A stretch of 64,000 nucleotides of DNA from Phyllosticta citribraziliensis (lineage: Eukaryota). Below, piece by piece: positions 1-64,000 of the stretch; positions within the stretch are counted from its first letter, which is position 1; the number at the start of each line of letters is the position of its first letter. The stretch spans positions 1 to 64,000 of the forward strand of contig NW_027117349.1 of the NCBI RefSeq assembly GCF_038025025.1. The letters run 5' to 3'. The notes beneath the pieces are model-generated. The model was given only the letters and a program-made list of their open reading frames with translations, had not been told where the DNA came from and did not search any database. The position numbers were made by a program, and so were the translations under genes.

Positions 1-2
1 AC

Positions 3-2147
3 CTAGTACTTTCTATAAATAATTCTACTATTAGTTTTACTAGTCTTAGTAATAATTTAGTAAATATCCTTAATATATTAAGGCTATCTAATAATATTAT
101 AAATATAGCCCTAAGCTATAACTTCTTTAGTAATAATATCTAGAATACTTTAAAGTAATAGAGGTCCCCTCCTTAGGAGGAAGAGTCTAATAAATACTAC
201 TATTTTAATCTTCCTCCTACTACCCCTAATATATATTAGAGAATTATACTAACTATAGAAAGTTTAGTCTATAGAAATAATAATAATAATACTATTATCC
301 TAATAAATAAGGATAATAAGGAAGAAGTCTATAATAATAATAAGGTAGATTTAGACCTAGAAGTTATTATTATATCTCTAACTAATAATACTAAGAAGAT
401 TTATATAATTAAGTACTATATTTATACTAGAATTAATAACTAGATCTTATCTATTAGATTTTATAAGAAGTTTCCTACTAAGGCTATTCTTATATTTAAA
501 GAATCCTAGTAAAAGAAGCTCTCTAAGCTTAGTAAGGCTAGAGATTAGTATAACTTAAGTAACTACTATAACTCTTATATCTATAGGATTAGTAAGTACT
601 TAGGTCTTTAAACTAAGTAGGGAATAGATAATATTATTTATCTTTATTTAGAGTATATTTAGTATAATTATAAGAGATTATCTAATATCCTATCCTATAA
701 GGATAGGTATTATTAGTTTATACTATCTTTCTACCCTATTTACTCTACTAATACTATTAGCTTATATATATTTAGCTATAACTATAATACCTAATTTAAG
801 GAAATTATAGCTATAGTTTAGAATATAATCCCTATCCTTAATAAGAGTCTTACTACTCTATTTAAAATAGGCTATAATTAGTATCTAGACCTTATTAATA
901 CTCTACTTAGTAAGTTTAAGGCTATTAGTAATTTAATTATTAATAGCTCTCTCTTTAGCTTCTTAGATAGTATATACTCTAAAATTAATAAGGAGTTTAG
1001 CTACTACCTCTAGTATTAGTAGGAAATTAATACTTATTAGAATCTAGGCTAGAATTATATAATATTCTATTTACTAGTATAGTAGCTTATCTACTAGTAT
1101 CTAATATACTAGCTCCTCTATATTTTATTTAGATCTAACTATACCTACTAGCTCTATATAATACTATACTATATTAAGGACTAGAAAAAGGGTAATAATA
1201 CTAATTTCTACTATTTTAATATTAACTTAAATAAATATACTAATACTAATAGGGGTATTAATATAATTTAGGGTACTATTTCCCTTAATAGTAAGACTAA
1301 TATAGACTATATAATTTTAATAGAGGGCTTTATACCTTATTTTAAGGATTATAGGAATAGTACTATTATTAAGAATATATATAACCCTATAAATATAATA
1401 GGTATTATTAATATTAAGAAGGGTCTAATCCTTAACTATTTTATTAAATTTATTAAGGATAGAGGCCTAGACTAGTCTAATAATAAGGTAGTAGTCTATA
1501 GTACTAGAATTTCTTACCTAATAATACTATATAGAGCTAAGGGACTAGTAAAGGGTATATATAAGATAATTTTCCTATAGTACTATAAAGTTAACTAGAA
1601 TTATAACTATCTTAAAATTAATAAGTTAGGTACTTAGGTAGAGCTAGCTACCTACTATAAGAACTAGGTCCCTTTTAAGATTATATTTTCTAGTTTCTTA
1701 TATATATATAGCTATTACCCCTATAAGTTTCTAGTATTAGTAGAGGTAATTAGTATTAATTTAATTAGTAATACTTTAGTCTACTCTTATTACTAGGACT
1801 CCTTATTAGTTATAAAGGAAGTTAAGAAGGTTATAGATATAGCTAATAATCCTAAGATATTAGCTAGCTACTTTTATAATATAGAGCTAGATATAATTAA
1901 TACTTATAATAAGCTATTCCTAGTCTTTACTAAAGAGGAGAAGTATACCTTTAGTAAGAAGTCCTACTTCTATTATAAGGATAATAATATTACTAGGCCT
2001 ACTCTTAATAAGCCTCTATTAACTAATAAGGATATTATTAAAGCTATAGGTATCTAGTACTATAATAAGTATAGTAAGGATAAGGACTAGGATAATATCT
2101 TATCTACTAGCCCTATTTATAGGAGTATATATAATTTAGGTAAGTAA
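3..2147 (+). pseudogene. RIP-inactivated 2OG-Fe(II) dioxygenase-like (PhyH/clavaminate-synthase-like fold) gene, 5' end probably outside window
   Basis: One reading frame (codons start at positions divisible by 3) with no frameshift; stops are TAA/TAG explicable as RIP of CAA/CAG/CGA/TGG. De-RIP reading: EF..Y..H.REIN...NLGW...FYSL.QQL.RQ.P.Y; GD.TNF(R/C)HFDIN (HxD at 1212-1220); RG.N.IQG.ISL; ISHP.IPHGAKGP.KG.R..IFPWY (distal His at 1530-1532); GTW.ELA..H; YG..PYKFP..VE; SDALVC.RRWDS; FGKKSYFY. The 3' stop position is uncertain. Confidence 0.7.
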
Positions 2148-2240
2148 TATACTAATTAGCTACTCTAATCTAGCCTCTTATAGACTATAGCTTATTCTCT
2201 TTTTTATCTTTTATCCTTATTTCTTCTTACTTATTAGGGG

Positions 2241-2873
2241 ATAGTAAAATAAGGAGTACCCCCCTATATATAGTATTACTAGCTAGTATAGTTTTTATAG
2301 CTTTTAATAGGTACTTTTAGTAATTATAGTTCTTATTCTTAGCTATAGTTTTAGCTTAGATATAAGTAGAAGATTAGGCTAGTAAGAAAATAAGACTATA
2401 GGTAGCTCTAGAATACTAGGAAGGTATAGTTCTATATAGCTTAGTAGTAATAATAATAGCTAATAAAAGTATAAGTAAATTTAGTATCTTTAGTAGTAAT
2501 AGGAGGTTTTATACTATCTATATTTTTAGTAGTAGATTAGCTAGTTATATACCCCCTTTTATAGCTACTTATTAAGAGGTACTACTTATATAAATAAAGT
2601 CTTTTATACTAGGTTAAACTATTATCTACTAAATACTTAGTTATTTATTTATTTATACTTATTATTTATATCTAAATCTTATACTACTTAGATAGTGAAG
2701 TAATGGCTAGATAGTAGCTTATTTTAGTTAGTTTAGTAGTTATTTTATTCCTATCCTATAGAGCCTACTTATTTACTACTAGTTACTATCTCTTATGCCT
2801 CTTCTTATGCTGGCATCTTGGCTGGCTGAGTAAGTATATCAGTGAGTAGCTAGTCCCGCCCATACTAGATACC
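2241..2873 (+). repeat. 633-bp direct repeat, copy 1 (LTR-like or subterminal TE segment)
   Basis: Aligns without indels to 3318-3950 (offset 1077). Differences are almost all C/T or G/A transitions. Confidence 0.92.
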
Positions 2874-3320
2874 TATAGCTTTAATAATATCCTTATTAGT
2901 TAGTAAAGGCTTATTAGGAGTAGGCCTAGTAATATTATTATCCTTATAGTAGAAATAGGACTTCTTACTAAAGATACTCTTCTCCTCTTTAATAAAGACT
3001 AGGAATAGCTTATTATAGGTATTAATTATATCTAGCTCTATATTATAGAAATAGCTAGCTAGTATCTTAGGATTACTAACTATATCTATAACCTTCTTAA
3101 CTTCCTTTATAACTAATAAGGAGTCCTAGTAATAAGAGTAGACTAAAGTATTACTAATTAGATTAATACTAATTACCTCTACTAATACTAGAAACTTATA
3201 GGGGTAATAGCTATATATATATAGGAAACTAGTAGATATAATCTTAGAAGGGACCTAATTCTTATAGTATATTACTAGCTCTACCTAAGTACCTATCTTA
3301 TTAATTTCTAGATAATTATA
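2863..3320 (-). pseudogene. Inverted 458-bp fragment of a second, diverged copy of the dioxygenase-like gene
   Basis: Reverse complement aligns without indels to 1602-2059. It carries several transversions (e.g. CTT/CTA, GCT-ACC/GTA-ATA, TAT-ACC/AGT-ATC) besides RIP transitions. Confidence 0.88.
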
Positions 3321-3950
3321 GTAAAATAAGGAGTACCCCCCTATATATAGTACTACTAGCTAGTATAGTTTTTATAGCTTTTAATAGGTACTTTTAGTAA
3401 TTATAGTTCTTATTCTTAGCTATAGTTTTAGCTTAGATATAAGTAGAAGATTAGGCTAGTAAGAAAATAAGACTATAGGTAGCTCTAGAATACTAGGAAG
3501 GTATAGTTCTATATAGCTTAGTAGTAATAATAATAGCTAATAAAAGTATAAGTAAATTTAGTATCTTTAGTAGTAATAGGAGGTTTTATACTATCTATAT
3601 TTTTAGTAGTAGATTAGCTAGTTATATACCCCCTTTTATAGCTACTTATTAAGAGGTACTACTTATATAAATAAAGTCTTTTATACTAGGTTAAACTATT
3701 ATCTACTAAATACTTAGTTATTTATTTATTTATACTTATTATTTATATCTAAATCTTATACTACTTAGATAGTAAAGTAATAGCTAGATAGTAGCTTATT
3801 TTAGTTAGTTTAGTAGCTATTTTATTCCTATCCTATAGAGCCTACTTATTTACTACTAGTTACTATCTCTCATACCTCTTCTAGTACTAGCATCTTGGCT
3901 GGCTGAGTAAGTGTATCAGTAAGTAGCTAGTCCCACCCACACTAGGTACC
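3318..3950 (+). repeat. 633-bp direct repeat, copy 2
   Basis: Same sequence as 2241-2873 (atagtaaaataaggagtaccccc ... tagtcccRcccaYactagRtacc). Confidence 0.92.
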
Positions 3951-5039
3951 CTACTTAGTATGTCTAAAGGGGTAAATCTAGACTAGAAAACTATACTAAA
4001 AATATTAAGGAATTTTAGCCTTACTTATAACCTTAATAATATCCTTTTTTAAAAAAATACTATAAATGGTAATCTTTACTATAAAAATAGAAGTATAATA
4101 AAGATTAAGGGTAACTTTAAATATTAAGACTCTCTTAATAAAAACTAAGTATATAATAAGACCTTTATAACTAAGCTTAACCCTTTCTTTAAGAAGGAGA
4201 AAAGAGATTAGCTATATTAGTAATTAATATAAGTAGGGAAAAAAAAATATCTAAGATAGACTTAATCTAGAGTGGTTATAAGGAAACTACTAGTGGTCTA
4301 AGATAGACTTTAATTAAGAAGGTTATAATCTAGAGTAGTTATATAAAGAGAAGGAGTACTAAAGGAAGAGGAAGAAATAACTATATATAGAAGGGATAAG
4401 TAAAGTATATAAGGTTATAGTAGCTATATATAATAGAGGGAAATATATAAGAGGTAAGAGGGAGTAATAGTTAGAAGGGGGGTATTAAATAGTAAGTAAG
4501 ATATAAGATATAAAAAGATTAATTAAATAATACTTATAAGGTAAATTTAGTTTAATCTACTTTAGTTAACTATCCTTATCTTTTAGTTCTTTTATCCTTT
4601 ATTAAAGAAAACTTAAAGTAAAGTAAGAAGCTTTTAAGGTTTAGAGTAACCTTACCTCTAGTTTTTAAGACCTTATTATTATTTCTAGCTAGAGTACCTA
4701 CTATATTATATCTTTAGTTAGGTTATTATACTCTATTAGGTTCTTTAAATCTTAAATAAAATTACTAAAAATATATCTTATTTACTTAGAACTAGTTCTA
4801 AGTAATATCTTTATATTACCTTATTTAAATCCTACCTAGTTAAACCCTTATTATTTAAACTTAAAAAACCTAAGATCTTTTACTAATACTTAAATTTAAC
4901 TAAGACTTATAGGAACTTAAGAAGATTACTAAAAGTACCTAAATAAGGTAAGTTAAGTTATTCCTTAAAAAGATTACTCTTAAATAGACCCTTTAAAACC
5001 TTAAAATTAATTTTAAACTTATCTTCTACCCTCTCTCTA

Positions 5040-8000
5040 AAGAATATTATTACTACTTTTTAATAATAATAGGATATAACTTAACTTATTATTAAGAGAT
5101 TAGATAAGAAGAACTAAAACTCTATAATATAATATTAGAACTATAGGATTCCCCCTAGTTATTAGCTATATTTTTACCCCTAATTAATTCTAGGTACTTC
5201 TTAGCTATATTAATATCTATTAAACCCTAACCTCTAGTAGAGAAATATCCCTACTATAATAAATTATTATAATTAAATAACTATTCCTAAAGTATAGAAC
5301 TACTACCTACCTACTCTTTATTAAGAAATAAGCTATAGAGTAGATATATAACTTTAAATATCTTCTTAACTCTTATAGATATAATAACTAGGCTAAATAT
5401 ATAGAATTAGTTTAGTATTTTAAAGGAAGGGATAACTACTAAGTAGTTAAAACTAAGAAGATAGAGAAGGAGGGGGATTAGAAAGCCTTTAAAGAATAGT
5501 TCTTTACTAACTACTTTAAAGGAGACCTAGAAAAAGATAAAGGAACTCTAAAGTAGCTTTATTACTTTATAAAGGAAAAGAAGAATCTTTAGAATAATTA
5601 AAAGTACTTTTATTAGTACTAGTAAGTATATAAAATAGACTCTAAACTAGTTAAGAAAAAGGGATTTATAATAGAAACCTAATAGATTAAATTATTCTTT
5701 AAGGGGTATCTAGATAAAGATATAGTATAGATTTTTAAGAAATATAACTTTATATAAAGTAAAAGAGATAACTAGTCCTAGGATAAACTAGTTAAGAATA
5801 TAGATAGAGCTAAAGAAATTACTAAAATATTAGAATAAGTCTAAGCTAATAACTTAACTTATTAATCTAAGTATTTACTCTTATAATATCTTAAGCTAGA
5901 TTTTAAACTATATAAAAAGATTATCCTAGATCCTAAATTAAATAAATATATTAAACCTTCTACCTTTATAAAACTTATAGCCTTTAAAGAAGGACCCCTT
6001 AGTAAGGTAGTTATTAATAGTTTTAGAAACTTATTATACTAAGAATTAAACCCTAGTATAAAGGATATAAAAGAACTCTATAAATAGTTTTCTTATCTTA
6101 ATATTAATATAGCTAAAGCCTAATATACTCTTAAATTTAATCCTTACTTTACTTATATATATACTAATAAGGATCTTTATTACTATTACCTTACTTATAT
6201 ATACCCTTAATTATATAAATATAATCCTTTAACTAGGCCTTATTAAAATAATTAGAACTTCTTAGCTCCTCTAAATAATTAATAATATCTAGTAAATAAT
6301 TATATAGAGGTACTATTTAATAGGTAGAATAGATAACCTACTTATTTTATATATAAAGAGGGTAGATATCTTATTTAGGACTATCTAGAAATTAAGTTCT
6401 ATAAAGATTAAGGCTAGATATATAAATATAAGAATAACTATTTCTTTATTAGAAAAGCTAAGGACTATACTCTATTAATACCCTTAATTATTATTCTAAG
6501 AGAGTTTAGTATAAAAAAGCTAGAAGCTATTAAGTAGAAGTTAAAATAATATAGTTATCTAATTTATAAGTACTAAAAGCTACTTATAAAGAATATTTAG
6601 AATAATATTATCTACTTTTATAACCTCTACTATAAGCTAGATTAAGAAATAGATATCTTCTTCTTAGGTAACCTAAGAATTATAAGTAACTTTAAAGTTA
6701 ACTACTTTAAGGTAAATATTATAGGTATAGATAGAAATATTTATAGTCCCTAATATCTTTAGCCTAATAAGATCTAGAAGGGAAGAATTAAATAATTAAT
6801 AAAGGTCTTAAATTTAAAGGTAGGTATTAAATTAGCCTTTAAGAGAGCTAAGGTATATAGAAATCTTTATTTTAAGGAGCTTAAAGAAGAATAGGAGGTA
6901 GTTCTAATTTTTTAACTATAAAATAGACTACTAATAATAGACTAAATTAATTAACCTATCTTTTACTAGACTTTTAGAGTTACCCTATCCTAGATATAAG
7001 ATAATAATATAGATATATAAGATATAAAAATAGCCCCTAAAAAGGGACCCTCTAGTAATAAGGATACTTAGCCTAATACCTACCCTCTACTTCTTATTAA
7101 CTCTCTCTTCTAACTATTATAGAGGGAGATAATAATTAACTTCTTTAATTAATTTAAAAGCTTCTTAGAATAGAATAAGCTTAAATCTATTATAGATAAG
7201 CTTCTATATTTAAGGTTTAATATTAAAGGAATCCTAATAAGGACTATTAAGAATACTATTAGTACTATTTAAATTAGCCTAAGAAGAAGTAAAACCCCTA
7301 TTAAAATAGATATAAACCTAATTAAAATATATAGTACCCTAATTAATAAAGAAAAAGTTAATATTAAGGTAATAACTCTAGTTAATAATAGAAAAACTAA
7401 ATTAGAGGAAAAGAATAGACTCTATAATAACTATATAATCTCTATAGCTAAGTACTTTATTAAGCTTATAGAAAGGATTATAAATAATTAAGTAAAAGAA
7501 AAAGAATACTACCTACTAGAATAAGATTTTTAGTAAACTAGTAAAGGAATTTAATACTATAAAATTATACCTACTAGGCCTAGGAAGACTATTCTATTTA
7601 ATCTTTCTAAGAGTTATTCTAAGATACTATAAGAAAGGGGAAGATTTATTAGATAATAATAATATATAAGAAGTCCTAAGCTATATAGAATAGTTAGGAA
7701 TAAGGTAATACTAGTATAAAAGAAAAATTATTAAGGATAGATAGATTAGGCTTTATATACTAGAAAGAATTATTTAATATCTTAAATATTAGCTTAATTA
7801 AACCTAAAAGTAGATTTAAGAATCCTCTAACTAGATTAATAAAAATATATATAGGTATTTTAAACTAAATCCACCTTTAATATTAACTAGATTACCTAAA
7901 GTAATACTATAACCTAAAAACTCTAAACTAGTTTAGAGTAATTAGATAGAAGAAGAAAAAGCTAGACTAGAAGCTCTCTTATAGCTTATAAAGGAATAGG

Positions 8001-11000
8001 GTTATTAATACTCCTATATAGAGAAAGAATTTTAAAAGAGGCTAAATAGCTTTATCTTTAATAGAGGAATCTATAAAGAAGTAAATATTATTTATAAAAA
8101 GAAATAGATAGGTTATATTATTAACTTAGATAAACCCTTAGAGATTACCTACTAAGAAAGAGGTTAGGTAGTAGAAGTTAGGTAGCTAGGGTAAGTTCTT
8201 ATATAAGTTATAAAGTATAACTATATTTAGCTCTATCTAGAAGGTCTAGATTTTAACTACCTAGTATTAAGTATAGAACTAAGGATCTAGGAATTTAATT
8301 AAGACTAATAACTACTTCTAAAACCTATTTTAACTACTTTATTAGTTAAATTTAGAAAGATTTATAGTAAGAGTTCTACTCCTATAGAACTAAAGAAAAA
8401 GAAATAAAAATTCTATATTAATACTTTTACCTATAGGCTAGAGTAGTATCTAGGTAAAATCTACTATAACTATACTCCTAGCCTAATAAGTACTAAGGTC
8501 TTTAAAGAAGAGTAGAGTACTAGTTATATTCTATTCTATTATAATCTTCTATATATTCTAATTAATATTAGGATACTTTATAATATAAAAGCTCTTCTAG
8601 ATACTAGAGCTAAGATTAATATAATTTAATAAGATATTATAGAAATAAGTAGTATTATAACTATAGATATACCTAATAAACTTTAGGATAATATAATAGT
8701 TAGTATAAGTAGGTAAAAGGGAGAATCTTTTAAATAGTAGATACTAGATTTAGCTATTTTAGTCTAAGGAGTACCCTTTAAAGGAGTATTCTTTATTAGC
8801 TAGGAGATAACTTAGCTAATTCTTCTTATATTACCCTAGCTCTACTAAGTAGGTTTTATATTAAATCTTTTCCTAAATAGACTTACTAAAGGATAATTTA
8901 CCTACCCTAATAATAAGAGCTATATTAATTTCTATCTCTCCTTCCCTAATAGATAATTAACTTAAAGAATTAAGTATAGCTTAAGCTATTATTTAAAAGT
9001 TTAACCTAGAATTTAGAGTCTATACCTTTCTTATCTTTTCCTATATTAGTAATCCCTTTACTAGATTAAAATAAACTACCTTTATTCCTTAATTCTAAGT
9101 TTAAAAAATTTAGCTTATTACCTAAAGAATAGGATAGAATTTTTATAGTTATATCTAATTCTCTTATTATAGAAAAGAATTATTTTAAAATTAAATAAAA
9201 AGAAGCTAAAGATAAATAAGAATAGCCTTTTAATACCCTACTATCTACTAGATAATAAGAGGAAAATAAAGAATTTAAAATAGAATAATAGCTACTTAAT
9301 AAGATTTATAAACCTTTTATCCCTTAAGATTAAGGAGTTAATACTACTTATAAAAATAAAGTAAATAAAATAAAACTAGTTAATAATACTAGACCTTCTA
9401 CCTAAGTACTAGAAGTTAATTTAGAATAGAGGGTAAAAGTATAGGAAAAAGTACTTATAATAATACCTATAGAATTAAGTCCTTATAGCTATCTTAGATT
9501 TATCCCCTAATTTATAACTACTTAGACTAGATCTTATCTTACTAAAGAATAGCTATATAAATTATATATATAGAATAGTCTATAGGAAGAAGAAAAAGTA
9601 ATCCTACTTAAAATCCTATTTAATTAAGAAGAAACCCTAGCCTAGACCTTTTAAAAAATAGGTAAAGTTAATAAAGTAGTAATACCTTTATAGAAGATTA
9701 AGATAATTCCTTATAAAGCTTAATAAGTAAAGGGATACTATATTCCCTAAGCTCTCTAAAGTATTTTTAAAGAAATAGTATATAAATATTATATAAAAGG
9801 AATACTTAAATATAGCTAAGCTAGCTATTAAAATAGGGTTTTCTTAATAGAAAAGAAATCCTTAAGGATCTATAGGATAATTAATAATATATAATAAGTT
9901 AATACCTAAACTATCTATAATATATACTAACCCCTAATAATAGATAAATATTCTAAATAATTTATAGATATATAACTACTTAGTATCTTTAACTTCCTCT
10001 CTAGCTATAATTAAATAGGTCTCTATATTAACTCCTAAGACTTAATAACTTTCTAAATAAGCCTTAGCCTTTTCTAATAAATAATACTTCCTTAAGGAGT
10101 AACTAACTTACTAGGTTAATTTTAAAGAGTTATAGAATTTATTCTATATTAGATCTTTAGAAAAGTAGCTAGATCTTACCTTAATAATATTAGAGTAACT
10201 AGATTAAAGACTAAGTATAATAATAAGATAATAGTCCCTAGAGTTTAATAATATATTCTTAAGTACCTACTAAACCTAGATACTACTCTACTAGAACTTA
10301 AACTTATTAGATATACTATCTTAGTACTAAAGTATTAGTTCTATTACCCTAAGGTTATAATTATTAGATATATCTATAGAGAAAATAGAAGGGAGCCCTA
10401 CTAATTAAAAATTACTACTATTATAGACTAGCTAAAATATAAAAATAAATACTATATTAGAATATTTTTAGGAATATATATCTACTATTATATTTAGATT
10501 AAAAACTATACTATAGTAGCTACTCTATTATTTAATCTCCTTTAATAATTAGTAGAATTTACTTAGGGCCTTAAAGAATAAGACTTAATAGATTCTTTAA
10601 AGAGAAGCCTAATAAGGGCCCTAGTACTTAGATTAATTAACTATAGTAAAGGAGCTAGAGAAATTATTTTAATAGTTAATACTTCTAATATTAGCTAGGG
10701 AGGCCACCTCCTCTAGATTAGAGATAAATGTTAAATGATACTCTAAACCAGTTTAGAGTAATATTACTAGAAATTCCTCTAATTTAATCCCTACTTAATA
10801 AGTTATATTTAAGTAAAAAATATCTTATAATTACTAGATAGCTTACTATACTTTAGTATCCTCCTTATTTAGATTAAGCTAAATTTAAATCCTTTAAGAA
10901 GTAGGCCCTTAAATTTATTATTTATAACTAGATATTATTTAAAAAGGCAACCTAAAACTTACTACTCTAAAGGGTTATTAATAGCCTTAAATAATAATAA

Positions 11001-12400
11001 GCTATTTAAGAAAGTATTTATAATAAAAATAGTTACTAAGGCCTAGAAGCCACTTTAGCTAAGGTCTTAAAACTCTACTTTTAGGATACTCTTTATAAAG
11101 ATATCTATTAATTTATTAAATCCTATCTAGAATATTAGTAATAAATATCCTATTATATTAAAGAATCTCTTAAAGTCTCCTATATAACTACTTTAATATC
11201 TTAATAGGTAATTAATATAACCTATATTACTAAAAGTAATAGAAAATTAAAATATACTATTACTTAGAAAAAAGTCTTAGGATAGGTTAAAGTAGCTACT
11301 ATAAAAATAGCTAACTCTTCTAAAATAGTAAAATTTATCTATAAAGATATTATCTACTAATATAGATACCTAACCTAGATTACCTAAGATAGAGGCCCTA
11401 AAAATAAAGTAGTAGTAGAAGCTCTTTAAATTAAATATAGTATTAATATCTACTTAATAAGTACTTACTACCTAATAGCTAATAACTTTATTAAATAGGG
11501 TTATTAGCCTATCCTTAATACCCTTTTAAAACTTACTTAGGGTAGTAGTAGATATTAGATATTTTATTTACTAACTATTATTTAGATAGACTATACTACT
11601 ACTTAAAGAACTACTAGTCTAATACCTATAGAACTAGTATATAGGTATAATATAATTCTCCTAATTAAGCTAGAAATCCTTTCTTAATAGGCCTTACCTT
11701 AGTCTTTAGTATAGAATAATACTAACCTCCTTACCCTTTAGACCTAATAAATTAAATAATAAGATTAGTAACTATTTAAAGTTACCTTATATACCTATTA
11801 ATAAAGAATTATAGCTATAAAATACTAGGATAATATTTATAATATCTATCCTAGTACTAATATTTTAAATAAAGGAGATATAATACTCTTAAAAAACTTA
11901 GTACTAGAAATAGCCTATAATAAAAAGATATAGTTTTAGTAGTAAGGCCCCTATAAGATCTTTTAAATTAATTATTTTATAGATACTTATTACCTTAAGA
12001 AGCTAGAAAGGAGAGGGGCTTAGCTTTAAGATACCTATCTAGAATAATAGCTTAAAAGATTCCTATAATAAGAGGATAACCTTTAAAAAAAACCTATTAT
12101 ACCTATAAAAGGCCTAATTCTAAAAGAGTAACCTATAATTAAGGTATCTCTAATATTAATCTATAAAAGGTACCCTCTTCTATAATAAAGGGGATATAAT
12201 ATCTAGACTCCTATACCCCTACTTAGAGAGAGGCTTTACTCTAGTTATAGATTTAATTAAGTTATAAAATTAGATACTAACTTTAAAGACCCCCTTAAGG
12301 ACTATTATAAGGTACTACTATACCTTAGACCTCCTTCCCTAAGGGTTATTATTCTACTATATTACCTATTATTAGCCTACTAGTACTAGCTATTTCTCTC
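5040..12400 (+). mobile_element. RIP-degraded Ty3/Gypsy LTR retrotransposon gag-pol (element 1); boundaries approximate
   Basis: De-RIP motifs in Gypsy order: CX2CX4HX4C knuckle 6343-6384; protease ALLD(T)G 8591-8608; RT DFLSGYDQ...LPQGATNS...YLDD (10177-10188); RNase H start (VDAS..GWGG, ~10670-10705); integrase HHCC ~11020-11135, D(GG)PEN ~11390, SAYHP..N..IERG ~11460-11500, GPY ~11946. Confidence 0.9.
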
Positions 12401-13229
12401 TAAAAATATATAGGATCCCTAATTCTATAATCTAAATTTATAGAGATACCCCCTAAATTAATATCCTTTAATATTTAGAAAATACTATAATCTAGTATAG
12501 TTTTTTATTTCTATACCTAATTTTCCTTATCTAGTTTTATTAGTAGTATCCCTACCTATACTATAGACTATATCTACCCTAAAACTATAGTCCCTAAAGT
12601 ATCTAGGATATTCTATATAGTCTATAGCTATAGTTCCTAATATACTAAGGACTATATACCTACCCTACCTACTAGTAACTATAGTTACTACCCTAATTTT
12701 TAAAGTAAATATACTAGAATCCCTATTTCCTACTAGCTAAAATTCTAGAGATCCCCTTATTATAGCCCTAAAAAAATACCTAGAAAAGTAATAATAAATA
12801 GTCCCTAAGGCCCTCTCTATTACTACCCTTAACTTAAAAAACTAAGAAAATTAAAAAATTAGATCTTATTAAGATCCCTATTACCCTTATTTTAAAATCC
12901 CTAGTTAAAAAACTAAAAATCTAATATTTTTTATTTTCCTTATAAGTTCCTAGGAGGTCTCCTACTTATTTATTAAGTATAAAAAGAACCTAGAAAAACC
13001 TTACTCTTTAGTTCCCTCTTTATCCTATCTAGTAATATAATAACCTAGGTACCTAGTCTAATATTATACTACCTAATATTAAACTTAATAACCTTATTAT
13101 TATATATTTTTATATATAAAAATCTAGTTAGAAACTTAGATTATAGTAGGATTTTAATAATAAACCCTTATATTAGTTACCCTAATACTAGCTTAAAATA
13201 CTAACTAAAAAATAGAAAACCTAACTTAC

Positions 13230-14181
13230 TAATTTCCTATAGCCTACTTTACTTTAAAGGTATAAAGGGCTCCCTCTAAATTACTATCCTTAAATAACTA
13301 AGCTTTTAAGAGGACCTCTTAATACCTCTAATTAATCTTAGTAACTTTATTAACTACTATATAGACCCTTTCCTCCTTAAGAAGTATAAAATAATAAATA
13401 AAGTTATCTACTATATCTATTAAATAATAACTTATAAAAAGCTACTAGAACTCTAATAAATTAAGTCTCCTAGAATAAGAAGAGTAGGGCCCTATATTAA
13501 GCTATAAACTCCTAGAAGGATTAGCTAAAAACCCCCTAAAACTAAGATAAGTAGAGTTAATATATTCCCTATTAAAAACCCTAAGAATTAAGTAATAACT
13601 AATAAATAGAATAAAAAGACTATCCTTATTATAGCCCTAGATATAAAGAGTATAAGGAAACTCTATTAGAATAGCTAAAATCTATAGAGTATTAAAGATA
13701 CTAATATACTCCTCCTTAAGGCTAGTAGTTATAGAATAGTTAATAAGAGCCTAATCCTAGAACCTAGGTAAATTAGAATAGATCTAATTAACCTATTACT
13801 ACTAATTACTTAGTAAAGATAAAAACTATAAGTTTTAAGAACTTATACTATAAAGTAAGGAGATAATATAATCTTAAAGTACTAGGCCTAGGCCCTACTT
13901 CTTAAAAGGTATAAAGATACTAGCCCTATTATAGAAGTCTTAATAGATATCCTTTATAAGATTAAAGGTAAAAGGCCTATCTTTACTACTAGACTATAAG
14001 AGTAAATAAAAGGGAGTACCTATAGACTTCTTAATAAAGGATAAAGGTAAGAAGTTAAACTACTTATAGTTTAGCTAGGTATTAGGACCTAGAGTAGAGA
14101 TAATTACTTTAAGAATTAGTAAAAGACTAAAAAAGGTATTTAGTATATAGATAACTTACTTAATTCTAAAGAGGTAGCCAT
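13230..14181 (-). pseudogene. Putative RIP-degraded antisense accessory ORF downstream of the element-1 integrase (unknown function)
   Basis: An ATG GCT ACC TCT start survives at 14181. The distal part de-RIPs to a helical, charged stretch (KEERV..AVDKV.KIDQR.QEVLLKA). No recognisable domain; frame continuity not fully verified. Confidence 0.3.
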
Positions 14182-14401
14182 GAGGGCAAATTATAAGAGA
14201 AGGATAGAATAGAGTTAAGGAGATAAATAATAAATAATAATAACCTACTACTACCTTCCTAAACCTTATTTCCTATCTATCTATTACCTACTTCATTATA
14301 TTTAGTTTCTATAAATAATTTATACCTTCTATAAATACACATTTTTTACCCTCTTTAAAGAATACTCTATATATATTTAGAGAAAGATTTTTATTATAAC
14401 T

Positions 14402-16900
14402 ATAGCTCCTAATAATACTAAGCCTAAAGGCTAAAATAAGGATAAGGTTATTTAGGATCTAGTTAAGTATAACTTAACTAAAATAAAGAATATTAGTAAC
14501 TACTATAATTATTTCCTCTTAGTTATTATAACTAGCTTTAAGATAGATTAGGAATAAGTTCTTAAAAGCTTTACTATTAAGGTTAAGAAGGGCCTTAATA
14601 TTATATACTATCTATCTAATTATATTTTTAATAGTATTAAGATAAGGGAAGACTATAAGAAGATCTTTAAAAGCTATTCTAAGGAGTTTATTAAAGATTT
14701 CTACTAGTAATAGTTAGCTATCTATACTACTATAAGGCCTAAGGAAAAGAGGATTAAAGATAACTTTAATAATATTAATAATATTTAAAAAGGGGAGTTT
14801 TAAGAAGAGTAATTTAATATACTAGAAGAAGGCTATACTAGGACTATTATCTATATAGCCTATAAGTTTATATCTCTTATTAAGCTTATAGTACTTCTTA
14901 ACTAGCTAGCTCTTAAATATTTAGTCCTTATCTACTCTACTTACTAAGACTATAATAATAAGTTAAAGACTCTCTTCCCTACCCCTAATAATATAGCCCT
15001 TACTAAAAAGGCTATTAATAACTAGATTAAAACTAGATAGTTTACTACTATCTATTAGGCTCCTAATAGGGGATAACTTAATATCTATAATATAAAAAGA
15101 GTTAAAGTAGATATTAACCCTATTATAAAATAGTTAGATTATTATTACTATAATAAATTTAATAATCTAGTATTAAGGACTAAGTAAATTTAGGAGCTTT
15201 CTAATAATAAGGAGCTACCTAATAATAATATCTTAGGTACTTTATAAGCCTACTAAAATTATTATAGCCTTCCCCCTATTACTAATTAGCTAGTTATAAA
15301 AAAGTTAAAGACCTTAATTAATATACTTATCTATCTTAGCTTAGCTAATCTAGTCTATATATCTAAGGTATAGTACTAGAAGAGGAAGTAATAAAACTAT
15401 TATTAATTCTATATAGATAAGATTAAGGAGTCTTATAAATATATTATAGAGAATAGTTAACTAGACTACTTCTCTCTTCTTAATAAGGGTAAGGCTAAGA
15501 TAGTAACTTATATAGTAATTATTAAAGAATATATTAACTAAGATAAGATATTAACTTATAAGAAGTATCTTCTCTAGCTTTAATATTTCCTCTACCTTTA
15601 GATCTAGGACTTTAAAAAAGATACTAAAGATATTTAGGAAGATATTAAGGAGTTTATTAATAAAGATACTTTTATTATAATAATTTATTAGAATCCTAAC
15701 TAGTTCCTTTTAATTATTTATAGTAATTCTTACCCTACCCTACTTACTCTCTATACTAAAATAGGATTCTAGAAGCCTTTTATATTAACTAATATTATCT
15801 ACTTCTAGGATATAATTAAGGAGAAGTATAATAAAGTATAATTTAAAATAAGGATTATTATAAATATAGCTAATAGTATCTTTAATTAGTAAATAGCTAT
15901 AGGTTAGTTATAATAACCTAATAATAAAGATAATTTAAGAGGGAGTTAACTTTACTAGATAAGATATATCCTTTATAAAAAGCTATAATAGCCTTCTTTT
16001 TAGAACCTTCTTTACTATTATATAGTAAGTAGCTACTATATCTCTTTAAATATAAAAGTAGGTAGTTATTATATATAGTAATAGTAAGTATATATTACTT
16101 ATTTACCCTTAACCTCTTTAAACTTTTACTACTTAGTAACTATACTATATTACTAGTTTTAAAGGTATAACTACTTAAAAAAAAGCTATAGAAAGTATTA
16201 TCTAAGTTATCTTATCTTTATACTAAGAGATATATAAAGTCTAGGTTACCTATTATAATATATTTAATAACTAGATAAAGTATTATAAAGAGCTAGAGAA
16301 GTCTAATAGTTATAGTATAACCTTTCTAAGTAATATAGAGGCTAATATCTATAGAGAAGAGCCTTTAAAAGGTAGCTTTATCTCTTATACTAGCCTTAAT
16401 AGCTTCTAATACCTAGTAATCTATAATAAGGACTAGAAGGAGAACCTAAAGGTATATATAATCTATATAACCTATATTATAGAGTAGGATAGTACCTTTA
16501 ACTTCTCTAAGTATAGTATCTTCCCCTATAATACTTAAGACTTAAAAAGATATCTTTAGATTTAAATCCTATTTATATAAAATTTAGCTAAATAGAAGTA
16601 ACCTATTCTTTAAAAAATAGACCCTTTAACTATTACCTTAAAAGATATAAGCCCTATCTATAATACTTTAATTAGAAGAGTATCTTAGGACTTAGTTAAA
16701 GTTTAATCTATAGTTAAGATAGTATTTATAGAAGATTAGATTAAGTAGAATACCTATATTACTATTATTAAATTATACCTAATAGCTAATACCCTTAATA
16801 CCTATATATAATATAAGAGGCTTAAGAAGGAGTATAATATAGAGTTCTAGACTTAATCTACTACTCTCTAGCCTAAGGGTAATAAAGTTATAGATATAGA
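14402..16900 (+). pseudogene. Putative RIP-degraded large accessory ORF (~800 codons, unknown function)
   Basis: Begins ATA GCT CCT (likely ATG GCT CCT). Long codon-like, K/E-rich stretches whose stops are RIP-type. No domain recognised; end approximate. Confidence 0.35.
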
Positions 16901-17414
16901 GTATTAGTACTTTATTTTAGTACTTACTAGTCTTAATAATTAAAAACTTAGAACTAATTTAGAGTTTTTCTTTTTATTAATAATAGTAAACCTTAGTAGT
17001 AGGTATTATCCTAGGGGAATTTATAAGTCTCTACTTTCTCTTTACTTATTTTTATTTCTTAATACCCCTACTTATAGTATAGACTCTTAGCTTATCTTAT
17101 TTTTCTTCCCCTCTATATAAGATTAGGAAATAGGCTAAGAATAGTTAATAGGTACTTTATATATAGTTTTTAAGCTTTTAGTACTAATAATTTAATTTTA
17201 TAAACTTCTTTTCTATAATAACCTATACTTCTATATTTTATTCTTCTTAATTTAACCTATATAAGAGATAGCTAAGGGATAGCTAGATAGACCTATAGTA
17301 AGATATAAGATAGTAGAGTAGACTTAGCTTAGAGACTACCTTAGGCTTACTAATATTATATAATATATAGGGATTAAGGAAGAAGTATATAGTTAGGCCT
17401 TATAGATTTAGTCT

Positions 17415-17864
17415 AGAGAGGGGAGTAAAAAATAAATATATTCTTTCTATATAAAAAGTTCCTACCTAAGGTATAGATTTTCTCTCCTTTATTTAAGACC
17501 TTTTTCTACTTATTTAAACTTAGAAACCCTATCTAAAAACTCTATACTATTTTAGAGAAAATAAATCTTAGTCCCTACTAAAAAGTATATATAATAGAAA
17601 GATTAAAAGAGCTAGTTATAGAAGGTTATTATTAAATAAAGAATGGAGCTATAAAATTAGAGTTATTAAATAGAGTACTTTAGAGAAACTAGGTATTTTT
17701 ATAAAGTTATATAATTAGTTATATAATTGATCTTCCCCTACTAAACTAGACTACTTTTCTAGGAGATAGTTTTTATTAAGGAGTCTTTACTAGTAGAGTT
17801 ATTTTTCCTAAGGTCCCTCCCTAGGCCGATAATAGTAGTACCTATCTAGGGGTAAACCCTTACA
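17415..17864 (+). mobile_element. Polypurine tract plus candidate 3' LTR, possibly of element 1
   Basis: AGAGAGGGGAG (17415-17425) is followed by TA (RIP of TG), and the segment ends in CCCTTACA at 17864. No matching 5' LTR was found in the window. Confidence 0.4.
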
Positions 17865-18939
17865 TTACCCCTAGTACCTAACTTACTAGGTATACTATTA
17901 GGCTCTTATAAATCTTACTATATTTCCTAATAAGCTATTATAAGACCTAAAAGTATAACTTATAAGTAAAGGGTAATTTAGGTTTAAGGAAGAGAAAAAG
18001 GAGGATGTCCCTTCTTATAAATTAAAGTAAAGGTTTATTCTAAGAGAACTAATAGTTAAAAGTTAGTTATTAATATTAGGATATAAAGAGCTATATAAGG
18101 ACTAAAGAATAGTCCTAGTTAGGGAAAAATAGTATGGTTAGTTCCTTCTAAAATAGAAAGTAAATAGGAGAAGGAAAAGTTAATACCTCTAGTAAATCTA
18201 GGGTACTTAACCTGGTTAAGGGTTATATTATCTCCTTTATATTTTAGACTTTAAGGCTACTTCTTAGAATAAGGATATAGTAGTATTATAGTCTATAATC
18301 TAGATCTAAATAAATTAGTCTAGAAGAACTTTAATAGTAAGAGTTATAGTTAAGAGTTATAGGTAACTTATAACTAATAAATAAGTCTTACTAATAGCTA
18401 GCTAGTAGATTAGCTTAGTACTAACTAGAAAGGTATATAAAGAGGCCTCCTAGCCCTCTAGAATAGCTTTCTCTTTAGTAGTAATTTTATTTATTAATTC
18501 TTTATTAAGGATTATCATTCTACCTCTATATATTTCTTATAACTAAGTATATAATAATTTAGTCTATATTATTATCTATTAGGTAGCCTTTAGAAAATAG
18601 TCTAAGGTTATTTAGTCATAGTAGTATAAATTAAAAGGGTCTACTCTCCTTCCTTATACCTCTTATTTAATAGAGAAGTACCTCTCTATTATATAAGCTA
18701 ATAGACTAGATATTAGGTTATATAGCTCTACCTACTATACTCTACCTTAGTATTTTATTATCTAGGCATATATAAGTCCTATATAATAAAGGATTAGGCT
18801 AGGTATATATAACTATCTTTAGGGGTTATTATTTATTACTACTTATTAAGTACTATATCTAGATACCTAGAACTATTAGTTAAGTACTAAACGGTCTTAG
18901 TAATTACCTAATTAGGATTACCTAAAGTATACCATTACA
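17865..18939. repeat. Probable solo-LTR / non-coding TE fragments
   Basis: Non-coding RIP-type sequence with a TATATAAAG box (~18434), short hairpins and a TTACA end at 18939. Internal boundaries unresolved. Confidence 0.3.
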
Positions 18940-20703
18940 TCTAGATAAAGGATCCTAAAGTTATTACTAGCTAACTAGATACCTAAAGTAAATACCTAGT
19001 AGACCTAGAGGATATTATTAAAGTAATTAAATAGTATAACTATAAGATAATACTAGAGATAGACTCTCTCTATAAGTAAGTAAGAGAGTATAAAATATAT
19101 ATACTCTATAATAGCTTATTATATATAGCTAATAGGTTATATATTCTAAAAGAGGATAATCTATATATCTACCTACTTAGCTATATTATTAAGTAGCTAG
19201 TAATAGAATATCTAGGTATAGCTAGAATATACCCTATAGTATTAAACTAGTATTATTTCTTAAAGATAAGGGAACTAATTACCTAACTTATAAAGAACTA
19301 TATACTCTATAGCTATAGCTAGAAGTATAATAGGATAAATAGCTTACTATAGCTATTACTAGTAAAAGAGTACCTATAGGAGGACCTTACTATAGATTTT
19401 ATAACTAGCCTTAAAAAGACTAAATAGGGCTATAATACTATCCTTATAGTATATAACTAATTTAGTAAATCTAAGTACTATATTAAGTATAGTATAGAAG
19501 ATAGAGGGATAGGAGTAGCTAAAATAGCTAAAATAATAATTAAGTAAGTCTTTAGCCTCTATAGCCTACTAAGGACTATTATCTTAGACTATAGCCTATA
19601 GTTTATTACTAACTTATAGAAAGAGGTATTATAGTAATTAAAGATAATAGCTAAGCTAATAAGCCCCTATTACCTATAGTTAGATAGATAAACTAAATAA
19701 GCTAACTAAGAGCTTAAAAAGTACTTATATAGCTTTATTAACTAGTAGTAAGATAACTAGGATATATAGCTCCTAATTACTAAACTTATAACTAATATAC
19801 TAATTAATACTTCTATAGGTATATCCCCCTTCTTTATATATTATAGCTTTAAACTATATATAAGCTTTAATTATAGTAAAGTAAGACTAAAGTTAAAATT
19901 AAGAGCTAAGATATTAGCTATAGAATAGGTAAAACTAATAAAGGATATCTAGTTAAAGACCTAATTAGTACTTATACTTATAAAGAAGAGATAAGTATAC
20001 TAAGCTAATAAATACTAATATACTTATAATATTTAAGAGAATAACCTTATCTTTATTAAAGTAAAGTATATAGATACTAGATACCCCTAGAAGCTTAGAT
20101 AGCCTAATCTAGGGCTATATTAAATAGACTCTATAAGGGGTAACTAGGTAATATTAGACTTACTATAAGGTTCTTATATTATAAACTAATTTAATATAGA
20201 ATAGTTATATTAATATAATAATAGGCTACTATTTAGTTAATAAGAGCTACCCCTGCTACTAGAGCTAAATAATAAGAGTAAGGAGGAGTAGTATATATAG
20301 GAGGTCCTAGATACCTAGATAAATAAATAAAAGGAAGGTATACTATAGTTTTAGGTTTATTAGATAGGATACTAATAATAGCTTATTTAATAGAGTAGTA
20401 GAGACTATTATAGATTAATATTAGATAAATAATAAAAAGGGACTATACCTACCTAATAGCTAGTCCTTAGATTAAGGACCTAGAGGGGAGGGGGGTAGTA
20501 AGATTAATTAATATAGATAGAGTAGATAGATAGTAGAGTAGGTATAAGGTCTATAAGGATATTAAGATATAGGGTTAGCTAAACCTTAGTTATATAGTAG
20601 TATATATACCTAAGTAAGCTATAGGCTAAGTTAGCTATAGCTCTATATCCTCCCTACTACTCTACCTTATAATTATTAACTATTAGCTATTTAACTTACC
20701 TTA
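18940..20703 (+). mobile_element. RIP-degraded chromoviral Gypsy 3' half (element 2): integrase, chromodomain, PPT, 3' LTR
   Basis: De-RIP motifs GLLQPLP..PWEDL.MDFITGL, IISDRG.QF, SPYHPQ.DGQTERANQ.LE.YLR.F, GPY, and chromodomain EW.V.EVLD...F.V.W.GY. PPT AGAGGGGAGGGGGG 20482-20495; LTR ~20499-20703 with TAAG...CTTA (RIP of TGAG...CTCA) termini. Confidence 0.85.
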
Positions 20704-23498
20704 TTAGGTACTAATCTACTACTTTATAATATTCCTTAGCTTTACTAACTTCTACTACTACTTTATTAAGGACTTCTCCTTACTTACTTAACTACTTATA
20801 GAACTTACTAAAGGGGAACTAAAGACTACTCTCTTAGAAAAAAAATACTATATCTATACTACTCTAAATTAGACCTCTAAATATAAATATACCTTCTAGG
20901 CTTTTAAAACTATATTTACTTCTACTCTAATACTTACCTACTTTAACCCTAAGTAGGAAACCTAAATTAAGATAGATATCTCTAACTTTATTACTACTAG
21001 TATCTTCTTCTAAGTTATTAATAGATAATTTTACCTAGTAGCCTTCTTCTCTAAGAAGATATATCCCTAATAGAGTATAACTATAAAATCTATAATAAGG
21101 AGTTACTTACTACTATTAAGGTACTTAAGTCCTAGTACCTAGAAGCTATTAGTATAGAACTAGATAACCTAGTAAAGATTTTCTCTAATTATAAGAATCT
21201 AGAATAGTTTATAACTACTAAAAATCTTAACTATTAATAGGCCTACTAGGCTAAGTTCCTCTTTAAATTTAACTTTAAGATTATATACTACCCTAGTAAG
21301 TAGGATAAGAAACCTAATTCCCTTACTAGATACTCCTAGGACCTTCTCTAAGATAACTTTAATATCTATTAACTATACTAGTACTAGACTATTCTAAAAT
21401 AATACTACCTAGACCTAGCTTTATAATCTATTATCTCCTATCTCTCTATTATATCTCCTATTATAGACTAACCTACTCCTACTACTTCTAACCTAACCCC
21501 TCTAGCTACTTAGTCTACTCTATTAGAAGAAAGTTATAAAGCCCCTAGTATTACCTATCTATAGGAACTTATTATTAAAGCCTATAAGACTAATAAGGAT
21601 ATATAATACCTTATAGTAGCTATATAGAACTAAAACCTAAAAATCCTAGTACTCCTTATTAAAAAGGGCTATTACCTTTATATAGGATACCTAAAGGTTA
21701 AGGATAATTATCTTTTTATAAAAAACTAGCTCTTTATCCCTAATAATACTAAACTATATCTTAAGATTATATAGACTTACTATCTTCTACTATACCTTAA
21801 TTACCCTAGCTATAAGTTAATAAGTAAGCTTATTAGCTACTTCTACTACTAGTCTAATTTAAAGAAATAACTACTTAACTTTTACCTATACTTATACCTA
21901 ATACTACTACTCCTCTACTAATAACTAAAAGAAATAAGATTTCCTCTAATTACTAGAACTACTAGTCTACTACTAGACTAGTATTAGCTTTAACTTTATT
22001 AAGTACCTATCTAGTTTCTATTTCTATAATTAGGACTACTTCTATATCCTTATTATAATTAACTACCTTATAAAGGCTATTATCTTAGAAGGACTTCTAG
22101 ATAATAGTATTAACTTCTTATATAAGGTAATTACCTACTACCTCTTCTATATATAAGATTTCTATAAGGAGTTTATTAATAATTATAGTAGTACTATACT
22201 TACCTAGGTTTAGTACTATATCTATTATTATTATAGTATTAAAATTAAGTACTCTTTAGCCTAATATCCTAAGACTAATAGCTAGACTAAAATAACTAAT
22301 AAGTCTATTAAGAATATTATCTATATCTTTATTAACTACTACTAGAATAACTAGATATTCTAGCTCCTCTATATTAAGTTTACCCTTAATAACTATATTA
22401 ACTCCTCTATTAATATATCTCTATTCTTTACTAGCTATAGCTATAACCTATATATTAGAATTAAGCCCCTACTTCTAAATATTAATTAAGACTTTTAAAT
22501 TAACTATACTAACTATATCTTTACCTAGACTTATACTATTAACTAGTAGCTTAGTATACTTATTTATACTATATAAGAGGACTATACCTACTATACTAAT
22601 AATTACTAAGCCCTATACCTAAACTATAAGGTTAGAGACCTTATTTATATTAATATATAGGACTTCTCTATTATAAGGCCTAGTAAAAGTTTAGACTAGA
22701 AATAGTATAGCCCCTAGCTAATTAAGTATATTATTAACTATAAGGCTTATAAACTTACTATCCTAGAAGATAAGCTTATTAAAGGCCTTATACTAATCTT
22801 TTACCTATTAAAACTTTACCTTATTCTAGCCTCTTTTCCTAGTTAAGCCCTTAAGTCTACTAGCCCTAATATCTTTACCTATAATATTTCTAAGGATAAA
22901 TCCTATAGTAAATAGGAAGTAGCTAAGATTATTAACTTCTATAAGATAAAGTACTTTAGTATCTAGTATAAGGCTATCTTTATTAGTAACTAGGATAACT
23001 AGAATACTAACCTCTAATAGCTTCCTTAGACTAACTTTATCTATTTAAAGAATCTTATTCTAGAATACTACTATCTTAACCTAGGTAAACTACCTCCTCT
23101 AGATAATTTAATTAATTAAATAGATCTAAAGAAAGACCTACTAGGTATTACTATTTCTCTAGCTTAAGAGACTTTATCTAGTAGAGAGGGGGGGTAGTAT
23201 TAGGCCTATATCTATATAAGAACTAGTTTACTAGAACCTAACCTAGTATAGGTAAGTATATAACTATATACTTACTTAGTAGACTAAGTAATTAGCCTAC
23301 TATAACTATATTTCTATCTTCTTTTTAGTACTACTTCTCCTTTTCTCTTTACCTTAGACTTTTAGTTAGCTAAATATAGTACTTACCTCTTTAAGCCTTA
23401 TAGACTTAACCTTAGTAAAAATAAGGTTTTATCTCTAAATATATCTAATTATCTATTATCTTACTTAACTTATTACCCTATAGAATACTAATCTTATA
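20704..23498 (+). mobile_element. RIP-degraded chromoviral Gypsy 3' portion (element 3): RT end, RNase H, integrase, chromodomain, PPT, 3' LTR
   Basis: De-RIP motifs FLGFANFYRRFIKDFS, P.L.HF.P..ET.IETD.SDF, NYEIYDKELLA, SDHKNLE.F.TTK.LNRRQARWAEFL, HPETDGQTE.AN, and chromodomain EWEV..I.D...QYK. PPT AGAGAGGGGGGG 23183-23194; LTR from 23198 (TATTAGG, RIP of TGT..) to ~23498. Confidence 0.88.
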
Positions 23499-23766
23499 CT
23501 TCTACCCCTTCCTATATAATAGTATATATAGTATAGGAGCTAAAAGTTAGAGCCTTAGGTATATTAACTCTACTCTTTTAAATAGTACTAGTCTTTATAA
23601 GAAATTTAGGGGTTAATTTATTTAGTATATATATACTATTTTAATATAGTTATAACCTACTTAGATTTATAATATATTAGTAATAGGTACTACTAGGATA
23701 GCTATCCTTATCTCTTATAGTCTTAGACTTAAGAGGGATATTAAACTAAATAAATAAATAAATAAA
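23499..23766 (+). mobile_element. Possible 3' end of a non-LTR (LINE/Tad-like) element
   Basis: A stem-loop CTCTTA-t-AGTC-tta-GACT-TAAGAG (~23712-23735) is followed closely by a (TAAA)n tail (23747-23766). Only a weak hint of upstream coding sequence. Confidence 0.35.
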
Positions 23767-24163
23767 ATCTACTTCTAGACTAGCTAGATATAGCTAGTAT
23801 ATATATAAGTAGTATAGCTATATATGCGTAATAAAATCTAGCTATAGTAAAGAGAAGTTTTAAATATAAGATTAGTAGCCTATAGGGTATTAATTTAAAT
23901 AAGAAAGATAGATAATTAGGTGTATTTAGAGATGAAACCTTATCCTATCTTTAGTCAAGTCTTAGTATTATTTTATGCGCAGACTCTCACTTAGGCGCAC
24001 GCGCCCCGGGTCTCTCCGGGCCCGGTTCGCCGTCTCTCAGGACTCGCTGCTTAGCGAGTCCATTGACTTAGCTAAATACAATCTGTCGACATGACAGCCC
24101 TTCCCACCCCTATATCTAGACTCGTGCGATTTCGAATCTCTCATCCTGCACACCGCTCATGGC

Positions 24164-24571
24164 TCAATTGTTGCCCGCGTACGCTTCGACCTCAATCTCG
24201 ATCATCATCTGGGGAAAAGCCAATGCCGGGACGCCAATCTCTGTGTGTATGGGACGATGACCAGGAATTCGTCGATTCAGCATTTCCATGAATTTGTCGT
24301 GGGAACGACGAATGTCAACATGGTAGCTGCGGATACTGTAAACATCCTCCCAGCCACGCAAGCCAACCGTCTGGAGGACTCTGTCGACGTTCTCGAAGGC
24401 AAGTTCAACTTGGCGATGAAGGTCGTTGGCATCAAGCGCGCCTGTGTTATCCCAGCCACCTTGTCCGGAACACTTCACAATGTCGCCGACGACAACAGCC
24501 TGAGAGTAGTGGCAGAGGTCACTGTGCTTCTGACCTGCACCCGGTTCGTTGTAATACTGCAAGGAAGACAT
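24164..24571 (-). CDS. RidA/YjgF/YER057c/UK114 (L-PSP) family protein, 135 aa, intronless
   Basis: YSQAV..G..V..SGQGG, Q...AF.NV..VL...G, P..T.IGV..LA.P.M.IEIEVEA motifs. Confidence 0.9.
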   Translation of the reverse strand: MSSLQYYNEPGAGQKHSDLCHYSQAVVVGDIVKCSGQGGWDNTGALDANDLHRQVELAFENVDRVLQTVGLRGWEDVYSIRSYHVDIRRSHDKFMEMLNRRIPGHRPIHTEIGVPALAFPQMMIEIEVEAYAGNN

Positions 24572-25033
24572 GACTTCAAGTGTCAGAGATTGGGTAAACA
24601 GAAAATGGATGACCTAGCGTGACAAACCTGATTCTGACTGTGGGAAACTAATGGGAAGAGGTACCACTCTGTCCTGGCTTGGGAGGAAGACTCGACACGG
24701 CTTGGGCCGAATTCCCCGCAGGAAACCCTATGAATATATACTGCAAGGTTACTTCGGTCCGGGAGTTGGAGATAGAATTTGGAGAATTTGGGGATGGAAA
24801 TCAACCAAGAGAAAAATCTCATACGTCATATCTTGCACTCGGAACATGTATCCACACAAATCAGATGCCTACCATAGGCATATAGTGGCACTTAAGATGG
24901 CAGTCGGCGCAATGTTCAGACCTAACGGTGCGTGCCGGCCAAGTGAGGTACATGGGAGCCAAGCCCTGATCGGCAGGTCTTTTTATCTGATCTGTCTCCA
25001 TCCAATACCCGAGAGCTCCATGGGTACAACGAC

Positions 25034-26716
25034 CTAGACACATGCCTGGTCTTTGTCGCCCGGGGGTTGCCCTCGGTTTACTTTGATCCTGAATGCTATG
25101 CTTAGGACAAGGCCTAAGCCACGGAGCCCAATAGCAAAATACCAAGCGGCCCTGTAACCTTTTAGAGTGGTCTCAAAGCTGTTCTCCTCTCCTTTGATGG
25201 CCTGTTGCTCAACATTCCCCGCGAACCCGAGGCCAATCGAAATACCATAATTGACAACGGAATTTACCAAGCTCGCCGCTATTCCCTGATGCTCCCTACT
25301 CACAGAGTTCGACATCATCAGTGTTGCAGCAGGAAAGCTCAAATCCAAGGAGAACGGTGCAACTAAAAGACATGGGAAGAGTTGGGCCCAGTAGATCTGA
25401 TCAGGTGGCGAAGTGACGACGAGAACCGCGGAAATCAATAAGAAAAGCTCTGCAGCAATCATCAATGTTGCTGGATGCAGATGTCCAGTGAGGTACCCAG
25501 ACGCAGCAGAGGCAATAAATCCCAAGGGAACGACGGGGGACTTCCAAGCTGTGGCGAGAAGAGGTGACAGGCCGTGGATGATTTCGAAATGTTGCCAGAT
25601 ATAGTAGACCCATACGCCAAAGGAGCTCCAAGCGCATGCCAAACAGGCCAGGACAAATCCCACATCGGCACTCATAGCATCCAGGGGTATGAGAGGGGCG
25701 AAAGATACCCTGATCTCGACGTAGAAGAAGACGGGTACGAGAAGCAGTCCCAGAATGAGCGCGACATAAACGTATGGTTCCTGCCAGCCGACCACAACTG
25801 CTTGATTCCACGCAAAATTGACAAGCACCAGAGCTGCGATGCCGACTGTTGCGCCCATGAGGTCCAGTTCCCGAATGGCATCTTTGCCTGAGGCGATCTT
25901 GATCGGCGGGGTTGAACGAGTAGGATCGGGTATCGTGTAGCTGCCTGCAATCGTAAGGAGCAAAAGGGCCATGGCGGTTGACCAATACGTCCATGGCCAC
26001 CAAACGAGGGCAAAGAGGCTCGAGGTTGCCGCACCACAGACAATTCCAGCGGGGGACAGAGCCGCAAAGAGGGTGAAAAAAAATTTCTTTGTTATTGTTA
26101 GCTTCGGCACATCGTCTCGTCTCGTTTACTGCTTACCTTCTTCAAGCCCGGCGGATAGGTTGCACCGAGCAAAGCCAGAGCATTTGGGAGACTGATTGAT
26201 GGTCCAATGCCACCTAGTACACGCGCAAAAATGAAAAGCACATGACCGGAAAAGACGCTGAAGCCAGCGATCAGGGCCCAGATGGCGTGCCAGGTGAATC
26301 CAATCAACAGCATGCGCTTGTATCCAAAAACGTCGCCCATCCGTCCGCTGGGAAGTATGAACGATCCAATAGTAAGACTGTAACCAGCGATCAGCCAGCT
26401 CAAAACCCCTGGGTTCGTGATGTTGAAGGAATCACCAATTATGTGTAAAATGCTGCAGGCGGATTGGTTCTTGTCAGCTACCAAGAGAGAGCATATTCGG
26501 CCGACAGGGGTGTCCCGCTCACCTCAATGTTTGTCCAAGACCAAACTGCGCCGTGAATTGCGCGGACAGGACGGAAGACACGAAAGCCGTCTCTTCCACC
26601 AGTGACATGTGCTTTGCAGGCGAATGACAGAGACTGGCGCTTTCAATCTGTTCACCGTGGTGCACATCCGAGGGCGCACCTTCTGCGTGATCCATCTGAC
26701 TTGAGCATGAAGACAT
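25034..26716 (-). CDS. MFS drug/H+ antiporter-type transporter (ATR1-like, DHA2 family)
   Basis: Exons 26716-26523, 26452-26137, 26086-25034 (GT-AG introns). Motifs W...YSLTIGSFIL.SGR.GD.FGYK, F.RVL.GIGP...PN, QGIAASLV..VVNYGISIGLGFAG; many hydrophobic segments. Confidence 0.88.
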
Positions 26717-26978
26717 GGCGTCGCCAGGGTAAGAAACAACCAAAGCAGCATCGTGGAAATTTGAGCGAATTGCAGATATACTTGATCGTTTTCGGCAAAG
26801 CTCTCGTATCTGAATAATGGATGGCGAACATTGCAGACGTTGTTGGAGAAGGAAGGCTGTGCGGAATAGGGATGTCCCAGTTGGAGATCTCTCCAAGAGT
26901 GCCGTGTCGGCGGCTTTGCTGCCAACCGAATTTCCTCCAAATTTCTCCAACACTCTTCACTCCCAACCCGAAGCCACC

Positions 26979-29782
26979 ATGGCGCAGAATCGCGGCCGAA
27001 ATTTGGTCTGCACCAGTTGTCAAAAGTCGTTTGTTCGCCTTGAGCATCTGCAACGCCATATCCGCACACGTATGGAACCCGCTCATATCCTTTCCGACGC
27101 ATAAGCAACGCACATAAGCTTACAAATTGGTCCAGACACCAAGGAAAAGCCCTACAAATGTCACTGTGGCCGAGGTTTCTCGAGAAGAGATCTTTTGACG
27201 CGCCACCACCGCATCGCACATGTACAGGAAGCCCAGGAAAACACGCCGGTAACAAGTGACGCGTGGGATGGTCAAAGCATTTCAACAACCCCCCAAGCTT
27301 CTCGGAACAGTCATGACCTGGCGAGCTCCTCGCTCTCCAAAAGCCCGCAAGTCTCCACTGGCCCCTCCTCCAATGCAGCAGCAGCGCATGCCTTTCGAAT
27401 GGAAGGTGCATCGCTGGAGACAGCGAGGCCCCAAAACGAGACCGCACTCAACACGCAGTTGGATGCAGCTGACTACACGGCAACAAACGACGGTCAAAAT
27501 CTCCAGCCAAATCCGGCCAACTGGCAGCCTTGTAAGTCATCGAGTTAGCAATGTCTGTCAAAATTGAACCTCATTAATGAGCCCAGTTGCAGACATGGAG
27601 CTTCCCAACTCCTCGCTTGATCCCATACTCGACTTTACCACCTTTGTAGACTTTATGGGTCTTAGCTCCGACTGGAATTCATTTGCCTTTCCCAGTGCAA
27701 TGGCGAACACACAATCCTCTGTTCCACTTCCACCAGGCACCGCCGATGACGGAGCAGTCCCTGATTCCCAACACCAGGACGCTGCCAGGGGACAGATCCA
27801 CTATTCACACAGCGGCGTAAGCGGGTTGCTTCCGCAACAGGCCGGCAAAGCCGATGAGCTGACACCGACTTTGCATTCGTTGCGGACCAGCAGTGGCGAA
27901 CCAGGCAAGTAGAAGACTGTACCCTGACACAAGTGTAGTCGCTAGTCTGATAGCTATTAGTGGCATTCGAACAAAGAAACACAGCGGAGCCGCCGTGGAA
28001 CGTAAGTGAAATACAATTCAAGAACCTTCAGGAGAACTTGAAAAGCTTCGGCCATGTCCTCTCAGGCTTCACACTTCCATCGAGGCACGCCCTCACTCGC
28101 TACTTGTCAGGTTATTTTCATAGTTTTCAGGACCACCTTCCCTTCCTACATGTTCCAACCTTTCGCTTAGATGACTGTGCTCCCGAGCTTGTTCTTGCCA
28201 TCGCTGCAGTCGGGGCACAACACCGGTTCGAGAACCACAATGGCCTGTTGCTGTTCGATGCTGCCAGATCAATAGCCCTGGAACAACGTCGACGGCGCAT
28301 GAGGAAGTTTGCGGACGCACCCCGCGAGCCTGCCAGACCCGTTGGCCCCGTTCACGAGTCTCGACCTCGGTTCAGAGATCTCGATTACAGTCCCGAGTCA
28401 AGACACCAGCGAATGCAGACTGTCCGCGCATTGCTGCTCGTCACTGCGTTTGCAACTTGGGAAGACCACCCAGAGATGATGCGAGAAGCGACAGAGCTAC
28501 AGAGTAGTCTCTCGCGCTGTCTGAGAGAGTTGAGTCTGAGGGACGAACCGAGTTCGATAGATGAGGCTGGGAAAGATTGGCACGAGTGGGCCCATGTCGA
28601 GATGGACCGGCGGACCAAGTTAATTGCTTTCTGCTTCCTCACCATCCACACTGTTACGCACAACCTACCACCAATCATTCTTGGGAACGAGATTCAACTC
28701 CGACTTCCTTGCTCGTCTCAGAAATGGAATGCTCCATCGGCCACGGAATGGATGGCTCTCAGCTCATCAGCTTCTGACCCAGAGCCAATGTTCCAAGAAG
28801 CGTTCAAGTCCCTTTTCCTGAACCAAGATGGGGAGCCTAGATTGCCCGCTCACTTCGCGTCTCCTCTTGGGAACTTTGTCTTGATACTTGCTTTGATCCA
28901 ACGGTGCTTTTGCATACACCAAATTTCCGCGCTTGCACCGTCCGAGACTATCGGCTTGAAGGAGCAGATGGAGTAAGTGCCCAGTCGCTTGTGGCTATAC
29001 TCGCACTGCCCCAGTATTCATGCTGAACCTGTCTTAGAAAGGCACTCCAACGATGGAAGCTTGGGTGGCAAGAATCTCCGGAGTCGAGTCTTGACCCTCA
29101 AAATCCCAATGGGCCGATTCCGTTCACGTCGACTTGCTTCCTCGCTTTGGCCTACATCCGCTTGGTCTTTGACATCGGCCCCTACCGAGAACTGCACAGT
29201 CGTGACCCCGCCAGAATTGCTGGGGCCTTGGAGAGTGCTCCGCGGGTGCATCGAGGGAAAATGGTCATTCCCGCACTACTCCACTCGGCTCATGCTTTGA
29301 GCATCCCCGTAAAGATTGGCATTGATTTCTTTGGAAAGAGCCAGCATTTTTTCTGGGGAATACACCACTCGACATGTAGCTTCGAGTGCGCCGTATTTCT
29401 CGCACGGTGGTTGTGCCAAGTCGAATCAGACGGACTCAAAGAGGACGACGCAGCCGTAGGTGAGTGCTGTTTCTCCTCACCTGATCGCTACTCCCCTAAC
29501 CATATTATTGCAGACTATGAAAAGTGTATACTTTTGTGGGTCAGAAGCATGGTCAAGGAAGCCCAGTCGTCAGTGGACTTGTCTCCCTGCCAGAGGAATG
29601 AAGATGACATGGAGCCGCGTAGGATGGCCATTATCGTACTCAAAATTTGGGGCCGCATCTTTCAAGGGAACACCAGCTGGGCATTGATAAACACGATGGG
29701 AGATAGCCTTGAGCATCTCACCTCATCCATAGAAGGCGGCGACACTTGGAAAGTGCCATTACAAGACCGTGTTCAATTATAG
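26979..29782 (+). CDS. C2H2 zinc-finger plus fungal-specific transcription factor domain protein
   Basis: C..C.KSF.RLEHL.RH.RTH-TKEKPY.C.CG.GFSRRDLL.RH; YF..F..HLPFLH.PT; W..W...E..RRTK. Introns 27070-27135, 27532-27586, 27905-27960 (GC-AG), 28973-29037, 29460-29513 give a continuous frame. Confidence 0.88.
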
Positions 29783-29906
29783 AACGAAAGTCCTTGACCG
29801 CTGCTACCGAGCTTGCTTGCGGGCCATCTATCGTCAAAAGCGGATGATGGAAATTGGAGTCGGCGGAGGGACTGCGTGACACTGGCGGTCGTATTCGTAA
29901 GACATT

Positions 29907-30044
29907 ACTTATCCTTGACAATCCCTATCGGTCGAGCTCTCGTCTCAACCTCCCAGCAGCTGTTGACGGCGCGGGACTTATCCTTGACAATCCCTATCGG
30001 TCGAGCTCTCGTCTCAACCTCCCAGCAGCTGTTGACGGCGCGGG
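29907..30044. repeat. Perfect 2 x 69-bp tandem duplication spanning the VPS45 stop codon
   Basis: acttatccttgacaatccctatcggtcgagctctcgtctcaacctcccagcagctgttgacggcgcggg at 29907-29975 and 29976-30044. Confidence 0.97.
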
Positions 30045-31994
30045 TTCAGGCCACGACTCCACTGTACTCTCAACCTCTTCGAGAAATGAAGCACTGTTGT
30101 GTACTGTTGTGCCACCCAAGACCACTCTAACTCCAGGGGAGCTCGCATTGACCTGCGCCACCATCTTCGCCTCCTCAAAAGTGCAACCCCCCACTATAAA
30201 GATGACAATGTCCTGCGGTTTGTCTCTGGTGGTACCGCCACCTTCGACGAACGGGTACATCTGCTCTCGCAATCGTCCCTTGATGAGATCTTGCAAAGTG
30301 CCCTCGAGTCGGGGCGAGTGCTGTGTGTAGACATTTTCCACACCCTTGAGGCCTTTGAAACGGCTTTGAGCATTGCTGAAAAATGATCCAGATTGGAAAA
30401 GGTCAGGAATTCCGCTTGCAGTAGGAGAAGACTGCAAAGACTCGTGGTATGTCAACAACTTGTTGATCAGACCGATGCGGTGCCGCGACAGGTTGCCAGC
30501 GACTGCCAGAAGATCAAGAACGGCGGGAATGGCATTTGAAGGATACTTGTGATAGCGAAGGGCGTAAATCGCCGTGAGTCGTAATTTGTTATCCGAAGGA
30601 ATAGCTGGATCTTGGATGATGGATTGAAGTTGCTGTCCAACGTCAGTATTCTCTCCACAACAAGATGCGAGGCCGAATGAACACGTACCTTGAGGTCATT
30701 GTTGTGGTTGTCGTTGCAGGCCAGACTCTGTTCCAGTTCGCTTACATCGAGCAGGCGATCCTGACCCACTCTTCGACTTAGTTCACCAACGAGCGTGACA
30801 TGCTTGGTCACATTTCCGGAAAGCTTGCGGAACTCTGGATAATCTTCCACGAAGCGTTTCATGTCCGTAATCGATTCCAGCTTCAGATTGCCTTGCTGCT
30901 TTGATGCGAACTGCTCCACGTAGTCTTTGGCGTTCTGGCCCAAGTCTCCGAAGTTCAAATACATGTTTTTCTTGAAGAACGGATCTTGGTCTTGGGAAAG
31001 GACAATTTCATTGAGTTCGGGTCGAATGTCGGGAACGTCGCTCAGGTCTACTCTTCCGTTGTTGATTCCAAGTAGTTCGTGGACCATGGCTTGATAAGTC
31101 CATTGTGTGAGCAACGGCGTCACAGGGTCGTCCCTCCTGTCGACGATGAGGAGAATGGGAGATGTATCAGTCTTCCGGAAGTCGAAGAGCTGCTCTTCTG
31201 ACGTCATTTGGTAGCGTACTTCGGTGGCAAGCTTCTTGGAGAGGAGACTGTTTTTCTGATATCGTATCAAAGGCCTCTTCTTCAGGGACAGGAGAAGGGC
31301 AAGCACGCCTTCGGCCGACCGCTGCAGCGACTCCGGATTCCACGCATCGGGACTGCCGCTCCATATCTTGTGTCGGGGATATTCAAGATTGAGAGTCATG
31401 AGGTCAGGGTTCACGACTAGGTAGTCGGCAAAGTACTCGTGGACAGCTCGTACGACTTCGTGGTCGTCCGCTTCTGCCAGTCTCTCCAACGACGACTTTC
31501 GGATGATATTGCTGAAGTCTGACGCAGTCAATCAGCACCAGCAGTGTGGATTTGCCTTTTCCCAAACATACATATGTAGTACTCTCCGTACCTGGGCTCT
31601 CGGAGTTCATCGATTAGGTATTGAAGCGACTCGGGCGACGGGCGAATGAAGCAGAGACATCGAAGGTGGCGCATCTTCTCGCGGGTGTCGCTGTCTAGCC
31701 GGCTGCAATAGCCCAATTAGAGTCGGCGAGCTGAGCGCTGGGAGGGAGTTATTTACTCGGTAAGGTAGACTTCATGGTTGAGCAACGCGGATTGGGTCGT
31801 AGCAGTCGAAACAATTGGCACCTGAGCTCCAATTAGCCAGCGCGCCAGAAAGATTTGCTTGTCCGAGGCGACGGACCTACCGTTTCGCGATCCAACAGCA
31901 GAATCTTCATTTTTGGCGGGCCAGTTCCAGAGGCGTTGTCGCCAGCAGACACCATTTTGGTGATGTAGCCGGAGACGGCCTGGACGACGTCCAT
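29994..31994 (-). CDS. VPS45: Sec1/Munc18-family vacuolar protein sorting protein Vps45
   Basis: MDVVQAV..YI.KMV, KMKILLLD.ET, TQSALL.HEVYL, DRRDDPVTPLLTQWTYQAMVHELLGI, KPQDIVIFIVGG.TFEEA. Exons 31994-31881, 31821-31757, 31702-31572, 31518-30689, 30632-29994. Confidence 0.95.
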
Positions 31995-32840
31995 GGCAGC
32001 AGGCAAGAGTCCGGCTTCTAGGAGACAAAGGGTCCAGGTATGCGATTCAACTTCTGGTGATAGGGCGCGACTGGGGGTTGAGGCGGAAAAGGCGCGAAGG
32101 CGGAGGCGAGGGGTATGGTAGGTGTTGGTTCCGTCCAGGTTGCGCGGAGCTCGACCTGACAGCTCCAGGGCACCGAGTAAGATTGTCCAAGGATGCGGCA
32201 GGTGCTGACTCGGCACCTGCTCCACCCACGGCCGAGCATGTACACCTCATGTATACGGTCAACATGTATCTTTCAATGCAGACCGGACCACTGTTCCTTT
32301 AGATTTCGACATGATCCATTCGCCACCCGCTTCTTGGAGCGTCCCAATCCCTGCATGGCTACCTGTCGCAATGACTATCTACCCGTGTAGGTTCCTGAGA
32401 TGCCATGACACTTGCGTGCAAGTTGTCGAATTCGAAGAATACAGCACGAAAAGCGCGCAGTTCTGGTCCACCCTGATTCGAGGTTTGTGACGTCCACCCT
32501 CGTGGAACAAGTGCGCGGAGATTGGAGCCCAAGTTCTTGCCACCTTTTGCGCATGCATCGAAGCTCCCAAACAACCTGGTGGATCATGATAGATTGAAGG
32601 CTCACTGTCGGGAACCTGCCAGAGGCCATCACGTCTTCGCATGCGATTCCCTAGCTTTTGCGCTGTGTGCCACGACTTTTGCCACAAGGCCTCGGCCCAA
32701 ACGTCATGTCTGCAAAAGCACTGCGGCATTTGATGATGGCTTGCAGGCCGAAACGGTGCACTTGGTCCTCGGATCCCACAACTTGACGAGACTTGCTTAG
32801 GAGGTCATCTTCCTTGTACCGGCCAATTGTACCGCTTTCA

Positions 32841-33961
32841 TCATTCTCGCCATTTGACAAAGACCTCGTCTGTCCGGAATCTTTGCGTGCAGGTTGTTTC
32901 TTCAAAAGGCATCGTCACCCCCGACTCATGCGCAAGGAGTCCGGCGTGGGCGATCATGATGCCGTTGTCGATGCAGAATCTCTCGTCGGTTGCGTAGACA
33001 CTTCCGCCGCGGTCGCTGGCCATCAAAACCATCATCTCTTGCAGCCTCTCATTGCAGCCGACACCTCCAACAATAAGCACCTGCGTCGAACCAACATGGG
33101 CCATGGCCCTCTCGGTAATTTCCACGAGCATGGCAAAGATGGTTTCCTGCAGAGAGAAGCACAGGTCGGCTGGCGTAATAAGCTCGCCATCTTCTTCACT
33201 CCGCAGCCTCTGGTCTTGAGGTAGAGCGTCATCGATCTTCAGAGCCAGCTCGTCTATTGCAGCCTTGACGCCAGAGAAGCTAACGTCCATGCCCTTGACG
33301 GTGTAAGGGAGGTCGACTAGGTGCTTGCCCTTCTTGGCGAGTTGCTCGATGTTGTATCCAGGAGCCGGGTCGTTTGGTATTCTCAGAGTGCGGGCGAACC
33401 TGTCGAGACAGTTGCCAATGGCGATGTCCAGAGTCTCACCAAAGATGCGATAGCGCTGTGCCGCATAAGCTATTACTTGGGTGTTGCCCCCCGACACGTA
33501 CAGGACCACTGGATTCTGAGCGCCCGTGATGGCGCGACCCATTTCAATATCTAAGCGGAGAGTCAGCTCGGGTCCCGCAGATGAATGCAGCGACATGATG
33601 GCGTACGTCCGACACAGTGGTTTACTCCCAGCAATTCTTTGCCCCACAGCAGCGATAGAGTTCGTGCGGCAACGGCTACGCTCTGCAGCGGCGCGCCCAT
33701 GCCGGGGCCCTTGGTATAGCATATGCAGTCCAGTTGGTCCGGTGTTAGACGAGCTTCCCGCATGGCCTGCTTCACAAGCCTGACGACCCAAGCGCGGTGG
33801 TGTTTGGCAACATCCTTGGGCAAGAAGCCTTCGCCGGGAGGGGAGTTGTACGTGTGACGGAGGTTGGCGAGGACAATGGGCTCTTTGCCTGGAGCTGGGT
33901 GCGAGATGATGCCAACGCCCAGCTTGTTGGCGCTTCCTTCGAGACCGAGGGCGATGGCCAT
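32841..33961 (-). CDS. KAE1: tRNA N6-adenosine threonylcarbamoyltransferase (KEOPS subunit Kae1/OSGEP)
   Basis: [38 protein letters not shown] (across intron 33551-33606), [35 protein letters not shown]. Confidence 0.97.
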
Positions 33962-34050
33962 GGCGAGCGAGACGGGTTCGTTGGTTGACAGGTGTGGATG
34001 ATGGAAATGTTGCCGCCACCAGAACCGGCATGTCCAGTGCTCGCATGAAT

Positions 34051-34060
34051 TTATCGATAA
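34051..34060. promoter_or_regulatory. TTATCGATAA palindrome in the KAE1/RKM4 bidirectional promoter
   Basis: Perfect 10-bp palindrome; the same motif recurs at 53271-53282. Confidence 0.5.
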
Positions 34061-34269
34061 GAGAGCGCCAAGGGTCTAAGGTTTTGGTTTACCGCAGCGG
34101 ACCCGCCGGACGTGCCCTGAGGTGTGAGCTCTGACCTCCCGGTCCCTCTTGGACTCCGCCGGCCACTCGTCTCTCTTGTGGTTCGCCAATATTGATCGCT
34201 TCATGTCAAATATCCTCTTTCCATAACCCAGCTCCCAGCACACACTGCCGTCTTCTACAAACCGTCAGC

Positions 34270-35780
34270 ATGGTCGGCTCCGACGATTTCGAAGCACGAT
34301 CGGCAGACTTCTTGTCATGGTTGTCCTCGCGTTCCTGCACAGTCTCTCCAAAAATCCAGCTGGCAGACCTTCGACGCCACGGAGCTGGAAGAGGAGTAGG
34401 TACGAGACCAAGCACTCGAGTCTTTTGACCTGTATTCGTCTCATTCACCTTCGCAGTCGCCATTCAGGACATAGCAGAAGGCGAAGCCTTATTCTCTATA
34501 CCCCGCTCCAACATCCTCAGCGCCGCCACCTCTTCTCTGTCTACCGCTGCTCCCCAAGTCCTGGATCAACTTGATCCGTGGAGCTCCCTGATTGTTACCA
34601 TGATATACGAGTACCTGCGCGGAAGCGACGGCGCCTGGAAGCCATACTTTGATGTCCTGCCCGTCAGCTTCAACACCCTGATGTTCTGGAGCCAGGAAGA
34701 GTTGGCCAACCTCCAGGCCAGCGCCGTGACCCAAAAAATAGGCAAAGCCCACGCCGACGAAACATTCAAAGAAGCCATCATCCCGCTCATCCGCAACCAC
34801 GCTGGCGCATTTTTCCCCGACGGCACAGGGACTAGCGTAAGCGACGACGAGCTATTGGCTCTGGCCCACCGCATGGGCTCGACCATCATGGCGTATGCCT
34901 TTGACATTGAGCAAGAAGACAATGCCGGAAAGGATGTCGACGAAGACGGTTATGCGTCCGAAGAGGAGGAAGCCGACCTTCCCAAGGGAATGGTACCGTT
35001 GGCTGACATGTTGAATGCGGATGCCGACAAGAACAACGCTCGGCTGCACTACGGTGCGGATGCTTTGACCATGGAGGCCCTTAGAGACATCAGAGCCGGC
35101 GAGGAATTGTTTAACGATTATGGGCCTCTTCCCAGGAGTGACCTCCTGCGGCGATACGGGTACGTCACGTCGTTGTATGAAAAGTACGACGTCGTGGAAC
35201 TTCAGACCGAACTCATTGTCGGAGTAGCACGGGGAGAAGGGCGCTTGTCAGCGGATGAACTGGACGCAAAGGCAAGGAATGCTCCTCATGCTCCACACAT
35301 GGGCACTCCAGCTTACCATCACAGCTCGGCTATCTCGAAGAGGAAGGCCTTCAAGAGGCCGGATATGACATTCATCGCAACCCGCTTGACCCGGAAGATG
35401 AGTTTTCAATCTTCGACGAAGAAATGCGAGTCCTCCTTGCGACACTGCTACTCCCTCAAGCAGAGTTTGAGCGCATCAAGAGAAAGGGCAAGTTGCCCAA
35501 GCCAAATGTCACGCACGAAATGGCACAGATTCTCCAGAAAGCCGTTCAGCTGCGCAAGTCTCAATACCAAACGTCGCTCGAGGAAGACAGGCGACTTACC
35601 AGTTCTGGTGTGAGCTCTCCCCGACTGAAGATGGCGCTTGCTGTCAGGATCGGCGAGAAGGCGATTTTGGCCATGGCAGGCCAAGTCTTGGAGCGCGCTC
35701 TGGAACAAGGAAATTTGTTGAAGAGAAATGGCGACGATGATGATGGGAACGGCGCTGCAAAAAGGAGGAAAATTGACTAA
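34270..35780 (+). CDS. RKM4: SET-domain lysine methyltransferase, Rkm4/SETD6-like
   Basis: KIQL.DLR..GAGRGVVA, W.PYF.VLP..F.TLMFW, H.MGS.IMAYAFD, MVPLADMLNAD...NNARL, GEELFNDYG.LPRSDLLRRYGY. Introns 34400-34456 and 35272-35324 (GC-AG). Confidence 0.85.
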
Positions 35781-36298
35781 GAGTTGGCGCGCATGCTCAA
35801 CAACGGCACTGGAATTCAGAAAAGGAGGGTTTGCGTTCACTCAAAAACTGACTGATGCTGGTCGAGTATTCCAACTCAGTCGAGATTTTCATTCCCCTCC
35901 ACTGCGTCGCTTGTTGCTAATTTACAGAACACCGACGGATGCCGTTCATGAAGACAGCAAGTCCCAAACTTGTTTGCTCCCGTCTCAGGAAATGAGCGCT
36001 TCCTTGGCTCATTCCCTTGGTATAATACATCTGTCGACTGCAGAGCCGTCACCTCCGACCTGCACCCAATGGCCAGAACTGGAGATGCTGACCCTTTTCA
36101 CTCATTGCTGTTTTCTATTGTGTCATGGTCGGGCACAGGCCTTTTTGGCGGCCGTACTTCAAGAATCCCGCAAGTCCACGTCTTCTGGGGGGACAACATT
36201 TCCAACTCCCTTGCGAAAATTTGGGGAGCACCGAAGAGCGCGTGGCGGGTGTGGGGTCAGAAGAAAAAGAGGGCATTCTCTTTTGTTTCCCGGACTTT

Positions 36299-38108
36299 TC
36301 AGCTAGGCCCGTTGGCTACCCGCTGTGGAGGATTTGGCTGGCCTTGCCCTGGAAGCTGACCGGCCGCCGTAGCTGCAGCAGCAGCCATCTGAGTCCTACG
36401 GGCCAAAGCTTGTTGCATGGCCGCCTCTCTCGAGACTGACCTATCCATCAAGATGCGGTACTTGACGGCAGAGTCGGCATAAAAATCGACGGAAATGGTA
36501 TCCTCATCCTCGTCACTGTCATGGTCGTACTTGAACCGTTCGGCCACCCGGTCATCCGAATCATCAGGGGCAGGCCTTTTCAACCCCCGCCGATCTATCA
36601 TCAGTCGTCCCCCACGACCGGTGCGCCGCCTGAAGGACGGACGGCCTTGGAATGACTCGTATGGGGGCGTTGCGTACCGGACCACGCCGGATGCCTTCGA
36701 AGCCTCTGCTTGATTCGGCGACTGCGCCTCGTCCGACGATGTGGAAGATGGGGGTGTGGGGAGGTACTGTGCGATCGCTGTACGGTAGGCTGGCTGGGTA
36801 TCTTCCTCGAGCGGAGGTGTGATAGCCCGCCAGGTGACGTCGACATAGTGCTTGTTCCACTCTCGGTGCTTTTCCTTGTTGGTCTCGATCGACCTGGTGA
36901 TGTCTTCCTCCCGCTTGGCAATCTGGTCGTCGAGCAGGATGAGGTCGCTGTCCAGGGCACGTCCGTCGACACGGGTTTGTGGTTTGGCAACCATGCCAGG
37001 CACGCCTCGTTGGATAATGTTTGCATCGAGCTTGGGTTTGGGCTTTGGAGTGGGCTGCACTTCCATCAGTAAGTTGCTCGCAGCTTGGGTGGTGTGCCTC
37101 ACCTTTTGGTTGATGAGGTCCTCGTCGCCATCCTTGATGTTGAGATTTCTCTTAACCTCCCTGACTTCCATACGCTTTTCGAATATCACCCTGTCGTTGG
37201 CCAGCTGCTCCCTCCTCCCAGCTTCTCTTTGCTTCAGTAAGCTCATCAATTCCCTTGCTTGCTCGAGCTCAACTCTCAATTTCTTCAGCTTTTCGGTCAC
37301 TTGGGCATCTCTGCCTCTCGTCTTCCGTGCCTGCCTCACTTCGCGCCGCCTAAAGCAAACATAGGGATCTGCATCATCAGTGTCCAGGTTGGTCTCGAAC
37401 TTCAGAGACGGCATCAAACTGCGGTTGCCGCGCTTCGAGCGCTGTAGCTTCCAGTGCTCGTAGATGTCCCTGGCAAATCGACGGGCGCCATCGCTGATGG
37501 TCTCATCAAAATCGGACTCCAACTCGTCAAACGACAAGATTGGAGCGTTGTCGACCGTGGCATACGGCTGCTTCTCCTGGGCAGTGCGCTCAAAAAAGTC
37601 GACGACCTCCTCGAACTGATCCTCGGAGCACTGGTGTGCGGCAGGCTTGCGAGCATTCAGCGCGGCCAAGAAGCCATCGTCATCGTTGTTCATACAGTAC
37701 TGAGTACCTCTGCAGTCCTCGACGGTCGACGAGAAGCGGATGTAAGTCGCTGGCTGCACCCACCGTTTCGGATACAGGTCCTCGTAGCGCAGCACGCTCA
37801 CTCGTGCTTCGGGCGTGGGGATGTAGAGCTGCGAAATCTTGCCACCGACGGCAGCGGCATTAATGACGGCTTGCAGATGGTGTTCCTGGCAGAAGAGAAT
37901 CAGCAACGTTAGTCACGAGAGGCGGCGCATCGGGAAGGGCACGCACGATTTCCTCTCCCTTTTCCACACCCGTCTCGACTCTGGGGATGTGGCGTTGAGC
38001 CTCATCGTCAGCAAAGCCTTCAATCTCACCCTCGCGCAAAATTGGTAGGTTCTGCTTGGTGGAGAGCTTGCGCTGACGAAAGCGCTGGCCCGTGATGCGC
38101 TGGGTCAT
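36299..38108 (-). CDS. EPL1: Enhancer of polycomb-like protein (NuA4 subunit)
   Basis: RFRQRKLS.KQ.L.I.RE, VETGVEK.EE.EHHLQ, YIPTP, P.TYIRFSSTVE, DPYVCFRRRE.RQ.RKTR.RD, FRRR.GRGGRL.IDRR. Two introns (~37888-37946 and 37055-37102). Confidence 0.95.
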
Positions 38109-38327
38109 GGTGGTTAGAGGGCGATGCAAGCTGTAGCCTCTCGGCGATCGCAGTCGCTCCCCATGTGACGACCAAAATCAAGGTTGTGAGCGTGGGAGTA
38201 GTGAGAAGCTGAAGGTGATGGCGTGCGGTACTACTGTGGATTGGGATTGCGACTAGGTGAGCAGTGTCGTCGATGCGGATTCAGGCTTGGATGTGGTTTG
38301 TATTCTTTTTCTTCTCTTTTTTTCGGA

Positions 38328-38352
38328 TCTCTCTCTCTCTCTCTCTCTCTCT
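38328..38352. repeat. (CT)n/(GA)n microsatellite upstream of EPL1
   Basis: Direct reading. A (GCGCA)4 repeat at 38801-38820 and A-runs at ~38664-38706 lie nearby. Confidence 0.9.
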
Positions 38353-39412
38353 GCCGTCTGTAATTTGCTGCTGCGTCTGGGAAGAGTCTACGGTGTCGCG
38401 CAATTCGTTGGCACCTAGGATGACAAGCGTAGGGTTGCAGACAGGTTCGGCTCAGCTCAGACCCTGGGGCAGGGCAGGGCAGGTCAGCAGAGCAGTGCAG
38501 CGAAGAAAACACTCAGGACAGCGGTCGGGCCGTCCGTGGTTGTGTTTGCAGCAACCCAACTCCGGATCGGTAGCGGGTTTGCGTGCGGTCCCTGGGCCGA
38601 AGCGCAGGCAAGCAGCGGGCTGAGAGCGCTGTGCGACTGGTGAAAAGTAGTTTTTGGTAGAAGAAAAAAAAATATAAGGTTGGGTAGAGGGAAAAAAAAA
38701 AAAAAATCCAGCTGCGCAGGCAAAGCCAAAGGCAGAGGCGGAGGCGGCCAGAGGCAGCAGAGGCAGGCGTGGAGGGCGCAGAACCAACGCCGACGCCAAA
38801 GCGCAGCGCAGCGCAGCGCACCCAAGCGGACAGATTGCCCTTCACCCCTAGCGAGTCACCCCGGCGGACGACGCGACAGCGCGCAACGCTCGACTGTCGG
38901 CCCAACGCGCTGCAAAAGCGGCAAACGGGTCAACAGAGGATGGACGGGTCGCTCAAAAGTCGGCCTGTGGCTCTCGGATGAGTTTTGCGATGGATGGTGG
39001 AGTGCGAGTTGATGGATTGGGTTGGGAGCCTGCGATGGCAAAGTCGACTGGTAGAGCCTGTCGGTCGGTCGCGGGCTTCAGAGGTCTAACCAAAGCCAAA
39101 GCAAAGTCCCGTCCCGGCTGCTGCTTCCTGGCCACCTCGCTAACTCGACTCGCCGCCGCCGCCGCCGCGCCGCCGCCCCGCCAAGAGCTTAGTCTACTCT
39201 ACCACAACACAACAGCCCACCCCAGCCCAGCCCAGCCGTGCGTGCCTCTGCCACGTCCAGTCGCCTCAATGTAAACATTGACGACGCCAACAACATATGT
39301 ATCCAACGCGCTCTACATGATGGCCACTCTAATACCGGTGCGTCTCCCGGACCCCCCCTCTCCTCGCCCGCCGACTGTGCATGCCTGCGTGCGTGCCTGC
39401 TGCTTCGCTCGG

Positions 39413-39439
39413 CCCCCCCCCCCCCCCCCCCCCCCCCCC
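39413..39439. repeat. C27/G27 homopolymer
   Basis: Direct reading. Confidence 0.9.
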
Positions 39440-39597
39440 GTGCTTCCGTCTTCCGCGGCCTCCCAGCCGTGCTGCTTGCTCTCGGACGTGACATGACGCT
39501 CTGCTCTCCGGACCTCATGGTCCCCGGTCTCGTTCACGCGGAGATATTCTGCACGTGTCAGATCAGTGAAGATGGCAATTCGCCAGAGAACTTAGTC

Positions 39598-41221
39598 TCA
39601 TTCTCCAGTGTCAGATGTAGGCTTGTACATGATGGTCGTCAGAAACTGCTCGTCTCGTTAGCCACGCTGCTCAATTTCCTTCGCCACGACACTACTCGCC
39701 TTCCTCTTGTACCGAGTCGTCGCACTCGTTGCCAGCACGTTGTGCTTGATGCTGCTCGTTGCCAAGTGATTCAACACCGTATGGTTTGGCATGTTTAGTA
39801 CGCTGCTGTCGTCCTTCATGGGCATGCTACCGTTGAGAATGCTCTTACTGAGCATCACTGGGAGGGTCGGAGAGGGCGGCAAACTGTTCATTACAGTGCT
39901 GGCCCTCGTAAACCGCGACGATTCTTCCTCGGCATCCAAGTCGGCGAGGAACTGGGGAATTTCGCTGTGGTACTTTTTGGGCGGTGCAGGGGCCACCGGG
40001 ACCGGTCTGCTGGTCTCGACTGTTGCAGACCCTTGGGCCGCCGCGTCTGTCTGGTTCGAAGGCTTTCCATCCGGACTAGACGGAGCAGTGTGGGCTGGAT
40101 AAGCTTGAGTCTGGTCTCGATTTTCCGAGGCCGTTTTGGCCGGTGCTTGTTGCCCTGGGATGTCCACGGGGTCGCTTGGATGAGGTTGAGGGAGATCGTC
40201 TGGAGACACTTCCAGGTAGTTGACGAGGATGTTGGTGAAATCGACGGCTGTTGGCAGCTCAGGGGAGAGGACCATGTCGTTGTCGACCAAGAACTTCAGA
40301 TGATGAGTCCCTGGCTGCAGGTTGATGGTGGCCGAAAAGGCATCCTTGTGCTTGCTCGGACCACTAGCATTCGAGACGTGATGAGCGTGAATTCTTATCG
40401 AGACGAGTCGCGTCAACTTACTTCCTGTGTAGCCGGAACTTTTTGTTCCAGCCTGCAAAAGTGCCAGTCACGTATACCTTTTCGCCAGGGCCAAGCCATT
40501 CTATCACCGTGGGAACAGCAGGGCGCATCACCCCATCCGTCTCCAGCGACTCGTCCCCCGGTTCTTCGTCGTCTGCGGTTGTGCTGCTCAAAACCGACGG
40601 GGCTCGCCCGGGAAGAACGCCTTCGACGTCATCCTGGGTGATTGACGAGTGCAGGTCTGTAGGGGAGATGATGGGCGAGCCCGGGGTGTGAACTTCTTCT
40701 TCGATCGGGAGGGGCAGCCGCGGTGGCCTATTGTAGGCTGCGGCTTGCATGTGGTAATTGTCATTTTGAGAGGCGGCGGAATCGACAGCGGAGGACGACG
40801 TGCCCGGCCTCGGCGAGGCTGCGGGCACATCGACAGGGCGGCTAAAGGGCGAGGTTCCTGTGTGCGCCGAGGGGTGGTGGTCTGGCGCCTCTTTCAAGTA
40901 GGACTGGTCGCTGCCCATCCTCTCCAACGCTGCTATGTCCTGGGGTTTGAGTTGCGGCGCAGCCCCGGACTGCGCTCTGCCGGTGCCTTGTGAGTCGGGG
41001 CGGGGCCTCAAGGTGGGATGTGCGGTCGCGCTCTCGAGACTTGCTGAGGGCGGAGCAGCCGTGGCCTTGACGTTTGCGAGGGCCTGGATGGATTCGCGGC
41101 GACGAGGCTCGCGGCGCACATTGTTGACGGGCGCGTTGGTGAGCGACGAGGCTGCGGCATGCGTCGACGGCGATTGCGGCGAGCTGGCGCTCTGGCGGGA
41201 TGACGAGGGATTGTTGCCCAT
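39598..41221 (-). CDS. SNF1/AMPK protein kinase beta subunit (Gal83/Sip2 family)
   Basis: N-myristoylation-type MGNNPS start; glycogen-binding domain (W...GEKVYVTGTF..W, L.PGTHH.KFLVD); ASC domain (PNHTVLNHLATSSIKHNVLATS.TTRYKRK-FLTTIMYKP). Introns 40364-40421 and 39646-39699 (GC-AG). Confidence 0.95.
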
Positions 41222-41561
41222 GGTTCAAAAGACAAAGAGCGGGCGCGCTGCTGTCCTTCTTCCGTGTCTCGGCGGGCGACTCCGTCTGGGAGCGAGAGCG
41301 AACATAGAGGCTCGACCTGCAGAAGAGAACCGTTGTGCGCAGCGCCGAGCTTGTTGGTGGACGAGGTGGCAGAGGTATGTACGCAGTCGTGGGCCGGGAA
41401 TACAGAGAGGTGCGGTGGTGCGGGCGGAGCTTACACACTTACTTACATGTACCTTACCCTTACCGTACTTGCCTGGAGAAGGAATCCTCCCGAGCTCCAC
41501 ACCTCAATGATGCCACCCCCATCGCCTACCTTACCTCTCGTCCCCTCCATGTCGACGCGCA

Positions 41562-42144
41562 ATGAACGCCTACCTGACCCCAGTCTTTACAGCATCGTAT
41601 TACCTGCTCCTTCTGCCGCTCCTCACGCTTGTCCGTTGGACTCTGATCATCGTCGCGCCCCTCTACTTCGCATTGCAGTTCGTTCTGCTCCCAATCCTCC
41701 ACCTTGGCCGTTTCTCCCTGCACGTCGTGCTGCTGCCCTTGACTTTGCTCGCCAAGCTCGAGGTACACTTTCCTGACCCCCGAGACCCGCTCGACAGCGC
41801 CGTCTACAGCTTCGGCTTCATTCTGACGGCCGCATCAGACCGTGTACATCTATGTGGGCGTCGCGAGCGTCATCGGCATCTTAGCTGGATGCATGCTCCA
41901 TGTCAGCACTAGGGTGCTCAAGTCCATGTTTGGACTCGAGAATACATGCACCAAATCTCCACTTGTCCGATCCGCTGCCGACTACAGGGCTGAGCGACGC
42001 CGGCGTAGAAAACGAGTTCCTGTTGCGGTCCCCAAGCCGGTCGAGCCGCTCGAACTACATGTGCCAAGAGAAAACCGCATGTCGAAGCAGCGAAGTCTCT
42101 GGAGTCAGCCAATATTGGAAGAGGATGATTCAGAGTCTTGTTAG
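41562..42144 (+). CDS. Small hypothetical membrane protein
   Basis: Hydrophobic N-terminal exon; canonical intron 41763-41838 (GTACAC...CTGAC...CAG) joins in frame to LETVYIYVGVASVIGILAG; basic RRRRRK stretch and ILEEDDS acidic tail. Confidence 0.7.
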
Positions 42145-42760
42145 GCTATGGTGATGAATCCAGTTGTCCCCAGTACTTGCAATTGAGTCGACCGTCATTG
42201 TGAACACTGCTGAGCTTCAATTTATTCAATTCGACACTCGCTGCAAAATTGGGCGTCGTATATATCTAGCATCTGCATCAGCCAGATCACAACATGTAGG
42301 TAGACCCTCCACGTCTTTTAGTGACGTGAAAAAGCAAACCAAGTTGGCAGCACAAGCCTCGAGTCAGGCAGGAGGGGTCGGGATTGGGCCGGGTCCGACC
42401 TGGTCTCCCTGGCCGATGAGATAAGATACCTAATCCACGCAGCGGGAGCCGGAGCATCCACGGACCCACGGTACCATACCGTACCTTGTAACCCGCGCCA
42501 CCCACCCTCTTTCACCACCAAGCCTCACAACACGTCCGTCTCCCACTGCCTACCAGGTACCTACGCTTGCGCATGCGTATCCAGTCGCTCCCACCTCTGC
42601 GGTCGAACTACGACGATAAAGGATCCCTTGTGCGAGACCGCTCCTGCGCATCGCGGCTCCTTCAGACTACATACTGTCTCTGGACGGCGCTCTCTACATC
42701 GTCTTCACAAACGGATACCCAACTTGACACGCTCCTCCGATTCCTTCAAAACCTTACACG

Positions 42761-43897
42761 ATGCCGCGCGCAGAGGTTGGATCAACAAAATGGCAGGCCA
42801 ACAAGATGAAGTCGAAGGGGTTGCAAAGACTGCGGTGGTACTGCCAGGCCTGCGAGAAACAGTGTCGCGATGAGAACGGCTTCAAGTGCCACGTCCAAAG
42901 CGAGAGCCATGTCCGACAGATGACGCTTATCGGCGAGGATCCGCGCAAAGCAATCAACGACTTTTCCCAGCAGTTCAAGCGGGATTTCCTTCTTCTGCTT
43001 CGGACGAGCCACGGAGAGAAGAAGATCAACCTGAATCACTTTTACCAAGAGTACATCCGCAACAAAGAGGTATGACTTCCCCCAGCAGTAGCGTTCCATC
43101 CGTTTGCCCGCGGCTGTTTCGTACATCTTTCAAGTTACATGCCCATGGCAGCCAATTCGTTTTGAAGACCGTAAAGGCGTTTTGCTAACGCGATGTAGCA
43201 TATCCACATGAACGCGACGCAGTGGCCATCATTGACCGAATTTGGAAAATACCTTGGTCGGGAGGGCATCTGCCGCGTGTCAGAAGACGAAAAGGGAAAC
43301 GGCCTTTGCATTGCTTGGATAGACAACAGCCCAGACGCACTCCGGCGCCAGGAAGCAGTCAAACGGAAAGAAAGGCAGGAGAGAGGCGATGAGGAGCGGG
43401 AGCAGCGGCTGATCCAGGAGCAAGTCCAAAAAGCTCGAGCTGAAGTCAAGGAAGAAGCAGCGAAGACGGCAGAGGATAGGGCATTGCAACGGAAGGACGG
43501 CGAAAAGATTCAGCTCAACCTCAAGCCTTCGACGGCAAAGGTGGCACCGTCCCCACAAGAGTCTCAATCACCAACACCTGGTGCCGACGGAGGAGGGTCA
43601 TCCGGTAACGAGTCGACGGCAAGAGAAAGCGACGACGATGCGAAGGCAAAGATCAATGAGGAGCCAACGCCAGCGCCCGTGGCGCAGCCGACGGTCAAGA
43701 TTGGCATGTCTCTGAATAAACCCAAGAATGTCTTTTCGTCCAAAAACAACCCACTGGCATCGAAGAAGGCCACGGTCAAAGAGCAGCCGAAGAAGATGAG
43801 CGAGGCGGAGCGCATCATGAAGGAGGAATTGGAGAGGAAGCGCTTGAGGGAGCAAGGTGGCGCACACCCTGGAGCTAAACGGCAACGGGTCGCGTAA
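42761..43897 (+). CDS. KIN17: KIN17/Rts2 C2H2 zinc-finger DNA/RNA-binding protein
   Basis: K.KGLQRLRWYCQ.CEKQCRDENGFKCH..SESH.RQ, N.FYQEYI..KE-HIHMNAT.W.SLTEF.KYLGR.G.C; intron 43070-43198. Confidence 0.93.
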
Positions 43898-43903
43898 AGC
43901 GTC

Positions 43904-43928
43904 TTTTTTTTTTTTTTTTTTTTTTTTT
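43904..43928. repeat. T25 homopolymer just after the KIN17 stop
   Basis: Direct reading. Confidence 0.9.
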
Positions 43929-44802
43929 GGCTTTGGAGTCTAGCGGATCATGGGATTTGCGGAATACCTCGTCGACCAAGGCACACGGGTTTCTTTTGAG
44001 GCGCGAAAGGCAGTAGGCGTTGCATGGATTCATCCAGACATTGGGCGTTTCGAGGAACAAAGACTCCGGGCCTGTTTACACAACATGAACTGCGTGGATC
44101 AACAGCAAGAGCAGCGGCAACGGACGAACGGTCATGTCGGAAGAGGCTTGACGTGATTCGGCCGATCATGAGGCTGAGCAGCGAGTCGGCGCGTCATGGT
44201 ACAGTGAGAGGGGAGCGGGATGCGGATACGAAGAAGAATTCCAACAGGCAGAAGGAATTGGCTGCCGTCACCTCACCTCAGGTGCGGGGCGGCCGCTTGG
44301 GTTCTCAGGGTCGTTGCCAAGAGAGAGCGAGACGAGACGGCCGACGAAAACGAGTGCGAAATTGAAGAAGCTGCCGTGCCCGTGAACGAAAAATCAATGG
44401 CGCGAGGACGGACGGCCAGCCACGGATTAATTTGATTGATTGGTTGGCGTCTGCAGTGATGGATGGCCGTGGCAGCGGTTGGTTGCGCGTCGGTCGAGTG
44501 GGCTACGGTAGACTGGCACTGGTGGGCCAGATTTGGGCCTGCTCTGCACCGCCGCGCTCCTTGACTTCGCCTTTCGGATCGCTCGTCGCTGTGCTTAGGT
44601 TGCTACACCCACCCACCCACCAACGCTCTTCTTCCTGTGTCTCACGCTCTCTTTCTTCCCTCTTCTTCATATACACCTCCACCACCTCATGGCCTGATTC
44701 GAACCAAACCCTCGCCAGCCATTCCTGCCCGAGCGCGATTCCCTTCGTCCAACCAGCAGCCCTCTTGCCTCGATACCGCATTTAATACCGCCAGCCGCCA
44801 CG

Positions 44803-45856
44803 ATGCGCAAGGGCGTGCTCATTTTCCTCGTCCTCAACATTCTTGTAATTGGCCTCTTGGTCCGCAGCGTCTGGACCCTGCTGTCCCTCCTCGTCGTCGA
44901 TGGCTCCGAAGACCGCATCTCGCGCGCCGAACTACCAGCCCCTAACTCGGGTGCCATCAGCGAACGCCCGCAGTTGATTCCCAAAATCATCCACCAGACC
45001 TATGTCAACGAGACGATACCAGAGCGATGGGTCGAAGCCCAGCGGAGCTGCATTGAACAACACGAGGACTACGAATACAAGCTGTGGACCGACAAAAAGT
45101 CGCGCGAGTTCATAGCCGCCGAATACCCATGGTTCCTCGAGACATTTGACGGCTACGAGTTTCCCATTCAGCGTGCCGACTCGATTCGCTACTTCGTGCT
45201 CGCCCACTACGGCGGCATCTACATCGACCTCGACGACGGCTGCAACCGTCGCCTGGACCCTCTCCTCTCCTACTCGGCCTGGGTCCGCCGAACGGTCCCA
45301 ACTGGCATCTCCAACGATGCCATGGGCTCAGTCCCTCGCCATCCCTTCTTCCTGAAGGTGATTGACATGTTGCCCAAATACAACCGCAATTGGCTGCTGC
45401 CCTACATTACCGTCATGGGCTCCACCGGACCGCTCTTCCTCAGCATCATCTGGCGGCACTACACGTCCGAAGGTCCGACGGACGACGCCAGGGTGCGCGT
45501 CCTATTCGGCGACGAGTACAACAACCATCCCTGGAGCTTTTTCACGCACCATCTCGGCAACAGCTGGCATGGGAGTGACGTGCGGCTCATCTTCTGGGTA
45601 AGAAGACCATGCGTGCGATTTTGTCCGTCGGAGCCAAGGCTAACATGTAGGCTCGCAGATGGGACGTCACTGGTTTTTGCTCACGGCCCTCGGCTTCATC
45701 ATTGGCTTTTCAGTCATCGGGGCCTTCTGGTGGTTCTACCGATGCATGTCGCAGCAAAACCGCCGTGGCGGTGTTCTTCGATTTGTGCCATTTATGCGAA
45801 AAATGAGGTCGCGAGATGCCGAGTACGAATTGCTGGAGCGGGACCACAAAGTTTAA
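44803..45856 (+). CDS. SUR1: Mannosyl phosphorylinositol ceramide synthase (GT32, Sur1/Csh1-like)
   Basis: IPKIIHQT, YPWFLETFDGY.FPIQRAD.IRYFVL.HYGGIYIDLDDGC, T.PTGISND.MGSVPRHPFF, PYITVM.STGPLFLS; intron 45598-45658; C-terminal TM exon. Confidence 0.92.
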
Positions 45857-47456
45857 TGCCATTATGACGCGGATCGCACGGGTGGATTCCAAAGCTCTTC
45901 TACTTCTCTCGCGTCTCTTTCATCCCCCCCTTTTTTTGATCCCTCCCCTTCGTCTTTATTTTCTGATTTCGCTTCTAGCGCGTTGAACACTTTGCCGCAT
46001 TTGGGGGCCGACACAGGCACCAGGCTGCGATCGAGGCTTTCGCATTGCCACGGATCGCATAGCAGTGGGGTTGCACAGGTTTTTAAGTCACCTTCATGTA
46101 AATTCCTAGTCCTGACACGAATGGGTGGGTTTGCGTTGGTTGGGCGTTGTGTGGCTGGCAAAGGGCGAAGGCAGGGCAGGGCAGGGCAGGGCAGGGGCGG
46201 CGAGCGGCGGCACAGCCGCACAGAAAAGACGGATTTCCAGGGCCGACGTTGGTTGGCCGGCGTTGAGTTTCAGCCACCGGGCTTTTTCTTTCTTTTTTCT
46301 TTCTTTCGTTGCGAAAGGCGGCCCTTGTCTTCGTCTGTTTCTTTTTTTTTTTTTTTTGTTAAACCATTTGGTAGGTATTTTGTAATGGGTTTCATCCGAG
46401 GGGCAATAACCAATGACACGATGGCAGTGACCGAGGACGGGGCATGACCAGGGAAGATTCATTCCAGTAACAAGAAGGTTGTGCCGTGTGTCGTCATGGT
46501 GGCACCGGGAATGCAGACGTCAAGCTTCGATCTAGCATAATCACAGGGTCGCTGGCCGGGAGGTCCTGGCTGGCGGCAACCCAAGCGTCCTGTCTCGCGC
46601 CGTTGGCACCAAAAAGACAAGACATGATTGATGGGCCTAGTGGACGACATGAACTATTGAGGATGCAGAAAGCAGACAACTAGCAGCAACGGGCGACAAC
46701 GGTCTAGAGGGACGCGGCCGTGGTTGGCTGGCGCCGTCCAGGAGCAGTAGGTTACCAGGTAAGGCACTGACTGGAGAAGGGAGAAGCACCAGGGCAGACG
46801 CCTGAAACATGGCATGAATGATTGCTCCGCCTGTCGCCCTGTGGTTAATCGTGTATTTTATGTTTGTCGTCGCCCTGGGGTTGCAGACGAAGGAAGAGAT
46901 TTGCTCGCGGGCTTAAGCAAGGCGTGGCAGGAGGATCCATGTGCGTCGAGTTGCCCAAAGTTACTTGTCGTCAATGGTCCTTTTACCGCCGTCGCATACC
47001 GTACCTCACCAAAAGTACATGTAACTACATTACCCAAAGGCCTCTCGTTCCCCTCTCCCACGCACCGCACCGCAGCGCTCGTCCCACACCACAACTTGTC
47101 GCCCGCCCACTGACCACTCACTGCTGTGCATCTGCTCGATCCAGGCCCGCCCGCTGAAACACATTGCCGCGCAGGTTGCTCTCTCGGGCGCGAGCACCCT
47201 CTCCAAAAGTCCTGCGGCAGATCCGACTGCCGGTCGTCGTCGTCAGGTCGTCGCTTCTTGGCGCGACCCTTCCCCTGTGCGCGGCTTCTCGCGCCAACGC
47301 CAACCTTCTCACCACACTCCACTCTCTCGACCGCTGCCACAGCGCCTCTCTCCCTCCCCTCTCGAAGCGTCTGTGCGAGAGCCCCTATGCCCCAGCACTG
47401 AGCAAGAAGAGGCTTCACCGCTAAAGCTTCACCACCCGAACCGCACGCCCGCCATC

Positions 47457-49080
47457 ATGGCGCCCTCGTACGTCCCCTACGTCCCCCTTGTCCCGCTATA
47501 TCACTACTGCCCATGCCCCGTTTCCGTGTGCTCTCTGCCGTCCACTCGACTCACCTCCTCCCAGCATGATAACCACAGCATGGCGCGACTTCTGGCATAC
47601 CATGACCTCCAACGACCGTCATGCAAGTCATGACTCTCCCTACCGCACCGGACAGCATGTCCCGCTCCCTCAGAGCCGCCATACGCCTCTCACCTCGGTC
47701 GCAACCAGTGCCATGGAGTCTAGGACCGACTTCAACTCGCCCTACGCCCAGGACGAGCCTTCTAGCGCCAACGGCTTCATCGGTTCTCCCAGAGCCCCAA
47801 TGTCTCCCACATCTCCCTACTCCCCGGGCATGAAGACAACCATGCAGACCCACACCTCCGAGGACAATCCCTCTATAGACGCCGTCAATTCGGGCGAAAT
47901 CCAGATGCAGAGCTTCAGCGACGGCCTCCCTCCGCCTCCCCCGGTCGGCCATTCGTGGAAGCGCATCGACCGCTGGACCGAAGACCACTACGAGGAACTT
48001 TTCGACAATCTCTGCGAGGGAGCTACCCACAATGATGTCAATGAGCTGGAGCACCTTCTAGACGTCACCCTGCCCATTGAGGTCCGGGAGTCGTTGCAAA
48101 TCCACGACGGCCAAGAACGCGGTGGCCTTCCCACAGGCCTGCTCTTTGGCTGCATGCTACTCGACTGCGAGGAAATCGTCATGGAGTACTCCAATTGGCG
48201 CAAGGTCAACGACGAATTCTTGGCCGGTCGCCCGCCATACCAGGCCCCTCCACCTCCCATCAAAGCCGTTGCTGGCCCTTCGTCGACACCGCCTCCCGAG
48301 GACAAGAAGGCCGGCAACCCCATGTGGAAGGAGGATTTGCTTGCCCGCCAGGACTCCCAGCCTCCCAATGCTGTTCAAAAGGCTTACATTCACCCTGCTT
48401 GGGTTCCCTTGGCGCGCGATTGGGGTGGAAACTGCATTGCCGTCGATCTGGCGCCCGGTCCAGCCGGCAAGTGGGGGCAGATCATCATCTTCGGACGCGA
48501 TTATGACACCAAATACGTAGTCTCTCGCTCTTGGGCGGCTTTTCTCGCCACTTTTGCCGACGATCTCTGCTCTGACAAGACCTGGGTTGACGAGGACACC
48601 AACGAGCTCAAGCTGAGAGAGTTCAAGAAGCAAAACGTGGACCCGCCGTATCTGGAGATTTTGCGCTGGCGTACGGACCAAAAGTATGGCCGTAGGCCCA
48701 AGAGAAGGCCGCAGAGCGTTCTTTCCATCAATTCGAAGCTCGCGGGCGGCCCGACTTCAGCTCCCAACGGCGCCAGTCCTTATGGCAGCCCGTCAGAGGA
48801 AAGGGGTCGCTCGCCCAACCGCCTCAGCAAGAACGGCACCAGTCCTCGGGTACCAATCTCGAGTCCACTGGCAAGGGTGGCAGAAGAAGCGCCCCAGCCA
48901 GTCAGGGTGCACACCGAAGAGGAGAAGCTCATTGAGATGAACACGCCCAGGCCTAGTTCCGACCTGAACACTGGCAGTGCGGGCAAGAATAGCCTGGACA
49001 GCGACAAGGAGAACGACGATGAAAAGGGCAAAGGCAAGAGCGTCGTGTCCTCGGAGGAGATGAAGACGGTTGAGATATAG
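47457..49080 (+). CDS. SMI1: Cell-wall assembly regulator Smi1/Knr4 (glucan synthesis regulatory protein)
   Basis: Micro-exon ATGGCGCCCTC, intron 47468-47564; FWHTMTS.DRHAS.DSP, SW.RID.W.E.HY.EL.D.L.EGAT.ND, HDGQERGG.PTG, YIHPAW.PLARDWGGN.IAVDLAPGP.G.WGQII.FGRDYD.KYV. Confidence 0.93.
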
Positions 49081-51503
49081 GCCGCGCAGTGGCTCTCTAG
49101 CTCTTCCCACGACCATCAACGACACCTGCTACCACGGGTCTTCTCCACACTTACGAATGAGAATGATTACATTCGAGACATCTCAAGCGAGTCATTACAG
49201 GAGTTCATTTTGGGGCTCAAAGGAAGGGGTGTAAGCAACGACGACTTCAACTTTTCTCATCGGCCGGGACTCAAAATATCCTGTGTCCTCCTTCTCTTGT
49301 CGCAGGGGAACTTAGTATCACCGCTCTCGCGCCTTTTTTTTTTTTTTTTCTCTCTCTTCCTGCCTGCGGATACCTCAATCTGCTTACGGATACCATGGGC
49401 TCTCAAGTTTCAAGTACCACCTCTAGGCTCAAGTTCACATGCAGTCGCTTGTCAAGATTCCATCTTCTCCCTGCTGCTTCCTTATATTCAATTCAAGCAC
49501 TGGCTGCCTTGCGCTACTGGGCCACGATCCATCTCAAAGGCCACGGCTCTCCCATTTGTTGGCCTCGCGCCTGCTCGGCTCAGCTTCTTCTGCGCCATGA
49601 TTCTACAAGCGACGATAATTGCTTTGCTTGGTTCTTTCCTTCTCCACGTCCTCAAGCATGTGATCCTTGACGACTGTGCTCTGCCGTCAAAAGCGTCGTT
49701 TGCACCTTCATAAACCGTGTCTGGTGTCTCTTTTCTCTTGGCTTCCCCCTTTGACTCTGGCTTTTGCTCATGGCATTTTGTTTGCGGAGAGGCACCCGCG
49801 CCTTGTGTACCATTCTGTTCAGCAGCAAGTTGAGGCAAGTTTCAGCCTTGTCACAGAAGTTTTGTCACGGGCACGCTACTGATGATGAGGTTAACGTCTT
49901 CCTTTATTTCCTGGATGGATTGGAATTGAATTGGTTATGCTGGCAAGCAGCAGTAACATCTGGATATTGCGGCGACATCAGCAAGGGCTTGGTTGGAAGC
50001 AAACAGATATGAGCTGTTCTGAATAGTAGGATAGCTTGTGTAATCCCCATCCTCGCATCATAACAAAATCACTATTCACAGAAAGTTGCGGTGCGTCCCT
50101 GAACCTTGAGCAAAGCTACCTGGGCTTACAAACAACTGCCGCAGTCGGATACATTGGCTTCGATGGGGTGAAAGTCCGGCTGAGGGACGTCATCACTCAT
50201 TCCCCGGTCGCTTTGATTGTCCCCTGTGGCGCCAGCTGAAGGGGCAATTGCACCGTTGGTGACACCTCTGCTGGTCAATCATGACCAGCTGCGTCAACGC
50301 ACCAGCAATCGTCCTCTCAGCTGAGGAGACTTGAGCCGTTGGGACTGCCGCCGCCCGGTGACGTCGATTTCATCTGATCCGGGCAGCTACAACCTCAAAG
50401 AAGAACCGCACAGGCGCAGGAAAGCTTCCCAAAGTAGTCGCATACGTTGCAGCCGGCCGGGTGCTGGGCTACCTGATGTACCCGGAACATAACACAACGC
50501 AACGCTACGCAAGGCAACGCAGATCGTCGCCCGCAACGTACAGAGGGCTCGCAACCATCATGAGCGCGTTGCAACCTGACAAACCACCTGGCCAACTCCC
50601 GTCGGTCGATTCGTCCCAGCCACCACCATATGCGCCAACGCGCCTGTCTGCCTGCCTGTCATCGTCATCATCGCCCCGAAGCCAATCCAGGTTTTGACGA
50701 CAGGGTGGATATCAGGTGAAATTAGAGGTTGGCGGCAGGCTGTCGGGTAAGATTAAAAATTTGCCTCTGGACAGGCGGCAAACGACAAGGCGCCTGCAGC
50801 ACGCACGATGCAGCAGCGGCGGCGGCGGCGGCGGGTGCGGCGTCGAAAAATAGGGGGCGGGCGGGCGAACGCAGACATGGTCCAAAGGGGGAACCAGCGC
50901 CGAACAACACCAGCAGACCCGGCAGCTCATGTGCCTGAGATGAGGGCACTGGGGTGTGTATTGGTGAAAATGTGGGAGTTAATTTGCGAGACGGGCTGCG
51001 TGCTTCATGCCTTATCTCTCGGTGGTGAGGGGAGTGGGCGGCCATTATTGTCACACGGGACCTCTGCCATCAAGCGGTTGTGATTTGGCAGGAAGAAAGC
51101 TCAATTTCAAGCTACAGTTGCGAGATTTTCGTTCTTGCTCGGATCCCTCTCGTTGTGGTGTTACACGGTGCTCTTCCTGCCAGCCACAGCCAGACAAGGA
51201 GGCCGACAAGATCGATTTTCTCAGCATGGCCTGGCAGACGTGAGAGTTCAACCCAGCCGAGTCGGCTTCATGGATATTGCGCGCTTACTACGTGCTCGAG
51301 GAATGCTAATACTTTTACGATGATGTTGAAGAAAAACAGTGATCAAACCAAAGCCCAGAATGACGAAACTCCAAACTACACCCAACCCAATGACACGCCA
51401 ATGAAAGAGAGACGGAAGGATGTACCCAAACATGAACTCCTGACAGCTGCTTGTGTGACGCCCAAAGCAAGAGAGAACGAAAAATCTTGGTGTTGACAGG
51501 CAG

Positions 51504-53096
51504 CTACAATTCTCCAACACTGCTACCTCTGACGTTCTCCTTGCCCATCTGCCTCTCTCGCTTCTTCTGAGCAATGCGCTCCATGGCCAGCTTTCGTCGC
51601 GCATCCTCCGCTTTCGGTGTGCCCGATGGATTCGACAACGGTTGTAAGGATCTTTCGGCTGCTCCAGGCCGGCTGGCAATGGTGGCAATGGTGGCACCGC
51701 TTGTCGCTTTGGCTTGACGAAGGGGTCGATGTCCCTGACTTTCAACTTCTCTTTCTTCAATGCTCTTGCCTGATTGGCCATGCTGGTTGATTGCTGATTC
51801 GCCGTTCACCAACCACGGGTCATCCAAAGCCTCTGAGCCTTTGGCATGGCGTGACGGACGAGGCTTCCTTGAAGCTGATGCTGCTCGGCTCCGCGCTTGA
51901 GATGGATCTCCGGATTGTGTATCCTGGGGCCGGGGCTTCCTCTCGGCTGAGGGTGATGGCTGTGGTTTCTTTCCGCTCCGACGATGGCTCACGGGCGTAG
52001 CATCAAGCTTACAGAGGCTGGCCTGTTGCGGATCAAGCATGGGCTGATCAAAGTCTTTTTCGAGATCCGCAACTGGGTCTTCATCAAAGACCTCTTTCGA
52101 CCCGCTCTCCAAGGCGGCCAAGCGTCGTTTAAGAGTTGCGTTCTCGATGCTCAGCCTACTTTCCTCTGCCATGGCCTGCCTTAGCTTCTCCTTGTACTCC
52201 CGATTCTTGTCTCCGAGCTCTTTCTCTCGTTCTCGGTGCTTCATTTGCTCAGTCTCGAGCTGGCTAGCCACCTCTAAACGTTCCGCATCCTTCTTTCGTG
52301 CATAGTCTTTGGCGATTTGTTGTCTTTTGATCAATTTGTTCATCTCCTTCTCGCTCCTCTTCGCGTACGATTCGTATTGCTCTTTCCAGTATCTTCCGGA
52401 TTCCGAGCGCGGCTGGTCAATGTCAATGGTAATGTCTTGGTCATCTTTTGCCCTCGCCATGGGCGCTAGCCGCTGAGGTGCGGGTGCTCCTCTGATTGGA
52501 ACGGCCTTGGTGTCCGGACCGGGACGATGTGGTTCCCTTGACATTTTGGCATCGTAAAGGGCCTCCTTCAACTTTGCGCTCGATCTGACTTTGGCATCCT
52601 CCGTCACGTCGGTCTTGGGCGTCCATGGGCTTGGGAATTTGCCGGGGTAATTGCTGGGGAGGCCACTGCGGGCTCCAATGTCCGACCTCTTTCCCTCATT
52701 GTCTACCACTTGGGTGCCAAAAGAGACGGTCTTGCGTTCCTTGTTCGCGCCAGGGGTGGAAAGAATGCCAGCAAGCTTGGGGCCATCTTGATCGCTTGCA
52801 TCGTTGCTTGCCGGTGGTCGTGCCCGCGATGACTCGGCCTGCAGCGCGGCGACACGATTGTTTCTTAGGGCTGCTGTGGCTTTCTCGATGGGTTTGACGG
52901 TCTCGGGAGGCTGTGGTGTTCCGAAGATGGCATGCTTGATAGCGCGAGCAGCGAAGACGGGAGCGGGCGTCTCGGGAGGTTCAAGGTAGGGGTTGTCGAC
53001 GGGTTCTGGATTCATGGTGTCAGCTGGCGCTTGGTACTGGGCTCAGTAAATGTCCGTCTTACCTGAGCCGCTGGGTCCTCTTATCCAAGAGAACAT
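51504..53096 (-). CDS. Spindle pole body-associated protein, Cut12-domain
   Basis: Exon 1 MFSWIRG (53096-53063), intron ~53024-53062; EPPETPAPVFAARA.K.AIFGTP, GIL.TPG....RKTVSFG, SGLP..PGKFPSPW, D.TID...PRS.SG.YWK.QYE.Y, coiled coil. Confidence 0.75.
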
Positions 53097-53270
53097 GGCG
53101 ACCGTCTGTGGCGATTAAGGGAAGGCGCCGAAGACCAAGGCGACAGCAAAGACTGCGTGGGAGGGTACAATTGAATGCAGGGAAATAGCGATGGTGGTGG
53201 TATGGTGCAGCAGTCTGGTGTTTTGTCGCGGGGCGCGATGTTTACAAGCAGCCGTTTCGGTGCTGTTGCG

Positions 53271-53282
53271 CTTATCGATAAG
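53271..53282. promoter_or_regulatory. CTTATCGATAAG palindrome in the cut12-like/GCN2 bidirectional promoter
   Basis: Perfect 12-bp palindrome; same core as 34051-34060. Confidence 0.5.
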
Positions 53283-53498
53283 ACGCCTGCCCTGACGCAG
53301 TTGGTGCATGTGCGTCAGCGCGTAGCGTGGTAGCGTGCCAGTCGATACTCACTCACTCATCGCAGCCTGCATCTTTCTCCAATATTGTCTTGAGCTACGC
53401 CAGCATGGCAACTACTCTGTGAAGGGCTGCGGCTTCGGCTGCAACTCTCAAGGTCACCCGTTCCCCTGCCGACCTTGCAACCCGCAACGCAGTCAGCC

Positions 53499-56400
53499 AT
53501 GGCTCCGCCCAAGTCCCCATGGAACAAAATCGCAGCGCCCGCTACCCCCAAAGCAAAGAAAAATGGCTCGACTTCTGCTGCAAAGCAACAGCAGTCTGGA
53601 TCTGCGCTCGATGGATCGCCTTCTACTCCGGCGGCCGCCACCTATGCCCAGGCGCAAGACGACGAGATCGAAGCATTGAAGGCGATATACATGGAGGACT
53701 ATGAGCCAGTCGAAACCAAAGGAGCATGGAGCAAAGCTACGGAACGTGCCTTCAAGCTTTCGCTCAAGGCTTACTCGGACCCCGAAACTCTGGTCGTCTT
53801 GTCCGTACGCCTGACTACCACGTATCCCAAATCGGTTCCCCTGCTGTCCGTAGAGAAGACGGCCGGGCTGCGTCCCAAGCACCTGAAAGAGGTGGAGAAA
53901 ATAATCAAGACCCGACCGAAGGAACTTCTTGGCGAGGTCATGATTTACGAGATCAGTATTGCCATTCAGGACGTGCTCGAGGATGCTGTGGCCGCTCGCC
54001 AACAAGACGATGCTATGCCCAGCCTGGAGGAGGAGCGCGCTGTGCACGAAGCAGCGGCTGAACAATTATCCAAGAAACAAGAGGAAGAAGAATCGAAGAA
54101 GCGCGAGGAAGAGAAGGCCGAGGAGGACCGCATGCTAAAACAGATGGTAGACGAGGAAATGAGTAGACGCAAAGAACATAAGCGCAAGAATCGAGTCTTC
54201 TTTGCACCTGCAAAGACAATGCTTCCGGGTACGTGGTCATTTGAAAACCCTTGGTCGAAGCAACTAACAGCCTCGCAGAAATAGAAACACAACCCATGGC
54301 CCTCATTCGCGAAGGTCCAGTGACTCAAGTGTTCTCTGTGCAGGCAGCTTTGTCGCCCGAGTACTCTGTGAATCTGCTGGTCTTGAAGAAGGCCGTTGTC
54401 AAGAATCAGAAGAATGAAGCTCGTCTCAAAAAGCTCATCGAGGACTTCGACCAGACGATGGAGGATTTGAAAAGAATCAGCCACGACAACGTCATATCTA
54501 TGCTAGACTTCAAAATCGACCGAGTTGCCAATGGCGACTGGCATATCAGCATTTTGCTCGAATACGCTGACAAGGGATCTCTGTCGGAGATGTTTTCAGT
54601 GGTAGAGTCTTTCCCTGCTAACAAGGTTCGCGCTTGGACTGTCGAACTGCTTGAAGCGCTGGATTACCTCCATCGAAATGGCGTGGTTCACAAGAGAGTA
54701 CACTCTGGAAACGTACTGCTTTGCCAGCCCGCGTCGAGCGGCGCCATCTTTGTTAAACTGGCAGACGGTGGCTTCCAAGAGAGCCTGCACACAATCACGG
54801 ATGTTTCAAGGGGGACTGCTAAAGTAGCACCTGCAAGATCGGCATATTGGCAGCCCCCGGAAATGGGTCAAGACTGTGGTGGGAAATCAACAAGGAAAAC
54901 CGACATCTGGGATCTGGGAATCGTTTTCCTGCAGATGCTGTTCGGTCTCGACACGCCTCAAAAGTACAGCTCCCCGAACGCTCTTGCGGAGGACCTTGAG
55001 TTGTCTGAACCTCTCAAGGAGATTGTCGAAAAGTTCTTCAAACCGGACCCAAAGAAGCGGCCTTCAGCTTTCGACCTGATCCCATCGGAATTTCTTCGTG
55101 GCAACGCCCCTACGCTTCTGGGATCAGCATCCCCTGAACGCTCCGCTTCGCTTTCCATTCGGAGCCGCGGTCGCATGCGCCGGGAATCCTCCAATTACGC
55201 TAGTGGTAGCTTCCATGATCGTCCCTTCTCGCGGTACGCCAGTGAGTGGGTGGAAGCTGGTCGACTTGGTAAAGGTGGCTACGGAGAGGTTGTCAAGGCA
55301 CGAAACAAGCTGGACGGACGAATTTATGCCATCAAGAAGATTAGGCAGAAATCTGCAGCTGCTTTGACTGAAGTGCTGTCCGAAGTCATGCTTCTCTCCC
55401 GACTCAATCACCCCTATGTTGTGCGTTACTATACCGCATGGCCGGAGCATGAAGAAACAGATCCCATGGATACAGAGACGGAAGATGATACGGTGACTTT
55501 CACAGAAGACTCTGCTTCTTCTAGCGGCCAAGACTTCGAATTCGGTCGTAGCAACACTGGCGGGCTCGACTTCATCAGTTCCAGTGGCTACCCGAAAATT
55601 GAATTTGGTGATGTCTCTGACGAGGAGTCCGTGTCCGACAATGACGAGTCGTCCAGCAACGGGGAGGAAAGCCACTATGGCATTGCTGCAAGCAGATCGC
55701 CGCTGAAGATGCGACGTGACACATCAAGCTTCAAGTCTCGTGCAGTCCGGACAACATTATACATCCAAATGGAGTACTGCGAGAGACACACCCTCCGCGA
55801 CTTGATCAGAAAAGGTCTCTATGACAACCCCGACGAGGCGTGGCGACTGTTTCGGCAAATATTGGAAGGTCTGGCTCACATACACAGCCATGGAATAATC
55901 CACAGAGATTTGAAGCCCGACAACGTCTTTATCGATGTCACAAACAACCCTCGGATCGGAGACTTTGGCCTAGCGACCAGCGGCCAATACCAGGTCGCCG
56001 ACAAGACTGCCGCTGCTGGAAGCGCAACTGGAAGCAATGATGCTGACATGACTCGAAGTGTCGGAACCGCACTTTACGTTGCTCCTGAGCTACGTTCTGG
56101 GGCTGGAGGAAGCTACAATGATAAAGTCGACATGTATTCTTTGGGTGTCATTTTCTTCGAAATGTGCCATCCTCTGAAGACAGCCATGGAGAGGGACCAC
56201 GTTATCCGCGAGCTTCGCGAAAAGGAACACGCCCTGCCGCCAACCTTTCAGAATCCTACCAAGGCCTTGCAGGGAAGCATAATCTTGACGTTAATCTCGC
56301 ATCGTCCTAGTGAACGCCCAAGCAGTACCGAGTTACTGCGCAGTGGCAAGTTACCACTGCAGGTTGAGGACGAGACAGTTCGTTTAGCACTGCAAGGATT

Positions 56401-58345
56401 GTCGGATCCCAACTCACCGTACTACCACAAGATGCTGTCGGCGCTATTCGCCCAGGGTGCGAACAAGCAGATTAAAGATTTCGCTTGGGACCTGGGTCAA
56501 AGTTCTGCCCACGAGGAAAAGGCTTCAGATGTGGTGCTCCAATGTCTAGTTGAAGAGAAACTCAGTAACGTATTCCGGAGGCACGGAGCGGTCAAGACGC
56601 GGAGGCAGCTGCTTTTCCCGAAATCTGCACATTACGAGAACCAGAACGTGGTTCAACTCTTCGATGCCTCGGGCACCCTTGTTCAGCTACCGTATGACTT
56701 TACGCTGCCGTTTGCCCGGACACTCGCGAGAAGAAAGCCACCGGCCGACAAGACCTACTCAATCGGACATGTCTACCGCGACACTTTCACTGGTGGTGCG
56801 CCTCGTAGCAGTGGGGAGGCTGATTTCGACATCATCTCATACAACAGCTTGGACCTTGCTTTAAAGGAAGCCGAGGTCATCAAAGTCATGGACGAAGTCC
56901 TTGATGAATTGCCGTCGCTCGCTTCTTCGCAAGTCTGCTTCCATCTCAACCACTCGGATCTACTCGAGCTCATCATGGAATCTTGTCGCATAGCCCCGTC
57001 GCTGCGTCGCTCAGTGAAGGACATTCTCAGCAGACTGAATATCCAACAGTGGTCATGGCAAAAAATCAAACAGGACCTACGTTCGCCAGCTGTGGGGGTT
57101 TCGTCTACATCCCTCGACGATCTTGCCAAGTTTGACTTCAGGGACACGCCAGAGAAAACTTTCGCCAAAATCAAATCCCTACTTTCAGGAACGGAGCTAT
57201 TGGATCGGACCCATGCAATCTTTGCGCATTTGCGCCAAGTTCTGACATATCTCGGCAAGTTCAATGTCCAACGCAAAATTTACTGCGCTCCTTTGAGCAG
57301 CTTCAATTCAAAGTTCTACAGTGGTGGTATAATGTTCCAGTGCCTCTTCGACACGAAGCGACGTGATGTGCTCGCCGCTGGCGGCCGATACGATCGACTG
57401 ATTGAAGAACACAAACCCAAGTTTCAAGGCGAGTTTACTGGTTGCCATGCGGTGGGCATGAATATTGGATGGGACAGATTGGTCACATCAATGGCTCGTC
57501 ACCACAAGAGCCACAGCAAAGTTTTCCTGAAAAAGGCACAAGAGGAAGAGAACGGCTCGAATCAATGGCCCACAAGGCGCTGCGACGTTCTTGTCGCCTC
57601 GTTTGATGCGACGACTCTTCGTTCCGCCGGGACCAAAATTGTCTCCGACCTTTGGGCGCATGAAATCAGCTCCGAGTTGTCTACTGACTGCAGGGACTGG
57701 GATGAGCTGATCAGGACTTATGCCGAAGACAAGCACTCCTGGATCGTCATCATCAAACACGAAGCTCTGAATACTGGAAAGCCGGACATCAAGATCAAGT
57801 CGATCTCGAAAAAGGAGGACACAGATCTCCGCAGCTCCGAACTCCTCTCGTATCTCAGACAAGAGCTGCGGGAGCGGGATCATCGAGAGGGACTTGTGGA
57901 GAATCGCACGCGCATGTCACGACTGAGTAGCGACCAACCGAACTATGGCAATCATGGTGCGCAGCAGGATCGTAAAGGCAACGTCCAAGTTCTACTTGCT
58001 CAGCATCGATCGAAAAAGACCAACAAATGGGCAGTAGTCGAGGCCTCACGAACTTCAGTTCATGAGTTGCTGGCGGGATTTCAAGAGAACCCCATCGCTG
58101 CCATTGAGACCAAGGACGAGATACTGGACATGCTGAGAGATACTAGACTGAGCGATGCGGACAGCTGGCGCAGAGTAATCCAGAGTGTCCCGCTGGTGGA
58201 GAGGAGCTATTTGCAAGAGGTTATGGACATGTTGAGGGAATACCGCCGGAAATGGGAAGAGGAAGGTTCTTCGCCAGAGGGGAGAGTCGCGTTTCTTTAC
58301 AATTTTCGCACAGGGGCCTGTGTTATGTACGACTTGGGGCTCTAG
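53499..58345 (+). CDS. GCN2: eIF2-alpha kinase Gcn2 (Cpc-3)
   Basis: RWD domain (Q.DEIEAL.AIY, YPKS.P), pseudokinase, kinase (LGKGGYGEVVKARNKLDGR.YAIKKI, acidic insert, LYIQMEYCE, IIHRDLKP.N, IGDFGLAT), HisRS-like domain (AGGRYD.LI), C-terminal YNFRTG. Intron 54229-54278. Confidence 0.97.
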
Positions 58346-58484
58346 CTTCCATATGGCAGGGCAGAGAAGCAACATGGACAGAAAGGTCTACAGTCTTTTC
58401 AAATCCAAGTAGCCATCAACACACTCACAGATTGGTTAGATTGCTTCGGCCATACCTAGGTCCTTCCTTCACGGAAAGGGTTGG

Positions 58485-58494
58485 ATCACGTGAT
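58485..58494. promoter_or_regulatory. ATCACGTGAT E-box (Cbf1-type bHLH site) upstream of CTR9
   Basis: Perfect palindrome with a TCACGTGA core ~310 bp upstream of the ATG. Confidence 0.4.
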
Positions 58495-58805
58495 TAGTCT
58501 CGCACTGGGTCCGCGGGCGCATTGAAACGCACGGACCTGAGAATCACCGACCGCCCGCCGCGTCGCGCGCAGCTCCAACCCGGACACCAGCAGCAACTCA
58601 CCTCCATTCTGATCTCTATCTACGCAACACCAAAGCCACCGTCCTACCTGCAACTCGCCCTCGCTGCTCCTCCGTGCGGAGCGCTTCACCTCCGAAGCCC
58701 CTCAGATGGACTTTTAGCCCTTCTCTTGCTACCAGTTGCCTTCTGCCCCGTTGCGCGACCTCAACTCCTCCCTCCCGCGCAAGTTGAACTCTTCGGATTG
58801 TTCTG

Positions 58806-61800
58806 ATGGCTGCCAACGGTGTCGCCAACGGCGTCAATGGCCATCATGAGACTGGAAACACCATCGAATCTCGCCGCTTCTCCGAGATCCCCTCCGTCAT
58901 CGATGTGACAGTCGCCGAGGGCGATGTTGTCGAACAGGTTGAAATAGACCTGGTGGAATTGGCCGACGATCCAACTGAGCTCTGCATCCTGCTCGAAAAT
59001 GAAAGCGTCGCAAAGACTACTTGGATGACCATTGCTTTGGCATACGCTAAACAGCGTAAGACGACATTGGCCATTGACATCTTGCTCAAGGCGCGAGAGG
59101 CTTTTGGTCGTGCACCGGCCGACGAGAAGCTCAGCATTCTCAGCGCGCTCTTTTGGCTTCACCTTTGCATGTGCCGCGAAGCTCCTCGTCTTCGTCCGGG
59201 TATGGATCACCACGGTAGAACTGCTGTCAACCACATCGCTAACATAAACCAGAAGGATCCTCCGATGTAAAGACCAAGGAGCAATGGATTCAGGCAGCCA
59301 CAGCAAACCTGAACGATGCCTCGCGCATCAGTCCTTCATACGCCCCCCTGTTTCTCGCTCGAGGCGTCCTCTACCTTCTCCGCGCATCGGCCATAACTCC
59401 AACCAAATCCGGCGCTCCAGACAGTGCCGAGAGGACGGACGCTCTCCGACAAGCTGCCAAATGCTTTGACGACTCATTGCGCGCCTATGGTGGAAGAAAT
59501 CTCATGGCCGTGCTTGGAAAGGCAAGGGTTTACTACTCGCTTGGCAAGTATGCCGAGTCGCTTCAACTGTACCAGAGAGTTCTTGAGTTGGAGCCCCGCA
59601 TGCTCGACCCGGACCCTCGTGTCGGTATTGGTTGCTGTCTTTGGCAGCTGGGACACAAGGAGGATGCAAAAAACGCCTGGCAAAGGTCGCTCGAACTGGT
59701 AAGAGCAATCCACGCCACAAGCTCACTGTTGAGACTAACAGGTGTAGTGTCCTGACTCGAAAACGGCAAATATCCTCCTAGGTCTCTTCCATCTGAACGA
59801 GTCTTCGCAATATCCCACCACGGATCCACACTTTGAGCAAATCTACAAAAAGGCCATGACGGTGTACACGCAAAAAGCCTTCAAGTTGGATAACAAGTAC
59901 CCTCTCACTTGTGCCACTTTCGGTGGATACTTCTTGATGAGAAGGGCCATGGGCCAAGTCGAAAAATTGTCTCGTCGGTCAATCGACTTCACGGACGTCA
60001 ATGCCGTTGCTAGCGATGGCTGGTACCTTCTCGGCAGGAAGTCTCATTACGAAGATGACGTGCCAAAAGCTTTCGACCATTACCAGAGAGCCGACAATGC
60101 CCGCGGAGGCGAAGAAAAAGGCTACCTTCCAGCCAAGTTTGGCATGGCTCAAATTCGCATCATGATGCAAGACTTTGAAGGTGCGAAGCTTCGGCTGGAG
60201 AAAATCATCCAGCAATCCAAAAGCACCGAGGCCATGACTCTTCTAGGCACCTTGTACGCAGAGGATGTTTTCACTGCGCAGGCGTCGAACACAAAAGAAA
60301 ACAAGTCAAATGAGTTGAGGAAGGCAATCGGTCTACTGGAAGGGGTTAGGTCGTCATGGAAGGATCCGAAAAAGAAAGTGTCTCCAGACTCCGCCGTGCT
60401 CCTCAATTTGGCGAGGCTCTACGAAGCAGATCATCCCGAGAAAAGCCTTCAGTGCCTCCATCAGGTTGAACAAATGGAGATGGATGAAATTCCGGACGAG
60501 GATCGCCCCGAGGAGCCAGAAAAGCCGAGCGATACAGGAGACAAGGTTGCCGACGCAGCCGCGAAAGAAGCCTACGAGGAGGCCAAGAAAGCGTGGCTTG
60601 CTCAGATGCGTGAGAACTTGCCTCCACAACTGCTCAACAACATGGGATGCTTCTACTACCAGCAAGAAAAGTACGGGCAAGCCCGTGAGCTATTTCAATC
60701 TGCCCTCAATGCTTGCGTCAAGGTTGGCGACCGGGACCAGTCAATCGACACCGATGCTCTTGTCACTACCATAAGCTACTCTCTCGCTCGCACGTACGAA
60801 GCTGAGGGCATGCTTGACGAAGCCAAAAAGGTCTACGAGGGACTGCTTCAGCGCCACGGCGATTACGTTGACGCAAACATCCGGCTCACCTACATCAAGC
60901 TTCGACAGGACCCGCAAGGCGAGGGCCCCAAGGCCATGCAGGAGCTGTACAAGGCGGAGACCAACAACCTTGAGGTTCGCGCTTTGTACGGCTGGTACAT
61001 CAGCAAGGCCAAGAAGCGAACGAACAACATCAACGAGGATCAGGAACAACGCCATTACAAACATACCCTGGTGCAATGCGACAAGCACGATCGCTATTCT
61101 CTCACAGGTATGGGTAATATGCACCTGCTATTCGCGAGAGAGATGCGCCGAGACACCGAGCAAGACAAGGAAAAGCGGCGCAGGATGTACCAAAAGGCGG
61201 TCGAGTTCTTTGACAAGGCGCTGCAATTGGATCCGAAGAACGCGTACGCTGCTCAGGGAATAGCCATCGCCATGATCGAATGCAACAAGGACTACAGCGG
61301 AGCCATTCAACTTTTCTCCAAAGTCAAGGAGACGCTCAAGGACGCAAGCGTCTACATCAATCTGGGACATGCTTTGTGCGAGACCAAGCAATACTCCCGA
61401 GCCATTGAGAACTATGAAATCGCTCTTGCCAAGGATCGCTCTCGGGATCCAACCATTCTGGCATGTCTTGGGCGTGCTTGGATGCTCAGGGGCAAGCAGG
61501 ACAAGAGTATCCAGGCGATGAAGACTTCGTTGGACTACTCTCGACGGGTGAGTTTCACCATATTTTTTTTATCAAGCTGATTCACTGACTTTAGAAGGCA
61601 CTGGAGGTTGCGCCAGAGCAAGTCCACTTCAAGTTCAACGTCGCCTTTGTCCAGATATCGATAGCCCAGCTCATATACGGGTTGCCTGAAAATTCACGAA
61701 CCTTGGAAGACGTTGAGACCGCTGTCAGTGGCTTGGACGAAGCCATCGAGTCTTTTACCGCCATTGCCAAATCTCCCAATCCTCCATATCCTCGCAACGA

Positions 61801-62599
61801 CATAGAGCAAAGAGCCAACATGGGCAGGAATACCATTAAAAGGCAGCTGGACAGGGCACTGCAGAGTCAAAAGGAGTACGAGGAAAAGAACGCCGCGAAG
61901 CTGAAGGAGGCGAAGGAGAGGCGGGACGCGGAAATCAAGAAGAGAGAGGACGAGAAGAGGAAAGTGAAGGAGGCCGAGGAAGAGAGGCTGCGGGCCATTG
62001 CAGCTGAGAGAGAAAAAATGCGCGAAAGGGACAGGGAGCTGGCTTCGCAGCGATTGGAAGAGGAGAAGAGAAGAGAAGACGCGGAAATGACTACCGACTC
62101 GGAGACCGGGGAGAGAAGGAAACGGGCAAAAACGAAACGTGGCGGCGGCAAACGGAAGAAGAAGGGCGACGAGAGTGATACCGAAGGAGGGGATGGCTCA
62201 GATGGTGAGGCTGGGGGTCGCCGCAGCAGGCGCAGGACTACCACTTCGGCCACGCCCGGCGACTCTGGAGATGAGCGACCTCGCAAGAAGAAGAAGAGAA
62301 AGCTCGAGCGCAAGACGAAGCAGAACAGCAAGTTCAAGTCAGCCGAGTTCATTCAGAGCGACGATGACGACGACTTATTTGGGGACGACTCACCCCAGGC
62401 TGGCAAGAAAGCTGCGGATGATGACGAGCGGGAAGGAGAAGCCGAAAAGACTCCGGAGAGTGATGATGAGGTTTCGGTGCAGAGGCAGCGCAAGTCCGCC
62501 AGGGTCGTCGATGATGACGAGGAAGAAGACTCCGCCGAGCCAGCAAACGGTGCTGTCGACGGCGAAGGCGACACGCCGATGCCAGAAGCCGAGGAGTAG
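58806..62599 (+). CDS. CTR9: Paf1 complex TPR subunit Ctr9
   Basis: VEIDL.EL.DDPTELC.LLENE....W..IALAY, DPDPR.GIG.C.WQLG, AVEFFDKALQLDPKNAYAAQGIAIA, TPR repeats, acidic/basic tail with KFKSAEFI.SDD. Introns 59200-59252, 59699-59746, 61548-~61594. Confidence 0.96.
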
Positions 62600-63584
62600 A
62601 CGCGTCGGACAGGCTGATCGACAAATGAAGCCCTGCTTGGTGGTCCGGGTATCTGCATTAGCATGGGCGTCTGGAAAAATGGCGGGCAGTTCCGTTAGGA
62701 AAGTTCATGCGACAGGTTGACGTGCATTTCTCTTCCTTGTGAACTCTCAATTACTTTGAAAATGGAGACTTCATTCTGTAGGTCATGGATGGACCGAGAC
62801 GTTTGAACTCTATTCGTCGTGGTACTAATGCCATGTGTGAACCATCGGTCTCCTTTGATATTCGACCCAACCATGTTTAGGTGTGTTTGCCAGACAGAAT
62901 TCCGTGATTCTTCAATGCTCGATTTTGCTAACAATCCCCGGCGGCGAAGCACTCAGCCCCAAGGAAATAGGACGTGATATCGGCGGATGCACCAAGTTTC
63001 GCGGTTCCGAGACCAAAGGCGCGGAGTGCAACGACTCAGGGATCAATTCTGTGAGCACCTCATACTGAAGGTCCACCACAAATAATCGGCCAAGACTGGA
63101 GACATCCGGAAGGATGAAGAAGGCCTTTCGTCATGCATGCACCATTGTATGCGTCAAGCTAGCCATGAAAAACGTTAGTATTCCCGCGCCGCAGCACCAA
63201 TACCCGGGGACTCATGGCGTGCTAACAAGTCTGGGAAAAGCGACCACAGACTACTGCGGAGAACACGGCCATCGCCATGGACGCCCAGCTCCCACGTCGG
63301 CTGGCCAATCGCGTCATCGGCTTTTGGATTGCACGATGCAACTTTAGCCCCACGACAGATTATCGCCATACGACCGCTTTCTTGACTCTCGAGTCTCGGC
63401 ATGCGTGAGTGGAAAGTGGGACGCGGTTTAAAATGTAGTTTGCTGCCCTCGTTTCGCAGTGATCAGTTTCGACGTCGAGCCAGCCCGACCGACTCTGTTC
63501 CTGTGACTCCCCCGCGACAAAGGCCAAGGGAAAGAGAGACGAACGCTTTGGACTGCCTCCCGATCTGCGCAGCTTCGTCAGGCC

Positions 63585-64000
63585 ATGGATGTCAACGCCA
63601 ACCCTAACGCACCGCGTTACCGCGCATCCCACGATGTCGAATCAAAGGGCGACCACCGCTTCTCTATACGCCGGATGGCGTCGCCCGGAGCCGAGTCGTC
63701 TGTCATCAAGACGACGGGCAGCATTGCTTTCGTCGGAGAGCAGGGTGCAAACGGCTCGATACCAACTTACCAGGTAGCGACTGGCGCTCCTGTGGAGAAG
63801 GAGTCTCCTCTGGGTTACGAAGTGAATTGGATTTCAATCATCTTCCTGAACATCTCGCAGATGGTCGGCACAGGTGTCTTTTCAACTCGTAAGTCATCAT
63901 TTCGTCTTTCCACGAAAGTTGCGCCTTTGTGCTGCATATTCAGCTTTCATCGGGGTCCCTTGTGCAAGGAAGAAAAGTTAGTTGACAAGCATATCCAGCC
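63585..64000 (+). CDS. APC-family amino acid permease, high-affinity methionine permease (Mup1)-like; 5' partial
   Basis: Frame not in the ORF track: MDVNANP...GEQGANGS.PTYQ.ATGAPVE.ESPLGY.V.W.SIIFLNISQMVGTGVFST-P, with intron 63889-63998 (GTAAGT...GTTGAC...CAG) restoring GTGVFSTP. Confidence 0.85.
   Translation, partial: MDVNANPNAPRYRASHDVESKGDHRFSIRRMASPGAESSVIKTTGSIAFVGEQGANGSIPTYQVATGAPVEKESPLGYEVNWISIIFLNISQMVGTGVFSTRKSSFRLSTKVAPLCCIFSFHRGPLCKEEKLVDKHIQ

Follow-up and report, generated by a model that had tools for sequence, protein, structure and literature searches.

The plus-strand segment at 3-2147 of the window (the whole 64,000-nucleotide stretch of Phyllosticta citribraziliensis DNA analyzed here) is very likely the RIP-destroyed third gene, ORF3, of a Ty3/Gypsy LTR retrotransposon whose 3' LTR lies at 2241-2864. 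Intact relatives of this ORF encode large Pezizomycotina proteins whose C-terminal domain is, according to a structural model, a PhyH-clan Fe(II)/2-oxoglutarate (2OG) oxygenase domain, with DUF1479 proteins (YbiU, Gig2) as its nearest structural neighbors. Four divergent Gypsy lineages carry this oxygenase-like gene, which is under purifying selection as strong as that acting on pol. The gag and pol genes of the window element would sit upstream, outside the window; because the window starts inside ORF3 and contains no upstream gag or pol, the Gypsy assignment of this copy rests on its LTR termini and on its relatives. The parts of the window concerned are listed here (L016 and P0016 are intact relatives described below):

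3-2147, plus strand: relic of ORF3, encoding a PhyH-like oxygenase protein; fewest stops of the six frames; profile E = 3.2e-40
417-578, plus strand: putative relic of the CxC...CxxH zinc-type motif; YIY at 417-425 would derive from CxC, Y..Y at 567-578 from CxxH
927-1776, plus strand: predicted DSBH oxygenase core; the invariant columns from G91 to L374 of P0016 correspond to nucleotides 927-1776
1212-1220, plus strand: HxD iron-ligand relic; TAT TTT AAT, read Y-F-N, aligns with invariant H191 and D193 and is revertible by T>C/A>G
1527-1562, plus strand: P-H-G and Arg relic; distal His as TAT at 1530, Arg ten residues further on as TAT at 1560
2148-2240, plus strand: spacer between ORF3 and LTR, with the terminal purine run TTAGGGGA, polypurine tract-like
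2241-2864, plus strand: 3' LTR, copy 1 of the 633-bp repeat; termini homologous to the L016 LTR; 97.6% identical to copy 2
2863-3320, minus strand: fragment of an inverted second ORF3 copy, matching 1602-2059 (blastn, 93.7% over 458 bp)
3318-3941, plus strand: second LTR copy, solo or from another element, with the end CCCACCCACA; only transitions separate copies 1 and 2

A RIP-saturated coding relic

Read from base 3, the relic frame contains 37 stops in 715 codons (5 TAA, 32 TAG and no TGA), against 56-164 in the other five frames. In 500 dinucleotide-preserving shuffles the lowest six-frame stop count averaged 77.8 (sd 4.5, minimum 62), and none of the shuffles reached 37. The dinucleotides CA, TG and CG are absent from 3-2147 and the TA/AT ratio is 1.68, and RIP is therefore saturated across the segment. 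The earlier observation of a RIP-killed gene whose frame is filled with TAA and TAG codons is thus confirmed. The accompanying claim of a frame of more than 700 codons free of frameshifts stands for residues 195-667, which are covered by a single HMM domain in one frame (profile positions 325-772 of the family described below). In the part upstream, no alignment to the profile was obtained. In the bins 451-600 and 601-750, a frame other than that of the relic has fewer stops.

The codons TAT TTT AAT at 1212-1220 and TAT at 1530-1532, which the earlier note had read as decayed iron ligands, do align with the invariant H-x-D and P-H-G of the family. The same note had seen an NLS-like stretch (KRQRSPP...KRRR) at the beginning of the frame and had taken this for the N-terminus of the protein, which it is not. 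The frame is open at the start of the window, and about 520 residues precede the matched domain in relatives, compared with about 320 codons in the window. Because the gene runs off the start of the window, the supposed N-terminus is an internal linker, and the NLS-like stretch falls within this disordered region. Of a gene of about 900-950 codons, segment 3-2147 represents roughly the last 715.

Conservation across the family shows how far the window copy has decayed. Of its 58 columns that are invariant in the family, 22 are kept, 30 need no more than T>C or A>G changes to be restored and 6 are not restorable in this way; the 52 columns that are kept or RIP-revertible compare with 11.4 +/- 2.9 for random codons taken from the same ORF (maximum 21 in 2000 trials). 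The copy is dead, mutations having hit its iron ligands, the Arg and every Trp (TGG) and Gln (CAG, CAA) codon. At the facial triad the window residues are Y, N and Y, each of which is reverted by one RIP-type transition. Further upstream, 417-578 is probably the relic of the CxC...CxxH motif, as judged by eye from its spacing to an aligned 'GL' in a part of the sequence outside the profile alignment. The changes C>Y and H>Y are of the RIP type.

Pfam searches of the read-through window translations, with stops rendered as X, Q or W, gave no matches, and neither did a word-index protein search with the RIPped translation. The family was found by an exhaustive HMMER search in which the query was a Q/W mixture alignment of the window frame, and which returned 171 database matches at E <= 1e-3 and 35 at E <= 1e-10. 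The relic lies on the margin of a 24-kb AT block. Pfam scans of two other relics likewise gave no matches. At such RIP levels Pfam is blind even where tblastn detects Gypsy pol.

Protein family and oxygenase domain

The family consists of uncharacterised Pezizomycotina proteins of about 800-1060 aa, annotated as plain hypothetical proteins in named genomes. The earlier note had pointed to such a family, and it carries exactly the motif blocks listed there. In intact relatives the ORF3 product (about 900-1200 aa) comprises an N-terminal helical domain, a disordered linker, a CxC...CxxH zinc-type motif and the C-terminal oxygenase domain. Outside the oxygenase domain about 450 further residues are conserved, distributed over the helical domain, the zinc-type motif and basic Arg/Ser-rich tails. 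The N-terminal 450 residues of the ORF3 protein of L005, another intact relative, have a confident predicted fold in two parts, for which Foldseek found no PDB match at E <= 1e-3 and the best VIA-align score was Z 5.0. As modeled, this region would have no counterpart among solved folds, an absence that does not show a new fold. The backbone of the family tree is poorly resolved, and no supported clade holds the window copy, which sits on a branch of length 5.93.

The fold was assessed on an AF2 model of the intact relative P0016 and not on the RIPped window copy. The C-terminal domain of P0016 was modeled with a pLDDT of 90.1 and a pTM of 0.86, and its DSBH matches are borne by residues 73-394. 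Foldseek returned 210 PDB matches at E <= 1e-3, all top ones being PhyH-clan 2OG oxygenases. In VIA-align comparisons the best match was YbiU (4rgk; Z 20.7 over 276 residues, rmsd 3.1), followed by Gig2 (6akz; Z 18.9), with 275-276 residues aligned for these two, and then by EvdO1, KanJ, EctD, proline hydroxylase, AsqJ and PhyH at Z 13.7-15.2, the lowest of these values being that of human PhyH (2a1x, Z 13.7). Whereas PhyH-clan chains scored 13-21, NgTET1 (5cg8) reached Z 8.2 and the DNA-bound AlkB-type enzyme 3h8o, which deals with N1-meA/N3-meC lesions, Z 8.7. Pfam gave no TET/JBP or AlkB matches, and the part shared with these enzymes is the general DSBH core, in which no feature specific to either family was seen.

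Residues H191, D193, H292, G293 and R302 do not vary among 33 sequences, and in an alignment of 72 each is at least 90% conserved. The invariant R302 is the tenth residue after H292 and precedes R303 and T304. In 2OG oxygenases of this superfamily a basic residue at about this distance from the distal His binds the C5 carboxylate of 2OG; in PhyH it is an Arg at +11. P291, H292, G293 and R302, all invariant, align with 1527-1562 of the window, where every one of them is RIP-revertible. The layout that the earlier note had proposed for the relic, HxD...H and a downstream basic residue on a DSBH, is what P0016 and its relatives display, their conserved domain being predicted to be a PhyH-clan DSBH with near-invariant HxD, distal His and Arg. 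The Foldseek comparison suggested at that time did yield DSBH/2OG-oxygenase matches for the intact relative P0016.

Among the 21 family members and ORF3s scanned with Pfam, PF05721 (PhyH) did not reach its gathering threshold of 22 bits, giving 17.1-18.5 bits in 4 and nothing in 17; a precomputed PF05721 match is present in 10 of 120 relatives, among the matches listed. DUF1479 (PF07350) gave no match at E <= 0.01 in the same 21, and it is closest in fold only. A sequence-profile search of the PDB gave no match for the oxygenase domain and only low-complexity matches in the N-terminal linker. An Atlas feature search, to be taken as a lead only, pointed to PhyH and Gig2-like clusters at 0.89, with a neighbor cluster in which 41% of members carry PF07350.

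The carrier element and its spread

In L005 and L016, both of them metagenome contigs, three colinear ORFs are present. ORF1 encodes gag and an aspartyl protease, ORF2 contains the domains RVT_1, RT_RNaseH, Integrase_H2C2, rve and SH3_Tf2-1, and ORF3 lies downstream. The order gag-protease, RT, RNase H, integrase was found in L005, L016 and L039 and in part in L052, and the gap from pol to ORF3 measures 450-860 bp. The LTRs of L016 are 99.64% identical, start with TG and end with CA, and a polypurine tract is present; those of L024 are 92.7% identical. Four copies have 4-bp target duplications, which differ (CTAC, GTAC, CTAC, GTAT), and a unit of about 10.65 kb is common to many contigs at 80-92% identity. 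Between L005 and L016, dN/dS is 0.071 for ORF3, 0.069 for pol and 0.173 for gag-PR. ORF3 occupies the position, 3' of pol and 5' of the polypurine tract and 3' LTR, at which Ty3/Gypsy elements and retroviruses have env-like or other third ORFs; the product of env is a membrane glycoprotein, whereas that of ORF3 would be an enzyme-like soluble protein.

The same architecture can be recognized at the end of the window relic, where two LTR copies have RIP-altered termini homologous to those of L016 and a purine run stands 5' of copy 1; the window shows neither a 5' LTR nor a target duplication. This copy starts with TAGTAAAATAAG, the G>A form of the L016 LTR start TGGTGGGGTAAG, and its end CCCGCCCATA corresponds to the L016 LTR end CCCTCCCACA; for comparison with the purine run, 'taggggacaacgacttaggcgggggaggta' is found immediately 5' of the 3' LTR in the intact L016. 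The 633-bp repeat, whose linkage to the gene had been flagged for inspection, is thus the LTR of the element itself. The family profile also matches the minus strand at 2863-3320 (E = 3e-13). The resulting order of LTR, inverted ORF3 fragment and LTR in the same orientation is not a simple nested insertion and is hard to explain as a tandem duplication.

Gypsy pol is also found directly upstream of ORF3 in L024, L039 and L052, with pol 47-49% and ORF3 33-43% identical to those of L005. In addition, the gene occurs inside an EnSpm-like DNA transposon, together with LTR fragments, and in L001 inside another terminal-inverted-repeat element, so that the suspected linkage of intact homologues to mobile elements is borne out for elements of several kinds. 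Upstream sequence extends for 4 kb or more at 32 loci, 14 of which have Gypsy pol as the immediate upstream neighbor. Neither Gypsy pol nor an EnSpm-like unit is seen at 12 of the 32 (among these are L001, two loci next to Helitron genes and one next to a Plavaka transposase gene), and a location within a transposon can therefore not be demonstrated for all members of the family. The gene is multicopy, as had been claimed, with the inverted 458-bp copy in the window, the database fragment P0006 as a third variant and many diverged contigs. Those covering 1-4000 come from four runs with differently labelled organisms, with up to 21 distinct contigs per site that differ mostly by transitions.

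Function of the ORF3 protein and alternative explanations

The ORF3 protein is likely to be an active oxygenase. It would be expressed from the element's own transcript, perhaps in subgenomic or spliced form as for env, and would probably serve the element and not the host. The best guess for its target is a macromolecule tied to host restriction, whether a nucleic acid carrying a modification, chromatin or some protein factor. As separate candidates, nucleic acid or chromatin may be put forward tentatively, a small molecule is a somewhat more doubtful target, and a protein is an unlikely one. A broader scenario, speculative and in our view doubtful, is that an old Pezizomycotina-wide group of Gypsy elements has a conserved PhyH/DUF1479-clan dioxygenase as its third gene, which has been lent to DNA transposons and whose product blunts genome defense. 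The substrate of the enzyme would in that case be nucleic acid, chromatin or a restriction factor of the host, and the defenses to be blunted would be DNA methylation, RIP or RNA-based silencing. If true, this would be the first fungal retrotransposon-borne dioxygenase system, and transposons would have recruited the DSBH fold a third time independently, the earlier cases being TET/JBP and AlkB.

An active oxygenase might also be metabolic cargo that alters host physiology by acting on a small molecule, with no modification of nucleic acid or chromatin. The substrates of most PhyH-clan enzymes are small molecules, and the folds nearest to the domain mostly belong to enzymes acting on small molecules or to proteins with no known function (YbiU, Gig2). 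The Z scores of 13.7-15.2 for EvdO1, KanJ, EctD, proline hydroxylase, AsqJ and PhyH, against 8.7 for the AlkB-type and 8.2 for the TET enzyme, point the same way, as does the Atlas lead to PhyH/Gig2-like clusters. However, the approximately 450 extra conserved residues, with their helical part, zinc-type motif and Arg/Ser-rich tails, are atypical for small-molecule PhyH enzymes, and metabolic cargo would have to be reconciled with a pol-like constraint on a gene found inside selfish elements of three classes; we regard it as possible but rather improbable. The same constraint speaks against ORF3 being a passenger, i.e., a captured host gene that is copied along and has no function for the element. 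A passenger would accord with the 12 of 32 loci that have no pol upstream and no EnSpm-like unit around them, and with the annotation of family proteins in named genomes as ordinary hypothetical proteins. Nevertheless, dN/dS between two element copies is that of pol, the linkage has been kept in four Gypsy lineages in which pol and ORF3 are both deeply diverged, and the gene has also been taken up by an EnSpm-like DNA transposon along with LTR fragments, all of which makes a functionless gene quite unlikely.

Similarly small is the chance that the domain is a pseudo-enzyme, a non-catalytic DSBH binding scaffold of the kind seen in the trypanosome RNA-editing complex, which has a PhyH-fold subunit. 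An RNA-editing complex subunit (8fnc chain 14) does match the model structurally, at Z 14.6, but the near-invariance of the H, D and H ligands and of the following Arg would be unexpected in a scaffold. As for the window copy itself, RIP is known to leak into sequence flanking repeats, and a relic at the edge of the AT block could in principle be a single-copy host gene mutated from its neighbors. This is highly improbable, however, as RIP is saturated over the whole 2.1 kb, there is an inverted second copy at a distance of 700 bp, P0006 represents one more variant, many diverged copies are present in the sequencing runs, and an LTR with termini homologous to the LTR of intact elements follows the gene. 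The preferred reading of the window copy is thus that of a dead ORF3 from a Gypsy element, whose intact counterparts would encode an oxygenase working for the element.

Comparison with known dioxygenases and transposons

YbiU (4rgk), Candida Gig2 (6akz), PhyH, EctD, KanJ and EvdO1, the best fold matches, have in common with the ORF3 domain the HxD...H...R layout, although sequence identity is only 11%. Moreover, they are stand-alone enzymes of 250-450 aa that have neither the N-terminal helical and zinc-motif region nor a link to transposons.

In the literature available to us, transposons with a 2OG dioxygenase of their own are known twice, namely TET/JBP in fungal DNA transposons and AlkB in one orchid Gypsy lineage, and both cases are read as counter-defense against epigenetic or epitranscriptomic silencing. 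Ty3/Gypsy elements of the orchid Phalaenopsis have an extra ORF whose product, an AlkB-type 2OG dioxygenase, demethylates m6A in RNA and has been proposed to protect the element from surveillance by the host (PMC9289625). The two systems are alike in that a 2OG/Fe(II) dioxygenase domain is encoded by an extra ORF of a Ty3/Gypsy LTR retrotransposon. In the orchid this is an AlkB enzyme in a 25-kb plant element and a recent acquisition in one genus (PMC9289625), whereas the present gene is of the PhyH/DUF1479 type, belongs to Pezizomycotina, occurs in at least four divergent Gypsy lineages and has a large extra N-terminal region. The TET/JBP genes are reported to be carried by fungal DNA transposons such as those of the Kyakuja-Dileera-Zisupton, Plavaka, hAT, EnSpm and Helitron groups (PMC12730594). 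They resemble the present case as multicopy 2OG dioxygenase cargo moving between transposon superfamilies, but the present enzyme is of another DSBH clan (NgTET1 Z 8.2), is carried mainly by retrotransposons and is found in Pezizomycotina classes that use RIP.

A recent survey found no fungal retrotransposon with a TET/JBP dioxygenase. In the literature searched, which included passages of PMC3248453 and lay outside most subscription journals and the Repbase reports, there was no paper with a PhyH-like or other dioxygenase ORF in a fungal retrotransposon, and fungi seem to offer no earlier description of a retrotransposon-borne enzyme of this kind. In the present elements, another dioxygenase clan provides the conserved and selected third gene of ascomycete Gypsy retrotransposons, in hosts that are the very fungi deploying RIP and cytosine methylation against repeats. 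Hundreds of 'hypothetical proteins' thereby gain a fold, a probable chemistry and a genomic role, and the existence of intact natural copies (L005, L016, L039) makes the need of a retroelement for its oxygenase directly testable. For genome annotation, the family accounts for one sort of RIP-degraded ORF in AT-rich blocks, a sort missed by Pfam and by ORF callers.

Reading Frame and Protein Family of the Relic

The sequence at window 3–2147 (+ strand), which is open at the window start, is the inactivated copy of a gene from a retrotransposon. It lies in an AT-rich block (window 1–24000) with a GC content of 0.22–0.28, as compared with 0.50–0.62 in the remainder. It contains no CA, TG or CG dinucleotides and has a TA/AT ratio of 1.68, and RIP is therefore at saturation. 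In the frame from base 3, 37 of the 715 codons are stops (5 TAA, 32 TAG and 0 TGA), against 56–164 stops in each of the five remaining frames, while the minimum over six frames in 500 dinucleotide-preserving shuffles averaged 77.8 (sd 4.5, lowest 62). An earlier note, made from the sequence alone, had thus rightly read here a frame of more than 700 codons filled with TAA and TAG. This frame has the fewest stops in most 150-base bins as far as about position 2100, with another frame having fewer in bins 451–600 and 601–750.

The read-through translation gave no match in Pfam or in a word-index protein search. An exhaustive HMMER search of 1.84 billion representatives, with an alignment of two window readings (TAG as Q and TAG as W) as query, returned 171 matches at E ≤ 1e-3 and 35 at E ≤ 1e-10, the best being the database protein P0004 (E = 7e-23). 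Full-length matches have about 800–1060 aa, and query residues ~320–670 align with their C-terminal third. The matches share the blocks GW.R..(F/Y)S..QQ..RQDP.YY, KGD.T.FRH.D.N...GRG...IQGSVSLDDE, PHG..GP....RRT.LPW, GTW..L..AH, SDAL.G.RRWD and FG.KSYFY, so that the Pezizomycotina family whose blocks the note had listed does exist. A profile of 72 relatives recognizes the window frame at E = 3.2e-40 as one domain (profile 325–772, residues 195–667). The relic spans approximately residues 200–950 of the protein encoded by ORF3, the third gene of the elements described below, and the 'KRQRSPP' stretch, formerly taken for the N-terminus, sits in a disordered linker instead. Of 58 columns invariant in a 33-sequence alignment, 22 are kept in the window, 30 are restorable by T>C or A>G alone and 6 are not; random codons from the same ORF gave 11.4 ± 2.9 (maximum 21 in 2000 trials). 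The active-site residues proposed in the note fall where the family has them: TAT TTT AAT at 1212–1220 aligns with H-x-D, TAT at 1530 with the His of PHG, and TAT at 1560 with the invariant Arg ten residues past that His.

Named hosts of the relatives are Pezizomycotina (Sclerotinia, Xylona, Rhinocladiella, Coccidioides, Penicillium, Aspergillus, several lichen fungi and others). Source names are 'hypothetical' or 'uncharacterized' except for two JGI entries named PhyH and one 'unnamed protein product' labelled Sphagnum. Many short predicted family 'proteins' (P0102, P0109, P0083, P0089, P0006 and others) have an N/I/Y/K fraction of 0.32–0.47, against ~0.15 in intact members. Their composition suggests that they were predicted from RIP-mutated copies in other genomes, so that public annotations may often include RIP-degraded copies of the ORF3 gene.

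Predicted Fold and Active Site

The family lies below the curated Pfam thresholds for both PhyH and DUF1479, with sub-threshold PhyH scores of 17–18.5 bits (cut-off 22) in 4 of a scanned set of 21 family members and ORF3s, and a PDB sequence-profile search gave no match in the oxygenase domain. An AlphaFold2 model of P0016, a 506-aa relative, was built from 72 aligned sequences (pLDDT 90.1, pTM 0.86). Foldseek matched it to 210 PDB chains at E ≤ 1e-3, and those ranked highest all belong to the PhyH clan of 2OG oxygenases (proline hydroxylase H11, SnoN, EvdMO1, DUF1479 proteins, GriE and EctD). The model was also compared with 48,161 representative chains by VIA-align.

VIA-align matches of the P0016 model
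4rgk, YbiU: Z 20.7, 276 aligned, rmsd 3.1
6akz, Gig2: Z 18.9, 275 aligned, rmsd 3.4
various chains, EvdO1, KanJ and EctD: Z about 15
2a1x, human PhyH: Z 13.7
3h8o, AlkB-type chain: Z 8.7
5cg8, NgTET1: Z 8.2

Because of these fold matches and the residues H191, D193, H292, G293 and R302-R303-T304, invariant in the 33-sequence alignment, the family is assigned, by modelled fold and active-site layout, to the DSBH oxygenases of the PhyH clan, in agreement with the 2OG oxygenase proposed from the HxD...H...R pattern. Full-length members also have in common an N-terminal helical domain and, upstream of the oxygenase domain, a CxC...CxxH motif. The model of the N-terminal region (pLDDT 80–98 at residues 20–210 and 360–450, disordered at 219–358) had no convincing match among solved structures with Foldseek or VIA-align.

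Mobile Elements Carrying ORF3

Public metagenome contigs, scanned with the 33-sequence alignment, yielded 98 relatives, and 80 loci were retained. All-against-all BLASTN revealed a unit of ~10.65 kb common to many long contigs at 80–92% identity and bounded by direct repeats of ~270 bp. Two of these loci, L005 and L016, are intact, have normal GC content and contain three colinear ORFs.

ORFs of the intact elements L005 and L016
ORF1: 974–977 aa, gag with aspartyl protease
ORF2: 1112–1122 aa, RVT_1, RT_RNaseH, Integrase_H2C2, rve and SH3_Tf2-1, in Ty3/Gypsy order
ORF3: 950–986 aa, PhyH-like protein, stopping ~50 bp before the 3' LTR

In L016 the two LTRs, 99.64% identical to each other, start with TG, end with CA and are preceded by a purine tract, and four copies of the unit have differing 4-bp target duplications (CTAC, GTAC, CTAC and GTAT). 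It follows that the unit has transposed as a whole, with ORF3 as part of it. Between L005 and L016, dN/dS is 0.071 in ORF3, against 0.069 in pol and 0.173 in gag-protease; ORF3 is as strongly conserved as pol and moves with the element.

The order gag-pol-ORF3 recurs in L024 (LTRs 92.7% identical), L039 (gag-pol ORF of 2250 aa, ORF3 of 1223 aa) and L052, lineages whose pol is 47–49% and ORF3 33–43% identical to those of L005. A quick maximum-likelihood tree places the Gypsy-linked ORF3s in two or more distinct clades with support. In 32 loci the contig extends at least 4 kb upstream of ORF3; of these, 14 have Gypsy pol directly upstream, six have ORF3 inside a 9.25-kb EnSpm-like unit, and 12 have neither, counts that are inflated by many copies on contigs with a common name prefix. 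The independent carriers amount to four Gypsy lineages plus two terminal-inverted-repeat elements, so that the recurrent linkage for which the note proposed to inspect intact homologs was found.

The EnSpm-like unit (L033, L036, L040, L043, L045 and L051, e.g., L033:3022–12270; copies ~91% identical) has terminal inverted repeats of ~50 bp (CCCTACGGTCACCGCG...) and 3-bp target duplications in four of the six copies. Its minus strand, opposite the ORF3 strand, bears a relic of Transposase_21 (tnp2), and Gypsy LTR fragments flank its ORF3; by its sequence, it seems to be a DNA transposon of EnSpm/CACTA-like type that acquired ORF3 from a retrotransposon. Among the 12 loci with neither context is a 6.4-kb element (L001:5225–11631) whose terminal inverted repeats are 72 bp long and whose target duplication is 5 bp (GAAGA). 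Inside it are an integrase-like ORF (Pfam rva_4), an ORF of 353 aa and an intact ORF3 homolog of 947 aa. A homolog of the 353-aa ORF (73% aa identity) lies upstream of the ORF3 homolog in L008. Two others of the 12 adjoin Helitron genes and one a Plavaka transposase gene, and the remainder adjoin NLR-like or ordinary genes. Three separately recorded contigs (L019, L020 and L021) are 99.6–99.99% identical over the ORF3-homolog region and contain short tandem duplications of 83–209 bp; they are either a single locus assembled three times or recent duplicates.

Arrangement and Copy Number in the Window

Features of window 1–3941
...–2147, +, ORF3 relic
2148–2240, 93-bp spacer
2241–2864, LTR (copy 1)
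2863–3320, minus strand, inverted fragment of another ORF3 copy
3318–3941, second LTR (copy 2)

The direct repeat of 2241–2873 and 3318–3950 (97.6% identity), the note's 633-bp repeat, is by sequence the LTR of this ORF3-bearing retrotransposon type, and its suspected linkage to the homologs is borne out by termini that correspond to those of the L016 LTR. Its start TAGTAAAATAAG is a G>A version of the L016 start TGGTGGGGTAAG, its ends CCCGCCCATA (copy 1) and CCCACCCACA (copy 2) have CCCTCCCACA as counterpart in L016, and the purine run TTAGGGGA is directly 5' of copy 1. The two LTR copies differ solely by transitions. The last ~70 bases of both (2795–2865 and 3872–3942, e.g., GCTGGCATCTTGGCTGGCTGAG) still contain TG and CA dinucleotides, unlike the rest of this RIP-saturated block. 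No simple history was found for the order LTR, inverted ORF3 fragment, LTR at 2241–3941.

The inverted fragment (3320–2863) is 93.7% identical to 1602–2059, and the 72-relative profile recognizes it at E = 3e-13. Together with this copy on the 458-bp scale, contigs from four sequencing runs labelled four organisms uphold the view of the relic as multicopy: they fully cover window 1–4000 at 85–99% identity (60, 62, 1626 and 332 contig pieces), with up to 21 distinct contigs at a single site. Most of their differences are of the types T>C, A>G, C>T and G>A, the pattern expected from many copies RIPped independently.

Predicted Activity and Target

As modelled, the product of intact ORF3 versions is a DSBH protein of the PhyH clan whose predicted iron and 2OG site is complete. 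This protein would be an active Fe(II)/2OG oxygenase, probably expressed from the element itself, and would help its element. Its target may be a macromolecule: the extra region is both large and conserved, the protein has a zinc-type motif and basic tails, and there are precedents in the TET/JBP dioxygenases borne by transposons (PMC12730594) and in an AlkB gene of orchid Gypsy elements (PMC9289625). Alternatively, it may be a small molecule, since the closest folds to the model are those of small-molecule enzymes or of proteins of uncharacterised function. The predicted enzyme would join the transposon-borne 2OG dioxygenases. No fungal retrotransposon with a dioxygenase ORF was found in the part of the literature that was covered.

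Other Features of the AT-Rich Block

A Ty3/Gypsy pol relic at window 9337–11534 (+) is 30% identical to the L005 pol (tblastn), and an RT-like 'LPxGVTNLLGxF' is readable in its read-through, which has no Pfam match. It has neither ORF3-like sequence nor a copy of the 633-bp LTR beside it and so probably belongs to another element. A second long relic frame, also poor in stops, occupies window 13877–16108 (−), where segments of 455 and 272 codons in one frame contain 23 and 14 stops; it matched nothing in Pfam and does not resemble gag, pol or ORF3. Window 19684–19870 is repeated directly at 22278–22464 (190 bp, 71% identity). GC content changes sharply from 0.27 to 0.52 at ~24000, and just before this switch a 520-bp stretch (23421–23943) matches its own reverse complement at 67%.
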